A DNA stretch of 64,000 nucleotides, taken from the NCBI GenBank assembly GCA_964383365.1, contig CAYLHF010000017.1:3506-67505 (forward strand). The letters are read 5' to 3'. Source of the DNA: an uncultured Rhodothermales bacterium (GTDB lineage Bacteria > Bacteroidota > Rhodothermia > Rhodothermales > UBA10348). The notes below the pieces were generated by a model, which saw only the letters and a list, made by a program, of their open reading frames with translations, was not told the DNA's origin and ran no database searches. Shown here in pieces: positions 1-64,000 of this stretch. A program made the position numbers and the translations under genes. How positions within the stretch are numbered: the first letter of the stretch is position 1; each line of letters starts with the position of its first letter.

Positions 1-47
1 AGAGTCTCCTTCTGCTTGCAGGACTGACTATTCTGGCCGTCAGTTTC

Positions 48-1013
48 TTGCTACCCCAGTTGGTACGCGTCATCATCCTCGGGATGCTGATCGCCTATCT
101 GCTGGATCCCGCCGTCCAGTACTTCGAGCGGTCTGGTCTGGCCCGAGCGACGGCCACGGTCAGTGTTTTCCTGATTCTGTCGGCAATTCTTACGGGAATG
201 GTGTTACTGATCGTCCCCCCGGTTTTCCAGCAGTTGGAAGGATTGCGATCTCTCGATATGACCGCCACGACCCGGTATCTGGACGGTGTAAACCAGCGAG
301 TCGATCAGTGGCTGTCGACAGTCGGACTGGAACAGGTCAATCTGCTGGCTCTTTTTCAGAGCTATATCACCGGCCATGTTCCCGATTTCCTGAGTATCGT
401 ACCAAACGCCCTTTCTCTCGTCGGGAATCTGTTGTTACTACCATTCATCGTCTTTTTTCTTCTCAAAGATGGCCGTTCATTCAAGAAAGGATGCGTGTCA
501 ATCATTCCCAACAAATATTTTGAACTGACGCTCAGCCTCCTCTACAAAATGGACAGGCAACTGGGTAATTATCTGAGGGGTCAGTTGATCGAGGCGTTGA
601 TCGTCGGGGTACTTTCCATTTTTGTTCTGTGGACGCTGGACATCCCGTACTTCCTTCCGGTTGGTATATTTGCAGGACTTGCCAATGTAATTCCCTATCT
701 CGGCCCACTTGCGGGGAGTATTGCAGCGATTCTCATTACGCTGATGTCTGGGGGGACGATCACCACGGTTGTGTTGATCGTCGTCCTTTTTGGAGTAATT
801 CAGATGATCGATAATCTGCTGATCCAGCCACTGGTCATCGCAAGGAATGTCCAACTGCATCCTCTCGTAGTTGCACTCTCAGTGATCGCCGGAGGGCAGC
901 TGTTTGGATTCATCGGTCTACTGGTCGCCGTTCCGTCCGTAGCCGTGATGAAGGTTTTGGGTTCGGAATCGTTATCCCACTTTCGATCGTATCGATTGCT
1001 CTCGGACCCCTGA
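48..1013 (+). CDS. AI-2E family (PerM/TqsA-like) transporter, probably 5'-truncated
   Basis: Multi-TM protein with family motifs GLANVIPYLGP and LIQPLVIARNVQLHP; the frame is open back to the window edge. Confidence 0.85.
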   Translation: MLPQLVRVIILGMLIAYLLDPAVQYFERSGLARATATVSVFLILSAILTGMVLLIVPPVFQQLEGLRSLDMTATTRYLDGVNQRVDQWLSTVGLEQVNLLALFQSYITGHVPDFLSIVPNALSLVGNLLLLPFIVFFLLKDGRSFKKGCVSIIPNKYFELTLSLLYKMDRQLGNYLRGQLIEALIVGVLSIFVLWTLDIPYFLPVGIFAGLANVIPYLGPLAGSIAAILITLMSGGTITTVVLIVVLFGVIQMIDNLLIQPLVIARNVQLHPLVVALSVIAGGQLFGFIGLLVAVPSVAVMKVLGSESLSHFRSYRLLSDP

Positions 1014-1032
1014 TGGCTCCGGAATCCCGAAG

Positions 1033-1914
1033 CTACTCTTCAAAGAGGAGCGAAACGTCGAGAACACGGACGGAGTGTGTGAGGGCACCACTTGAAATGT
1101 AGTCTACTCCTGCTGCCGCAATCTGACCGACCGTCTCGAGGTCAACATTTCCTGAGGCTTCGGTTTCATAACGGCCATCAATGAGGGAGAGGGCTTCTCT
1201 CAGTTTCGAGGTATCGGCTCGTCCATCTTCCAGATGTACCATGTTATCAAGCAGGATGCGATCCACTCCACCCGCTGACAGCACCTGTTGGACCTCATCG
1301 AGCGTCCGGGTCTCAATTTCGACGGGAAGATGACTCGTGTTGTGTAGTCTGATCCTGGTTATCGCCGACGCTATGCCACCAGATGCCCGGATGTGGTTTT
1401 CCTTTATCAACACGCGGTCGAACAACCCGACCCGGTGATTCTGTCCCCCACCGAGCAAAACGGCCCATTTATCCAGACGTCGAAGACCCGGCGCCGTCTT
1501 GCGGGTATCCAGGATAGTCGCCCCTGAAAACGAAATTTCTGAAACAAATTTTGCTGTCAGCGAGGCGATGCCGGACATTCTCTGAATCAGATTCAGAGAC
1601 ACGCGTTCGGCAATCAGCAGTGAACGTGCCCGTCCCGAAACGGTCCCAATGCGATCGCCGGGGCGGACCGAGTCACCATCATCGAACGCCCAATTCACGG
1701 TCAGATCGGCGTCGATCTCCTTGAAGGTGAGTCCGGCTGGCGTGAGTCCGGCGATGACACCCGGTTCACGTACTACGAAATGAGCGGATGTTCGAGTTTC
1801 GGAATCGACTGTCCACAGGGTCGTCACATCTCCGCTCCCGACGTCCTCATCAAGAGCGGTCCTGACTATCGTCACGAGATCGTCCGGTGTGATGTAGGAA
1901 GGGAGTTCAGTCAT
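1033..1914 (-). CDS. nadC: Nicotinate-nucleotide pyrophosphorylase (quinolinate phosphoribosyltransferase)
   Basis: ALDEDVGSGDVTT, LDTRKTAPGLR, NHRVGL, IEIETRTLDE, ILLDNM, EASGNV, ISSGALTHS motifs. Confidence 0.96.
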   Translation of the reverse strand: MTELPSYITPDDLVTIVRTALDEDVGSGDVTTLWTVDSETRTSAHFVVREPGVIAGLTPAGLTFKEIDADLTVNWAFDDGDSVRPGDRIGTVSGRARSLLIAERVSLNLIQRMSGIASLTAKFVSEISFSGATILDTRKTAPGLRRLDKWAVLLGGGQNHRVGLFDRVLIKENHIRASGGIASAITRIRLHNTSHLPVEIETRTLDEVQQVLSAGGVDRILLDNMVHLEDGRADTSKLREALSLIDGRYETEASGNVDLETVGQIAAAGVDYISSGALTHSVRVLDVSLLFEE

Positions 1915-2350
1915 GTGAACGGTCGATCGACAGTCTCTTCACCAGATTCTGAACCTCTTCGGGTGCTCGCACGGGTCGTCCACGCGCTACATCGAAAAAA
2001 CACAGGGTAACCTCTCCAGAGACGAGTACCTCTGATTCCTGAACGCGCGTTATGTGATAATCGAATCGAACCCTGGTCTGACTCGGAGAAAGTGTCATTA
2101 CCGTCCGGATATCGAGCAAGTCATCGTAACGTGCGCCCTTCCGATACGAAACAGAGAGGTTCACAACGGGCATATTGATGCCCCTATCTTCCATCTTCTT
2201 GTAGGAGTATCCGAAAGCGCGCAGCGCTTCGGTTCTCGCGACCTCGAAATAATCGATGTAATGCGTGTGATATACGATACCCATAGGATCACATTCACGG
2301 TACCGGACGCGGTGTTGATGCGAAAACTCGAATAGTGGCTGCTTATGCAC
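1907..2350 (-). CDS. Acyl-CoA thioesterase, YbgC/FadM (hotdog) family
   Basis: RVRYRECDPMGIVYHTHYIDYFEVARTE motif; GTG start abuts the accA stop. Confidence 0.9.
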   Translation of the reverse strand: MHKQPLFEFSHQHRVRYRECDPMGIVYHTHYIDYFEVARTEALRAFGYSYKKMEDRGINMPVVNLSVSYRKGARYDDLLDIRTVMTLSPSQTRVRFDYHITRVQESEVLVSGEVTLCFFDVARGRPVRAPEEVQNLVKRLSIDRSHD

Positions 2351-3343
2351 TTATTTCTCCTCGAAAGCGCCCATTGAATCAAATTTGGCAGCCCGTTCCC
2401 TGATCAACTCTGAAGGTTTCATATCGGCCAGTTCAGAGAGATTTCGGGCGATGGATTTTCCGAGCACCTCGAATGTACCTGCAGGATCACGATGGGCTCC
2501 ACCTATCGGTTCCGACACGATTTCATCGACGATGCCCGCCTCGATGAGATCTGGCGCGGTCAACTTCAATGCCCGGGCTGCTTCTTCCTTGTAATCCCAG
2601 GATCGCCACAGAATAGATGAACAACTCTCGGGAGAGATAACAGAATACCACGAGTTTTCGAGCATCAGGATGCGGTCGCCGATTCCGATTCCCAGCGCCC
2701 CTCCGGAGGCCCCTTCACCGATAATATTTACGACGATCGGGACCGGAAGTCTCGCCATTTCAAGCAGATTTACTGCTATTGCCTGTGCCTGGCCCCTTTC
2801 TTCGGCCTCCATTCCTGGATATGCACCGGGAGTATCCAGAAGGGTAATCACCGGTTTCCCGAATTTGGCTGCGAGTTTCATCAGGCGAAGTGCCTTCCGA
2901 TATCCCTCAGGATTCGGCATGCCAAACCGGCGGTATTTCCTCGATTTGGTGTCGCGCCCTTTCTGATGACCGATGATCATTACCGTACGGTCTGTATCGC
3001 CAAATTTTGATCCGCAAAACGTGGCAAATCCTCCGACTATCGCAGGATCGTCTCCGTAGAGTCGATCTCCGTGCAATTCCATGAATCCCGTGGTGAGGGC
3101 CTCGATATGATCCAGCGAATAGGGTCGTTGCGGGTGTCGGGCAATCTGGACCCGCTGCCATCGCGTAAGATTACGATAGATGGAATCGCGTAACTCCGAA
3201 ATTCTACTCTCAAGATCTTCGATGGCAGTCGTAAGATCCGATTCAGCATCTTCATCATGCAGACGCATTTCTTCGAGCTTCTGTTCAAGCTCAAAAAGGG
3301 GCTTCTCAAAGTCGAGGAGATGCAGATTTGGATTCGCAGACAT
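2351..3343 (-). CDS. accA: Acetyl-CoA carboxylase carboxyltransferase alpha subunit
   Basis: [61 protein letters not shown]. Confidence 0.97.
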
Positions 3344-3372
3344 TCCAGATCAGTTTCGTTGACGTATTTGGA

Positions 3373-5535
3373 TCAAACAACGTGTCGGTGACGATTCACT
3401 CTCAGTGACTTCAGAATGATGTCCATATCGAGTCCAGGAGTCTGATGCGTCACATAGTACCAGTAGGCGCGGGATAAATCGTCGTCATCCAACTCCTGAG
3501 CTGCCAACGTGTTCGTGATGGAAAAAACGCCTGGCTTTAATTGCCATCCGTCTGAAATGAGCGATTTGTGGTCCGGGAGGAAGCCGACGAGCGACTTTTT
3601 TCCCGTAAGGACGGCGGGGAACTCCTTCAGAAAGGACGACAGAATCGCCGCGGAACGGGATTTAAAAACGTGGGTAGCCGTGAAAACGGCCGGATACATG
3701 GCAAAACCCGTCAGGCATATAGCCCAATCCAGCACGCGCCGACTCGCCTCCGAACGCAATGACAAGACTTCAGGCAAACGGGTCACGACGGCACCCAGTG
3801 CGAGTTGATTAACCGAGGACTTCCCTATTACGTGTTGGCTGCCTGGATGTAGCATTCGGAATTGTACATCCAGATCTGAAATGGCCCGAATGGTCGAAAA
3901 AATGGTTTGATTCGAGAGCGATCTGGCCGCAAAAACCACGTCGTCAATCTGTCGGAGGCGTACCAGGTCTCGAAGGTGTCTGATTTGTCCCAGTTGTGAG
4001 ACGGAGTCATGCCCGGCTGGCGCCGATCGTGATTCGTTCTTCGAATCGGTAGCCACATACCCCACCAGGTTAAACGGAGGTCTCGGATGCAACCCGAGCA
4101 TACGGTTCAAACGTGAAGCTTCTTGCGGGTCACCGACAAGGATCGCCAGTCGTTCGGTTTTTCTGGTTCCGGGTCGAAACCTCCTGCTGAGAAGCAGCAG
4201 AGCAATGGTTATCGGAAGGCTCAGGATGACGACGATTCTTGAAAAGGCAATCTGTGGGATGAAATAGGAGAGGGTCGCCATCAATATGAAACCGATGAAC
4301 GTGCCAAACACGACCGTCTGGAGGGGATGTCTGCCGTGTCTTCGGTATCCTCCGAGCGAACCGATCCCTATGATGGTCCCGAGCGCATAGGCAGGAGAGA
4401 CCGTCAGAAAGAAGAGGGAGACCAACTCGTTGTCGGCCAATACGGCGCGCGTGTAGCCAAGAGCTGTGACCGTGAGATAGACGATGAGGAAATCGAACAG
4501 GATGTTGGTTATTCTGCGAGCAGCCCTGTTAACCACGGACAAGACGGCTCGGAACATGATTCCCGCCCTAAGCAGGCCAGTCAGTAAGGTTGAACGCGAA
4601 CCCGCGATATGTTTTTCGCTGAACAGAAGCATCGCTCCGTAGAACAGGCGAACATATTTCAAATCTCCTTTTTTCGTTGATTCGCCCTTGTAGTGGACGA
4701 TCTGTGTTCGGGGCGTGTAGTAAATTTTCCACCCTGCCTGTTGAATCCGAAAGCACAGGTCGAGGTCTTCACCATACATAAAAAACGCTTCATCAAAGAG
4801 ACCTGCACCGGGTGAGCGTGGGTCTGGATCGGCGACATCGGAGGTTGGGCGTTGCTCGGGAGTGAAGGCATCCGCCGCCATTTCGCTCGAGTCGACATCA
4901 TCGGGTGTCCGGAAGTTCTCGTAGAGTGCCTTTCTCCGGATCATCATACACGAGCCGCTGAGTGCGTCCACTTCGGCGTCTTCGTCGATTGGCAGATAGG
5001 TCATGTTGTACCTACCGAATCGTCGGGAACGCGGAAACAGCCTGCTGAGGCCGATGATTCTGTAAAAGGCCACGTCCGGGGTCGGAAATGATCGTCGGCT
5101 CTCGCGAGCAAATGATCCGTCGGGGTTCAATATTTGACAACCGACGGCCCCCGCATCCGGGTGAGCCTGAGAAAAGCCGATCATTTCCGACAGTGTGTCT
5201 TCCTGGAGAATGGTGTCCGGATTCAAGATTAGTACGTAGTCTCCCATCGCCTGTCGGATGGCCATGTTGTTGGCCTTCCCGAAACCAACGTTTTCGTGGT
5301 TCGTGATAACCTTCACGTCTGGGAAGTCCGTCTCGAGCATCGCAACCGATCCGTCGACGGAGTTATTGTCTACGACAATTATCTCCACAGGAAGGTTTTT
5401 CGCTGCCCCGTTCACGCTGTGAATCGCCTGCGCCAGGAACTCGCACACATTGTAATTCACGATGACGACACTCACCACGGGAGTCTCGACCGAAGGGTTG
5501 GGTGTATCAGATATGGGTGATTCGTTCAAATTCAT
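3373..5535 (-). CDS. Family 2 glycosyltransferase fused to a membrane segment and a CoA-binding/sugar-transferase-like C-terminal region
   Basis: VSVVIVNYN, VVDNNSVDGS, NVGFGKANN, LILNPDT, FFMYGEDLDLC; TM helices at about aa 340-450; IDDVVFA Rossmann-like segment. Confidence 0.85.
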   Translation of the reverse strand: MNLNESPISDTPNPSVETPVVSVVIVNYNVCEFLAQAIHSVNGAAKNLPVEIIVVDNNSVDGSVAMLETDFPDVKVITNHENVGFGKANNMAIRQAMGDYVLILNPDTILQEDTLSEMIGFSQAHPDAGAVGCQILNPDGSFARESRRSFPTPDVAFYRIIGLSRLFPRSRRFGRYNMTYLPIDEDAEVDALSGSCMMIRRKALYENFRTPDDVDSSEMAADAFTPEQRPTSDVADPDPRSPGAGLFDEAFFMYGEDLDLCFRIQQAGWKIYYTPRTQIVHYKGESTKKGDLKYVRLFYGAMLLFSEKHIAGSRSTLLTGLLRAGIMFRAVLSVVNRAARRITNILFDFLIVYLTVTALGYTRAVLADNELVSLFFLTVSPAYALGTIIGIGSLGGYRRHGRHPLQTVVFGTFIGFILMATLSYFIPQIAFSRIVVILSLPITIALLLLSRRFRPGTRKTERLAILVGDPQEASRLNRMLGLHPRPPFNLVGYVATDSKNESRSAPAGHDSVSQLGQIRHLRDLVRLRQIDDVVFAARSLSNQTIFSTIRAISDLDVQFRMLHPGSQHVIGKSSVNQLALGAVVTRLPEVLSLRSEASRRVLDWAICLTGFAMYPAVFTATHVFKSRSAAILSSFLKEFPAVLTGKKSLVGFLPDHKSLISDGWQLKPGVFSITNTLAAQELDDDDLSRAYWYYVTHQTPGLDMDIILKSLRVNRHRHVV

Positions 5536-5672
5536 GGCGGGCGGAAGATACGACTTCCGGAATTGAAGGCGTCTTAACGCGACGATTGTCCGAACCGCGT
5601 ATCATGGGAGCCTTCGCCACCAGCTGCGCCTTTTCAACCCCGATCCATCGTCATTCGTCTCCGATTGTTCCG

Positions 5673-7073
5673 TTGAACACCGATTCATACCGATACAGAA
5701 AAGAAATTAGGGCGACGCTCGTTCTCGCCGGCCCGGTAGTCGTTACGCAGGTAGCCCATATTTCGATGGGCTTTGTGGATACGGTCATGGTCGGACGTCT
5801 GGGGCCCGGAGCCCTGGCCGGTGTTGCTCTTGGCAATACGCTCTTTTATACAGCGACCATATTCTGCATGGGGGTTGTGATGGCCGTCGGCCCGATGGTC
5901 TCGCAGGCGTTCGGAGCCGGAGAAATCGATCCAATCGGCCGGAGCGTTCGACAGGGTTTATGGCTGGCGGGGCTTCTGGCGATTCCAGCCATGTTATTTG
6001 TGTGGAATGCGGAATCTGTACTGACATTTCTGGGGCAACGGCCGGAGACGAGGGCCCGCGCGGCCGCGTACCTGCGTGCGATAGGCTGGGGCATATTTCC
6101 ATTTCTGGGATTCACAGCGCTGCGCAGCTTTTCTGAAGCTATTTCGCGGCCGCGCGTAGTGACGGTCATTACACTGGGCGGCGTTGTATGCAACGTCACA
6201 CTGAATTACGTGCTCATGTTCGGAAAATTCGGCGCACCGGCACTCGGTCTCGTCGGAACCGGTTGGGCGAGTGCTATTGTGTTCTGGACGCTGTTTCTGA
6301 CGATGGTTCTGTATACCATCGTCAAGAAGGACTATGCGCGTTATCATATCTATTCACGCCTGTCGAGACCCGATCCCCATTATTTCAGGGAGTTGTTCAG
6401 AATCGGGTGGCCAATTGGATCTTCGATGGGTGTCGAGATGAGTCTCTTCATGACTGCAGTGATGATGATGGGATGGATAGGAACGTCGCAGTTGGCTGCC
6501 CATCAGGTGGCCATACAATGTGCCGCATTCACGTTCATGGTACCCCTGGGAATTGGAATGGCAACATCCGTGCGGGTAGGGCAGGCGGCAGGTGCGCGCG
6601 ATGTACACGGAGTGAAAAGGGCCGGGGTGGTCGGGATCGTCCTCTCGGTATCATTCATGTCAATCGCGGCGCTGCTGTTCTGGTTGGTACCCCGGAGCGT
6701 AATCTCGCTCTATCTGGATCTTAATAATCCTGCGAATACGGACGTCGTCAGGATCGCGGTGAGACTGCTCGCTTTTGCGGCGGTCTTCCAGGTATTCGAC
6801 GGCATTCAGGTCTCATCGATGGGGGCCCTCAGAGGTCTGAAGGATACCAGAACACCGATGCTACTTGCGATCACGGCGTACTGGCCGATCGGGATGGTTG
6901 CAGCCTGGATGCTGGCATTTCCCCTCGGATTGAACGAATCAGGATTGTGGTCGGGATTGGTCATCGGTCTTGCCTCGGCCGCCATATTACTGACCAGTCG
7001 TTTTTTCCGTCTTACTCATCGTCTCTTTGAACGAAATTCAATGATCCCTGACAGAATCCTTGCAGAAGATTAG
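5673..7073 (+). CDS. MATE family efflux transporter (NorM-like)
   Basis: LAGPVVVTQ, GFVDTVMVGRLG, RIGWPIG, LAAHQVA, FQVFDGIQV, GALRGLKDT; start moved from ORF-track 5502 to a TTG at 5673 by family length. Confidence 0.9.
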   Translation: MNTDSYRYRKEIRATLVLAGPVVVTQVAHISMGFVDTVMVGRLGPGALAGVALGNTLFYTATIFCMGVVMAVGPMVSQAFGAGEIDPIGRSVRQGLWLAGLLAIPAMLFVWNAESVLTFLGQRPETRARAAAYLRAIGWGIFPFLGFTALRSFSEAISRPRVVTVITLGGVVCNVTLNYVLMFGKFGAPALGLVGTGWASAIVFWTLFLTMVLYTIVKKDYARYHIYSRLSRPDPHYFRELFRIGWPIGSSMGVEMSLFMTAVMMMGWIGTSQLAAHQVAIQCAAFTFMVPLGIGMATSVRVGQAAGARDVHGVKRAGVVGIVLSVSFMSIAALLFWLVPRSVISLYLDLNNPANTDVVRIAVRLLAFAAVFQVFDGIQVSSMGALRGLKDTRTPMLLAITAYWPIGMVAAWMLAFPLGLNESGLWSGLVIGLASAAILLTSRFFRLTHRLFERNSMIPDRILAED

Positions 7074-7131
7074 GTACGTTTAAGTTCTGTACCTATATAA
7101 TTCCCGCTACTCACCCAATCTCAGCGACTGA

Positions 7132-7779
7132 ATGCCGCAGATATTCTCCAAGAAAGCAAATCTGATACCCACTGTATCACTTTTTGCCTCCGTAGCCGGG
7201 TCTGTTTTTGTGATCCTGTTTGTCTGGTACTATTTCTCTCCGAGATACACCGATGTCGGGTACGCGCCCGAACAACCGGTTCAGTACAGTCATCGGTTTC
7301 ATGCCGGACAGCTCGCTATCGACTGCCAGTACTGTCACACCAACGTGGCGTCTGCTGACCATTCGAACATTCCGCCGACGCAAACCTGCATGAACTGCCA
7401 TAGTCAGATTCGGACAGATTCCCCCAAACTACTTCCCGTGAGAGAGAGTTGGGCGACCGGTGAGCCCATTCAGTGGATCAAGGTTCACCATCTACCCGAT
7501 TATGCTCATTTCAGTCACAAGGTCCATGTTAATAACGGGGTCGGTTGCGAGACCTGTCATGGACGTGTCGATCAGATGGAGACCATTCATCAAGCAGAGC
7601 CACTCTCAATGGGATGGTGTCTGAAATGTCATCGGAACCCGGAGGTAAACCTTCGTCCGAACGACGAGGTGACGACCATGGGCTTTGTCCAACCCGCTGG
7701 TTTTGTTGAAAAGAATTTGCAGCGCATGAGGGACGAGGATATTCGTCCTCCAACCAATTGTTCTGCTTGCCATTATTGA
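7132..7779 (+). CDS. actA: Alternative complex III pentaheme cytochrome c subunit
   Basis: One N-terminal TM and five CxxCH motifs (CQYCH, CMNCH, CETCH, CLKCH, CSACH); first gene of the act cluster. Confidence 0.93.
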   Translation: MPQIFSKKANLIPTVSLFASVAGSVFVILFVWYYFSPRYTDVGYAPEQPVQYSHRFHAGQLAIDCQYCHTNVASADHSNIPPTQTCMNCHSQIRTDSPKLLPVRESWATGEPIQWIKVHHLPDYAHFSHKVHVNNGVGCETCHGRVDQMETIHQAEPLSMGWCLKCHRNPEVNLRPNDEVTTMGFVQPAGFVEKNLQRMRDEDIRPPTNCSACHY

Positions 7780-7855
7780 GTAAAGACCAGAAAGCCTGTA
7801 AACGGTCAGCTCGCTCGCACGAGCGGTACCAACAAACAGCCGTCCCTAAACACTC

Positions 7856-10800
7856 ATGATTGAACTTCCCGTCATCACAGCCCAGAATCAGAAGAGAAAG
7901 TCTTCGCACTCACACTATTGGCGTAGTATCAGCCAGTTGAAAGACCATGCTGATTTGCAGACAATCGAGGCTGAAGAGTTTTTTCCTGGCGCCAGCGATG
8001 GTCCAGGCGGATCATCCCGGAGACAGTTTTTGCAGATAATGGGTGCATCCATGGCCATGGCCGGCCTGTCTGCGTGTCGCCGTCCGGTGGAGAACATTCT
8101 CCCGTTTTCTCACAAACCGGAGGAAATGATTCCTGGCGTGCCGATGGAGTATGCCACATCCATGCCTTTTCGCGGGAGTCTCGTTCCACTTGTCGTGGAG
8201 AGCTCGGATGGTCGTCCGACCAAGGTCGAGGGGCGGCCGGATCATCCGGAATACAATGGGTCCAGTGGCGTTTTTGAACAGGCCTCCGTTCTTTCCCTGT
8301 ACGATCCGGATCGCTCCGAATTTGTCCTGAAGAATGGTAAACGCAGTACCTGGTCAGCGTTCCAGTCCGTAGCTGCAGATTTCGGCCGCGACGCCCGGAT
8401 AGCTGTAATCGAAGAACCGGGCTCCTCACTGACGCGCGCTCGACTTCGGGCCGAGTTTGAAAAGAGATTCGGGAACGTACAGTGGGTAGAGTACAGTTCG
8501 ACGGGAGATGATCCGTTTGCAAAAGCGACGCTGGACGTTTTTGGCAGGGAACTACGTCAGCGAATCCATTTCGAGGATGCGAAGGTCATCGTCGCGCTCG
8601 ACGCAGATCCTCTCAGTCCGACGGATCCTGCGTTTCTCCTTAACACGGCCGCATTCGCGCGTGGCCGGTCGGTCGCTGAAGGAGCCGAAATGAGCCGGTT
8701 ATATACGGTCGAGAGTGGCTATTCCATCACCGGAGGCGTGTCCGATAATCGTCTTCGCATGAAATCCAGCGAAATTCCTGCGCTGGCAGCGTCGATTGCG
8801 AGACGACTTGGTATCGATGTGGCCGGTGGTGAGTCGTATGATGAGGACGCCTGGGTCAGCGCGATGGTCAGGGATCTCCGGTCCGCGCGAAATGAAGGAG
8901 TAATTCTTGCCGGGGAGAATCAACCTGCCGAGGTCCACGCCTTGTGTATAGCGATTAATGATGCGCTCGGCAGTCCGAGAACGGTGGTCGAATATATCGA
9001 CGCCGGAACCGACGGCGCCCGGCGGTTGGAAGGGCTTCGATCCGTCGTCGAGTCGATGAAATCTGGAACACTCGATGCCGTTGTTTTACTGAACGTGAAT
9101 CCGGTCTATGATGCTCCTTCGGAGATCGGGTTCAAAGAGGCCTTTGCCAGTCAGAAGAACACGATTCATCTCGGACTATACGCTGACGAGACTGCTGCAG
9201 GATCTACATGGCACCTTCCGGCAACACATTATTTGGAAGCCTGGGGGGATGGTCGCTCATTTGGCGGGTATCAGGCGGTTATTCAGCCACTGATAGCTCC
9301 GCTCTACGACGAGGCACACTCGAGTATTGAATTGCTCGATACCATCGGAAAAACTTCCGGTGCATCAGGATATGATCTCGTCCGAACTACGTGGAAGTCG
9401 ATCATCCCGGGGGACTTCGAGAGCGGATGGAAAAAAGTCCTCCACGATGGAATTCATCCCGGGAAGGGATATGCCAGGGTAACATCGCGAGTAAATCGTC
9501 GCGCTCTCCCGGGTACGATCGCCGATGCCCCGGAAGGTCTGGAGTTGGTGGTTCGGATGGACGCCAAGGTACTCGGTGGAGCGTTTTCCAACAGCGCGTG
9601 GCTCCAGGAACTACCCGAGTCCACCACGAAAGTCGTCTGGGATAACGTGGCATTGATGAGTCCCGCTACCGCCTCAAATCTGGGGGTCGCGATGGATTTG
9701 CGAAAGGGAAAGTACTTCGTCGACCGTATTGCCTTGACGTCTGATGCCGGGACAATTGACCTGCCGATTTGGATCCAGCCTGGGATGGCAGATGATTCAA
9801 TATCGGTCGCCACCGGATACGGTCGAGAGATATCGTCCAACCGGTCGGAGCGGCATACGAGTATTTTCGACCTGGATGACTACACGGATATTTACGGTCA
9901 CGGTGCGATCTCGACAGCTGTCGGAGAAAACGTTGCTCCGATCCGAGGGGCGTTCGGAGCACATGTAGTGACTGGAATCACCGCAGTCGTATCTGGATCG
10001 GATTATCTGGTCGCGTCGACGCAGGATCACGGAGCACTTCCAGAAGAAGGCGAAGAGGTCAAAAAGCGGGGACTCTTCCGGATGGCCACGCTGGAGGAAT
10101 ATCGGGCCAATCCGAGATTCGTGGCTGAAGGAGAGCCGGAGCCAATTCGGGAAGAGTGGAAAAACTACCCGACTCTCTGGCAGGAGGATCATCCTACGGT
10201 TAAGCCTGAATTTCAGCACAATGACTACTTCCAGAATCAGTGGGGAATGGTCATCGATCTGAATACCTGTACAGGATGTAACTCATGCGTAGTCGCCTGT
10301 CAGGCCGAGAATAATATCCAGGTAGTCGGAAAGGAAGAGGTCAGTCGTGGGCGCGAAATGCACTGGATCCGACTGGATCGCTATTTCGTGAGTGAAGGGG
10401 ACGGAGCCACGGAACAGCCCCGAATGGTACTCCAGCCCGTTCCCTGTATGCATTGTGAAAATGCCCCGTGCGAAGAAGTTTGTCCGGTTGCAGCGACGGT
10501 TCACTCACCAGATGGAACCAATCAGATGATTTACAATCGCTGTATTGGAACGCGGTACTGTGCCAATAACTGTCCGTACAAGGTTCGGCGATTCAACTTC
10601 TTCAACTGGTCGAAGACGATACCACAGACCGTTCAGATGGCACAGAATCCTAATGTCACGGTGCGGTCGCGCGGCGTGATGGAAAAGTGTTCATTCTGTA
10701 TCCAGCGGATACGCGAAGTAAACAAGAAAACCAACATCGAAAAACGACCAATTCGTGACGGTGAAATTGTTGTGGCGTGTCAGCAGGCTTGTCCCGCCAA

Positions 10801-10963
10801 GGCCATCTCTTTCGGGGACATGAACGTGGCAGAGAGTACCATCATGGAGCAGAAATCAGACCCGCGACGGTATGACATGCTTGCGGAACTCGCTGTCAAA
10901 CCCCGCACCAGTTATCTGGGACGCATCATGAATCCCAACCCTGATTTAGGAGGGGAAGCCTGA
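7856..10963 (+). CDS. actB: Alternative complex III subunit B (molybdopterin-oxidoreductase-like domain plus Fe-S domain)
   Basis: Tat motif SRRQFLQ; C-terminal [41 protein letters not shown]...CQQACP. Confidence 0.95.
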
Positions 10964-11021
10964 TGAGTTTTTCCCCGGATACAGTATCAATCACCGACAA
11001 CAAAGTGTGACGCCCGTGAGC

Positions 11022-12470
11022 ATGGCAGACACGCAGAAAGAACTGAGCCTTGAAGAAGTGGACTTCCACGCGGAGGAACCGCTCGTTCACGGCAATCTTT
11101 CTTTCCACGACATTACGGAACTGGTCTCCCACCACACGGAGAAAAAAACGCCTTTGGCATGGTATGCCTCGTTCTCTGTGGCAGTTATTGGACTGATGGT
11201 TCTTGGAATCACGGTCGCCTACCTGTTCTGGAACGGGATAGGGGTCTGGGGACTCAATAATCCTGTAGGATGGGGATGGGCCATCGTAAATTTTGTGTTC
11301 TGGGTCGGTATCGGTCATGCCGGAACGCTCATTTCTGCGATTCTATTCCTGTTCAGGCAGAAGTGGCGGACAGCCATCAATCGAACGGCGGAGGCGATGA
11401 CTATTTTTGCCGTCATCTGCGCGTTACTCTTCCCGACTATCCACGTCGGACGGGTTTGGGTCATTTTCTGGTCCATGCCGATTCCGAACCAGATGGATAT
11501 GTGGCCGCAGTTCAAGAGCCCTCTCCTCTGGGACGTGTTTGCCGTTTCTGTCTATTTTACGGTCTCTCTGATGTTCTGGTATGTCGGTCTCATCCCGGAT
11601 CTGGCGACATTGCGAGACAGAACCAGCAAGAAATTGAGGCGCAGGATACTGGGTCTGTTTTCGATGGGATGGACCGGCTCCAATCGTCACTGGCGTAATT
11701 ATGAGAAGGCCTATCTACTTCTGGCAGCTCTGGCAACGCCACTCGTTTTGTCTGTTCACTCGGTTGTGTCGTTCGACTTTGCCGTGTCCATCGTACCGGG
11801 CTGGCATTCCACCATTTTTCCACCATACTTCGTCGCAGGAGCCATTTTTTCAGGGTTCGCCATGGTTGTTACCCTGATGGTTGTCGCCCGGAAAGTATTC
11901 GGAATGGAAAATATCATCACGGTGAATCACCTCGAGAAGATGAACCTCGTCATCCTGATGACCGGGAGCATGGTTGGATTCGCCTATATCACGGAGTTTT
12001 TCATGGCCTGGTACTCCGGCGTACCGTACGAGCAGTATGCCTTCATCAATCGGGCATTTGGTCCCTACGCGTGGGCATACTGGACCATGATGAGTTGCAA
12101 TCTGGTCTTTCCGCAGTTTTTCTGGATAAAAAAACTTCGACGCAGCATCGGATTCATGTTCGTCATCTCCATTTTCGTCAACATCGGGATGTGGTTCGAG
12201 CGGTTCGTTATCACAGTGATATCACTTCATCGAGACTACCTCCCGAGTTCGTGGGATTATTACTCGCCGACGCTGGTCGATATGCTGACGCTTATTGGCT
12301 CGTTCGGCCTGTTCTTCACGTTGTTCCTTTTATTCCTCCGTTTCCTTCCGATGATTGCGGCGGCGGAAATAAAGAGCGTGCTTCCGCAGGCAGATCCTCA
12401 CTTTTATGAATATGCAGGCGATGGGCATAGCGCCGATCACCAGGTCGCAACTTCCGATTCCACAATGTAA
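11022..12470 (+). CDS. actC: Alternative complex III quinol-binding membrane subunit (NrfD/PsrC family)
   Basis: [55 protein letters not shown]; ATG at 11022 preferred over GTG at 11007. Confidence 0.95.
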
Positions 12471-12522
12471 TCAGTCAGCAGATTGAAGCATTTGCAGACG
12501 ACGAACATGACGGATAGATACT

Positions 12523-13128
12523 ATGATTAAAGAATTATTCAGAGAGATCAAGGCTACGATGGGTATCTACGAGCCCGCGACGGACAACACGTACGGTCTA
12601 CTCGCAGAGTTTGCGGATCCGGCAGCCCTGTATCGGGCGGCACGGGCGACCAGTGAAGCCGGTTACAGCAAGTTTGACACCCACAGTCCGTTCCCCATTC
12701 ACGGTATGGACGGTGCCATGGGTATGGGAAATTCCAAAGTGGGTTTTATCACGGCAGGCGGAGCAGCTACGGGTCTGGCGCTGGCCACATGGATGCAATG
12801 GTGGATGGGTGCGGTGGACTATCCGATCAATATCAGTGGCAAACCGTTCTTTGCCATCGAACCATCGATACCTATCATGTTCGAACTGACTATTCTCTTC
12901 GCGGCGATTGCGACCGTTCTCGGGATGTTCGGACTTAATGGTCTGCCGAGACATTACAATCCGCTGTTTTATTCCAAGTCGTTCGCGAGAGTAACCGACG
13001 ATGCCTTCTTTCTCCATATTGCGGCCAGGGACGCCCGATTTGATCTCGATGCGACGAGGCACTTTCTGAGCGGGCTCGGAGCAACCGATGTAGAAGTCAT
13101 TCATGATTACGGTGATGCCGAAAAATGA
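12523..13128 (+). CDS. actD: Alternative complex III subunit D (DUF3341)
   Basis: THSPFPIHGMD, INISGKP, IPIMFELTILFA; position in the operon. Confidence 0.92.
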   Translation: MIKELFREIKATMGIYEPATDNTYGLLAEFADPAALYRAARATSEAGYSKFDTHSPFPIHGMDGAMGMGNSKVGFITAGGAATGLALATWMQWWMGAVDYPINISGKPFFAIEPSIPIMFELTILFAAIATVLGMFGLNGLPRHYNPLFYSKSFARVTDDAFFLHIAARDARFDLDATRHFLSGLGATDVEVIHDYGDAEK

Positions 13129-13775
13129 ACCGAACGATTAGTGGCTATACGCTAAAAATGAAATACGCAACAACAACGCCTTATTCTGCCCGACTTGGCC
13201 TGGCTTTGCTGACGGCCCTTGTTCTCGGTGGTTGCCAGGGATCAATTTCGGATAAGCCTCCGATCCATATCGTACCGAACATGGACTTTCAGGAGAAATT
13301 CGAGGCACAGGAGGCAAATCCTTTTTTTAAAGACGATATGGCCATGCGTCCGCCCGTAGAGGGTGTGGTAGCGCGTGGACATCTCAACGATGATCCGATG
13401 TTGTACACCGGAAAGAACGCCGATGGGACCTTCGTGAAGAAGATGCCCGTGCGTTTGACGACCGAGTTGATGGGGAGAGGGCGTGCGCGCTTCGAAATAT
13501 TCTGCTCGGTGTGTCACGGTTCTGCCGGTGATGGTAGAGGTATTATCATGACTGGCAACTATGGATATGTTCCGGCTCCGGACTTTCATACAGACGAGCG
13601 ACGGGCACGACCAGACGGGTTTTTCTTCGATGCGATGACGCGCGGTATCCGGACGATGCCACCGTACGCTGCTCAGGTTCCGGTTGCTGACCGATGGGCG
13701 ATTGTTGCCTATATCCGGGCATTACAGCGGAGTCAACACGCGGGAACGAACGATGTACCGGCAGAAGAACGATAG
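13125..13775 (+). CDS. actE: Alternative complex III monoheme cytochrome c lipoprotein
   Basis: Lipobox LGGC, single CSVCH, MPPYAAQVPVADRWAIVAYIRALQ. Confidence 0.92.
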   Translation: MNRTISGYTLKMKYATTTPYSARLGLALLTALVLGGCQGSISDKPPIHIVPNMDFQEKFEAQEANPFFKDDMAMRPPVEGVVARGHLNDDPMLYTGKNADGTFVKKMPVRLTTELMGRGRARFEIFCSVCHGSAGDGRGIIMTGNYGYVPAPDFHTDERRARPDGFFFDAMTRGIRTMPPYAAQVPVADRWAIVAYIRALQRSQHAGTNDVPAEER

Positions 13776-13839
13776 ACCGGTGACAATTTATTTGAACAGA
13801 AGTCAGGTCTGAGACCTGCGATTGAAAGGAACAGGATTT

Positions 13840-15099
13840 ATGTCGAATACAGTGAAGCGAAGCAATCCTTTCGTCTGGTTGATTGACCCCGTTCAATCTA
13901 CTGCCGATCGTGCGAGCGAGATGTACCGATTCAAGTGGTCTCCGGTCGCATGGATGCTACCGCTCGGTCTGGGAATAGCTGGCCTGACAATGAGTTCAGT
14001 AACCTGGCTCACGGATCCCGAGCAGTTTTATTTTTCCTATCTAATTGGATGGTCGTTCTGCCTGTCTCTGACGGTCGGTGCTCTCTTCTTCGTTTTGATT
14101 CAGCATCTCACCAAAGCCTATTGGAGTGTGGTCATCCGGCGGATATCGGAAGCGCTGATCTGGTCCTTTCCTCTGCTGGTCATTCTTGGTCTGCCAATTC
14201 TTTTCGGGATGCACGATCTGTATCACTGGTCACATGCAGAAGTAATCGATCCCACGAGCACGTCTTTTGATGAGGTACTTGCCGGGAAGAGTTCGTATCT
14301 CAATGTCCCATTTTTTCTGGGACGAATGATATTCTACTTCCTCGTATGGACGTTTATCTCGTTTCGTCTCTATACGTTGAGCATCAGGCAGGACGTAGAT
14401 GGTGGTACGGATATTCCGGCCCGTCAGCGTAGTGTGAGTTCGTGGGGACTCGCGATCACCGCTGTGACCACCTCGTTCGCGTCGTTCGATATACTGATGT
14501 CGTTGTCTCCCCACTGGTTTTCGACCATTTTCGGCATCTATTTTTTTGGTGGTTCTTTCATGAGCGTCATGGCCGTCATGGCACTGGTAGCCATGATTCT
14601 GCAACAGAAAGGCATGTTGTCGTCAGTCGTCACTACCGAACATTACCAGGATCTCGGTAAATTTTTATTCGGATTCATTGTGTTCTGGGCATACATCGCC
14701 TTTAGTCAATACATGCTGATCTGGTACGGAAACCTTCCGGAGGAGACGATTTTTTATCGCGAGAGGCTGGAGAATGGCTGGCAGATCGTCAGTGCCGTTT
14801 TACTCATTGCCCACTTTATCATCCCGTTTCTCGTGTTGCTCTCAAGAACAGCAAAGAGAGTCCTTCCGGTACTCGCTTCGATGTGTATCTGGATGCTTGT
14901 CATGCACTGGTTCGATTTTTACTGGCTCGCGATGCCGGTGTTACACGAAGACGCAGCATTCCACCTGGTCGATTTAACCGCGTGGATCGGGTTGTCTGGA
15001 ATATTTTTTGGCTCGCTGATGTTTCGCCTGAGTCGGCACAGTCTGGTACCGGAGCAAGATCCTCGGCTGTCGCAATCCCTCTCATTTACTAATTCCTGA
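13840..15099 (+). CDS. actF: Alternative complex III membrane subunit F
   Basis: About 10 TM; DILMSLSPHWFSTIFG, HYQDLGKFLFGF, FSQYMLIWYGNLPEET. Confidence 0.92.
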   Translation: MSNTVKRSNPFVWLIDPVQSTADRASEMYRFKWSPVAWMLPLGLGIAGLTMSSVTWLTDPEQFYFSYLIGWSFCLSLTVGALFFVLIQHLTKAYWSVVIRRISEALIWSFPLLVILGLPILFGMHDLYHWSHAEVIDPTSTSFDEVLAGKSSYLNVPFFLGRMIFYFLVWTFISFRLYTLSIRQDVDGGTDIPARQRSVSSWGLAITAVTTSFASFDILMSLSPHWFSTIFGIYFFGGSFMSVMAVMALVAMILQQKGMLSSVVTTEHYQDLGKFLFGFIVFWAYIAFSQYMLIWYGNLPEETIFYRERLENGWQIVSAVLLIAHFIIPFLVLLSRTAKRVLPVLASMCIWMLVMHWFDFYWLAMPVLHEDAAFHLVDLTAWIGLSGIFFGSLMFRLSRHSLVPEQDPRLSQSLSFTNS

Positions 15100-15115
15100 T
15101 TCTCGCAGGTAGATT

Positions 15116-15442
15116 ATGGATAAGTCAACATCGGTAGGATTCGAATCCGAGTCGGTCAGTGCGAATGCAGTTCTGCGTATGGTACTGGGGGTTTTTGTAT
15201 TCATCGCGATCATACTGGCGGTGGTACTCCAGGTCGCAAGAATCAAATTTGAAGATGCCAAGACAGAGGCTACAACCATTTCTGGCTATCCTCTACTCAG
15301 AGAAACGCGTGCTGCATCTGCCGCTCGTCTATCCGGCTACGTGCCCATAGATCGGGATGGTGGTATCTATCAGATTCCCATCGACCGTGCCATGGAGTTG
15401 GTCGTTCAGGATGCAGCTAAGGAAGCCGGTACCAGAAACTAG
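15116..15442 (+). CDS. Small single-TM ACIII accessory subunit (ActG-like)
   Basis: One TM helix, C-terminal YQIPIDRAMELVV; lies between actF and SCO. Confidence 0.7.
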   Translation: MDKSTSVGFESESVSANAVLRMVLGVFVFIAIILAVVLQVARIKFEDAKTEATTISGYPLLRETRAASAARLSGYVPIDRDGGIYQIPIDRAMELVVQDAAKEAGTRN

Positions 15443-15459
15443 GTTTTGGACGAAAAAGA

Positions 15460-16347
15460 ATGCCGACAGGTAGCCGCATAGTAATGAATCGAACTTCCGC
15501 TCGTACGCGGAGTCTCGGGTTTTTCTTCTGGATGATCCTGGCTGTCGGGCTCGTCACCCGGAGCGCCTCGGCTCAGGACGATTCAGCAGCGTCCGATCTC
15601 CCCCCTGTATTCGATGGCGTAGGAATCGACGAGAAACTTGGCGGGATGATTCCAATGGATCTCGAGTTTTACGATGAGAACGGATCGGCCATTCACATCG
15701 GAGATTATTTCACCGGCGACAGACCGGTCATTCTGAATCTGGTCTATCACAATTGTCCGATGCTCTGCAACATCATGTTGGAGAGTTTTACGAAGACGGT
15801 TCGTGACATGGAATTTTCACCGGGTTCGGAATTCGACATACTGACGGTCAGCTTTTCAGCGATCGAGACTCCTGATCTGGCCATGCGGCAGAAAGAACGC
15901 TATCTCGATATCCTTGATCGGGACGGGGCCGCGGACGGATGGCATTTCCTTACCGGGAGGGACGAAAATATCAAAAAGTTGGCCGCGTCGGTAGGATTTC
16001 GTTTCCGGTACGTTGAGGAGACGCGCGAGTTTGCGCATCCAGCGGCGCTCATATTTCTTTCTGATTCAGGTACCATTACGCGCTACATTCACGGTATGAG
16101 CTTTCCGAAGCAAGATGTTCGAAGAGCAATTGTTGAAGCATCAGAGGGTCGGGTCGGATCGACGGTCGATCAGATTTTTCTCTTCTGTTACCGGTACGAC
16201 GTAACGGCTAACTCGTACGTATTACAGGCCACGAGATTAATGAGGCTCGGTGGTTTTCTAACACTTCTCGTCGTCGTCACAGGATTATTCTTGTTCTGGC
16301 GCAGGGAAAGACACAGGCAGGTGGCAACATCTGCTGCCCACTCATGA
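15460..16347 (+). CDS. SCO1/SenC family copper chaperone
   Basis: YHNCPMLC (CxxxC), WHFLTG, FAHPAAL, C-terminal TM; start may be ATG at 15484. Confidence 0.9.
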   Translation: MPTGSRIVMNRTSARTRSLGFFFWMILAVGLVTRSASAQDDSAASDLPPVFDGVGIDEKLGGMIPMDLEFYDENGSAIHIGDYFTGDRPVILNLVYHNCPMLCNIMLESFTKTVRDMEFSPGSEFDILTVSFSAIETPDLAMRQKERYLDILDRDGAADGWHFLTGRDENIKKLAASVGFRFRYVEETREFAHPAALIFLSDSGTITRYIHGMSFPKQDVRRAIVEASEGRVGSTVDQIFLFCYRYDVTANSYVLQATRLMRLGGFLTLLVVVTGLFLFWRRERHRQVATSAAHS

Positions 16348-16384
16348 TTCCTAATTTTTTACAATAGACTCTATCCACCGCACA

Positions 16385-17314
16385 ATGGGCGAGAGCGGAT
16401 CATTCTGGCTTCCTGACGCCATGTCTACACTGGCACCCGAAGTCGACTCTCTTTTTTACTTCGTCGTCTGGGCGAGTACGATCATTTTCATTGCGGTCAT
16501 CGCTGCCATGGTCTATTTCATGGTTCGATATCGGAGGAAAAGCGAAGCCTTCGTTCCGATTCCGGAACCGGAGAATCGTCTTCTGGAGATGACCTGGATT
16601 GTACTCCCGACCATTCTTACGATGATTGTGTTCACGTGGGGATTCAAGGTATTCGTCCGGTTGAGTACGCCACCACCGGATGCATATCAGATTACCGTCC
16701 GGGCTCAGCAGTGGGCGTGGAATTTTGAATATCCCAACGGGGCTTCCTCTACTAACGAACTGTACGTTCCGGTCGGGACACCGGTGAAGCTCAATATGAG
16801 CAGCACGGACGTCATACACAGTTTTTTCGTCCCTGACTTCCGGATCAAACAGGATGTACTCCCCAACCGGTATACATCGGTCTGGTTTGAGGCAATTGAC
16901 CAGGGCGATTTTCAGGTCTATTGTACGGAGTATTGCGGTACACAGCACTCGGGTATGTTGGCGACGATTCATGTCGTTACGCAAACGGAGTTCGATACGT
17001 GGTTGGATTCCCAGAATCAGGATCTCCCGCCAGTTGAGCTGGGAGAACGGCTTTTTGCACAGTGCAGTGTCTGCCATTCGACGGCTGGCATTCGCATAGT
17101 CGGTCCTCCGCTAAATGGAATATTTGGTCAGGAAAGGACATTCGATGACGGTTCTACCGGCACAGTCGATGACGATTATCTCCACGAGTCCATCGTCTCG
17201 CCGAGTGCCAAGATTGTAGCCACGTACCCCAATGCCATGCCTGCAACCTTCGGTGCATCCCTCTCCCCGAAAGAGGTGGATGGACTGATCGCTTATATCA
17301 AGTCAATGGAGTGA
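16385..17314 (+). CDS. coxB: Cytochrome c oxidase subunit II with fused cytochrome c domain (caa3 type)
   Basis: CuA ligands DVIHSF and CTEYCGTQHSGM; C-terminal CSVCH and MP heme c domain. Confidence 0.95.
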   Translation: MGESGSFWLPDAMSTLAPEVDSLFYFVVWASTIIFIAVIAAMVYFMVRYRRKSEAFVPIPEPENRLLEMTWIVLPTILTMIVFTWGFKVFVRLSTPPPDAYQITVRAQQWAWNFEYPNGASSTNELYVPVGTPVKLNMSSTDVIHSFFVPDFRIKQDVLPNRYTSVWFEAIDQGDFQVYCTEYCGTQHSGMLATIHVVTQTEFDTWLDSQNQDLPPVELGERLFAQCSVCHSTAGIRIVGPPLNGIFGQERTFDDGSTGTVDDDYLHESIVSPSAKIVATYPNAMPATFGASLSPKEVDGLIAYIKSME

Positions 17315-17374
17315 TTTTCACGGGCAGGTTGTCACGTCCGTGTCTTGTTAAACTGGTTAATAGAAGTGAGTGAA

Positions 17375-19057
17375 ATGAGTGTCATAGCGTCTCCGAGCGG
17401 AGGAGCAATCAACTATCTGAACCACGATAAGTCCATCATGTCGTGGTTGGGGACGAAAGATCACAAGCGGATCGGGATCATGTATCTTATCGCGGTCAGT
17501 CTGGCATTCCTTGCGGGAGGAATTCTGGCTGTTCTGGTCCGCCTTGAGTTACTGGGCCCGGGTGAGACGATCATGAGTGCCGATTCATACAATCAGGCGT
17601 TCACCATTCACGCGGTTCTGATGATTTTCGCGTTTATCATCCCCGCCATTCCGGCAGCGATGGGTAATTTTGTCCTTCCGATGCAGTTGGGGGCGAAGGA
17701 CGTTGCCTTTCCGCGGCTTAATCTGGCCAGCTTCTATATTTATCTGATTGGAGCGGTCATTGCGTTGAGTGCGCTGCTCGTCGGTAGAATCGATGGCGGT
17801 TGGACGTTTTATGCTCCATACTCGGAACGGGTTGGAGACAGCATATTGTTCGTCACAACCGGCGTATTCGTGATGGGATTTTCGTCGATATTGACGGGAC
17901 TGAATTTTATCGTCACGGTCCACAAAATGAGGACTCCGGGGCTTACGTGGACTCGCCTTCCGCTATTCGTCTGGGCGCTTTATGCAACCGGGATCGTTCA
18001 GGTGCTGGCTACGCCGGTAATTGGTATTACGATGGTCTTGCTCTTTCTGGAGCGTGCGATGGCCATTGGCATTTTCGATCCCGCACTCGGTGGAGATCCC
18101 GTGCTGTTCCAGCACTTCTTCTGGTTTTATTCGCATCCGGCTGTATACATCATGATTCTGCCGGCTTTCGGTATTATATCAGAAATTGTCGGAACGTTCT
18201 CGCGGCATCGCGTCGTCGGGTATAAGTTCATTGCTCTCTCGTCGATCGCTATCGCCTTTCTCGGATTCCTGGTCTGGGGACATCATATGTTCGTCTCCGG
18301 GCAGAGCGCCCTGTCGTCTACCATATTTTCTCTGATTACCTATCTGATCGGAATTCCCACCGGAATCAAGGTGATTAATTGGGTTTCAACGCTACACAAG
18401 GGGTCTATTTCATTCAAAACACCCATGTTGTATGCGCTGATGTTTCTATTCACATTCAGCATCGGTGGATTTACGGGAATTATGCTGGGCGTATTGGCTG
18501 TGGATGTGCATCTGCACGACACATATTTCGTGGTCGCTCATTTCCACTATGTGATGATGGGAGGCAACGTAATTGCCGCCCTCGGTGGGTTGCATTACTG
18601 GTGGCCCAAGATGACCGGAAAGATGTACAGCGAGATGCTGGGCAAAGTAGCAGCATTCCTGGTTTTCGTTGGTTTTAACCTGACGTTCTTTCCACAGTTT
18701 ATTGCCGGGACGCAGGGAATGCCGAGACGGTACTACGACTATCTTCCGGAATTCGAGTCCATGATGAAGTTGTCCACGTATGGGTCCTGGGTGCTCGCTG
18801 CCGGTCTTCTACTGATTGCCGGTTATTTGCTTTCCTCTCTCGTCAATGGAAAAAAGGCGTCCACCAACCCGTGGAAATCGTTGACGCTGGAGTGGACACA
18901 CACTTCTGTTATGCCGCATCCGCATAATTTTGAAGAGACACCGATTGTCACTCGTGGTCCGTACGATTATCACCTGGCTCCGGAGATTTTCCAGGATGTC
19001 AACAGTGGCGATGGACATCCTCGAGTCACGCCCCCGATCGAATCCAGTCCCGTTTAA
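17375..19057 (+). CDS. coxA: Cytochrome c oxidase subunit I, type A2
   Basis: [34 protein letters not shown]; start placed at an ATG near 17375 rather than ORF-track TTG 17345. Confidence 0.95.
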
Positions 19058-19096
19058 GTGTTAAACATCATTCTACTTACAGACGCTCAGTAACTC

Positions 19097-19780
19097 ATGG
19101 CATCTTCGACTGCGAGTCATAGCGATCATGCTTCCCATCTTCAGCATCATTTTGTCACATCCGACCAACAGTTCGATGCGTCAAAGATGGGCATGTGGCT
19201 CTTTCTTATTACGGAAATTCTACTTTTCAGCGGGATGTTCGTCACGTATACGGTATTTCGGGTCTGGCATCCCGAGGTATTCGAGCATTCGGCGGAATTA
19301 CTGGACTGGCGACTCGGCGGTCTGAATACGCTGGTTCTCCTGGCATCTTCTTTTACCGTTGCACTGGGAATACATTTTGTCCAGGTTGGAAACCGGAAGG
19401 GACTGATTATCAACATCGTGCTGACGATCCTGTTCGCCGCAATATTCATGACGGTGAAGTACTTCGAGTACACTGGAAAGTGGGCGCATGGTGTGTATCC
19501 GGGGGCAGCCTTTGCTCCTCATGGGGTTGCGAGCGGTCACAATTATGCTGATTTTGACATCCCGTTCGCTGCTCAATTTTTCAGCATTTATTTCGTTATG
19601 ACGGGGATCCACGGATTTCACGTCCTGATCGGAATGGGACTGTTCTTATGGCTCGTCTTCAGGGCCTTTCGGGGAGATTTTTCGCCCGAATATTATACGC
19701 CCGTGGAGTTGACCGGCCTGTACTGGCACCTGGTCGATATCATCTGGATATTTCTTTTTCCGCTCCTGTATCTCATCTAG
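19097..19780 (+). CDS. coxC: Cytochrome c oxidase subunit III
   Basis: GMWLFLITEILLF, TGIHGFHV, GLYWHLVDIIWIFLFPLLY. Confidence 0.95.
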   Translation: MASSTASHSDHASHLQHHFVTSDQQFDASKMGMWLFLITEILLFSGMFVTYTVFRVWHPEVFEHSAELLDWRLGGLNTLVLLASSFTVALGIHFVQVGNRKGLIINIVLTILFAAIFMTVKYFEYTGKWAHGVYPGAAFAPHGVASGHNYADFDIPFAAQFFSIYFVMTGIHGFHVLIGMGLFLWLVFRAFRGDFSPEYYTPVELTGLYWHLVDIIWIFLFPLLYLI

Positions 19781-19825
19781 TACGCGGGTTACCGGCTCTC
19801 CGGGATCCGAAAGACACTCTATTCG

Positions 19826-20179
19826 ATGTCACACGCCGAACATCATATTACACCCATTAAGACACTGGTCCAGGTCATCGTTGCGCTGGCTTTTCTGACT
19901 ATTCTGACCGTGATCATGGCCCAGGTAGACCTTGGTATACTGCACGTTCCGATGGCGCTTCTCATTGCCGGAATCAAGGCTACGCTGGTGGTTTTGATCT
20001 TTATGGGACTTCGTCATGACAACCGGGTGAACGCACTTATCTTCGCCATGGGAGCAATATTCGTGGTCGTTTTTCTCGCGTTTACACTCTTTGATACGGC
20101 GTTCCGGGGCGATCTACCGAGTACGACTGAAGGAACGATTATGGAGCAGCAGGCACCGGCTTCTCAGCACGCTCGGTAG
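19826..20179 (+). CDS. coxD: Cytochrome c oxidase subunit IV (prokaryotic)
   Basis: Three TM; IAGIKATLVVLIFMGLRHD. Confidence 0.88.
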   Translation: MSHAEHHITPIKTLVQVIVALAFLTILTVIMAQVDLGILHVPMALLIAGIKATLVVLIFMGLRHDNRVNALIFAMGAIFVVVFLAFTLFDTAFRGDLPSTTEGTIMEQQAPASQHAR

Positions 20180-20271
20180 CGTCTGGGACAAACCGGATTC
20201 TCAGCACGCTCGGTAGCGTCTGGGACAAACCGGATTCTCAGCACGCTCGGTAGTGTCTCAGGCAAACCGGA
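20161..20271. repeat. Tandem 37-bp repeat, 3 copies (2 identical, 1 degenerate)
   Basis: TTCTCAGCACGCTCGGTAGCGTCTGGGACAAACCGGA at 20161 and 20198; variant TTCTCAGCACGCTCGGTAGTGTCTCAGGCAAACCGGA at 20235; no spacers. Confidence 0.95.
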
Positions 20272-20308
20272 TTCCCCGTCGCAACCCCTATGGTCACAAT
20301 CGTACCGA

Positions 20309-20336
20309 GAAGCAGGCAAAGATAAAACCCTGCTTC
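20309..20336. terminator. Inverted repeat between convergent genes, possible terminator
   Basis: GAAGCAGG-N12-CCTGCTTC between coxD and the nucleosidase-like gene; no clear U-tract. Confidence 0.35.
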
Positions 20337-20372
20337 GATGAGCTGAAACAGAGAAGGAACCAGTGCCGAGGC

Positions 20373-20984
20373 TCAATCTGAAAACAGCTTCGAGACGTTC
20401 TTGGAAAGATAGCCTGCCAGTTTCTTATTGGAAGCGGCCAACGTTTTCCTGAGATTCTTATCCTCAACGCCCATGTGACCGCTGACCACTTTCAGTACGT
20501 GGCACCCGACGCCGTGCGTAGCGGCGACGTACGCGACGGCATATCCCGTCATGTCACTCACGTCAGCGATGCGCTGCCAGTAACTGAGTTCCGTAGCGCC
20601 GTGAACGGTGTGGTCCTGGGTCACGAGTGTGACCGACTCCAGTTTCGGGAAAGGTGCCGACAGCGGCATCCTGGGATAGGTCGGTGCGGCCAGTTCTATC
20701 CGGTCGCCCTCGAATACCTGGGTTGCAGCTACGAGCGTTCCTACTGACAGCGTTTCGACCAGGGACGTGCACGTCCCGACATGAAGAAGTTTGGAGAATC
20801 GATGAGTTCGCGCAAGTCGTTCCGTTCGGAGCGTGGCCTTGATTTTCCCGATGCCAATGATCGAAATCAGGCACTGTCCATCATGCTGTTCCTCGCCCTC
20901 AGAGAGTCCGTTAAACCGTCCGCGTTCGTACGCCTGTAAAAATGGAAGGGCTTCTTCCTGTGTAGAAAAGACAATCCCGATCAT
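20373..20984 (-). CDS. MTA/SAH nucleosidase-fold (PNP_UDP_1) protein, degenerate active site
   Basis: IGIGKIKA, LLHVGTC, LVTQD, SDMTGYAVAYVA, KVVSG match the MTAN scaffold order. Confidence 0.75.
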   Translation of the reverse strand: MIGIVFSTQEEALPFLQAYERGRFNGLSEGEEQHDGQCLISIIGIGKIKATLRTERLARTHRFSKLLHVGTCTSLVETLSVGTLVAATQVFEGDRIELAAPTYPRMPLSAPFPKLESVTLVTQDHTVHGATELSYWQRIADVSDMTGYAVAYVAATHGVGCHVLKVVSGHMGVEDKNLRKTLAASNKKLAGYLSKNVSKLFSD

Positions 20985-21082
20985 GAATTAGAATTTCGGT
21001 TGAGTGATGAGTTATCTTACGCGACCGCACGGCACCTGAGGAGGCGCCATAATACGTCAGAAAAACCATTGTATGCGACGGT

Positions 21083-22039
21083 ATGAAAATTACCGAGTTA
21101 TTGGAATCTACGAAGAATCCGCAGATCAGCTATGAGATTATTCCGCCCAAACGCGGAGGCTCGGTTCGTCAGATTATGGAAATTGTCGAGGCGTTGATAG
21201 AGTACGAGCCTTCCTATATCGACGTAACGTCTCATTCTGCCCAGATTTACTACGAGGAACAGAGCGATGGAAGTTGGCGACGACACGTAAAGAGAAAACG
21301 TCCCGGAACCCTCGGCATGTGTGCGGCCATCAAGAGCCGGTTCGGAATCGAAGCGGTTCCGCACTTGCTCTGCAAAGGATTCACCCGGGAGGAGAGCGAA
21401 GATGCGCTCATAGAACTGAATTATCTCGGTCTTCAGAACGTGATGGCGCTACGCGGAGATGATTCCGGATATAGAAAACCTTTACGTGGAGAACGGACCA
21501 CCAACGAGTATGCCATAGATCTGGTCAGGCAGATTAGTGCCATGAACGCGGGCTCCTACCTGGAAGATCTGATGGACGCGGAGTCTACTGATTTCTGCGT
21601 CGGAGTGGCCGGATATCCCGAAAAGCATTTCGAGGCCCCAAACCTGACCTGGGATATTCTGAACTTGAAGAGAAAGGTCGATGCCGGAGCAGGTTATATA
21701 ACGACACAGATGTTTTTCGAGAACGCGCACTATTTTGCGTTCGTCGATAGGTGTAGGGAGGTAGGAATCACGGTTCCGATTATCCCGGGCATCAAAGTAA
21801 TGACTAATCGCCGGCAACTTCAGATGTTGCCGAGCCGTTTTCACGTCCAGATTCCGGAGGCTCTCGCAGCAGAAGTTGATGCTGCGTCAGATGATCAGGT
21901 CGCCGCTATCGGAGTGGAGTGGGCGCGGAAACAGAGCGAAGAACTGCTGGGAAGCGGGGTAAAAAATCTCCACTTCTATATCCTCCAGAACCCGACATTT
22001 GTGTCAGATGTCGTGAGCCACCTGCGGAAAATAGCCTGA
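21083..22039 (+). CDS. metF: Methylenetetrahydrofolate reductase
   Basis: SYEIIPPKRG, AVPHLLC, NVMALRGD, VGVAGYPEKH, LKRKVDAGA, ITTQMFF, LHFY. Confidence 0.94.
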   Translation: MKITELLESTKNPQISYEIIPPKRGGSVRQIMEIVEALIEYEPSYIDVTSHSAQIYYEEQSDGSWRRHVKRKRPGTLGMCAAIKSRFGIEAVPHLLCKGFTREESEDALIELNYLGLQNVMALRGDDSGYRKPLRGERTTNEYAIDLVRQISAMNAGSYLEDLMDAESTDFCVGVAGYPEKHFEAPNLTWDILNLKRKVDAGAGYITTQMFFENAHYFAFVDRCREVGITVPIIPGIKVMTNRRQLQMLPSRFHVQIPEALAAEVDAASDDQVAAIGVEWARKQSEELLGSGVKNLHFYILQNPTFVSDVVSHLRKIA

Positions 22040-22095
22040 CGCTTTGCGTGTTTTCCTCTTGGAGGGTGTCCCAGTTGCTGCGGAATGAATGGCCA

Positions 22096-22536
22096 CTACA
22101 GCTCATTCAGGTAACGATCTTCGAGTCGTCTCATCACCGCTCTTTTTTCTGCTGTATCGTCGTCGTACCCGGCAAGATGAAGGAGACCGTGGACTACGTA
22201 ACGGGCTACTTCTTCTTCGGCGGTCACGTTGAATTCCTGACATCGCTCCCGAGCGGTCTCCATATCTACATATACCTCTCCCTCGATTCCTTTTTCTGAA
22301 CTATCCAACAGGAAGGAGAGAACATCGGTATTATAGTCGTGGCCCAGAAATTCAACATTCAGTGAACGAAGCCGTTCATGGCAGGTGAGAACGATTCCGA
22401 CAGACGACCCCGCGATGTTCTCGCCCGTCAGGACACGTTCAGACAGTTGTAGCAGATCGTCTTCATCGAGTTCGATTTCGTTGTCCTCGTAGCATGCATC
22501 GATAGAGACTGAAATATCACAGCGACTGGAATCCAT
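22096..22536 (-). CDS. ybeY: rRNA maturation endoribonuclease YbeY
   Basis: LNVEFLGHDYNTDVLSF, GEVYV, VVHGLLHLAGYDD. Confidence 0.92.
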   Translation of the reverse strand: MDSSRCDISVSIDACYEDNEIELDEDDLLQLSERVLTGENIAGSSVGIVLTCHERLRSLNVEFLGHDYNTDVLSFLLDSSEKGIEGEVYVDMETARERCQEFNVTAEEEVARYVVHGLLHLAGYDDDTAEKRAVMRRLEDRYLNEL

Positions 22537-22584
22537 ATCGAAGGCCCCGACCTCGAACCTGACAGCAGGTTTCGGTGAATTGAC

Positions 22585-23040
22585 CTAGCCAAGGTCGTCG
22601 AACAATTCCTCTGTAACCGAGAGTGCTACGCTACTCATAATCAATTCCGGCGGGAGTTGCGTGAAATCAGTAGAAAACAGTCGCGTATCTACGTTCGCAT
22701 ACAGGGAACAGCCGGCCTCCCTTTCAACGACCAGTCCATTAGCAGCGGTACCGGTTTTTGCTACGAAAATCACCTCTCCCAACTCCTTGCTCGCAAGAAA
22801 ACCCGTACACATCTGGAGTTGAAGGAACGAACTCGCAGCATAGACAGAGATCAGATTTGCATATCCACTCACATCAATCTCTACCGGTACTTCGACATGA
22901 GAATGGATCTCCAACGTAATTCGCCTTCCGCTTTTTTTATGCGACAATTCGAATCGGGACATATCACCATGTCTCGTCGATGATACACCGAGTACACTTT
23001 CGATACGTTCGATATCTGCATCCGAGAATGAGAACGCCAT
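22585..23040 (-). CDS. Hypothetical protein (151 aa), upstream of ybeY
   Basis: Clean ATG ORF that fills the gap, co-oriented with ybeY; no family recognised. Confidence 0.75.
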   Translation of the reverse strand: MAFSFSDADIERIESVLGVSSTRHGDMSRFELSHKKSGRRITLEIHSHVEVPVEIDVSGYANLISVYAASSFLQLQMCTGFLASKELGEVIFVAKTGTAANGLVVEREAGCSLYANVDTRLFSTDFTQLPPELIMSSVALSVTEELFDDLG

Positions 23041-23282
23041 TCTAACCTTCTATCCTATTTTTACAAACAATATTCGCTCAAAGCATCAGGTCTCGGACCG
23101 GAAAGATAGCAGATGCCTCTTCCTAATACAAAGCGAACGCTACGTCGTCCGATAGCTTCCGGTGGTGGGCACGATTCGATCCCATCTCTATGCTGTCGGA
23201 CCCGATCGCTATTTCAAATGAGCGTGCACTACCTTACGGATCGCGGGCCATCAGTTTCATTATTTTTGATCGAGTACACAGA

Positions 23283-23663
23283 ATGAATCGATCCTTCATC
23301 ATCATAGGCGCTCTCGCAGCAGCATTATCTGTCGCCCTGGGTGCATTTGCCGCTCATGCGCTGAAAAATATTCTCGCGCCGGACCGGTTGGAGGTCTTTC
23401 AGACAGGCATTCGATATTTGATGTTTCATTCCCTGGGGCTGATCCTCTGCGGATCCCTGGCAGACGATCGGCTTTCACCAGGATGGCGACGATCCAGTGG
23501 ATATTTCTTCATCCTGGGCATGGCGACGTTCAGCGGGAGCCTCGTGGCTCTGGGTCTTACAGGTATCCGATTGCTCGGAGCCGTAGCACCAATCGGTGGA
23601 ATCGCATTTATTCTCGGGTGGCTGACACTTGCGGTTTCCGTGATCAGAGGCAACCGACAGTAG
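23283..23663 (+). CDS. DUF423 (YgdD/TMEM256) family membrane protein
   Basis: LGAFAAHAL, FQTGIRYLMFH, FSGSLVAL, LGAVAPIGG; start moved to ATG 23283. Confidence 0.9.
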   Translation: MNRSFIIIGALAAALSVALGAFAAHALKNILAPDRLEVFQTGIRYLMFHSLGLILCGSLADDRLSPGWRRSSGYFFILGMATFSGSLVALGLTGIRLLGAVAPIGGIAFILGWLTLAVSVIRGNRQ

Positions 23664-23692
23664 GCCACGCTACAGAAAGCGAAACGGCCTGA

Positions 23693-24091
23693 TCAGGAAA
23701 CTTCCTCCTCCTCAAAGAGGAGCGTGACACTCGGCAAAAGGGAATGCTCTTTCGCCAACATAAGTAGAACGGCAGCCGTTTCTTCTGCTGTATCGTAGCT
23801 GCCGACTTCCTTACTGTCCACGGCCAGGGCGTAACCGATATCATCGTCCTGGCCGGGTGTATACTCCTCCCATTCGACTCCTTCTTCGACGACAAAAATG
23901 TGATCTTCAGGGACGTAAGAGCCGATGTAGCGTTCCTGGGAGCGGTCCGCATCGATAAGACTCAGATTTCCGAGTGCTTCGTATTCATCGTCGTAGAATA
24001 GCGTCTCTGCAATGAGTCGCTGGGTGAAATCATCTGCACCGATAGTACCCATCACGAACCTCCGGGAAACACTGGACTGATTGACGGACAC
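23693..24091 (-). CDS. Acidic hypothetical protein (132 aa)
   Basis: GTG-start ORF downstream of lipB, very D/E-rich; no family recognised. Confidence 0.75.
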   Translation of the reverse strand: MSVNQSSVSRRFVMGTIGADDFTQRLIAETLFYDDEYEALGNLSLIDADRSQERYIGSYVPEDHIFVVEEGVEWEEYTPGQDDDIGYALAVDSKEVGSYDTAEETAAVLLMLAKEHSLLPSVTLLFEEEEVS

Positions 24092-24109
24092 GGAATACCA
24101 ACGACCGAA

Positions 24110-24868
24110 CTATGAGGCCGCTGTGTCCGAAAGATACACCTGAAGAAACGCATCTGCTTCCTTCCGGTCAAGATTCGTCGTTTTCGAATCGAACACATCG
24201 GCGAAATGGACCGCGAGTTTTTCTTCAACGATAACTTCCGATACGGTCTCCCTGAGCTCTTTCTGGAGCGAAGTCACCCCTCGGTCTGCGATACCACAGG
24301 GGACGATCATGTCAAAATGGTCCAGATTCGTGTTCACGTTGAGTGCGAATCCGTGCATGGTGACCCAGCGACTACATCGAATTCCCATGGCGGAGATCTT
24401 TCTTTCGGGTCCTCTCGAATCGGCAGGAATCCACACCCCGGTTCGTCCTTCGACGCGAGTGGTCTGCACGCCGTAATCTGAACAAGTTCGAATGATGACT
24501 TCTTCCAGATCACGTAAATATCTATGGATATCCGTGTAGAACCTGTCGAGATCCAGAATGGGATAGCCTACAATTTGCCCCGGTCCGTGATAGGTGATAT
24601 CACCTCCACGATCGATTGGGACAAATGAAGCTCCTTCGGCTTCCAGTCTCTCGTTGCTGGCAAGGAGATTCTTCCGGTCACCACTTTTTCCCAACGTGAA
24701 TACGGGCGGATGCTGGCACAAGAGGAGCACGTGATCGATAGCCCGGGATGGACGAGCTCTTTTGGCGGAAACCAGACGAGATTGTATTTTTCGTTGCAGT
24801 GTCCAGGCAGGTTCATACTGCATGACCCCCATATGACAGGTCACTATATGTTGACGTGAATCGGACAC
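24110..24868 (-). CDS. lipB: Lipoyl(octanoyl) transferase
   Basis: [51 protein letters not shown]. Confidence 0.96.
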
Positions 24869-24873
24869 GGCAC

Positions 24874-27800
24874 CTAATTCGCTATCGAGACGCGAATATT
24901 AAAGTTTCCCTGGATCATGGTGGCCGACGGCTGGCGGCTGTCTTCACTGTCGAATTTTTCGTACTTCAGCGTAAAGTCTGCCGATACCCGGTTACTGAAT
25001 TGATACGCGATTCTGGGTTGGATGGTCGTTCGAACGTGAGCCGTGACGAGGGAAATATTGTCTCCTGTCAGTGCGTCCGCCGTCACAAAGTCCGGGTCTG
25101 ATATTGCGCTCTGCAGCGCTCTCCGAAGTCGAAGTCGCTGATCCCTGGTCGTCGCCCTGGCCAGCGTGAGGCTGAAGCTGATCCGGTTGTTCAATTTCTT
25201 TCCACCGAACAGCGGCAACCGGAGTCCCGTTTTCTGCCACGTCATGTTCAGGGAGAATTCGTTGGTTCGATTCTCGCTGACCTCAAAATTACTCGTACTA
25301 AGCGAAAATGAGTTACTCCTGGACCACGACAGATTGGTCTGAAATTGCCCCTTCCACGTTATATCCATCCCAATCAGAGGAGAATACCGCTCATTGATTC
25401 TCACGTTTCCGGTCTGGAATTCGCGGACAGGGAATTCTATCTGGCGCGATCCCAGATCGAGTGTACGCAGCGAATCGTTATCACCGAACTGGGTATTTGT
25501 GCTGTAGTCTGCGCTGTAATCAGCGTTGTATCCGTGTTTTAGAGTAAGATTCTTGACCAGAGCGCGAATAATAGGCCACTTTGACAGGCCGGTGTAATTT
25601 ACCGTCCAACTGGGCTTCGGAAACGGGAGTAAGTTTCTACTGTCAAGCGTGTTGCCCCCACCGACAAAATTACTGCGGAAATCGTCGGTGACCGATTCGT
25701 TGGTCAGAACCACTCTACCGTCTCGATTCTCGTCCCCCAGTCGTTCAGGGTCGTCCTCCGGAGATGCCGCGAGGTCTTCCGTATACGTCGCCAACTGGGC
25801 CTGAAACAGGTCTATGTATGATGCCCCGAAGGCCCAGACAGACGATTTATTCGTACCTGATTGGGTAAGCGTCGTGTCTATCCCGATAATATTCTGGTCC
25901 AGATCGAGTGCGGGTCGGAAAGTAAAATTTTTGTCCTGTTGGAAATCGAGATTCCAGTTCAGATTGATCGAGAGGGACTTGGATGGATTGAGGGTCGTCC
26001 GGCCCTGAAACTTGTTGCCGTTGTTCAGGATGTCTGCCACCTGCAGGGAGGGGTCGATAAGCCGATCTGTAATATCGAATGTTCTGTCGAGCCCGAACCG
26101 ATAGGCGGGAGACGCGCCGTGTCCGTTAAACGCGTCGATGAGGGAGAAGTGAGTCTCCACATCAGACACCGTGCCATCGTCGTTCAGGATTGGCGTACCC
26201 ACATTCGTCGACGATGCACCTCTTGTGCCGTCATACGACAGCGTGAAATCCCTGATTCCTGTCGCGGCCAGTATCAACTGCCGGGCGAGAGAACCGAAAT
26301 TTGGAAACGGAAGCCTGAATCCGCCACCAGACGATGATTCTTCTTCCTTGGCAGCCCCTATTCCCCGGGCATCATTTATACCTGGATTTTTCGGGGGCTC
26401 TACCTCTTTTTCAGGAGCGTCTTCAACGTCGTCTTGCTCGCCTGACACTTCCGGGTCATTCGTAACTGAGTCGTCTTTGTCCTTCACGTCCTCTGATGCC
26501 GTCTCCTCTTTTTTACCGTCCTCCGCATTTTCTTCCTCCTTCTTCTTGAGGGCCTCTTCGGCTTCCTTCCTCATTCTCTCTTCCTGTTTTTCGGCCTCTC
26601 TGGCGGCCTTTCGCCTCTTCTTCTCTGCATCCCGAACCTTTCGCTCCCGGTCTCGATCGGATTCGTACTTCTTTTGCTTTTTCTCGATAGACTTGTAGAA
26701 GCCAAATTTTCTCCAGAACTCCTGTACGCGTACAGACATTCCAGCTCGGAAGGAGACCTGATTTCGAATATTGGCGCCGGTATTTCTACCTATGGGTCCG
26801 TTTTGCCAGTTGAAGATGGCCTGATAACTGATGTCCTGAAGCTGAATCCAATTCAGCGCCTTGATCCGGTTCAAGCGCGGTCGAAATGAAGCCGTGAATC
26901 GCTGGTCACTTTTCTCTGCCCTGGCAATCCCTCGTTCGGAAAGAAAATCGCTGATTACGTTGTTGGCTGACCGGACCTGCAGCGCTGACTGTTCGAATGC
27001 ATTTGCCAGTTGCTCTTCGCTAAGTAAGCCTTGATCCTGAGCCTGGGCCAGCGAGACACCGGCGAGAAGCGTATCCGGTGTCACAACTGAAAAAAGAGTA
27101 TCGACACCGGCCGCGTTGAGGCTCTGGGACGTATTCAGGTCGAACCCGAGATTGAGGAAGACAAACGGGCTGTACTGAAAAGCGAAATTCCTGGAATGCG
27201 AAAACGTGTGTTTCTCTCGTGCAGGAAAACGCACCGAGAGAGGGACTGTCGACGTATCTCCCGGCGCAAGGATCGGGCGCTCCCGCGTTTCGGAGAAGTT
27301 TCGTGTGAACGTTGCCGACGAAGTAAAAGACTTCGGCATGTAGTTGAATTGAAGACTGCCAAGGGTCCCTCCAAGGAGAGGTATGGAACGAAGGAACCAG
27401 AACGGGCTCAGCGTGCGGGTTTTTCTGGACGCGAATCGATAACTGAGGGTTGAGGACCAACGCCATGAATCATTCTGAAGCTGAGTCGGGCTACGGGACT
27501 CGGAATTGGAATGTGAGTAGGTAAGGCCAATACCGTCGATGGTATTTCGGAGAATGCGTGACCGGGAGTTACTCTTCCCGATTCGACCCGTGATCGAGCG
27601 GGTGAAAGAATGCGTCTGTGCCGACTGGGTGGCTTCCAGTTTTGCCGCCTCCTTTTCTGCAGGCTCCAGGTCAGTTCGTTCATCAATTTGTGAAAGCAGT
27701 TCTTCGAGTCGGACATCCCCACGGGTAGGCGAAAAGCGTGGGGTCGTCGTATTCGACTGGATCTGAACAGAGAGCGGAATTTTCCAATTGTAGCGTTCCG

Positions 27801-30800
27801 GAATCAATTTGTCCGCGTTGAACTCCGATGTCACACTCCAGTTATCGATATTATTCTGCTCTCTGTCTCCAAGACTGCTCGCGAGTGACCCGAAGCCATC
27901 TGTCTGGGTCCGAATATTGGTTTTTATCCTCGCTACATCTGCCAGTTTGATGTCGGCGTTGAATAGGGCAGCCCAGCCGTTAGTCTCGTCGTAGCCGGCT
28001 ACCCGAAGTTCGTTGACCCAAACCGTTACATCTTCAAGAACGTCTTCAAACGCCGTACTGGTTGAGTCTGCTGCATTCCGGATCCCGATCACGATGCTGT
28101 TGACTCGGCCCAGAGACGGAGTCCCGCGTATGGAAAGTCTCGTTCCCGGTGGTGCAAACGTCTCGGCGTCGGGAGCATCGGGCGTGCGGAGAGTATCCGC
28201 GATCACATTGACAAATACACTGTCGGTAGGGAATGCCAGTCGGTCCCGGGCTACTTTGAGTTTATTCAGGGCACTGAGTTCAATATTCATCGAATTCAGA
28301 TCCTGGATAACCTCATTGAACGGCACGTTGGTCTGCCATAATTCGTCGGAAGAACCGGACGTTTCAGAGGAGGGAGAGAGCGGCTGTTCGTACTCGTAAT
28401 AGTCATTGGTCTGGTTTGCACCCAGCCGGACAAAAAGTTTTACTTTGCCTCGTGCCACCTCCGGTGGGAGGGAGGAGATATCCACCCCGTCCATGGTTTT
28501 GCCCGACAGGTGGGCGAACATTCTGAGGTTCGAGTACTTGAGCAGATCGAGACCCTGATTCTGGGTCTTGAAAATGGCCCGCTGTCTACCCGGTTTCAGG
28601 TTTTCCACTCGAAGCACAAGGGCCTGTTCTCGCGCATTCTGGATCCCGCCGTTGGCGAGTCGCGTCTGGCTTACGACTGCCCCGGCCGGAGGAATGTAGG
28701 TGTCGGCATTCTCCTCATTATTGATGCTGGAGATCGTGAGTTTCGTGTCTTCAGCTGCCGTTTCGAACGCATTTTCGCGTTCGGAAGCGACCTGTGGAGC
28801 TTTCTGCCACTGGCTTCCTACGAGCTCCAGCGTCGCAAATCGCATCGTGATGGGCACTTTGTGTCCGGTTGTCCAGATACGCATCGATTCGATGAGACTG
28901 AAATCCTGGATAGTGCCTACCTGGCGTGTAAATCGCTGTACCGGAATGCGCACCTGAAACCAACCTGTGCCTCTCCCGTCCCGATCTGTAATTTCACCGA
29001 CCACAAAATCGTCGACCATATCTGGTGCCGCAAGAGAGTCAAGGGCGCTCTTGCTCAGAGGTAATTCATACTGGAAATAACTGTTTTCCGTATCGACTGT
29101 GGAGTTCAGATTTCGATCTTCCGAGTCCGGGAAACGTGAATTACCGCGACGGATCGACGTGTTATTCGCCAGCTTGTTTTGCGTCTCGAACGCATTCAGT
29201 TCGTGACCGGCAAAATAGTGGGTGAAGTGCTGCTGAAAGGTGGCCGTATTCGGGAAGAGTTCGGCATTCCCGTAGAACTGTTCGTTTGCAAAATAGTGGT
29301 AGTCATCGCCGGACGGATCTGCCAGGGCCTTTGCCATTTCTGCTCGGTACTTCGGATCGCCGGAACCGGCGTCCAGGGAATTCAGGAAATCGGCGAAGTG
29401 ATCCTGTTCGGTCGCAAATGGGGGGTAGTCTCCTCCGTACGATGCAAGACCGTCGAGTCCGAGATCTTCAGTACGTTGTGTCGCGTCATCTACATCGACC
29501 ACACTGTTTTGCGTAGCGTTCGGGGTACGACCCCACGTAAGGACGCTGGACTCGCCTATCGTTGCCATCGAGAGGCCATCTTCATTATTCAGCTTCTCGT
29601 CCGGGACGACATCCTCTGAAATGGACCCCAGATCTACATAAAGTTTTGCACTACGACCGGCATCCTGCTCCGCATTTTCAGCGAATGGACGGAAGACAAA
29701 CTCCACGAAATCGATGTTTTTCAGACTGAAATCAGTAAACCCTTCCGGCAGGCGCTGCGTCATGCCGCCCCACGTCTCCTGCGGATCATCCAGGAATCCT
29801 CTCAGGTCTCGGGTATAATTGTAGGGCCCGCGAGCCGCCGGGTCGAAAAACAGGTCGAACGTTTCGAGCGATGGATCCAACTCTCCGCTCGCATCTCGAT
29901 TAGGGAAGACTTCGTCGATTCGGAAAATCTTGATCGACTCACCGCTAAATGCCACGGTGGGGATTTCTCTGAGCATGTTGGCATTGATTCGGTACCATGC
30001 AAACGAGCTTCTCCAGTTCGTCCGAAGCGAATCGGCTTCCGACCCCGGCCGAATGCCGAGACGATCGACGATGCCGATGGAGTCCGGGGGGGCGCTGAGC
30101 CCCCACGTTCCCGGCTGCATCAGAGAGAACGTATTTTCGAAGCCTTCGAAATCATCGATGTACGACGTGCCTTTCAATTCGTCGGTTGCAAAGTCGCGAC
30201 CCTGCTTCTTGAGATCGCTACGTGTGCGATCAAAGGCAATGGTCTGTACCGTATTGGGCCGAAGCTGGGCGAATTCGCCGGTCAGCGCTATCTGGCTCGG
30301 TTCACGGGTCTGCAGGAGAGGAATGGCATCAATGGCCTGCGTCAGCCATCGAGGCTGCAACTTAACGTTTCCATCCACCCCCCAGATGGTATTCGAAATG
30401 GGCTCTTCACCGATACGAAACTTGTCGATCGGAGACTTCTGATTCATCTTCATCATGGTCGCCCCGAACGCAATCCGTTCGCTGGGACTGTAATCCAGAC
30501 GAAGTCCGAGGAGCGTCTTCTTCTGAAGAGTGAACAGGGAATTCTGCTCGTAGTCGATGGCAATCTCTCTACCCGACGTGAGGAACGCCGGATTAATGAT
30601 GTTGACGGTCGCCCCCGTGTAGTCCACGATGAAGTCGGTGCCCTCCTGAAGTGGCGTTCCTCCGGAGGTGACCCGAACGGACCCCTGGACAAGACCGGCG
30701 AATGCGTTCAGGTTGTAGAAACTCTTGACTGTACCCTTCGATGAGCCTCGAATCTGAAACACGTCGTGCTGGGAGTCTCTGCGGGCATTGGCCTTTTTCT

Positions 30801-32916
30801 GTAAGTAGAGTGCCTTGTATACGTACAGATCTTTGAGCTGCTGGCGCGCGTCTTCGGTACCGCCTCCGGCATCGATCAGAGTCGAGAGATGCTGTCCAAA
30901 AGGCTCGAGAACGGGGAAGAGGAGGGTACCGTCTCCGGGAACGATGGAGTAATTGACCAGGAAATCGAAGAGATCATCGGGTTGCAGCGCCTGATCTTCG
31001 TTGACCCGGTCCAATTTCAGCAGCTGGAGGAGCGTCTGCGTACCGCCGACGCCGGGTAGGGTCTTCGAGGCGGTCTTTCCCGGTGGTTCGTAAAAGATTT
31101 GTAACTCAAAATCAGTAGGTTGGATACCTCGATTGGGCAAACGGTAGATGTTTCGCATCTCCAGATACCACGCGGCCGGATTGAAATTGGACTCCGGTGC
31201 AGGCTGACGAAGTTGAACCGGCCGGACAAGTTTCAGGACCAGTTTATCTTCGTTTTGCCCACCATCGGATCCACCCGTGTCCGTCGAAAAATCGCCTACC
31301 TGAAAGGTGCGCCCGTTCGCGCGATAGCGATAGGCAACAGCCAGCGCTTCTGTCTCCTGGAGTCGCTGTCGCATGGTTACATACCCCAGCACCTCGTCCA
31401 CGTCATAATCGCGACCTCGCTCGAGTCGTTTGAACTTACCGACCTGAAAGTCGGACGCACCCAGTCCTTTCGATTCCAGATACGATCCAGGGGCAGCACT
31501 TCCCCGCCTCAATTCCTGGTCGATTTCGCCTCCCGGGTTGTGGTCATACTGATCGAGTCCATCGTTCGGGAGTAACTGGTCGGTATAGCCAGAGGCCAGC
31601 TCCAACATCCGTTCTGATTCTCCCAGGTCTACCATGGCAACGACCTGTCGTACGTTCAACTCCTCCGGCTGAGTCGGTTCGAGTCTCCAGATTTCGAATT
31701 CTGTGATGCGCTCAAATCCGTTGGCCAATCGAATCGTCGGAGGGTCGCTCATGGCTTCTTCCCATCGATTCCTGAAGTAATACGAAAGAAAGAAATGCGT
31801 TGCGTCAGAGTAATCCGTTGGTTTCAGATCAAACTCCGAGGCCTCAGATCCACCTTCAATATTCAGGCTGTTTGACTGACCCTCCTGCTGACTCGCCACC
31901 GTCGTGAGCGTGACACCGCCGAGTTTCAATTCGCTCTTTATCCCGAACAGGCTCTGGCCGCCTCGAATGAGTGTCGACGGGGTCTGAAGGAAGACATTAC
32001 CGGCTTCGATCTTCTGGATGATCTCGTCTTCGTATCCCGTGTATTGGAGTTTGAGCTGATTTTGGTAGTCAAACTGATTCTTGGAATCGTATTGAACATC
32101 GATCTGGAGTTTGTCTCCGATCGTTCCCTTGATCCCGAGTCGCAGATCCTGTTTGAAATTGGGATCCAATTGAGTGGGTGAACCCGTAATCGAAACCTGT
32201 TGATCGCTTTTTCGGTAGTCAAAACCGGCCGTGATGTCGGCCTGACCGTTAACACTCAGGTCGACCGACGGCTTCCCAAAAATGGAGGTAAAGGCACTCT
32301 GACGACCACCGGGTACGACAATATTGAATCCGAGACCTCCGCGGCGCCGTTGCGCAACCTCCCGCGCCCGCTGGACTACTATTTCGCGCCAGTTTTTGTC
32401 GAGATCACGGTCGAGTCTCGCCTTCTTGTAGTCGTCATAGGTAAGTCTGCGCGGAATTCGAATATCCGACTTTCCCACTTCCTCATGAGTCGTGTACGTG
32501 GTACGGCTGGTGTCGTATTCGATTCGATACGTCCAGTATTGCCCGAATTCTGTCGAGAACGGACGAATCGCCCTGGGGAAGATTCTGGCGCTCCAATCAT
32601 CTCTCCTCAATCGGGGCATATAGCGCGATGCTCTACCGGTATCGGGAGGAGCAAGGGAGTCAGCGAGCAGCGAATCCGCCGCGAGTAGAACGCGGAGCGA
32701 ATCCTTACTGATCGATACGGAATCGGTGTCGGCGCGAGCAAACGGAAAACTCTCGTACGTCCGATCAGCCAGGTGCGAATCCGTTCGCGCACTTCCTACG
32801 AGAACTACGGAAACACACAAAGCACCGACAAGGAGACTTAAAAGGAGTCTACCTGCGTACTGCCCTTCCGGGCGATCAGTATCGAGGAAATAAATGTCTG
32901 TAGTTGAATCGGACAC
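24874..32916 (-). CDS. sprA: Type IX secretion system outer-membrane translocon SprA/Sov
   Basis: 2680 aa; [62 protein letters not shown]-terminal beta-strand ending. Confidence 0.92.
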
Positions 32917-33229
32917 GGATTACAGGCAACAATCGGCTGACGGCCCTCAGGCCTGCCGAACTGAAATCATGAATAACAAACAAGGAGGGAAAATAGTAGC
33001 TGGAGTTGCCTATATGCGATGTGTCTATAAATACAACTATTGTGATGTGTGCTGACCGATGATGCCTGAGCCGCAAGAAATAACGGTCTCCATACAAGAA
33101 TCTATTTCTTTTGTTCTGTTTATTCTCACGTTTCCCTGCCAGAATCAAGGGGAGCATCGTGTGGGTGGAAGTCTGTCAATAGTACGCGTCAAATCGTACG
33201 TACACCCAAGAATCGGCCCGGGTAAATGG

Positions 33230-34384
33230 TCATGCCAAGTCCTCATCCCAGGTCTGTCGAATATCGAGTCCTGCGTTCACAAGTTTTCTTACAAATTCAT
33301 CCTTTGGCAATACCTGTTCCGGTGGCAGGAGGCCTCCGCCCGGGATCTTCTTTCGAGCGAGCATCACGGCTACCGTCGCAGCCGAGAGCGCCGTACACGT
33401 TCTCATGGCCGTCATTTCCGTTTCTTCATTGTAGTGTTCTACCAACTCGAACGTGAGCTTCCTGGATGTGCCGTCGAGTTCACCACAGATTTCTACACGG
33501 AGTAACACGACGTCTTTATATGAACCTCCGAGACGTTGCTTTAGCCGACGTACGAAAACGTCCCGATAGGTGAGGTGGGTTCTTATATCCAGATTTTTTT
33601 GCTCGCCGAATCCCAGGGCCAGAAGCAGGCGCATCTGTTCGGCGTGACCAGGCCATCGAATGGCCTTGTGGTCGAAGCGATCGAGTCCCAGCCCGAGCTC
33701 AGACCACTGGTCGGTGAGAGTGCTCGACGTTAGAAAAGCCTCCAGGTTCGGAAATGAGTCACCGAACGAGATGGGCTCGCATTCTTCGAGAGGCTCTTTC
33801 GGGACGAGCTTACCGTCTCTGGCTACGTACGCCCGGGTTGTGTAATCTGATACCAACTTTTCGGCAGACCAGGCGATACGAAAATTAAATGGTGGTTCCG
33901 GATGCAACGGGACGTTCCCAATGAGAATTTGGGCACTCTCTGCCCGGTCGAATTGCTCGATTCCATATAAACAGAGGATGTTCACGAGGCCGGGATCGAG
34001 GCCACAGTTCGGGATGATCCAGAGGCCACGTGTTCTGGCGTCCCTGGCCAGATTCGGATCCGAAAAACCATCATCGTATCCGCCACCCAGGTCGCAGAAA
34101 GGGCTACCGATGGATATGCACGAGCGGGCAATATCCGGGTTGAGACTCGGGGTACTGGCCCCAATAACGCAGTCGCTTCCTGCGAGGATGGGGGTCAAGG
34201 AAGTGGCATCGCGGGCATCCATGTGGAAGAGTCTGAGTTTAGGACTGTCCACCCTTGACTCAATCGAGTTCAGACTTCTACGGTGTGCATCACAGACCTG
34301 AACAATCGAGATATGATCTCTTTTTACCAGGTCGCAAGCTATGGCCGACCCCATGTGACCGGCTCCGATAATCGTGATCTTCAT
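33230..34384 (-). CDS. Saccharopine dehydrogenase-like oxidoreductase (lysine 6-dehydrogenase-like), paralog 1
   Basis: IIGAGHMG Rossmann motif, CGLDPG, AWSAEKL, AIRWPGH, TAMRTCT. Confidence 0.85.
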   Translation of the reverse strand: MKITIIGAGHMGSAIACDLVKRDHISIVQVCDAHRRSLNSIESRVDSPKLRLFHMDARDATSLTPILAGSDCVIGASTPSLNPDIARSCISIGSPFCDLGGGYDDGFSDPNLARDARTRGLWIIPNCGLDPGLVNILCLYGIEQFDRAESAQILIGNVPLHPEPPFNFRIAWSAEKLVSDYTTRAYVARDGKLVPKEPLEECEPISFGDSFPNLEAFLTSSTLTDQWSELGLGLDRFDHKAIRWPGHAEQMRLLLALGFGEQKNLDIRTHLTYRDVFVRRLKQRLGGSYKDVVLLRVEICGELDGTSRKLTFELVEHYNEETEMTAMRTCTALSAATVAVMLARKKIPGGGLLPPEQVLPKDEFVRKLVNAGLDIRQTWDEDLA

Positions 34385-34516
34385 ACTCCGGACCAGACTT
34401 AGTTACAAATTAGGACGGATGTCTACTATTTTTAGTGAAATGAGACTGTATCAGTCTTCTCTGCGTAGAAGGTCGGTACTGTTTGACAACCTGATACCAC
34501 CAGTAAATGTAAGATC

Positions 34517-35716
34517 ATGGGAAGAAAGAGAGGAACGATCGGGATCTTGACGGGCGGAGGGGACGTGCCGGGCCTGAATCCAGCCATTCGGGCAGTGACC
34601 ATTCGAGCCATCCGGGAGGGGTATCGGGTTATCGGTATCCGGAGAGGATGGGCAGGTCTGGTCGATCTCGTCCCGGAGAAGGATGCGGAGAACGGTCACG
34701 CTTTCCAGGAGCTAACCGAGGAAGTGGTCAATCGGGCCGGGCGTACAGGAGGTACGTTTATCCACTCGTCACGAACGAGACCGAGCCATCTACCAAAGTC
34801 ACAGGTTCCTCCGCATCTTGCAGACCGGTACACGGATGAAATCAATGACGTGACGCCAGACGTTCTCAAGTCAATTGAATTTCTTGGACTCAATTTTTTG
34901 ATTCCCATCGGTGGAGACGATACGCTCAGCTACGCCCATCGTCTTCACGAAGAAGGGGTCAAGGTTGTGGCCATTCCGAAGACAATGGACAATGACGTAC
35001 CGGGTACAGACTACTGCATTGGCTTTGGTACCTGTGTTACCAGGACCATCGAGTTGACCCACACGCTCCGGACTTCCGCCGGATCACACGAGCGATTCCT
35101 TGTCATCGAAGTTTTCGGAAGATACGCAGGCTATACCGCACTCCTTCCTACCATGGCCGGAGCTGCCGATCGATGTGTCATCCCAGAACATCATTTTGAC
35201 CCGGAACACCTGACCGAACTACTCTCGCATGATCGTAGTCGAAATCCATCCAAATACGCCGTTGTACTGGTCTCCGAAGGGGCAAAAATGATTGGTCAGG
35301 AAGATCATCAGTTCAAGGGGCACGAGGCAGATCAATACGGACACAGAAAATTGGGCGGGATTGGTGATCGGGTAGCGGCAGATCTGAAACGACTGTCTCC
35401 GAAATACAATAATGGGAAGAGGGTAAATATCGTCAGTCAGAGACTCGGGTATCTGGTTCGATGTGGAGATCCGGATGCACTCGACTCCATCGTGCCGATG
35501 GCATTCGGGAATCTGGCTTTTGACCTCGTGCTGGCCAATAAATCGGGGCGACTCGTAAGTCTCCGGAGCGGGACATACGATAACGTACCGATAGACGTTA
35601 TTACCGGTACTAAAAAAGTGGTTGACGTGAGCAAGTATTACAATACGGACAGGCTTCGTCCGTATTACCATTCCTTCAATCGAAGACCGACGTTTATCAT
35701 GACAAGTGATATCTGA
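34517..35716 (+). CDS. pfkA: 6-phosphofructokinase (PfkA family) with PPi-type signature
   Basis: LTGGGDVPGLN, GGTFIHSSR, IGGDDT, PKTMDND, EVFGRYAG, LGYLVRCG. Confidence 0.92.
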   Translation: MGRKRGTIGILTGGGDVPGLNPAIRAVTIRAIREGYRVIGIRRGWAGLVDLVPEKDAENGHAFQELTEEVVNRAGRTGGTFIHSSRTRPSHLPKSQVPPHLADRYTDEINDVTPDVLKSIEFLGLNFLIPIGGDDTLSYAHRLHEEGVKVVAIPKTMDNDVPGTDYCIGFGTCVTRTIELTHTLRTSAGSHERFLVIEVFGRYAGYTALLPTMAGAADRCVIPEHHFDPEHLTELLSHDRSRNPSKYAVVLVSEGAKMIGQEDHQFKGHEADQYGHRKLGGIGDRVAADLKRLSPKYNNGKRVNIVSQRLGYLVRCGDPDALDSIVPMAFGNLAFDLVLANKSGRLVSLRSGTYDNVPIDVITGTKKVVDVSKYYNTDRLRPYYHSFNRRPTFIMTSDI

Positions 35717-35755
35717 GTTGGGAGGCTGTCCGCAGGTGCGCACCGCGGCTTCAAC

Positions 35756-37471
35756 TCAGACCTGGAGTATCCCTCGTTCGTCCGGGACGAGTCTTCGGAT
35801 AATGATCGTCGAGAGGGCGATCAGTATCATCAGAAAGACACTGTAGGCGGCAGCACCCCCGAAGTCATACAGACGGAGTTGTGAAAGGATTTCGACGCTG
35901 ATGGGTCTGTTCTGGAAGACATACAACATGATGGAGGATACAAATTCTCCAAGCGCCGCTACGAATGTCAGAAGAGATCCCGCAGCGATACCGGGTGCTA
36001 TTGTCGGGAGTACCACCCGCCTGAGTGTATGAAAACGAGATGCCCCCAGATCCACGGACGCCTCGGTCAGTCGGTCGTCAAAGTTCTCGAGAGCGGCAAC
36101 CGTAGATCGAAATACCAGAGGGATGTGTCTGATGAAATAAGCTAACGGCAGCATCCAGAAAGAACCCACCAACACACGTCCCAGTGTTAGCGTCGACGGT
36201 TCGTTGAACGTTGCGATCAGATTGACAGCGATGACCGTGCCCGGGATCGCAAATGGGAGAATAGCCAGGCCACGAAGAAGGAATCGGCCCGGTATACTAC
36301 CCTTGACGATGAAGAGGGCAGCGCTGACGCCGAACAGGATATTTCCGATTGTAGCTATGGTAGCCATTCTGATACTATTCCATACGGGTTCGAAAACATC
36401 GGGTTGGACGACCAGGTCGACATAATTTCGCAGCGTAAAGTGCTCAGGGAAAACCTGATAGGTCCAACTTCCTTCCTGTACGAAGGAGATCAGGGCTACC
36501 GTTGCAATGGGGAGTAGCAGAAGGACAAGAGCGATCACTCCGCCAAACAGCATAATGGCCCGGCCTATGCCACTCGATATGGATGTGCGCCTAACAGTCG
36601 CTCCTTTGGAGGCCCTTGCCTTTCCGGATCGATTCCGAATCTCAATCAGAATTAGAAAAAAGATGCAGATGGCTGTCAGAATCGTCGAAACTGTTGATGA
36701 ATGGGCCATATTCCCATTCATTTTGTAATTATAAATCTGGAGTGTCAGAAAATTGTCGGAACCGGCAAACAGGAGCGGAGCCGTAAAGGATGCCATCGAT
36801 ATCATAAAAACAAGCAACGATGCACTCACGATAGCTGGACGTAGATGGGGTAGAATGATCCGGCGAAAGGTATAGAACGTTCCAGCTCCAAGATCCTCGG
36901 ACGCATCCATCAACGAGCCATCGAATTCGCTCAGGGCCGATGAACAAAAGAGATAGAAGAAGACGTACATCGAATAGACGTGGACCAGCAAAACCGCCCA
37001 CAGACCACCGAATGAAAACGGTACTGTTTCCAGGTCGAAGAAGGATTGGATGGCGCGAGGTAATATTCCGCTCTCGCCGTAGAGAAACAGAAATGCAAGG
37101 ACTCCTACGAGCGGAGGAAGCGCTAGCGGAAGGGCGACAATCCCGGAGAGGGCTTTCTTTAGTGGAAAGCTGTATCTGAAGAAAACATACGCCAGACCGA
37201 TTCCGACCATCGCAGATCCGACCACGGACCAGAAAGAAATCCAGACGGAATTCCAGAGTGCCCGGACGTTTGCCGACGCAAGTGAGGAAAATACTCGGCT
37301 CAGATTTTCCGGCCTGATGCCTTCGGCGATTACGGTCAGGCTCGGATACAGCACATATCCGCCGAGAATCAGAGCGATTCCCAGAAGCGCCATCCATTCG
37401 GTCCGGCCTGAGAACCACAAAAACCGGGTATGGGAACGGGTTACAAGCCTATGAAGACGAAATTCGGGCAT
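35756..37471 (-). CDS. ABC transporter permease, FbpB/AfuB (Fe3+/thiamine-type), duplicated BPD_transp_1
   Basis: LPLALPPLVG; two EAA loops (LMDASEDLGA, LTEASVDLGA); LGEF. Confidence 0.88.
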   Translation of the reverse strand: MPEFRLHRLVTRSHTRFLWFSGRTEWMALLGIALILGGYVLYPSLTVIAEGIRPENLSRVFSSLASANVRALWNSVWISFWSVVGSAMVGIGLAYVFFRYSFPLKKALSGIVALPLALPPLVGVLAFLFLYGESGILPRAIQSFFDLETVPFSFGGLWAVLLVHVYSMYVFFYLFCSSALSEFDGSLMDASEDLGAGTFYTFRRIILPHLRPAIVSASLLVFMISMASFTAPLLFAGSDNFLTLQIYNYKMNGNMAHSSTVSTILTAICIFFLILIEIRNRSGKARASKGATVRRTSISSGIGRAIMLFGGVIALVLLLLPIATVALISFVQEGSWTYQVFPEHFTLRNYVDLVVQPDVFEPVWNSIRMATIATIGNILFGVSAALFIVKGSIPGRFLLRGLAILPFAIPGTVIAVNLIATFNEPSTLTLGRVLVGSFWMLPLAYFIRHIPLVFRSTVAALENFDDRLTEASVDLGASRFHTLRRVVLPTIAPGIAAGSLLTFVAALGEFVSSIMLYVFQNRPISVEILSQLRLYDFGGAAAYSVFLMILIALSTIIIRRLVPDERGILQV

Positions 37472-37482
37472 CGCTGCATCTC

Positions 37483-38106
37483 TTAGACATTCACCCGGCT
37501 TTCGATGGCTCGGGTCAATGTCGCCTCATCCGCAAATTCCAGATTACCTCCGATCGGAATACCCCGGGCAAGTCGGGAGATAGCCACATCAAAAGGTTTC
37601 AGAAGTTGGGTGATATAATAGGCAGTGGTATCTCCTTCGACATTGGGGTTCACAGCCAGTATGATCTCTCTGACGGGCGTCGGTTCGATGAGGGCACTGG
37701 ATTCGGGATCCAGTCTTTTGATCAGCTCTCTGATTCTCAGGTCGTCGGGTCCCACTCCGTCGAGTGGAGAAATGACCCCCCCCAGCACATGATAGATCCC
37801 CTGGAAGCCATGCGTTTTTTCGATGGCCAGCACATCATTTGACTCTTCTACGACACAAATCACCCCGGCGTCTCTTTTCGGAGAACTGCAGATGGGACAC
37901 GGATCGTTGTCCGTGACCGAGAAACACACAGAGCAGTCGACTACGTTGTCTTTTACGTCCAGAAGAGCACTGGACAGCCTGGCGACGTCATCCCTGGACA
38001 TTTTCAGGATATACGATGCCAGACGCTGAGCGGTCTTTCTACCGATGGTGGGAAGCCTCGAAAACTGTTCAACGAGCGCTTCGACGGACTCGGAAGTGAA
38101 TTGCAT
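37483..38106 (-). CDS. recR: Recombination mediator RecR
   Basis: [17 protein letters not shown]...CPIC zinc finger, [24 protein letters not shown]. Confidence 0.97.
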
Positions 38107-38116
38107 GGGCGATGTG

Positions 38117-38455
38117 CTACAGTCCGAATTTACTCATGTCCATGCCAGGAGGTAGGAATCCGCCGGCTGCTTTGGACATTTCATCCTTCGCAACCTGAGC
38201 GGCTTCCTCCAGAGCCTTATTTACTCCGGCAATAATCAGATCCTCAAGCAATTCCACATCTTCACGGTCGACTACTTCTTTCTCGATCGAAATGGCCGTG
38301 ACGCGCTGCTGGCCGTTGGCGGTCACCTTTACCATGCCACCGCCGGCTTCGGCGGTTACCGATTTGGCAGCAAGCGTGTCCTGCGTGGCACTCATCGTCC
38401 GTTGCATGTCCATCATTTTGCTGACCATGTCAGCCATATTCAGTTTGTCAGGCAT
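38117..38455 (-). CDS. ybaB: Nucleoid-associated protein YbaB/EbfC
   Basis: [27 protein letters not shown]; between dnaX and recR. Confidence 0.95.
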
Positions 38456-38512
38456 AAGTATGTTTTTTTAAGCGGCGATTCGACTGGAGTGAGTCAAGAA
38501 GAGATCAGGCGA

Positions 38513-40513
38513 TCACCATACGATCTCACCACCAAAACGCTCCACGAGCGATTTGACTGCGGGATTCTCTTCACATTTATTTTTCAGGAATGCTCGGGCA
38601 TCAAACGCTTCATGTTCCTCCTCGGTCCCCCGTAGCAATTCTTCTGAAACGACCAGTCGAATATCGATCTGAGCAAATCCGGCATCTGCGGCGAGTTTGC
38701 GAGATAGTTCTTTCTGTTCATCTCTAAGCATGCGTTTATGAAAATCATCCGGGACACCGATGCGGACGATGCCACCGGAGGCGGACAACACACTCGTCTG
38801 ACTCAGAAGCGAACCGAGCCGGACTCGGGTCTCGCTAACTGAACTGACCAGTGTTTCCCACGCTTTGGAGGTCCGTTCCATCATGGAATCGGGGTCATCA
38901 TTGGTATCCGGGGGCGGTGCCACGAGAACGTCCGTTTCTGGCACTGAAACCCGATTGGAGGGCGTGGCTTTCACCTGCGACGAGGATCGTTTCAAGGCAG
39001 GAGGGGCCAGACCAAGGGGCACTCCCGGAGCGACGGTTTTTGATGACGCAGAAACGGGAGAGTCGGGAGTCGGGAGAGCAGATTCGACGACTGACGGGTA
39101 GGAGGGCGAGGGAATGGGCTCAGGACGGGATGGTTCAGGTGTCGGTGGCTTAACTGTTGCAGGAGGGGGTAGCGCAGGTGTTGGTGGTTCAACTGCTGCA
39201 GTAGGGGGTGGCGCAGGTGTTGGTCGTTTAACTGTCGCGAGAGGGGGTAGGGTGGATGCCTCGGTCTCTGTTGGCGTCTGCGTCGGCACAGGTGGGGCCT
39301 GGGCCGGTGTCGTCGGGCTCGATACCGATGCCTTGAATCCTCCTTTCAGAGCCAGTGATTCCAGACGGTCCAGTGTGTCGAGCGCCTTCCTCATATCGAT
39401 GGCTTCCGGTAACGTCGCCATGCGTACGAGTGCCATTTCCAGTCTAAGCCTGGGCTGGCGAGTTGTTCTGAGCGTATCGGCGGTCTCTCCTACGAGATGA
39501 ATACAGTGCAGGAGACGCGATTCAGTCATCGAATCGGCTTCGGTCTGATATCTGACTCGATCCTGACTGGTGACCTCAAGCAGAGACGTGTCATCTACGG
39601 TCTTGACCACGAGTAAATTTCTGAAGTGTTCGGCCAGTCCGTCGAGAAATTCCTGGAGATCATATCCCCGTCCGACAACTCTGTCGACGATCTGAATCAT
39701 GGCTCCGGATTGGCCTTCTACGGCGGCTTTAGTCACCTCGAAGAACACGTCCGAGTCTACGACTCCCAGCGCTCCGATCAACTCCTGGTAGTCCAGACGA
39801 GCGCCGCAGAGCGAAACCGCCTGGTCGAACACGGACAGGGCATCTCTCAGGGCCCCATCTCCTCGACGCGCGATGAGCATCAACGAGGCTTCATCCGCGT
39901 CGATAGACTCTTCGGTACAGATTTCGGTCAGGCGCGAAATAATTTCAGGGATTGCAATTCGTCGGAAATCAAACCGCTGGCAACGCGATTGTATCGTTGC
40001 CAGAACTTTGTGTGGCTCGGTCGTGGCGAATATAAAAAGGGCGTGTGGAGGTGGCTCCTCCAATGTTTTCAAGAGTGCGTTGAACGCTGCATTCGAGAGC
40101 ATGTGTACCTCATCGATGATGTACACTTTCATTCTCGCTCCCTGGGGAGGAATGCGGACCGTCTCTCTCAGGTCTCTGACGTCGTCCACGCGGTTATTTG
40201 ATGCCGCATCGATTTCTATGATGTTTAAATTTCTGCCCTCTTCAAATGAGTGGCAGGAATCACAGGATCGACACGGCTCGGCTCCGTCAACGCGCTCCTT
40301 CAGGGGCGTTTCACAATTAATCGCTTTCGCAAGAATCCGAGCTGCGGTTGTTTTTCCAACTCCTCTCGGACCCGAGAAGAGATAGGCGTGAGCCAATCGG
40401 TCCAGCTTCACGGCATTCTTGAGGGTCTCGGATACGTGCTCTTGAGAGACCACATCGCTGAACACCTGCGGCCGATATTTTCTGGCCGTGACCAGATAGG
40501 ATTGATCTGACAT
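38513..40513 (-). CDS. dnaX: DNA polymerase III subunit gamma/tau
   Basis: ARKYRPQ, GPRGVGKTT, EIDAASN, IIDEVHML, LLKTLEEPP, SRCQ; Pro-rich linker. Confidence 0.97.
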   Translation of the reverse strand: MSDQSYLVTARKYRPQVFSDVVSQEHVSETLKNAVKLDRLAHAYLFSGPRGVGKTTAARILAKAINCETPLKERVDGAEPCRSCDSCHSFEEGRNLNIIEIDAASNNRVDDVRDLRETVRIPPQGARMKVYIIDEVHMLSNAAFNALLKTLEEPPPHALFIFATTEPHKVLATIQSRCQRFDFRRIAIPEIISRLTEICTEESIDADEASLMLIARRGDGALRDALSVFDQAVSLCGARLDYQELIGALGVVDSDVFFEVTKAAVEGQSGAMIQIVDRVVGRGYDLQEFLDGLAEHFRNLLVVKTVDDTSLLEVTSQDRVRYQTEADSMTESRLLHCIHLVGETADTLRTTRQPRLRLEMALVRMATLPEAIDMRKALDTLDRLESLALKGGFKASVSSPTTPAQAPPVPTQTPTETEASTLPPLATVKRPTPAPPPTAAVEPPTPALPPPATVKPPTPEPSRPEPIPSPSYPSVVESALPTPDSPVSASSKTVAPGVPLGLAPPALKRSSSQVKATPSNRVSVPETDVLVAPPPDTNDDPDSMMERTSKAWETLVSSVSETRVRLGSLLSQTSVLSASGGIVRIGVPDDFHKRMLRDEQKELSRKLAADAGFAQIDIRLVVSEELLRGTEEEHEAFDARAFLKNKCEENPAVKSLVERFGGEIVW
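39134..39250 (-). repeat. In-frame 39-bp (13-aa) imperfect tandem repeat x3 in the DnaX linker
   Basis: LPPLATVKRPTPA / PPPTAAVEPPTPA / LPPPATVKPPTPE. Confidence 0.8.
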
Positions 40514-40597
40514 GTTTCGCTCGGGTGGTGCGTTTGGAACCGACAGTCGTCGACCGATCGGTACATGTCAATATAGTCGGATGTTTCCGTCCGTGCT

Positions 40598-40933
40598 TCA
40601 GATTCCGACGGTGGTAAGTGCGGCTCCGAGAATCGATCGCGTGAGCGAAATGCGAAGTTCATCAATTCGACTCAGCGTCAATCCGGCCTGCTTCAGAGAT
40701 TCCATTCTCGCGAGATGAACGCGCGCCTGAACCAACCACTCAAATTCTTCCCGAGACAGTTCTCCTGCTCCGAGCAATGTCGTCCATCTCACCAGGTCTC
40801 TCCGCGTGTCGATCAGGAAAGATTTCCCCGACGCGATAATTGCCTCACGAGCTGCGGGGAGACTACTCTTGATCTCACCCGAAAATTGTGCCAACACGGC
40901 ATCCAGAAATGAATCTCGCTCCCTACTCGTCAT
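40598..40933 (-). CDS. Hypothetical alpha-helical protein (111 aa)
   Basis: Start overlaps the upstream stop (ATGA); amphipathic helical pattern. Confidence 0.75.
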   Translation of the reverse strand: MTSRERDSFLDAVLAQFSGEIKSSLPAAREAIIASGKSFLIDTRRDLVRWTTLLGAGELSREEFEWLVQARVHLARMESLKQAGLTLSRIDELRISLTRSILGAALTTVGI

Positions 40934-41382
40934 TTTCCCTCCCCTCTGTATCCGACTTTTATTTTTCCGCTCTCCAGACCAATGATGGTGTCAAAGGCTT
41001 TCGAGACGATACCAATCGACTCTTGAATAAACGGAGCTGACTGCGTACCGGAACGCTCCCATCGCTTCAGGAATCCACCCAGTAAATGTTGAGATGGGTC
41101 CAGTAGAATCTGCCACTGGCGGGCTGAATATTCGTTTCTCGGTCGACCCTTCGCAAATTCGAATGCTTTTTCCAGCTTGATCTTTAGAGACGTTATGTTC
41201 TTCCTGTATGTTGAATACGGCTCTTCGGCACGTTCCATCAGCTTTACAGAATCGACTTTAAGATCTATCGCGTATGTATACGCGGTTACGCTGTACGGGG
41301 CTATCGAAGGCGTACACGCCCAGAGTTGACCGCAAACAGCCAAAAGAAACAGTCGGAATCGTACCGCGGACGAATTATGCAC
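40930..41382 (-). CDS. Hypothetical lipoprotein (150 aa)
   Basis: Basic N-terminus, hydrophobic stretch and LWAC lipobox-like Cys; helical mature part. Confidence 0.75.
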   Translation of the reverse strand: MHNSSAVRFRLFLLAVCGQLWACTPSIAPYSVTAYTYAIDLKVDSVKLMERAEEPYSTYRKNITSLKIKLEKAFEFAKGRPRNEYSARQWQILLDPSQHLLGGFLKRWERSGTQSAPFIQESIGIVSKAFDTIIGLESGKIKVGYRGEGK

Positions 41383-41543
41383 CTCCGAACCTTCCTGATG
41401 GTGATTTTATTAAGTAGCTCCCCCGTAGATAACGTATTTCGTTACCCGATCACGACAGGGACCTGTTGGCCAGTACCGGGTTGGTCTGACTCGGAACGTC
41501 TTCGGGAGGAGGCCGTCAGATCGATTGCTCCTCATCAGGCCCA

Positions 41544-42635
41544 ATGAGAAAAATCATCCATATCGACATGGACGCGTTTTATGCGTCGGTAGAGCAGCGG
41601 GACAATCCGGAATTGAGAGGAAAGCCGGTCGCCGTGGGCGGCTCTTCAAAACGAGGTGTTGTGACGACGGCCAGCTATGAGGCCCGGAAATTTGGCGTAC
41701 GCTCTGCCATGTCGTCGGTTGTGGCTGCCCGAAAATGTCCCGGTCTGATTTTCGTGAAGACTCGATTCGACGTGTACAGACAAGTATCCAGAGAAATCCG
41801 GGCCATATTCAGACGGTATACACCACTGGTCGAGCCTCTATCTCTCGACGAAGCCTACCTCGATGTAACAGATCCCTTAAGGGGACCGCGGTCCGCAACG
41901 CTTATCGCTGAGGAGATCCGTGTGGCAATTTTTTCTGAGACGGGTCTCACGGCCTCCGCCGGAGTGTCATTCAACAAGTTTCTGGCCAAGGTCGGATCCG
42001 ATGTGAACAAACCCGATGGGATCACTGTCATCACACCAGAGATGGCTCCAGATTTTTTATCCGATCTACTCGTCGAGAAGTTTTATGGCGTCGGTCCTGT
42101 TACGGCCGCAAGGATGCATAAAATGGGCATCTTCAAAGGGAAGGACCTGCTACGGTTATCTGAAATAGAAATGAGGGAGCGGTTCGGGAAAGCCGGAGGA
42201 TATTACTATCGAATTGTCCGCTGTCAGGATAATCGTCAGGTCCATCCCAATCGGACTCGAAAATCGGTCGGGGCGGAGCGAACATTCGAAGAGGACGTGT
42301 CTGATCGAGTCGAACTACAAAGACGGCTGCGACCGATCGCAGAGGCAGTGGCCGCTAGAATGGGAAAAGCGAAGGTCATCGGAAAAACGGTCACACTCAA
42401 GATCAAATATCACGATTTTGTCGTGCGTTCAAGGCAGACCACAAGTGATCGGTACGTCCGTTCGGCAGATGAGCTTTTTGACATCGTAGGAGTGCTATTG
42501 GATCGACTGGTAAGTGAAAACGAACGGGCCATTCGTTTGCTCGGTGTCTCCGTATCGAGACTGCATTCGTTAAAAGATGATCCGGTCGAAGAACAGCTCA
42601 GATTATCGTTCTCCGAGTCGGTTCCGGTAGCGTAG
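41544..42635 (+). CDS. dinB: DNA polymerase IV
   Basis: HIDMDAFYASVE, ASYEARKFG, SLDEAYLD, NKFLAK; C-terminal QLRLSF clamp motif. Confidence 0.96.
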   Translation: MRKIIHIDMDAFYASVEQRDNPELRGKPVAVGGSSKRGVVTTASYEARKFGVRSAMSSVVAARKCPGLIFVKTRFDVYRQVSREIRAIFRRYTPLVEPLSLDEAYLDVTDPLRGPRSATLIAEEIRVAIFSETGLTASAGVSFNKFLAKVGSDVNKPDGITVITPEMAPDFLSDLLVEKFYGVGPVTAARMHKMGIFKGKDLLRLSEIEMRERFGKAGGYYYRIVRCQDNRQVHPNRTRKSVGAERTFEEDVSDRVELQRRLRPIAEAVAARMGKAKVIGKTVTLKIKYHDFVVRSRQTTSDRYVRSADELFDIVGVLLDRLVSENERAIRLLGVSVSRLHSLKDDPVEEQLRLSFSESVPVA

Positions 42636-42653
42636 GTACGTCGGAACCCGTAT

Positions 42654-43028
42654 TTACGCGGCGACGACGGGCGGAGTCGACGTTCGATGGACTGGACGGT
42701 TCCGATGAGCCGGTTTGATCGGTGTTTCGCGCGACGTTTTCCGGAGTCGTTGATTTCGTCTTGCCACTTCACCAGCGAGGAAAAATAGCGTGCCCCGTAG
42801 TTCCTCAACGGAATCGTCATTCGTGAGAACGGCTTGAACATACTGCTCCCGAGATCGGGCCTCGAGAAGGAGCATCCCTGCAGACGATACTGAATCTAGT
42901 GACAGGGTATGAAGATCTGTTCTCGACCTGACGACCGGAACCGGGCCGCTCACGTCTATTCCGAATGGTTTCGAGAGAATGCGCTTCAGTATCTCTTGAG
43001 CCGATGTTGGTTGTCCGATGGATTGCAT
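42654..43028 (-). CDS. Hypothetical protein (124 aa)
   Basis: ATG ORF convergent with dinB, basic disordered tail; no family recognised. Confidence 0.65.
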   Translation of the reverse strand: MQSIGQPTSAQEILKRILSKPFGIDVSGPVPVVRSRTDLHTLSLDSVSSAGMLLLEARSREQYVQAVLTNDDSVEELRGTLFFLAGEVARRNQRLRKTSRETPIKPAHRNRPVHRTSTPPVVAA

Positions 43029-43261
43029 AGCCGTAAACCGTTTTCTCTGATCTGATTCAATGTCCGTTCAGAACATACTACCCAGGGTATGACAAAGTAA
43101 TGTCACATGGGTGAAACCACCGATACCTGATGTGCAGTAAAGTCACTTCTGACCGTTATATCAAGAGGGCTATCGGCTCGGAAGTGTAACACGGGAACTG
43201 GTCCGTGCAGATCGGACCGGGTGACGGTTCATGACCGCGACCGGTGAATCAGTGAATACGC

Positions 43262-44398
43262 CTACTCCAGCGCAGTAACGGAGGACGAGACGGAGATGTC
43301 TCTTTCAGAGTATCCTTCCAGAAGTTTGTCCATACATCCGGATGTTTTCCCAACATATTCCGGCGGGTTAATCCCCACGCGGCTGAACGTTCCGTCGAGG
43401 ACCATGCGTGCAACAAGTGTTGCCGTGTATCCGGTCGTCCTGGCCATCGAGTGAATTCCCGTCTGTTCATCGAGATAGTCAAGAAGATCATACGTGTAGC
43501 GTACTTGCTTCCCGTTTACGAATCCGTCGACGATCACTCGCATAACCGTCATGTCGGCCTCTCCGTCAGGGAGTTTCCACTCTTTGAACAGGAGATGGGA
43601 CGTTACATCAATCGGTCGGACCATCGTTCCGTCTATCAGGAGTGGTTTTTCGTCGAAGAAACCCGACTCGCGATATGTTCTCATGAGATTTGCATGACCC
43701 GGATATCGGAGTGTTTTTTCGATCATATCTGGAATATCCATGGTAAAAATAAGCGACCGGAGACCGTCTGAATTGAACGATTCCAACGTGCCGACCGACG
43801 GGAATTCGTGTAGTTCAATATCGGATAACGCTTCTTTCGTTATTACCTGACCGTTTCGAACGAATCGTGCGGGGCGCGTGTATTCTTCAATCACGTCGAT
43901 GGGAGAGAAGACGGCCCGATATTCGTAAGGCCAGGTCCTTACCACCGGTAGCCCACCGACATAACACGTATAGGCAGTGGTCTCGTCTAGAATCGTGGAA
44001 ACATGGCCGGCAAGGATATTACTCAGTCCCGGGGCGACACCACAGTCGACGACAGCGATGACATTGTTTGCCTGCGCGATTTCCTCGAGATCGAGTGCAT
44101 TTTCAGGAAAAAACGAAATGTCGACCACATTACATCCCGATTCAATAATCGTTCGCAGCGTACGGTATCCCATGAATCCCGGTACGGCACAGACAACGAG
44201 ATCGGCCCCTGCAATGGCATTTGTCAGTGCTTTGGAATCGCCGACATCCATCTTTCTGGTTTCGATCTCTTCGGGCAAGGCCGCCAGTGCCTTGCTGTTC
44301 CGGTCGATGGATGTGACCCGGTTGGTATCATCCGATGCAAGATCCAATGCCATGGCACGTCCTACCAGTCCGGCTCCCAGTACTATAATGCTGTTCAT
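43262..44398 (-). CDS. Saccharopine dehydrogenase-like oxidoreductase, paralog 2
   Basis: VLGAGLVG, DCGVAPGLSN, FSPIDVIEEY, FNSDGLRS, TLRYPGH, SMARTTG. Confidence 0.88.
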   Translation of the reverse strand: MNSIIVLGAGLVGRAMALDLASDDTNRVTSIDRNSKALAALPEEIETRKMDVGDSKALTNAIAGADLVVCAVPGFMGYRTLRTIIESGCNVVDISFFPENALDLEEIAQANNVIAVVDCGVAPGLSNILAGHVSTILDETTAYTCYVGGLPVVRTWPYEYRAVFSPIDVIEEYTRPARFVRNGQVITKEALSDIELHEFPSVGTLESFNSDGLRSLIFTMDIPDMIEKTLRYPGHANLMRTYRESGFFDEKPLLIDGTMVRPIDVTSHLLFKEWKLPDGEADMTVMRVIVDGFVNGKQVRYTYDLLDYLDEQTGIHSMARTTGYTATLVARMVLDGTFSRVGINPPEYVGKTSGCMDKLLEGYSERDISVSSSVTALE

Positions 44399-44436
44399 TA
44401 TTCGTGTTTTCGTTGCGATTTCTCGTCAGTTATCGG

Positions 44437-45042
44437 TTAGCTGTGGTGCCAGTTCTCTTCTTCGTCTTCATCACCGGGGGAGAGACCCAGTATGTCTCCT
44501 TCCGTGCTGCAACCGAGACCGAGTACCGTTCGATTCGCGTACGCGAAATAGGCGCTGACCTGATTGACCTCAAGAATCTGGCCGTCGGTCAGTCCTGAGC
44601 TTTTCAGCGCAAGGATGTGTTCTTCTGTGGTGTCTCTGGGAGTGAGGGTCAACACTTTCACATACAAGAGAATAGCTTTTTCCCGGGCAGAAAAAACGAT
44701 ATCAAATTCCTCGGCTCCCAGTGCGTCGTGAATGGCATAGGCGCGGGAGTCATCGTCGAGCAGTCTGCGAAGTCCGTTGAAGTGATGCTCAACGCAGTAG
44801 GCACACCGGTTCAGCATACTGACATATACCCCGATCGTCTCCAGGAGAGATTTATCGAGTGTATTCCCACTGTGATGCAGTACGCCTTTATACAGTTTCA
44901 TGTGACCCTGAAGCGTATGGGGTCTCAGACTGTGGAGGACGAGAATGTTGTCGATATACCCGTTCCGTCCTACGATTCGATCGTATATCGACTTCAGTCG
45001 TCCTTCTGCTTTTTCATACGGGATAGTCCGGATCCAACTCAT
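44437..45042 (-). CDS. Peroxidase-related enzyme, AhpD/CMD family
   Basis: VSMLNRCAYCVEHH, YFAYANR. Confidence 0.85.
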   Translation of the reverse strand: MSWIRTIPYEKAEGRLKSIYDRIVGRNGYIDNILVLHSLRPHTLQGHMKLYKGVLHHSGNTLDKSLLETIGVYVSMLNRCAYCVEHHFNGLRRLLDDDSRAYAIHDALGAEEFDIVFSAREKAILLYVKVLTLTPRDTTEEHILALKSSGLTDGQILEVNQVSAYFAYANRTVLGLGCSTEGDILGLSPGDEDEEENWHHS

Positions 45043-45235
45043 GGCAGCGCTTGTATCGTGTTGTGAGAAGTCAATGTAGTACAGCGACGCATTTTCACGT
45101 GCACATCAGGACATTTTTTTACCCGGAAGGGATCAACGCCAAGGGCTTGTTTCAACGAATTTGTTCGCGAGATAGCAAGAAACAAATCTTAATTATATGT
45201 TTATTATATGTTATAATGATTGGGTATAATAATGT

Positions 45236-46369
45236 GTGATGTATGTGTATTGCTTGTATGTATCAGAATACCCGGCCTGGGCCTTTGAGCGGGTTATTTC
45301 AGGCGCGAAACCGGTCGTAGTAGCGTCAGGTGGACGAGTTGTATCCAGAAATCATACGCAGAGACTTCGCGGCATTCAGATCGGTGATCGGTTGGAACGC
45401 GTTGAGCGCCTGTGCCCGGAGGCAATAATACGCGTGCAAGATGTGCAGGTGGAACAGGCCTGCTGGGAAGAATTGCTGGGCGAGGTCAATGCGGAGACTC
45501 CGTTTATTGACGACGCAGGCCCCCCCTGTGTGTTTTTTTCAGACGTTGCGCCCGAGCGTGTTCGTTTACTTGCGCAGCGGATGAAGGTCCAGATAGGCGC
45601 TGCATGGCATCCTTCGGCCGCTCGGTTGGCCGCCATCCGATCCGCTCCCGGGCATGTTCTTCGTCTCGAGCAGAACCGCTGGATCTCTTTCCTGAATCGA
45701 TTTGAGGTGGGACGCCTCGCAGAACTGGCGTTTTCAGTTGACATGCTCGAACAACTGGCGCTTTTCGGGTACCGAACACTCGGCGGTGTATATCGACTCA
45801 GTGAGCGACAGATCAACGCCCAATTCGGAGAAGATGGGCGCTACCTGTACGACATGCTGCATCCCGATAAAGCCCGTTCGTTGCCGCTCTACGTCCCACC
45901 TCGCGCTGTTGAATGTTGGCTTCCGTTCGAAGATGATGTCGGGGGTGAACCCGGTATGCTCTATCCGGCACTTCTGGATCTTGTCATGCGTGCAACTGAA
46001 CAACTGGGAGGCTACCGGTGTCAGCGTATACGTGTCGGCCTTCAGCTACCGGGAGCACGGCTCCCGGAATGGTCGGGACGTGTTCTCTCTGCGCCCCGGG
46101 GAGTCTCAGGGACGTTGTACCGGCTGGCCGTTCCACTCCTGGATGGTATGCTCAGGTATGGTATGGAAGTCGCTGAACTTGGCGTTCGACTGGATTCGCT
46201 GAGAACACCTTCTGTAGAACAAATGGGGTTGTTTGATGAACGTCCGGTCGTCTTGAAGGCGGTGCGTAACGTGCACCGGCGCTACCCCGGGAGTATCCGA
46301 CGGGCAGTAGTGCGCCCGGATGCACTGTTTGAAGAAGACGAATTGACACTGGAAAGCATCCGGACCTGA
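45236..46369 (+). CDS. ImuB-like catalytically dead Y-family polymerase scaffold
   Basis: Y-family layout without DxDxF/SxDE; GYRTLG helix-hairpin, INAQFG, clamp motif EQMGLF. Confidence 0.75.
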   Translation: MMYVYCLYVSEYPAWAFERVISGAKPVVVASGGRVVSRNHTQRLRGIQIGDRLERVERLCPEAIIRVQDVQVEQACWEELLGEVNAETPFIDDAGPPCVFFSDVAPERVRLLAQRMKVQIGAAWHPSAARLAAIRSAPGHVLRLEQNRWISFLNRFEVGRLAELAFSVDMLEQLALFGYRTLGGVYRLSERQINAQFGEDGRYLYDMLHPDKARSLPLYVPPRAVECWLPFEDDVGGEPGMLYPALLDLVMRATEQLGGYRCQRIRVGLQLPGARLPEWSGRVLSAPRGVSGTLYRLAVPLLDGMLRYGMEVAELGVRLDSLRTPSVEQMGLFDERPVVLKAVRNVHRRYPGSIRRAVVRPDALFEEDELTLESIRT

Positions 46370-46370
46370 A

Positions 46371-46883
46371 CTATTGGATCCGGGATACCGGGGTCAGACG
46401 AATGAAGAGGCCGCTCGGATCACGACCCGTTTCGACGAGAATATCATCGATCGTACGGTGTGTTTCGGCTGATGCCCAGTCTGAGTCGATGAGATTCTGC
46501 CACCCGTCCCCGAAGGCCAGCGTAAAACCTATTTTGAAAAGGATCGATTCAGGAGCGGGTGCGAAAACCCGAATTCCGAGCAATTCATTTCTATCATCTG
46601 CGTAGAGAACCACAGAACCCGATCTGGATTCATCCATGTGGGTACACGAGTAGTGCGATGGATAGCGTTCACGCCCTTCGGCGAGACAGTCAAAATTCCA
46701 CTCCGAGAGCGTCCTGGCAGCAATGGCTGCAGACGCAGGCCACTTGCCGGACGCCTTCTCATTCTTTTCTGGTGATCTACATCCGATGAGACCCGCAGAA
46801 ACGAAAAAACCCATACACAGAACAAGCCCCCCGGTGACCACGGGCCTCAATGTGGACAGCGAAGGGAATACCGATCGAATCAC
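46371..46883 (-). CDS. Hypothetical lipoprotein (170 aa)
   Basis: GTG at 46883 overlaps the peptidase stop (GTGA) with AGAGGA upstream; LIGC lipobox. ORF-track start 47012 is probably over-extended. Confidence 0.6.
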   Translation of the reverse strand: MIRSVFPSLSTLRPVVTGGLVLCMGFFVSAGLIGCRSPEKNEKASGKWPASAAIAARTLSEWNFDCLAEGRERYPSHYSCTHMDESRSGSVVLYADDRNELLGIRVFAPAPESILFKIGFTLAFGDGWQNLIDSDWASAETHRTIDDILVETGRDPSGLFIRLTPVSRIQ

Positions 46884-48277
46884 GGGTGATTCCTCTTGTG
46901 CATGAGTGCCGAAATGTCGGCTGACCAGTATGGAAGGTTTGCACTGAGCACTTCGGCGCCGTCTTCTGACACAAGTATCATGTCTTCGAGATAATAGGTC
47001 TGGCCCTGCCACGAAAACATGGGTTCATACGCGATCACCGTCCGGGGAGCGAACACGTCGACGGCCTCCTCGCCACTCTCGATTCCGACCCCATGAATAT
47101 GCCAGTTGACGGCATTCTCACCGGTGATCATGGCCCTGGCGATGTCATCGAGACCCTCTTTCGCGTGATGACGGGTGTACTCAAGTATAGCTTTTCTGCT
47201 TTCCTCGCGTACTTCGTCTCGGGAGATGCCGGATTGCATTTTTTTGATTCCGGCCAGGTAACCGGTGATGAGTAGATCCCAGACGCCGGCCTGTTCCTTC
47301 GAGAACGTTCCTGAGACAGGAATCGTGCGCCCCACATCGCCACCGTACCCTCTACTACCGCACCCGGTGTCAACGCGGACCAGTTCACCGTCTATCATTT
47401 TTCGATTCATTGACGAGTAATCAAAAAACGACCGAACGAGGTTGTGTATTCCCGTGTTGGGTCCAGACATCATCCACGGCCAGAACGATGGACCTTCCCC
47501 TCCGTTATCGAGACATCCGGAAACGAATCCTGCCTCGGCTTCACGTTGCATAGCGCCGGGCCTGATCCGCTTGATGCCCTCCAGGAGAGCGCTTGCAGTC
47601 AATGCTGCGTTGTGTCTCAGAATCGCCACTTCGGCTTCAGATTTATTCCACCTCATGAGCCTTATGGCGTCCGTGGCCTGCTTGAAGACGGCGATGGGAA
47701 AGGCTGTTCGGAGGCTCTGATGCCAGAGCGTCATATCGCCCGAGACAGCAAGCATATCCGATGGGACACCAACACCCTCCGGACGCCTCGGAGTTTCGAG
47801 GTAGATTGTGTCGACACCGTCCGAGAGTCTGCTTCGGATGAATCCCTGGAAGAACTCCCAGTCCTGGACGGTCGAATACCCAAGCCTTGTGGCCTCGGAC
47901 GGCAGTGGACGAAGGCTCAGGCCCTCGACCGGGACGCCAAATGAACGCGGGTCGGGAGGGACAAAAAGATGCGTCTCCATGGCGACTCCGTCCAGCGCCA
48001 GAATGGCTGCCGGTTGGTGGTCCAGACCAGTGAAGTAGAAAAAACTGGGATCCTGATTCCATCCGGGTTCCTGCATTGATTTACCCGATGTCCGGGCTTT
48101 AAGAAGGAGAATGCCATCGGGAATTTGCTCGAGAATTTTCGCACGTCGGTTCACTAGTTCTGCCTGTGAGACCTGAGCGATTGCTTTGAGTTGTGGTTGC
48201 GCGAAGGCCAGGATGGCGGTCACAAGAAGTGCCGGGCTCCGGTACGGGGCAAGTCGATTCCACGAGCACTGGATCAT
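46880..48277 (-). CDS. Secreted Xaa-Pro aminopeptidase (M24B)
   Basis: Signal peptide; FFYFTG; metal ligands VDTG, GDVGRT, HGVG, YEP, LED. Confidence 0.88.
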   Translation of the reverse strand: MIQCSWNRLAPYRSPALLVTAILAFAQPQLKAIAQVSQAELVNRRAKILEQIPDGILLLKARTSGKSMQEPGWNQDPSFFYFTGLDHQPAAILALDGVAMETHLFVPPDPRSFGVPVEGLSLRPLPSEATRLGYSTVQDWEFFQGFIRSRLSDGVDTIYLETPRRPEGVGVPSDMLAVSGDMTLWHQSLRTAFPIAVFKQATDAIRLMRWNKSEAEVAILRHNAALTASALLEGIKRIRPGAMQREAEAGFVSGCLDNGGEGPSFWPWMMSGPNTGIHNLVRSFFDYSSMNRKMIDGELVRVDTGCGSRGYGGDVGRTIPVSGTFSKEQAGVWDLLITGYLAGIKKMQSGISRDEVREESRKAILEYTRHHAKEGLDDIARAMITGENAVNWHIHGVGIESGEEAVDVFAPRTVIAYEPMFSWQGQTYYLEDMILVSEDGAEVLSANLPYWSADISALMHKRNHP

Positions 48278-48517
48278 TGTTGGTGAGGCGCGAATGAAGA
48301 GGTATACTTTCTTAATCCCTGTGGTCGGGCGATGAGATCCAAAGATACAAAATGTAGCATCCCATGGACCCGCGTTGTCATGAACAGGTACTGTGAACCT
48401 TTACAGAGGTACCATACCTTCTCTCTACGGCATTATTCGACCGAATTGAACCGATGTGGTCATGGAGCCGACTTAGGTGTGACAAGAGAATACATCTGGC
48501 CAACGGCACCGGAGATT

Positions 48518-49081
48518 GTGAAGAGAGGATCCGACATATTGACTGAGATGGCTGTTTTGGGGGCCGTCCGGGGAGAGAGTAAGTCTCTTGAGATTCTGAT
48601 TCGATATTGGCATCCCAGATTATTCGCTCACGCAGTGAAGCTTACTGGAGATCGGGACGGGGCAGAAGATGTCATGCAAGAGGTGTGGATTGCTGTCTCC
48701 AAAGGCATTCGACGACTGAGGGATCCTGTGAAATTCAAGGGATGGATATACCGGATCACGGGTAATAAATCGACGGACTGGATCAGATCAAAACAGGTTC
48801 GACGCTCTGTCAGTCAGCGACTCGAAAAAGAGATATCCAGCGAGGATTTCGTTGAGAGCATCGAGAGGGCGAAAGACGACCCTGTTGCGACGCTGCGGGC
48901 GCGATTGAGTGATCTTCCGGACACACAGCGGATAATTCTGACACTTTTTTACCTGGAAGAACTATCCGTAAAAGAGATTGGTCGTGCCCTCGATATCGCA
49001 GCAGGAACCGTAAAATCCAGGTTATATCACGCTCGAAAAATGCTGAGAGAGGCATTGGAGGAAAACAATGAACTCAACTGA
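48518..49081 (+). CDS. ECF RNA polymerase sigma factor
   Basis: AEDVMQEVWI, FKGWIYRI, LPDTQRIILTLFY, IAAGTVKSRLYHAR; start moved to GTG 48518. Confidence 0.93.
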   Translation: MKRGSDILTEMAVLGAVRGESKSLEILIRYWHPRLFAHAVKLTGDRDGAEDVMQEVWIAVSKGIRRLRDPVKFKGWIYRITGNKSTDWIRSKQVRRSVSQRLEKEISSEDFVESIERAKDDPVATLRARLSDLPDTQRIILTLFYLEELSVKEIGRALDIAAGTVKSRLYHARKMLREALEENNELN

Positions 49082-49454
49082 AAAAAACATTGACCAGCTG
49101 ATCCGCGAAGCGCTCAGCGAAGATGAATCGAGGTCATACGAAGAACTGGGTGAACAGTCAGTCATTTCTATGGCGCTCGGCATATTTTCCGGACGAAATC
49201 GGTACCTGATGATACTGATGGGAATTATTACCGTGATCTTTTTCGCGGCCGGTGTCTACTCCGGTATCAAGGCCTACAACGCGATCCAGACGAATGAACT
49301 GATCCGCTGGACGGCGGCGTTCTTTTTCTTCATGATGGGTGTCATGGGTCTCAAGATCTGGTCGTGGATGGAGATGGAAAAGAACGCGACGATCAGGGAA
49401 CTCAAGCGGGTCGAATTGCAGATCGTGAATCTCGCGAACCGGTTGCATTCCTGA
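49068..49454 (+). CDS. DUF6768-like two-TM protein, putative anti-sigma factor
   Basis: Overlaps the sigma stop; IDQLIREAL, two TM, KIWSWMEMEKNATIRELKRVELQ. Confidence 0.7.
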   Translation: MNSTEKNIDQLIREALSEDESRSYEELGEQSVISMALGIFSGRNRYLMILMGIITVIFFAAGVYSGIKAYNAIQTNELIRWTAAFFFFMMGVMGLKIWSWMEMEKNATIRELKRVELQIVNLANRLHS

Positions 49455-49505
49455 CGTAAGAGCGGTGCCTGGAGGGGAAATGCCCTGTTTGGTAATTCAG
49501 GCAAT

Positions 49506-49538
49506 GGCGCGTCGCAGAGCATCTGCGACGCGCCAAAA
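49506..49538 (-). terminator. Intrinsic terminator, possibly bidirectional
   Basis: Perfect 13-bp stem GGCGCGTCGCAGA-gca-TCTGCGACGCGCC between convergent genes; adjacent AAAA on the + strand. Confidence 0.75.
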
Positions 49539-49545
49539 CGCTTCG

Positions 49546-49911
49546 CTAATGGGCTGACTGATCCTTCTGGATCAACCCGAGAGCATTTCCCTCTGGATCG
49601 GTTACGATGGCAAATGTTAATTCTCCGGCATCTGTGGGTCCGAGTCGTACCGTCCCACCGAGATTCTCTGCCCGTTGGACAGAAACCGAGAGATCGTCGA
49701 CCTGCACGTAGAAGACTACCTCCGGTTTTCCCCCTGGTTCATGCCTGATACCGCCACCAATTGCGCCGGCTGTTTTTTCGGCAAGAAAACCATATTGCAT
49801 GTCTCCTTCTCCCCGGTGATCGATTACCCAACCGAAGAGGTCCGAATAGAATGATTCCAGGGCAGGACCATCCTGACCGGCAACCTCGATATGAATAATC
49901 GGGTCTCCCAT
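49546..49911 (-). CDS. VOC/glyoxalase family protein
   Basis: IHIEV, FYSDLFGW, IGGGI, FYVQVDDL, AENLGG, DPEGNALGL. Confidence 0.9.
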   Translation of the reverse strand: MGDPIIHIEVAGQDGPALESFYSDLFGWVIDHRGEGDMQYGFLAEKTAGAIGGGIRHEPGGKPEVVFYVQVDDLSVSVQRAENLGGTVRLGPTDAGELTFAIVTDPEGNALGLIQKDQSAH

Positions 49912-49935
49912 GATGTAGAGAATTTCAAGTGATGA

Positions 49936-50487
49936 TCACGGCCAGAGCCATCCAAAAACGCCCCCGGTAAGGAGAGCATACAGAAGGGCATCAACGGTAT
50001 TTTTTGCGACCTGAGACCAGGGCATCCCAAACCAGATGGCAGCCGCCGGAGTACTCAAGGCATATGCGACGAATGCGGTTGCCGATGTAAATCGAAAAAC
50101 CACCATATAATCGGCTCCAGCCGAGAGCGACAGCCCCGCGAGATAGGAGACAAATATGCCCACGACAATATAATAGACGAATGTCAGCGTGAGCTGCTTC
50201 CCCATGGTGGGTGAACCGCTCGGAACGATATTGATAAACCCGACCGGGCCATCGACATACTTCGCTACATTTTCAGGTTCTTTCATCTGGGCCGGGTTTT
50301 CGACGTGCGGAACGACATAAGCGCCGGGAGCAATACCCGAGAGTGCCGTTCGGAGGGCATCCTCATCGGGTGTCTTCGCGAAGTCTGACTTATGGTGGGG
50401 TAACACCATCCAGACGACAGAGCTGGCAATAAAAACGAAGACAGCAGCGACGAGAATCGGCATCCACAGCGAGAAGATTGTTATCAT
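49936..50487 (-). CDS. Hypothetical membrane protein (about 4-5 TM)
   Basis: Hydrophobic segments, LPHHKSDF, AIWFGMPW, C-terminal FGWLWP. Confidence 0.8.
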   Translation of the reverse strand: MITIFSLWMPILVAAVFVFIASSVVWMVLPHHKSDFAKTPDEDALRTALSGIAPGAYVVPHVENPAQMKEPENVAKYVDGPVGFINIVPSGSPTMGKQLTLTFVYYIVVGIFVSYLAGLSLSAGADYMVVFRFTSATAFVAYALSTPAAAIWFGMPWSQVAKNTVDALLYALLTGGVFGWLWP

Positions 50488-50597
50488 GGCGGGCCTCCAC
50501 GTGTTAACTGTGCGAAATCCTAACGCGTGAACCTACACGATTATCGTTGCAATAACCAGTATCGTTGTCTCTCGTAGAAAAAAGGCCTCCCGGTCGC

Positions 50598-51197
50598 CTA
50601 ACCGGATATGGTTACCGGCCAGTCAAAATCGACCTCGCGATCATCGGCGCGAACCGTACCGTTTTTTACAACATTGGTGTAATGATTCAGTTCGACTCGA
50701 ATCGTTCCGGCCCCGGACGCACCTGGCGCGACATCGACTGTAAAGGTAATTCCGATCGGAAGACCGTTGGGATCTGTATCTGCATATTCTATTGTGACCG
50801 ATGCTGAAATGGCGTCGTTCGGTGTGTAAAAAATCTGGTGCACATTGGCTTCATCCGTTGCGATTTCTTCGGTTACTTCGAGCGTGTTCGGATCATCGAA
50901 TAACCGGATGGTTCCGTCATACGTGGTACCCGCTGCAAGCGTTATCGTATCGATGTCAAGGCTTGAGCTTTGAATGAGAGCGTCGCTACTGGTGGCCGTA
51001 AACGTCTGTGTCGCCGAAGACCCGGTCCGTGGAGTCAAAGAGATCTGAAGGCGCGTAACCAGTTCCTGCTGGATAGGTCGTTCCGCGTCAGGTTCCGTGG
51101 AATCGCAGCCGGTGAATAGAAGCAAAGCGGCGAATAGTCCTAGAGCGAAGGTACTACCGTACTCGAGCGAATAGATAGTCGGTCTGGTGATGATCAT
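50598..51197 (-). CDS. Lipoprotein partner of the TonB-dependent receptor (beta-rich, putative metal binding)
   Basis: FTGC lipobox; ELVTRLQISLTP, EANVHQIFY, DPNGLPIG, LNHY, DVDFDWPV-like end; start ATG 51197. Confidence 0.8.
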   Translation of the reverse strand: MIITRPTIYSLEYGSTFALGLFAALLLFTGCDSTEPDAERPIQQELVTRLQISLTPRTGSSATQTFTATSSDALIQSSSLDIDTITLAAGTTYDGTIRLFDDPNTLEVTEEIATDEANVHQIFYTPNDAISASVTIEYADTDPNGLPIGITFTVDVAPGASGAGTIRVELNHYTNVVKNGTVRADDREVDFDWPVTISG

Positions 51198-51239
51198 GAG
51201 ATTGGTTATGTTCGTTACTTTTGGAAAAGGTGAATCCAC

Positions 51240-53570
51240 TTATTGCGTCGACCCGAACGGGATCTGAAGCCGCAGGACGATATTTCGCCCCGGTTCGTCG
51301 ATGAAATAGCGGAACCGGCTGAGGAAGTCCCGATACCGTTCATTGAAAACGTTTCTGACGGACAGGCTCAGCCGAAGAGGAGCCGTCCCCACGTTCAATT
51401 CCGCGCCCAGTTGCGCGTTTATGATCGTGTAGCCATCGGGTGGGGGAGCGTAATCGACGTTTGCAGGAACCCGGTCCTGTTTACTGATAAATTGTGCCTC
51501 AATGTCGAGAAACGAGTCCTGAAACGAACGACTATCCGGCAGTGAGATCTGCGAATGTATCACGATTCTGTCGGACGGCATGCCAAATATCGGCTCGCTC
51601 GTGACCAGGTTGTCGGCCCGGAGTACGGACGCCTGCCCACCGAACAATAATCGGGGTGTCAGCTTAAAATCCAGATAACCGTCGAGGCCAGTCAACTCGG
51701 CATCATTTTGTTGATATCTAAACGTCGGAAAAACGCCGCGAAGCGTTATCGTCGGACTTGGATCTGGAATCAGATACAGGTAGTTGTCGATTCGATTTCT
51801 AAAGGCACTCAGTTCGAACGTCAGTCGATCATCGGCGTGTCGGAGGGTCGTATTCAGGTCCAGGCTTCGTTCTCCCACCAGGGACGCGTCCCCGATCTCG
51901 ACCTGTGCGGTCCCGTGATGCAGGCCGTTACTGTAGAGTTCGTTGACTCCCGGCGGTCTCCATCCCGTACCCAGATTTGCACTGATGGACCAGGAAGATG
52001 CAAACCGATACGTCGCCCCCGTCACTCCTGACACGTTACTGAAGCGGTGAATCCGGCGACTAAACCGGTCCTTCTTCTTGTCAAAAGGAAACACGCGCAT
52101 CCATCGATAATCGTACCTGAGGCCGGCTTCTATGGAAAACCCCTCGTTCACGAAGGAACCGCGGGCGAAGCCACTTCCGGTGACCGCTCTGAAATTGGGA
52201 ATAAGAAAACCAGGCTCGATGTTAAAGTTGGCCTGATTCATCCCGCTAAGGCCGATGGTCCCGAACAGTCTCCCTCTCGGCCTGAAGCGCAGTCTGGTTT
52301 CGAGTGTATGCGTCTGGAGTTTCATGTCAAACCCGGGACGGACTTCGCTCCGACGCAAAAACGGCACGTCGAACTCTTTTCGGCGATTGTTCTGGAAGCC
52401 ATACTGAATCTCCAGTCTGTCTCCCGAGGTGAGATGTAGGATGGACTGAAGAGAAATGAGATCATGTCGAATCTCCTGCTTGGGAGCATCTATCGCGTAG
52501 TTGGCGCGGACCACCTGTGGAGGGCGTCCGCGAGCGATGGCATCCAGGAGTCCGGATAGATTGCCAATGTGGGATCCTGAGTAGATACCCAGTTCGGTAT
52601 CGTAGTGACTGAAGACGCCTTTTAACTCCAGACGGTCTCCAAGATACCCGAGTGAGATACGTCCATCGGATTCCCGGAAGGCAGAGTTCGTAATAACGTA
52701 GTCCGGGGCGCTGGCATCTCGTGCCTCCCTGAAACTTCCCTGTATTCGCCATCCAAAACCCTCTACGCCAGCAACACCGCCCTCGAGGGCCAGCGCCCCG
52801 GCACCCTGTAGATTGTTGGAAAACCCGTTGAGCGTCAGCCTTCCGCTCACTCCCGGACGGGTTGGAAGTGGGGGTGCCTCGAGACGGATGGCACCGCCAA
52901 GAGCACCTACTCCATATTCAACCCCTGCCGCCCCCTTAATAACTTCTATCCGGCTCTGGGAAAACGGATCGATCTCCGGACCATGATCTCCACCCCACTG
53001 TTGTCCCTCCAGAGGGACGCCTGCGTTGAGGATGATAATACGTTGACTGTGGAGACCACGGATAACCGGCTTGGAGATTGACGGTCCGGTCGATAGCGAT
53101 CGAACGCCCGGTAGTTTTTCCAGGGTCTCTCCCAGAGTCTGTCCGCGGACATCGTCCAGTCTCTTTCCCTCGAGAACAGAAACAGACTGTTGTGATCGGG
53201 TGAGGATATCCCGGGCATCGCTGACGTCGGTAACCGTAACTCCCTCGGACTCGATAACAGCGGGCAACAATGTTACGTCGAGATGTACGGATCTGTCAGA
53301 AATCGAAACTGTTCGTCGCTCCAATACATATCCGACATACCTGAAGTTAACCAGAAACGTACCTTCCGGTAGCGGACCAAGGGTAAATCTCCCGTCGAGA
53401 TCGGTTACCTGTCCCATTTGCAGGGTCTCGATGGTGACGGTGACATCCTGAAGCGGTTTGTTTCGCTCGTCCAGAACCCTTCCCGAAAGGTCCTGGCCGA
53501 TAGATATTCGAGTCCCACAGACACCCAGGACAACACACATCAGCAGGATCCTTTTGCTCGCAGTAGACAT
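51240..53570 (-). CDS. TonB-dependent receptor with N-terminal carboxypeptidase-like domain (metal uptake type)
   Basis: TLGETLEKLPGV, KPVIRGL, GQQWGGDHGPEID, IEVIKGA, ELYSNGLHHGT, C-terminal EPGRNIVLRLQIPF; start ATG 53570. Confidence 0.93.
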   Translation of the reverse strand: MSTASKRILLMCVVLGVCGTRISIGQDLSGRVLDERNKPLQDVTVTIETLQMGQVTDLDGRFTLGPLPEGTFLVNFRYVGYVLERRTVSISDRSVHLDVTLLPAVIESEGVTVTDVSDARDILTRSQQSVSVLEGKRLDDVRGQTLGETLEKLPGVRSLSTGPSISKPVIRGLHSQRIIILNAGVPLEGQQWGGDHGPEIDPFSQSRIEVIKGAAGVEYGVGALGGAIRLEAPPLPTRPGVSGRLTLNGFSNNLQGAGALALEGGVAGVEGFGWRIQGSFREARDASAPDYVITNSAFRESDGRISLGYLGDRLELKGVFSHYDTELGIYSGSHIGNLSGLLDAIARGRPPQVVRANYAIDAPKQEIRHDLISLQSILHLTSGDRLEIQYGFQNNRRKEFDVPFLRRSEVRPGFDMKLQTHTLETRLRFRPRGRLFGTIGLSGMNQANFNIEPGFLIPNFRAVTGSGFARGSFVNEGFSIEAGLRYDYRWMRVFPFDKKKDRFSRRIHRFSNVSGVTGATYRFASSWSISANLGTGWRPPGVNELYSNGLHHGTAQVEIGDASLVGERSLDLNTTLRHADDRLTFELSAFRNRIDNYLYLIPDPSPTITLRGVFPTFRYQQNDAELTGLDGYLDFKLTPRLLFGGQASVLRADNLVTSEPIFGMPSDRIVIHSQISLPDSRSFQDSFLDIEAQFISKQDRVPANVDYAPPPDGYTIINAQLGAELNVGTAPLRLSLSVRNVFNERYRDFLSRFRYFIDEPGRNIVLRLQIPFGSTQ

Positions 53571-53776
53571 GACGACAACGTTGAAATGAGAGGTCTCCCT
53601 GATGGGAAGGACGATGGGCACTCGGCAGATCGACAGCCGATCCAGAGGACTACACGCGTCTACTGGTGATGAGACTGATCAGACGTAAATGAGCAAACCG
53701 GAGGCCGGCCCATTTTGAGTGCAAGAAGTTGAAGGGTGAGACTACACCGCTTCTGAACGGATGAATAACCCGTGTG

Positions 53777-54199
53777 TCAGACTACCGGCGGACCACGCGC
53801 CGGAAACGTATATACGGCTCTGCCGGAGGACGTTTCGTTACCAGCTATCGAGATGTGAGTCGGTGATCCAACCGGATGAACAGATTGCTGAGCAGCCGGT
53901 TCGGCAAGGAGTAGAGACGCGATCAGCGACCAGTAGAGACACCCACCGTGGCCATCCATTCCGGCCGGGTCAACATGGCTGATATCTCGGGTTTCCGAAT
54001 ACGTAACGACTCGGATTGTGTGTGATTCATCGCCGACTTCCGACTCAGCGGATGTCCGCCCCGACACCATCATCAGATGCATCCCGTATGCTTCCGAGAA
54101 AAGCATGAATGCATAGTGGGACGCGGGCGCAAGGACACTTCCGACGACAAACGTCGTCAACAAAAGTCGCGAAAAAATATAGTTCCGGGCAGATATCAC
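53777..54199 (-). CDS. DUF2946-like upstream ORF with C-terminal RGPP motif
   Basis: N-terminal hydrophobic helix, 7 His, GHGGCLYW, ends FPARGPPVV*; sits before the TonB receptor. Confidence 0.7.
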   Translation of the reverse strand: MISARNYIFSRLLLTTFVVGSVLAPASHYAFMLFSEAYGMHLMMVSGRTSAESEVGDESHTIRVVTYSETRDISHVDPAGMDGHGGCLYWSLIASLLLAEPAAQQSVHPVGSPTHISIAGNETSSGRAVYTFPARGPPVV

Positions 54200-54315
54200 G
54201 CAGACAGAAATCAGTTGGTTCGTGTCTCGATTCCGGGGAAAAGTAGCCGGACGACTCCGGTACTTAGACGTGTTACTCTCGGAATGTTACGAAAATAACC
54301 ACCAAGATCCAGCGA

Positions 54316-56766
54316 TCATTCATATCGGAGACTGACGATCGGATTGCTTCCCGAGGCACGGATGGTCTGGTAGCCAATGCTCAGCAGCGCGAGAGCAAGT
54401 ACACTGGACAGTACAACGCCGGCCTCAAACCAGCCGGGATTGAATCTGAAAGCAAATCTTTCCAGCCACATATTCATGACCAGAAACGATACAGGCAAGG
54501 CGACGGTCTCCGCCAACAGGATCAGCCTCAGGAACTCGAGCGAGAGCATTCGTGACAGCCCGGTCGAAGAGGCGCCCAGTACTTTTCGAATTCCCAATTC
54601 TTTCGTTCGACGTTGCGCCGAGAAAGTGGACAGACCGAACAGGCCCAGACAGGCAATGAGCATAGCCAGAAGCGATGCGTACGCGATCATATGCTGCCAT
54701 CTTCGCTCAGAGGTATATCGACTGGTGAGATCATCGTCCACAAAAAAGCCATTGAACACTTTTTCCGGGTACACGCGATTCCAGAACGCCGCAATCGACT
54801 GACGGGCGATCAGAACCTCAGACGGGTCGATCCGAAAGTACAGGAATCGATAGGAATCTCGCGGGGCGAGAAAAAGAACCATGGGTTCGATTCGCTCGTG
54901 CAGGGACTTGAAATTGAAGTCGTCGATGACACCGACTACACGTACGGGATTCTCACCGATCACGTTGAATCCTTCAATCGTTTGTTCCAGCGGCCGGGTC
55001 CACCCAAATTCAGTGACAAGGGCCTGGTTGACCAAAACAGATCCGGTGAGATCTCCCGGGAAATCCGCGCTGAGCGCACGTCCAATCTGCATTGGAATCC
55101 CCATTTCCTCGAGATAATTGGAGGTGATTCTACTCGTGTAGATGAGGTGTGCCCCGCCGTCAGGAGTGGAGAACGAATTCCATGCCAGCGACCGATCGAA
55201 CCCTGTCGACGCAGCTGAAACGCCGCGAACCCCCCGCATTTCGCCAAGAGAATTCGCCACGCGCTCGAAAGCGGCTGTTGATTCCGACGGACTTTCATAA
55301 TCCAGTCTAACCGCGAACAGTCTGTGGGGATCGAACCCCAGGTTTTTGGTTTCGATGAACGAGAGTTGACCGTGGATGACGAGGGCGGCAAACAGGAACG
55401 TACCGGTGAGTGCGAACTGGACGACGACCAACGCCTTCATCCATCGACTCCTACCCAGCGGATTCGACTGGCGAATCATATCGATCGGAGAAAATCTGGA
55501 TAGAAAAATCGACGGATATATTCCCGCAAGAAATGCGGTTGTCAGCGTGAGGATGGAGATGAAGAGTAGTCCGTTCAGATCCAGAAGGCCCAGATCGAGG
55601 TGAATACCTGCCGAGCGACCGAGCGCAGGAAGCAGCGACTGAGCCAACCCGAGGCCGAGGAGGAGAGAGAGGACGGTGAAAAGAAGCGCTTCTCCCTGAA
55701 ATTGTCCAATAAGTTGTCTTCGACTTGCCCCCAGGACTTTCCTCATTCCAGCCTCTTTCGCGCGTTGAAGAGCTCGTGCCGTCGCCAGGGTCGTAAAATT
55801 GATACAGGCAAGAAGCAATATGGCCAGAGCGAGGACGGTAGACAGGTACGCGTATACGGGATCAGCTGATTCCGTGTGGGACTGTTGGACCCGATTGGCA
55901 AAGTGGATGGAACGAAGCGGTCTCAGATACAGGTGAAAAGAACCGGGATCCGGGCTCATCCACTTCAAGATTTTCCAGGTCCTCATCATTGGTCCGTAAT
56001 GGGCGTCTGTAAATGGAACCAACCCGGAAGACAGCGTCTCTTCGGCGTTTTTAGACTCCCTGTCGGTATCGGTGTCTCCAATATTGCCGAGCCGCACGAA
56101 CGTATTGGACCCCCAGGATGTCCAACTTCCTTCGAGGCCCGGGTAATCGCTGAAGGACTCTATTCGAATCAAAATGCCCGCGTCCAGGCTGGAATTCATT
56201 CCTGGGTCCGGAATAACAGCTGAGACGGAAAAAGATGTCGGCATGCCACCCTGACTGATTTCGATCACCTGGCCGACGGGATCCTCATTGCCGAAAAGAT
56301 TTTTCGCCGTCGATGCCGTCAGAACGACATCTTCGGGTGCCGAAAGCAGCTTTTTATTTCTGCCCGACAAGACCGGTGTCGGAAACACGCGGAAGAATGA
56401 GGCCCCCACGAAATAAACCGATTCGTCGTAGAATTCGTCCCCGGGCTTCCGAACTGAAAGGGTTGCCGCTTTGACGGGTGTGGCAGCCTCTACGATCGCG
56501 AACTCCTGCTCGAGAGCGGCAGCCAGAGGGAGGGGCTGTCCGGCGGTCTGATTTCGATCACCGTCGAGAGCAACCGTCTCTATTTCAACCCGGTACACGG
56601 AGTTGCTTCCGGGGATGCGCTCGTCGAACGACCACTCGGCACGTACATAGCTCAGAAGAATCAGACAGGCAGCAATACCAACGCTGAGGCCGATGATATT
56701 TATGGTGCTATAGACACGTTGCCGGGCAATATTTCGGATCGAAAGTTTGAGATAATTCAGAATCAT
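54316..56766 (-). CDS. ABC transporter permease, MacB/FtsX family (duplicated)
   Basis: INIIGLSVGIA, LLACINFTTL, RAKEAGMRKVLGA, IACLGLFGL, RRTKELGIRKVLGA, NPIVSLRYE. Confidence 0.93.
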   Translation of the reverse strand: MILNYLKLSIRNIARQRVYSTINIIGLSVGIAACLILLSYVRAEWSFDERIPGSNSVYRVEIETVALDGDRNQTAGQPLPLAAALEQEFAIVEAATPVKAATLSVRKPGDEFYDESVYFVGASFFRVFPTPVLSGRNKKLLSAPEDVVLTASTAKNLFGNEDPVGQVIEISQGGMPTSFSVSAVIPDPGMNSSLDAGILIRIESFSDYPGLEGSWTSWGSNTFVRLGNIGDTDTDRESKNAEETLSSGLVPFTDAHYGPMMRTWKILKWMSPDPGSFHLYLRPLRSIHFANRVQQSHTESADPVYAYLSTVLALAILLLACINFTTLATARALQRAKEAGMRKVLGASRRQLIGQFQGEALLFTVLSLLLGLGLAQSLLPALGRSAGIHLDLGLLDLNGLLFISILTLTTAFLAGIYPSIFLSRFSPIDMIRQSNPLGRSRWMKALVVVQFALTGTFLFAALVIHGQLSFIETKNLGFDPHRLFAVRLDYESPSESTAAFERVANSLGEMRGVRGVSAASTGFDRSLAWNSFSTPDGGAHLIYTSRITSNYLEEMGIPMQIGRALSADFPGDLTGSVLVNQALVTEFGWTRPLEQTIEGFNVIGENPVRVVGVIDDFNFKSLHERIEPMVLFLAPRDSYRFLYFRIDPSEVLIARQSIAAFWNRVYPEKVFNGFFVDDDLTSRYTSERRWQHMIAYASLLAMLIACLGLFGLSTFSAQRRTKELGIRKVLGASSTGLSRMLSLEFLRLILLAETVALPVSFLVMNMWLERFAFRFNPGWFEAGVVLSSVLALALLSIGYQTIRASGSNPIVSLRYE

Positions 56767-56968
56767 GATAACGTCGAAGAATGGATTACCTCAATGGGTG
56801 TTGAATATCCCAACACCCTTCCAATTAACGTGCCTATGTATGATTCATGCCTCAGATACGACGAATGAGCGGTCCGATACGATATTTATGTTCACTATCG
56901 AACAGTTGCTGTTCGGCGTTGTACGAATAAGCATAATCGGCAAAGGTGGAGATGCACAACGGAAGCCA

Positions 56969-57649
56969 CTACGAACCGACATCATCTTCTGGTGATTGGA
57001 TGGGGATCTTGAGTTCTCGGTCGGCCCATCGAATGGCCAGAATAGTGCTGTCCGCGGAAGACGAGAAAGCGTCAATGGTCAGTCGCTCTGTATGGTATCG
57101 CGTCGCCGAGACAGGTACCAGGATCGAACCAATCTCCTGCTTTCGTACGTCAGGTCCAATCATGTTTCCCCAATGAAATGTTGAACCTGTCACGAAGATT
57201 TCCCACCATGAAGAATCTGGTCGGGCGTACAGAGCGTATCGTCCAGACGGTACCGTCAGGTTTCCGAATCGGATGGAACGGCTGACGAAGAGGCGCGTGG
57301 GTTCGTTTGCGCCAAGGCGCCATAAACGACCATTTGGTACCAGTGGTGCGCCAGAGACAGTATCTTGTTCTGATCCCGGTAGCGAGTCGAAAACCAGACG
57401 ACCCCTGGCGGAGGGTTGACCGTAGCAGACCTGGATATCCGCATCGCCGACTCCAAATCGGGTCTTACCCATTGGACTGGCCGCTTCGCTCACCAGGTTC
57501 AGATACGTAGAGGGACTCGTCCAATCCGGAAGGCACGGACCCAGGGCCAGAGACGGGGGAAAGAAATACAATCCTCGAGTCGCCGCCAGATAGAAAATGA
57601 CTACGACTGGTAGTACGATGAGGACAATCTTTTTTAGCGTATTCATCAA
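56969..57649 (-). CDS. DUF2911 domain protein
   Basis: ASPMG, CYGQPSARGR, LWRLGANEPT, GRYALYARP, TERLTI, IRWA. Confidence 0.85.
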   Translation of the reverse strand: MMNTLKKIVLIVLPVVVIFYLAATRGLYFFPPSLALGPCLPDWTSPSTYLNLVSEAASPMGKTRFGVGDADIQVCYGQPSARGRLVFDSLPGSEQDTVSGAPLVPNGRLWRLGANEPTRLFVSRSIRFGNLTVPSGRYALYARPDSSWWEIFVTGSTFHWGNMIGPDVRKQEIGSILVPVSATRYHTERLTIDAFSSSADSTILAIRWADRELKIPIQSPEDDVGS

Positions 57650-57704
57650 GGAGGAGAAGATTTGCTGTAGCGGGTCGTGTATGAACCCGTTCCGTTCTTG
57701 TTGA

Positions 57705-58607
57705 TCACATCAGAATCGGATACCCGGAGGAAGCCGTTTCATGCGCATACCATTCAGACATTTTCTTCGTAATTGGACCGACGGTGCCGTCACTGACGGT
57801 GCGGCCATCGACTCTGGTGACAGCAGCGATCTCTCCCATGGTTCCGGTACAGAATATCTCGTCCGCCGTATAAACTGATGTCATAGACAGCTTCTGCTCC
57901 CAGTATGACAGTCCATGATCCTTACACAAATCCAGAACCGTTTGCCGGGTGATGCCCTCCGGGCACGCCTCTGTCGTTGGCGTGAGAACGGTCCCGGACC
58001 GAACGAGAAAGATGTGGGTACCGTGGGCCTCGGCCACAAATCCCTGGCGATCGAGCATGAGCGCCGAGTCGGCCCCGGCCGCATTGGCCTCAATTTTTGC
58101 AAGGATAGATTGAATCAGATTATTGTGGTGGATATTCGGATCGAGACAGTCGGGTGGAAACCGACGGATCGAACTGGTCACGAACGTTAGCCCGTCCTTG
58201 CGGTAGACCGGCGATTTGAACTCAGCGAGAACGATTAGGGTAGGTCCCGACTGATTCAGACGAGGATCCATTCCGGATGTAATTTTAATGCCACGAGTCA
58301 GCGTAAGGCGAATGTGAACCCCGTCGACCATCTGGTTCGCCTCGAGCGTCTTTCGGATTTCGGCGATTAGCTCTTCGATGGAAGGGATTTTCGCAAAGGC
58401 CAATGCCCGCGCCGATCTCCTGAGCCTATCGAGGTGTTCTTCCAGCCTGAAAATCTTACCCTCGTAGAGCCGAAGACCCTCCCAGACGGCATCTCCACCT
58501 TGAACGGCGCTGTCAAACGGACTGATCCCCGCCTGGTCTCGATGAATCAGATCCCCATTGATATTTACCAACAGCACCTTGTTGCGCTCATCAAACTGTT
58601 GAAGCAT
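57705..58607 (-). CDS. Class IV aminotransferase-like protein (IlvE/Dat/PabC fold)
   Basis: GDAVWEGLR, LEEHLDRL, IHHNNL, ALMLD, PEGITR, ADEIFCTGTMGEI, GPITK. Confidence 0.88.
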   Translation of the reverse strand: MLQQFDERNKVLLVNINGDLIHRDQAGISPFDSAVQGGDAVWEGLRLYEGKIFRLEEHLDRLRRSARALAFAKIPSIEELIAEIRKTLEANQMVDGVHIRLTLTRGIKITSGMDPRLNQSGPTLIVLAEFKSPVYRKDGLTFVTSSIRRFPPDCLDPNIHHNNLIQSILAKIEANAAGADSALMLDRQGFVAEAHGTHIFLVRSGTVLTPTTEACPEGITRQTVLDLCKDHGLSYWEQKLSMTSVYTADEIFCTGTMGEIAAVTRVDGRTVSDGTVGPITKKMSEWYAHETASSGYPILM

Positions 58608-59934
58608 GTTTTTTTCTCCTGATCCAAAACCAACTTATCGGAAGTCCGCTCGCCACAAATAACAGGTCCACCATACTCTTCTCCCACTCGAACACCAGAC
58701 GGAATAAGAGGAGTCCGATGACGCCCACGAGATACACTATCGGAAGAAGAGGATACAGCGGCATACGAAATGCATCTCGTTCGCCAACTCCTTCCCGACG
58801 TAGTTTGAAGAGGGCGAAGGTAGTCAGCGTATAGAATATCAGAATCGCGAAGACCATTCCGGCCACGATGGTTTCGAACGATCCGCGGACAACGAGGATG
58901 ACGGCGGCCCATCCACAATGGGCGACAACCGCCCGGGAGGGCGTTTTGAACCTGGTGTGAACTGAATCGAGTGACTTGAAGAACAGGCCGTCTCGTGCCA
59001 TCGCGTAATACACCCTACTCGACGACATCATGGTTCCGTTGATACTCCCCAGGGCCGAAATGATCGCCAGGAGGGCGATAACGGCGGCTCCTTTCGAACC
59101 AATCATCAGTTGTGCGACATCGGCCGCAGGTGTTGCCGTCAGTCGCATCGCCTCGACACCGAGCGCATAGTGATAAATCGAAATGATGGTCCAGTATAGC
59201 ACGAGAATGATGGCCATTCCATACACCATCGTTCGCGGTATCACGTCACGAGGATTTTTCATTTCGCCGGCCACATACCCGACCCGGTCCCATCCGGCGT
59301 GCGTGAACACGATGAGCATGAGCGCCGCGATCAGGTTTCCTGTCGGAGCAAGAGGAGTTTGCGTCGCGACATGTTCCCCAAGCAAATTCGGAAGGCCGTT
59401 TAATAGCATCGCTCCGGCAGTAGCAAAAACGAGCAGACCCACGACTTTTATACCAGTCGATACTTTCTGAAACAGACTCGCCCATTCGATTCCGACGTAA
59501 TTGAATATACCCAGAAGAGACAGGTACCCAAGAGCGATACCGGTGTGATATGACGGCGTCAGAGGAATAAAAAATCCGGTATAATCTGCCGCGATAATCG
59601 AGAGGCCTGCTGCCGGGCTCGTTCGGATAATGAACAGTTGCGCCCACCCGAACATGAATCCGGCCCACCGGCCAAAACATCGCGTGATGTATACATATTC
59701 GCCTCCGGTGGCGGGTAGGCGGGTTCCCAGTTCTGCATATATCAGTCCGCCGATCATCACGAATCCTCCGACGATCAGCCAGGTCAGCAGCACGCCGCTG
59801 TATGACTCGAAATAGCCTGAGATAATCGAAGGAGTGGTGTAGATACCCGAACCAATCGTGATTCCGATAAGAAGCGCGATCCCGTCCGAGAGGCGGAGGG
59901 TTTTCTTGAGTTTCGGCGTTTCGGGATGTGGCAT
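58591..59934 (-). CDS. APC family amino acid permease
   Basis: GITIGSGIY, YAELGT, GGEYVY, GEMKNPRDVIPR, SRVYYAMARDG, FKTPSRA. Confidence 0.92.
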   Translation of the reverse strand: MPHPETPKLKKTLRLSDGIALLIGITIGSGIYTTPSIISGYFESYSGVLLTWLIVGGFVMIGGLIYAELGTRLPATGGEYVYITRCFGRWAGFMFGWAQLFIIRTSPAAGLSIIAADYTGFFIPLTPSYHTGIALGYLSLLGIFNYVGIEWASLFQKVSTGIKVVGLLVFATAGAMLLNGLPNLLGEHVATQTPLAPTGNLIAALMLIVFTHAGWDRVGYVAGEMKNPRDVIPRTMVYGMAIILVLYWTIISIYHYALGVEAMRLTATPAADVAQLMIGSKGAAVIALLAIISALGSINGTMMSSSRVYYAMARDGLFFKSLDSVHTRFKTPSRAVVAHCGWAAVILVVRGSFETIVAGMVFAILIFYTLTTFALFKLRREGVGERDAFRMPLYPLLPIVYLVGVIGLLLFRLVFEWEKSMVDLLFVASGLPISWFWIRRKKHASTV

Positions 59935-60082
59935 GGGTCGGTCAGTTTAATAGCCGGAGGATACAGGGTGAATGGAGGAGAGGCAAGAATATCAGATCCG
60001 AGGAGTGACACGACTCATTTCAAACCGGGTCGGAGGCCGTTATCTTGGCGGGATTCCATTTACGACATTCCGGTTCAAATCT

Positions 60083-61789
60083 ATGCTCCCGTCTATCCAT
60101 CGATTTGTTGCGCTTCCATTCCTTGTATTGACCTGTACTCTTCCTGCCTGTGCGCAGCAACGAATGGCTCCGGACGAATTTCAGCGGTTTTCTGATACGT
60201 TCTGGGAGTGGCGTGCACGCACACAACCAGCCAGTGGAGATGATATCACGCGGCTCGAACGTCCGTTGGACTGGCGCCCGGACTGGTCACCTGAGGCTGT
60301 TGCGGAAATCTATGCCAGGTTCGACGTCTTGCACACCCAGTGGGAACGGTTTGATACCACCGGTTGGTCGATTCCGGCTCAGGTGGATTATCGGCTGCTG
60401 GGATCCGGTTTGTCCAGGATAAAGTGGGAGCTCGATTTATCCGGAGCCTGGAAGCGCAATCCGCTATTCTATGTCAATCAGACGCTGGGGCCCATTTTTG
60501 ATCTCTTGCTTCCACCACCGCCGTTCGACTCTCTACGCGTCTCGCATCTTATAGCTCGGTTGAACAATTTCAGTCCCATCCTCGAGGCGGCTGAACAGAA
60601 TCTTACGGAGCCCATTCGTCCATTTGCGGAACTCGCTATCGCGGGAGTTGCGGTTATACCTGATCAACTCCGAGCTGTAAGCGATGGACTCAAGGCATTT
60701 CTCTCGGAGGATGAAATGTCCGGGTTGAACAATGCCGTCGAATCGGCTGCCGATGCTACGATCCGGTATGGCGACTGGCTCCGGGTACGGTTATCCGACA
60801 TGCGCTCGGAGACGGCTGTCGGGCCAGAAGCATACGCTTTCTTTCTCAAGAATGTGGCATTGATGCCCTTTGAGGCAGACGAACTGGTTGCGATGGCGCG
60901 TAGAGAATGGGAGCGCTCCGTGGCATTTGAGTCGATTGAGAGCCAGAAGAACGAGGGGATTCCGGAACTGCCCCTGTTTCCTGATCAGGAAACGCAGATT
61001 GCCGCAACCCTGAATTACGAAATCGGGGTCAGGGATTTTCTGGAAACGAATGATCTGCTAACGGTACCTGCCTGGATGGGGCATTATGGTAACGCACCAA
61101 TTCCTGGCTACCTGGCTCCCATTGGATACATCGGTGTCATCGATGATCTGACATCCGAGTCCCGCCTGGATGAGAATGCAATCAAATACATTTTTCCTCC
61201 ATCTCCCGATCTGGGTTACTTTCATCTGTCGATGGCAAAAGATCCACGTCCGATTCTGGTTCATGAAGGAGTCCCGGGTCACTACTTCCAGCTCGCTCTT
61301 TCGTGGGTACATGACGATCCAATAAGACGTCATTATTACGATTCCGGCGCCAATGAAGGTATCGGATTCTACGCCGAAGAGATGATGTTACAGGCGGGCT
61401 ACTTTGATGACAGTCCGAAAACCCGGGAGATTATTTACAACTACATGCGACTGCGTGCACTGCGTGTAGAAGTAGATGTAAAACTGGCAATTGGAGAATT
61501 CAGCATCCCGGAGGCTGCCGATTACCTGGAGAAGACGGTACCGATGGATCAGACTACCGCTCGCCAGGAGGCGGCTTTCTTCGCATCGACTCCAGGACAG
61601 GCCATCAGCTATCAGATTGGAAAGTCACAGATAATAAAATTCCTGAGCGATGCGCGGAGCGAACAGGGGCGTGTATTTGACCTGCGCTCTTTTCATGATT
61701 TCGTATGGGAAAACGGGAACGTCCCGATCGCTCTCCAGCGATGGGAGTGGTTGGGTCTGAAAGATGAAATCAACACCCTCGATTCGTAG
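60083..61789 (+). CDS. DUF885 family exported protein (metallopeptidase-like fold)
   Basis: Signal peptide; VHEGVPGHYFQ, NEGIGFYAE, GQAISYQIG, FHDFV; start ATG 60083. Confidence 0.88.
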   Translation: MLPSIHRFVALPFLVLTCTLPACAQQRMAPDEFQRFSDTFWEWRARTQPASGDDITRLERPLDWRPDWSPEAVAEIYARFDVLHTQWERFDTTGWSIPAQVDYRLLGSGLSRIKWELDLSGAWKRNPLFYVNQTLGPIFDLLLPPPPFDSLRVSHLIARLNNFSPILEAAEQNLTEPIRPFAELAIAGVAVIPDQLRAVSDGLKAFLSEDEMSGLNNAVESAADATIRYGDWLRVRLSDMRSETAVGPEAYAFFLKNVALMPFEADELVAMARREWERSVAFESIESQKNEGIPELPLFPDQETQIAATLNYEIGVRDFLETNDLLTVPAWMGHYGNAPIPGYLAPIGYIGVIDDLTSESRLDENAIKYIFPPSPDLGYFHLSMAKDPRPILVHEGVPGHYFQLALSWVHDDPIRRHYYDSGANEGIGFYAEEMMLQAGYFDDSPKTREIIYNYMRLRALRVEVDVKLAIGEFSIPEAADYLEKTVPMDQTTARQEAAFFASTPGQAISYQIGKSQIIKFLSDARSEQGRVFDLRSFHDFVWENGNVPIALQRWEWLGLKDEINTLDS

Positions 61790-61860
61790 GTGCTCTGTTT
61801 AGCGCGCACGTCCAAGGCATCCCTGGATGAACGCGCTCCCGGTCAAACGGCTACCGGGTG

Positions 61861-63414
61861 TCACTTCAGTGCCGGGAAAAGGGAAGGCGGCTGCCTGTGC
61901 AGGGTGTGCGTTTCGTAGGCATACGCGAACCGAATAAGGACTTCTTCAGCGAACAGCCGACCGACAAATGTCATACCCATGGGTAGTCCCTCCGAAGTGA
62001 ACCCGATCGGTACCTGGATGGCTGGGAGTCCGGATTGCGGCGACAGATACTGACTGTTATCCCCGGCAGGGGAGTCCATATCCCCGATCTTTCGAGCCGG
62101 ATAACTCCATGTTGGATAAATGATTGCGTCGACATCTACAGCGTCCATTGCCTTGAGAATGGTTTCTCTGAATGCGATGTTTACCGGGTACGTATAGACG
62201 TCCGGACAGGGAGGATCTGTCCAACCAACAGCGAATTCCAGCCCACTTTTCACGGACGGATCGTACTTCCCCGACGCGAGAACGTCCTTGAGTGTTTTGA
62301 TCGGGAAGTCGGGTCCGCGACTCGCAAAGTACTCCTCCACGTCGTGACGGAATACTTCGCACCAGATGGACTCGTCCAGTTGGAGCCCTGGAACTTCGAA
62401 CGGGTCGACGATGGTGGCACCGGCGTCCGAGAGATCCTGAATCGCTTGCTCCATCCCGGCGTAGATGTCCGGGTTCGTAGAATCGGGCCGAAGATATCGT
62501 CGGAAGACACCGATCCGTGCTTCTTGAAGTCCATCCGGATCGAGTGAGTCGAGATAGGAGTCCGGAACGTGTCCCTCACTTCGTTCCGTTATGGGATCAG
62601 CGGGATCATATCCTGCAATTACATCCAGGATGCGCGCGGCGTCTTCAACGGTACGCGAAAGAGGTCCACCGATATCGTTGCGTAGATAGAGCGGAATGAT
62701 CCCGTCGCGACTCGTGAGTCCCATGGTAGACCGGATTCCGACGAGGTCATTATGTCCGGATGGTCCTCGGATCGAATTCCCCGTATCCGTTCCGAGGCCT
62801 ACCATCCCGAGATTTGCCGCCACGGCGGCTGCAGTACCTCCGCTCGAACCGGCGGGTACCCGGGAGGGATCATATGGATTGTGTGTTGTGCCTGCAATCG
62901 AACTCACTGTTTGAAATGGACTGAATGCCCACTCTGCCATATTCGTTTTTCCGAGGATGATGCCTCCGGCCTCCCGGATTTTCCTGACTTGATAGGCATC
63001 ATCCGGCGGAATAGTGCCTTCAAGAGCGGCTGAACCACCGGTCGTCTGTAGGTCGAATGTGTCATAATTGTCTTTCACCACGACCGGAATTCCGTGCAGC
63101 GGCCGGAGTTCTCCCGTCTCCTGGAATTCTGCGTCCAACCTGTCGGCTTCTGCCAGCGCATTTGGGTTCAGGACAACGAATGCATTGAGCGTGTCCTCGT
63201 AGGCAGCGATTCGGTCGAGATACATCTGCACCAATTGGTGGGATGTTAGACGGCCATCCCTGAATGCTGCGTGGGCGTCGGCAATGGTTGCTTCGACAAC
63301 ATCGAAGGGGGGTGTACCCTGTCGCGGTTGACATGCTGAGAGAGCAAGCAAACACACTGTTACGAGTACGGCTGTGCAACGGGAAAGACGGGATGTGGAA
63401 GATGAATTCACCAT
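61861..63414 (-). CDS. Amidase signature family lipoprotein
   Basis: LSAC lipobox; [28 protein letters not shown] (Lys/cis-Ser/Ser triad intact); start ATG 63414. Confidence 0.92.
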
Positions 63415-63467
63415 GGGGATGAACGGATGGACTGAGGTGTGAAAACGAATCACAGATTGAATCAGGG

Positions 63468-63986
63468 CTAAGGTAAGTTCGCTGGGATAAACTCTTTCAG
63501 GGTCCATCTGAATGAACCGACCGGGATCAATCGTTGTTCGTCCCTATCTACCAGAATTCTGATTCCCTCAATACGAACAAGACCGAATTCAGGCGAAAAA
63601 TCGTGCATAACGGTGATCGAATCTGAGAACGTAAACGTATCCATACCGCTGACCGTCGGATTTGGATGACCTCGGTACAGATTAAATCCCGGTGGATAGG
63701 TTTGGCGAAAACGGATAGTAGGGACAGCCCCGATGTCTGGCACTTCGTAGGTAGCGTCTGAACTTACCAATGCATAGTCGATTTTTGCCGGTTCCAGTCT
63801 ATAAGGTTCGTCTACCGCGGCTGGAAATCGAATGACGTGGACAGGATCGAGAAAATCACCGCGCCGGTATCGCTGATTCCAGAGGCCGTCTTCCCGAACC
63901 GTGTACCAGGCCGAGGAATGTCTACCGGGTGTAATCATCCCTTCATCATGGCTCTTGAATTGAAACCAACGCTCTCCATTCACCAC
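63468..63986 (-). CDS. Hypothetical protein, probably 5'-truncated by the window end
   Basis: Frame open to about 63998; beta-rich, ends [12 protein letters not shown]...WTLKEF. Confidence 0.55.
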
Positions 63987-64000
63987 AGAATCACGGACTA

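Follow-up and report, generated by a model that had tools for sequence, protein, structure and literature searches.

The locus described here raises the question of how a small open reading frame ending in Arg-Gly-Pro-Pro might act on the TonB-dependent receptor gene that follows it. The original prediction, made from the letters of a 64,000-nucleotide stretch of an uncultured Rhodothermales genome (contig CAYLHF010000017.1; the whole stretch is called the window here), was that the reading frame encodes a metal-sensing ribosome-arrest peptide resembling the DUF2946 leaders CruR and CutF, with their CxxC replaced by C-L-Y-W. Four features, all on the minus strand, make up the locus.

53777..54199, minus strand: leader ORF (uORF), GTG start, 140 codons (140 aa); a divergent single-Cys relative of DUF2946/CruR
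53571..53776, minus strand: untranslated spacer from leader to receptor, 206 nt to an ATG at 53570 or 155 nt to a GTG at 53621
51240..53570, minus strand: TonB-dependent receptor, 776 aa from the ATG or 793 aa from the GTG; the presumed regulated gene
50598..51197, minus strand: lipoprotein with an LFTGC lipobox, directly after the receptor; no Pfam, NCBIfam, or PDB match

A reading frame ending in RGPP precedes a TonB-dependent receptor gene

Every feature that had been claimed for the reading frame was found in it: a hydrophobic N terminus, seven His residues, an MHLMM patch (residues 40 to 44), a single Cys (in GHGGC87LYW), and RGPP at 53786 to 53797. The protein ends in FPA-RGPP-VV-stop, with RGPP (residues 135 to 138) encoded by CGT GGT CCG CCG and followed directly by VV-TGA. 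Of the 525 ORFs of 40 aa or longer in the six frames of the window, only the leader ORF contains R[AG]PP, and this single occurrence, together with the retention of R-x-P-P in 86 of the 87 family sequences described below, indicates that RGPP is not a chance feature. A chance ORF was considered separately and rejected, as family conservation rules it out. Searched by itself, the leader protein has no NCBIfam match and lies below every Pfam threshold, with no match to PF11162 (DUF2946; gathering score, 23.7 bits) even at an E value of ≤10.

The position ahead of a TonB receptor was borne out by the Pfam domains of the next same-strand gene, which are CarbopepD_reg_2, Plug, and TonB_dep_Rec_b-barrel. 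The best solved relative of this receptor is ZnuD (4rdr; E value, 5e-24), and its NCBIfam matches are of the haem/ZnuD type, below curated cut-offs, giving it a likeness to ZnuD and haem receptors rather than to OprC-type copper receptors. This nearness to ZnuD is the sole pointer to zinc that was found. The lipoprotein gene is probably in the same operon as the receptor; single-sequence AF2 modeling of its product gave a low-confidence beta-sandwich (pLDDT, 59.7), for which Foldseek returned generic beta-sandwiches alone.

A rare family with one cysteine and a fixed distance to R-x-P-P

A profile search for relatives yielded 76 representative clusters. The family, comprising the window protein and 86 relatives (87 sequences), is rare and unannotated, and all members with an organism label come from Rhodothermales or Bacteroidota MAGs, the only places in which this one-Cys branch has so far been found. 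A scan of JGI metagenomes returned no relatives of the leader, and tblastn with one family member against plasmids gave no match. The common layout of the family is an N-terminal membrane helix, a His-rich variable loop, one Cys in C-x-Y-[A/W], a linker, and R-[G/A]-P-P, and in the window protein it comprises the following parts.

54098..54175, minus strand: predicted N-terminal membrane helix or export signal, residues 9 to 34, FSRLLLTTFVVGSVLAPASHYAFMLF; putative topology
54116..54118 and 54104..54106, minus strand: codons of His28 and Met32, which with Pro25 are invariant in the family (74-sequence alignment) and lie at the predicted periplasmic end of helix 1
53942..54097, minus strand: predicted periplasmic loop, residues 35 to 86, with His, Met, and acidic residues; disordered in AF2
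53900..53941, minus strand: hydrophobic helix 2, residues 87 to 100, CLYWSLIASLLLAE, beginning with the invariant Cys87 (53939..53941) and Tyr89
53798..53929, minus strand: fixed-length linker ("ruler"), 44 residues from C-x-Y-x to RGPP; coding strand C rich and G poor
53786..53797, minus strand: candidate arrest core RGPP, Arg135-Gly-Pro-Pro138
53777..53785, minus strand: Val-Val tail (two codons) and TGA stop; the tail has 1 to 7 residues across the family, with a mode of 2

Seven residues (Pro25, His28, Met32, Cys87, Arg135, Pro137, and Pro138) are invariant in the 74-sequence alignment. R-x-P-P stands 1 to 7 residues from the stop in all but one sequence (85 of 86 relatives plus the window protein), as RGPP in 63, RAPP in 22, and RDPP in 1. 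Replacement of the CxxC, which had been noticed in the window protein as C87-L-Y-W, turned out to be family-wide: across 86 sequences, the fourth position of C-x-Y-x is A in 56, W in 8, L in 7, S in 6, and another residue in the remainder, but never C, and no family member has the CXXC of DUF2946.

At the N terminus, Arg5 and Arg11 come ahead of a 24-residue hydrophobic stretch, in keeping with the DUF2946 family, more than 95% of which has an export signal or a Nin-Cout membrane segment at the N terminus, and the AF2 model has a helix from residue 2 to residue 39, with a pLDDT above 90 over residues 11 to 30. The loop beyond this helix ranges from 32 to 61 residues across the family (SD, 7.1) and contains a mean of 6 His residues. 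A His/Met-rich loop had been put forward as a substitute for the missing Cys; the MHLMM patch is indeed present, but it is confined to the window protein, which with 4 loop His residues is the His-poor extreme of the family. Helix 2 is modeled by AF2 as helical over residues 89 to 97, has a mean pairwise identity of 0.49 across the family, and aligns with the CGYCsLL of canonical DUF2946 proteins. The linker is 43 to 45 residues long in 86 of 86 motif-bearing sequences (mean, 44.1; SD, 0.56), and its sequence past helix 2 is unconserved, with 11% pairwise identity over those 34 residues.

Remote homology to DUF2946

Sequence comparison supports remote homology to DUF2946 at the level of the family. 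PF11162 was the sole Pfam family matched at an E value of ≤0.01 by the 74 members searched, 24 of which matched it at that threshold and 45 at ≤10 (best E value, 7e-7), with one member reaching the gathering score. The matches that were inspected are full length and collinear, starting at profile positions 1 to 27 and running to the end at 117. In hhalign, the family aligned over 117 collinear columns with 26 bona fide DUF2946 proteins (PF11162 members, all from Pseudomonas) at an E value of 3.1e-5 and a probability of 73%, against E values of at least 0.021 for the controls (reversed and 20 column-shuffled alignments). Cys87 is placed on the first Cys of CGYC and RGPP, which ends two residues before the stop in the window protein, on the C-terminal RAPP; the distance from the Cys motif to R-x-P-P is nearly identical, at 44 residues in the window, 43 to 45 in the family, 45 in CruR, and 46 in the Pseudomonas DUF2946 proteins. 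The HMM search that had been suggested as a check thus has two outcomes, a match to PF11162 for family members and none for the window protein alone.

CruR (Bp2923) of Bordetella pertussis (PMC9426467) is likewise encoded by a small gene in first position; it is about 140 aa long, begins with an export signal, and carries a Cys motif 44 to 45 residues ahead of an R-x-P-P at its C terminus, with the stop a few codons further on. Its locus also shares with the window a C-rich leader 3' part, a long spacer (162 nt in CruR, 155 to 206 nt in the window) leading to a same-strand TonB-dependent receptor, and related members that lead MbnPH-type operons. CruR differs in having CXXC where the window protein has a single Cys (C-L-Y-W, mostly C-x-Y-A in relatives) and RAPP where it has RGPP; the window family is further set apart by the invariant His28 and Met32 in its first helix, and the window locus has a lipoprotein rather than a PepSY_TM protein as its third gene. 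Roy et al. found the 45-residue spacing kept within 1 to 2 residues in more than 2,000 DUF2946 proteins and reported that 5 extra residues strongly cut the copper effect (PMC9426467); their Table S1, listing these proteins, includes no Bacteroidetes or Rhodothermota. The copper response of CruR requires CXXC (Roy et al. 2022, PMC9426467), which is absent in the one-Cys family, so sensing in this family may differ or be lost.

Other known peptides bracket the window leader in further respects. In experiments, RGPP and RAPP act as robust arrest cores that are refractory to EF-P, with RGPP at least equal to RAPP in strength, and the CruR stall places Pro3 and Pro4 of RAPP in the P and A sites (PMC12992588). 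Proteomes are depleted of both motifs, which are enriched at the C termini of small exported proteins encoded ahead of TonB receptors (PMC12992588), and TonB-dependent receptors are among the enriched downstream classes of RAPP/RGPP uORFs in Gram-negative bacteria (Fujiwara et al. 2025, PMC12992588). The leader has the core, C-terminal position, small size, and localization signal of such peptides and resembles ApdA, ApdP, ApcA, and SLIV_16130 of S. lividans (PMC12992588, PMC7897499) in carrying R-[A/G]-P-P near the C terminus of a small protein that is exported or membrane inserted and whose gene lies upstream of another, whereas the members of this group characterized in detail are Sec/YidC monitors or come from Actinomycetota. 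Copper-related RAPP/RGPP uORFs were lacking in Bacteroidota in that survey (PMC12992588), yet relatives of the window leader head MbnP-MbnH operons in Bacteroidota MAGs.

The CutF-like set comprises 5,334 proteins in 29 clusters, with Bacteroidota contributing 19%, or 40% after normalization (Ozturk et al. 2021, 2023; PMC9973294), and the window leader passes all of its filters (<150 aa, a signal at the N terminus, PP among the final 15 residues, and a gene on the same strand within 1,000 nt downstream). CutF itself, from Rhodobacter capsulatus, differs in having CxxxC, an EF-P-dependent PPP motif, and a short spacer whose stem-loop masks the next gene's ribosome-binding site, and it induces a detoxifying oxidase at high copper; the window has a long spacer, no such stem-loop was found there, and uptake genes lie downstream. 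The CutF-like set already contains clusters whose sites consist of Cys, of His, or of a mixture, as well as TonB-like neighbors (PMC9973294), and RGPP/RAPP uORFs before TonB receptors have also been described (PMC12992588), so the locus is less unusual than it had been rated.

Position of the leader ahead of metal-uptake genes

Genomic context was compared across 13 loci, the window and 12 related loci. In 13 of 13, the family gene is the first on its strand and heads a same-strand cluster, from whose other genes it is set off by a spacer of 119 to 410 nt, reproducing the DUF2946 context of a first gene, a long spacer, and metal-homeostasis genes downstream. A TonB receptor follows the spacer in the window and two related loci (L003 and L014/15), MbnP-MbnH in five (L008, L009, L010, L011, and L013), three of which continue to YtkA and a receptor, and a small outer-membrane barrel in four (L001, L002, L005, and L007); in the remaining locus (L012), a 269-aa protein comes first and a DUF5916 protein second. 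The receptors that lie behind different family members share 27% identity over the N-terminal part only and are not orthologues, indicating that the leader moves as a module and is not tied to one receptor.

The conservation check that had been proposed as a means of refutation was run across these relatives. Since R-x-P-P and its distance to the stop are kept in leaders that precede TonB receptors or other metal-uptake genes, the check fails to refute the idea of an arrest leader.

A proposed CruR-type mechanism

The explanation that we favor, and hold to be reasonably probable, is that the window protein is a cis-acting, CruR-type (DUF2946) arrest-peptide leader with a single Cys, which turns the receptor off once enough metal, probably copper, is available. 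The N-terminal helix would direct the growing chain to the membrane, and export of the His-rich loop would follow. Arrest by the leader protein is predicted at Arg135-Gly-Pro-Pro138, two codons ahead of the stop, with Pro137 and Pro138 occupying the P and A sites, respectively, and a ribosome stalled there would cover the leader stop codon. In low metal the stall would last, and the parked ribosome would shield from Rho both the 155- to 206-nt spacer and the leader's 3' end, which is C rich; with Rho kept off, the TonB receptor and lipoprotein genes would be transcribed. Metal, when present, would bind the putative ligands His28, Met32, and Cys87 and the loop His residues and would help helix 2 fold or insert, and the pull from helix 2 would free the stall, allowing the ribosome to terminate and Rho to halt transcription, which would turn uptake off.

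Copper is the most likely metal in this scheme. Tuning to Zn, Ni, or Co, which had been suggested alongside Cu(I), is unsupported: in five sister loci the leader is followed by MbnP-MbnH operons for copper acquisition, and the residues of ligand type that never vary are His, Met, and Cys.

A further point is what the fixed spacing might accomplish. At the predicted stall, Cys87 and the short hydrophobic helix 2 would sit 37 to 50 residues from the peptidyl-transferase center. Nascent chains reach a hydrophobic environment, and transmembrane helices start pulling, about 45 residues from the peptidyl-transferase center (PMC7886326), so helix 2 would lie astride the distance where a hydrophobic segment comes into contact with the translocon and membrane and pulls the chain. 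A more tentative proposal, which we regard as possible but less likely than not, is that leaders of the one-Cys branch are mechanical cotranslational metal sensors that do without CXXC, in which His28, Met32, Cys87, and the loop His residues form a Cu(I)-type site and insertion or folding of helix 2, aided by metal, is itself the pull that frees the arrest. The 44-residue ruler may in that case set helix 2 across the ~45-residue threshold while the ribosome is parked on RGPP. SecM of Escherichia coli offers a likeness, as an exported leader whose C-terminal arrest (RAGP) governs the gene that follows and yields when the nascent chain is pulled; it differs in having no metal-ligand residues, in regulating secA via a stem-loop at the ribosome-binding site, and in its unrelated sequence. 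The export signal of CruR is dispensable, which speaks against a membrane-pulling mechanism, at least in CruR.

The spacer and alternative outputs of the proposed arrest

The untranslated spacer (30% C, 23% G) is the candidate site of the presumed Rho-dependent termination. The C>G skew from −140 to +100 around the leader stop is +7.8% in the window, within the top 4.8% of coding controls, and is positive in 11 of 11 loci, at levels that are individually modest (top 0 to 24% of coding controls). An Rfam search of positions 53300 to 54500 returned no family, and hence no known riboswitch or leader RNA. A scan for sigma-70 promoters and intrinsic terminators detected no terminator within the spacer, the only hairpin with a T-run lying upstream of the leader at 54247 to 54260, and the Bacteroidetes-type promoter element TAnnTTTG was absent both upstream of the leader and in the spacer. 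No terminator, rut site, or promoter could be placed at the window locus; the receptor may have a promoter of its own inside the spacer.

The same arrest peptide could also work through another output or with the opposite polarity, either as in CutF, with metal prolonging the stall and remodeling of the mRNA or stabilization of the transcript leading to receptor translation, or without Rho. CutF, which is also a DUF2946 protein, provides the precedent of a metal-induced stall and a stem-loop masking the next gene's ribosome-binding site (PMC9973294; 2025 bioRxiv preprint). In several related loci, the spacer folds more stably than shuffled sequence does, the lowest z-score being −4.3, and the minimum-free-energy fold at the window locus pairs the RGPP-coding stretch with the receptor gene start. 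However, Ozturk et al. expect melting of such a stem-loop with short spacers only, and spacers in this family span 119 to 410 nt. In the window, where the spacer is 155 to 206 nt, the fold of leader end, spacer, and receptor start has a z-score of just −1.0, no better than shuffled sequence, and does not give the stem-loop over the downstream start that marks a CutF-type output. Pairing between the leader end and the next gene start was not consistently better than in shuffled sequence across 11 loci, and an alignment of spacers from six loci revealed no shared element and no conserved sequence. The downstream genes are also uptake genes, for which induction by metal is physiologically implausible, and we consider another output unlikely.

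Two improbable alternatives: a stable protein acting in trans or a secretion monitor

The invariant His, Met, and Cys residues and the His-rich loop would equally suit a stable, metal-binding membrane protein of two helices, such as a chaperone or accessory protein acting in trans, with RGPP as a C-terminal feature or mild pause; AF2 does model two helices, and the gene always accompanies metal-uptake genes. A linker of fixed length and free sequence, however, is hard to explain in a folded protein and fits a nascent-chain ruler, while proteomes strongly avoid RGPP and RAPP except for arrest. The long untranslated spacers and invariable first position of the gene fit leaders as well, and the CruR and CutF proteins are both undetectable in vivo, making a trans-acting protein quite improbable. 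Highly improbable is a monitor of secretion or membrane insertion without metal input, in which Sec or YidC would release the stall as in SecM, MifM, and ApdA/ApdP: the RAPP-type architecture with an N-terminal localization signal (PMC12992588, PMC7897499) and the export of all downstream products that could be identified are as expected for such a monitor, but no sec or yidC genes lie downstream, a metal is suggested by the invariance of His28, Met32, and Cys87, by loops rich in His, and by the copper-related MbnP-MbnH neighborhood, and the family shares homology with DUF2946, which responds to copper.

Implications for metal uptake in Rhodothermales and Bacteroidota

The interpretation of the leader as a variant CruR-type sensor is supported, with the caveats that the window protein alone misses Pfam, that Zn, Ni, or Co lacks support, and that the locus is less unusual than first thought; the arrest, the regulation, and the metal response are predictions. 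The concept itself is already in print (Roy 2022, Ozturk 2023, Fujiwara 2025), so the novelty is moderate. The leader appears to be a genuine regulator of a kind that was largely to be expected, present in a group of bacteria that has received little study, and it reveals no new principle.

Extracytoplasmic metal sensing by nascent peptides has become known from work of 2021 to 2025 and has been tested in only two proteins, each of them from Pseudomonadota. This design, with its 44- to 45-residue ruler, now reaches Rhodothermales and Bacteroidota, in a branch whose genes are frequently truncated or skipped by gene callers and which Pfam fails to capture. Within this branch, the CXXC that has been regarded as the hallmark of DUF2946 appears to be replaceable by a single Cys with an invariant His and Met. 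The ruler can be linked to the experimentally known force threshold of about 45 residues, which yields a concrete, testable account of metal-driven ribosome release. If the mechanical sensor is real, it would account for the origin of the force that releases the arrest and for the constancy of the spacing, a question raised by CruR and by DUF2946 in general, and a natural one-Cys variant would be at hand as a test case. More broadly, the receptors for copper and other metals in marine and saline Bacteroidota may be under the control of arrest leaders.

A leader ORF ending in RGPP precedes a TonB receptor

The original prediction placed a metal-sensing arrest ORF upstream of a TonB receptor, and an ORF of 140 codons beginning with GTG was found at 53777-54199 on the minus strand, carrying all of the features described: a hydrophobic N terminus, seven histidines, an MHLMM patch, a single cysteine, and RGPP followed by VV-stop. 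Among the 525 six-frame ORFs of at least 40 amino acids in the window, R[AG]PP occurred only once, in this leader. The gap to the receptor is 155 nt if the receptor starts at a GTG (53621) or 206 nt if it starts at an ATG (53570), and a lipoprotein gene directly follows the receptor.

Features of the leader and the next gene
Minus strand: N-terminal hydrophobic stretch of 24 residues, RLLLTTFVVGSVLAPASHYAFMLF, preceded by Arg5 and Arg11
Minus strand: polar loop with the MHLMM patch and 4 of the 7 histidines
Minus strand: Cys87, the sole cysteine, in GHGGC87LYW, heading the short hydrophobic stretch CLYWSLIASLLLAE
Minus strand: linker of 44 residues between C87LYW and RGPP
53786-53797, minus strand: Arg135-Gly-Pro-Pro138 (CGT GGT CCG CCG), then Val-Val-TGA
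Next gene, minus strand: TonB-dependent receptor with CarbopepD_reg, Plug, and barrel domains

A conserved family with a linker of fixed length

An initial search returned 4 relatives, and their profile, searched against 1.84 billion proteins, yielded 76 representative clusters, all of 97 to 201 amino acids. The leader is therefore no chance ORF but one of a conserved family. In a 74-sequence alignment, Pro25, His28, Met32, Cys87, Arg135, Pro137, and Pro138 were invariant, and Gly20, His60, and Tyr89 were nearly so. R-x-P-P was kept in 86 of 87 sequences including the window protein (63 RGPP, 22 RAPP, and 1 RDPP), at a conserved distance of 1 to 7 residues from the stop (mode, 2). Replacement of the CxxC, predicted from the window protein, extends to the whole family: the cysteine context in these 87 sequences is always C-x-[Y/F]-x, with Ala (56), Trp (8), or another residue at the fourth position, but never Cys. 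A frameshift, misassembly, or decay of the gene copy could explain the one member lacking R-x-P-P, P0018 (121 amino acids; C terminus ...APARLIPSPS).

Spacing from C-x-Y-x to R-x-P-P was 43 to 45 residues in all motif-bearing sequences (mean, 44.1; SD, 0.56), while the 34 residues past the short helix share just 11% identity between sequences. Because its length is fixed while its sequence is free, the linker is best described as a ruler. The loop preceding the cysteine varies from 32 to 61 residues (SD, 7.1).

All named family members come from Bacteroidota metagenome-assembled genomes (MAGs) and are annotated as hypothetical proteins, and genome matches were to Rhodothermaceae, Rhodothermales, and Bacteroidota MAGs. 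Five public gene calls (P0006, P0045, P0051, P0052, and P0055) start at a Met within the reading frame, so that the membrane helix is missing, and the window leader was not a recorded gene under either of two starts tried. The family is probably undercounted in databases, because gene calls often truncate or miss its members.

Relationship to DUF2946

The prediction also likened the leader to DUF2946 (PF11162) uORFs. Alone, the window protein matched nothing in Pfam or NCBIfam; the likeness held at the level of the family, where 45 of 74 members matched PF11162 at an E value of ≤10 and 24 at ≤0.01 (best, 7e-7), and no other family was matched at ≤0.01. Inspected alignments ran from profile positions 1 to 27 through the end at 117, and one member attained the gathering score.

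For comparison, a search was made with a bait sequence and only the real proteins that it returned were retained, giving 120 Pseudomonas proteins annotated as PF11162, all with CGYC (one CGSC), 46 residues, and RAPP. Aligning the family to 26 Pseudomonas PF11162 proteins with hhalign gave an E value of 3.1e-5 (probability, 73%) over 117 collinear columns, pairing APxSHYxFM with MPMDHHAGM, Cys87 with the first Cys of CGYC, Tyr with Tyr, the A/W position with the second Cys, and RGPP with RAPP. The controls, reversed alignments and 20 shuffles of the columns, scored 8 to 19, compared to 34.9 for the real alignment (best control E value, 0.021). Judged from these profiles, the link to DUF2946 is clear at the family level. 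Roy et al. (PMC9426467) reported a conserved CXXC in DUF2946, an export signal in >95% of members, an operon-first position, and long spacers; of these traits, the leader lacks only CXXC.

Genomic context

Across 13 loci, the family gene comes first on its strand, ahead of a spacer of 119 to 410 nt.

Genes downstream of the leader in the window and related loci (L numbers)
Window, L003, L014/L015: TonB receptor of the same CarbopepD_reg-Plug-barrel build
L008, L009, L010, L011, L013: MbnP (PF20243) and an MbnH-like di-haem peroxidase
L008, L009, L010, after these: YtkA-like protein and TonB receptor
L001, L002, L005, L007: outer-membrane barrel of ~340 amino acids, Phenol_MetA_deg-like, with a GDHTH N terminus
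L012: 269-amino-acid protein, then a DUF5916 protein

Comparison rejected the receptors of different loci as orthologues; hence the leader acts like a portable module. MbnPH are copper-acquisition genes and are among the DUF2946 neighbors of Roy et al. (PMC9426467). ZnuD is the nearest solved structure to the window receptor (E value, 5e-24). For the metal at the window locus, copper is slightly favored over zinc. In Bacteroidota MAGs, RGPP leaders head MbnP/MbnH-like copper-acquisition operons (L008, L009, L010, L011, and L013); a 2025 survey by Fujiwara et al. (PMC12992588) reported copper-related RAPP/RGPP uORFs to be lacking in Bacteroidota.

Upstream of the leader start, a GTTAC-N7-GTAAC inverted repeat lies at ~20 to 40 nt in L007 and L003, and the inverted repeat ACGTTGCGTAAC at ~30 to 45 nt in L008 and L009. 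In their place, the window carries a direct repeat, two GTAACA copies 14 nt apart (~54265-54290, minus strand). Such repeats could serve a metal regulator as operators and so put a transcriptional layer of control on top of the leader. A MacB_PCD/FtsX-type permease gene is immediately upstream of the window leader (54316-56766, minus strand), and another is near the leader in L010 (1265-3916), beside a PadR gene; this proximity is probably a coincidence, because such permeases are abundant in the phylum.

The window lipoprotein (50598-51197, minus strand; modeled as a low-confidence beta-sandwich) and a 183-amino-acid membrane protein (49936-50487, minus strand) had no relatives in Pfam, NCBIfam, or PDB and no counterparts in related loci, and could be accessory proteins specific to the window receptor. 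An ECF-type sigma-70 factor gene (regions 2 and 4; 48332-49081, plus strand) lies just past the leader-receptor cluster, on its downstream side and in the opposite orientation; it overlaps the start of a gene for a 128-amino-acid membrane protein (49068-49454, plus strand), a possible anti-sigma factor for it. The window also encodes SprA, the type IX secretion translocon (24874-32916, minus strand; 2680 amino acids; SprA_N E value, 6e-95); the host is therefore Bacteroidota in the broad sense, fitting the leader's Rhodothermales relatives.

Predicted arrest and its consequences

As arrest cores, RGPP and RAPP are robust and are not relieved by EF-P, RGPP generally being the stronger; they are depleted in proteomes and enriched near the C termini of small exported proteins whose genes lie ahead of TonB-receptor and copper genes (PMC12992588). 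Arrest at RGPP in the leader is predicted with high confidence. In CruR, the stall places the third and fourth RAPP codons in the P and A sites in vitro (PMC12992588) and blocks Rho-dependent termination in a 162-nt spacer, until copper frees the stall and the receptor is turned off (PMC9426467). Putative regulation of the receptor in cis is likely here as well, and the leader is probably also metal responsive, a reading held a little less firmly.

With Pro137 in the P site, the stalled ribosome would cover the stop codon; Cys87 would then be 50 residues from the peptidyl-transferase center, and helix 2 (residues 87 to 100) would end 37 residues from it. Force profiles indicate that nascent chains reach a hydrophobic environment ~45 residues from this center, and that membrane helices pull between the N terminus and the C terminus reaching that point (PMC7886326). 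Because the ruler is 44 residues and the pull point is ~45, helix 2 would be held exactly where force is generated for as long as the stall lasts. If helix 1 (residues 9 to 34) is N-in, His28 and Met32 would be at its outer end, Cys87 would lead helix 2 toward the same face, and these residues with the loop histidines could form a Cu(I)-type ligand set. Metal binding might then favor helix 2 folding or insertion and release the stall, although membrane pull as the release signal is a tentative idea. Translation termination would open the C-rich leader end and spacer to Rho, whose role as the effector has slightly less than an even chance. C exceeded G around the leader stop in 11 of 11 loci tested, by +7.8% in the window (top 5% of coding controls), lending weak support to the Rho step; neither an intrinsic terminator nor an Rfam element was found at the leader or spacer.

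The same arrest peptide could instead have a CutF-like output or a CutF-like polarity, with metal prolonging the stall. This is unlikely: the spacers are long, the downstream genes serve uptake, and no significant or conserved structure fitting a CutF-type stem-loop was found. Lower still is the probability that the product works in trans as a stable membrane protein that binds metal; the ruler speaks against this, as does the fact that proteomes generally avoid RGPP. A pure secretion monitor lacking metal input is very improbable, because His, Met, and Cys are invariant and some members precede MbnPH genes.

For the preferred reading, a metal-responsive arrest peptide acting in cis, both principle and class are already in print, as CruR (Roy 2022), CutF (Ozturk 2021, 2023, 2025), and the RGPP/RAPP uORFs before TonB receptors across Gram-negative bacteria (Fujiwara 2025, PMC12992588). 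Ozturk et al. (PMC9973294) described a set of 5,334 CutF-like proteins whose sites are Cys, His, or mixed; Bacteroidota contributed 19% of the set (40% after normalization), and TonB-like proteins were among the commonest neighbors. What appears to be new is a coherent branch with a single Cys, found in Rhodothermales and Bacteroidota, lying below Pfam thresholds and absent from Roy's DUF2946 list, with invariant His and Met in helix 1, a position before MbnPH operons in Bacteroidota, and a ruler tied to the 45-residue force threshold.
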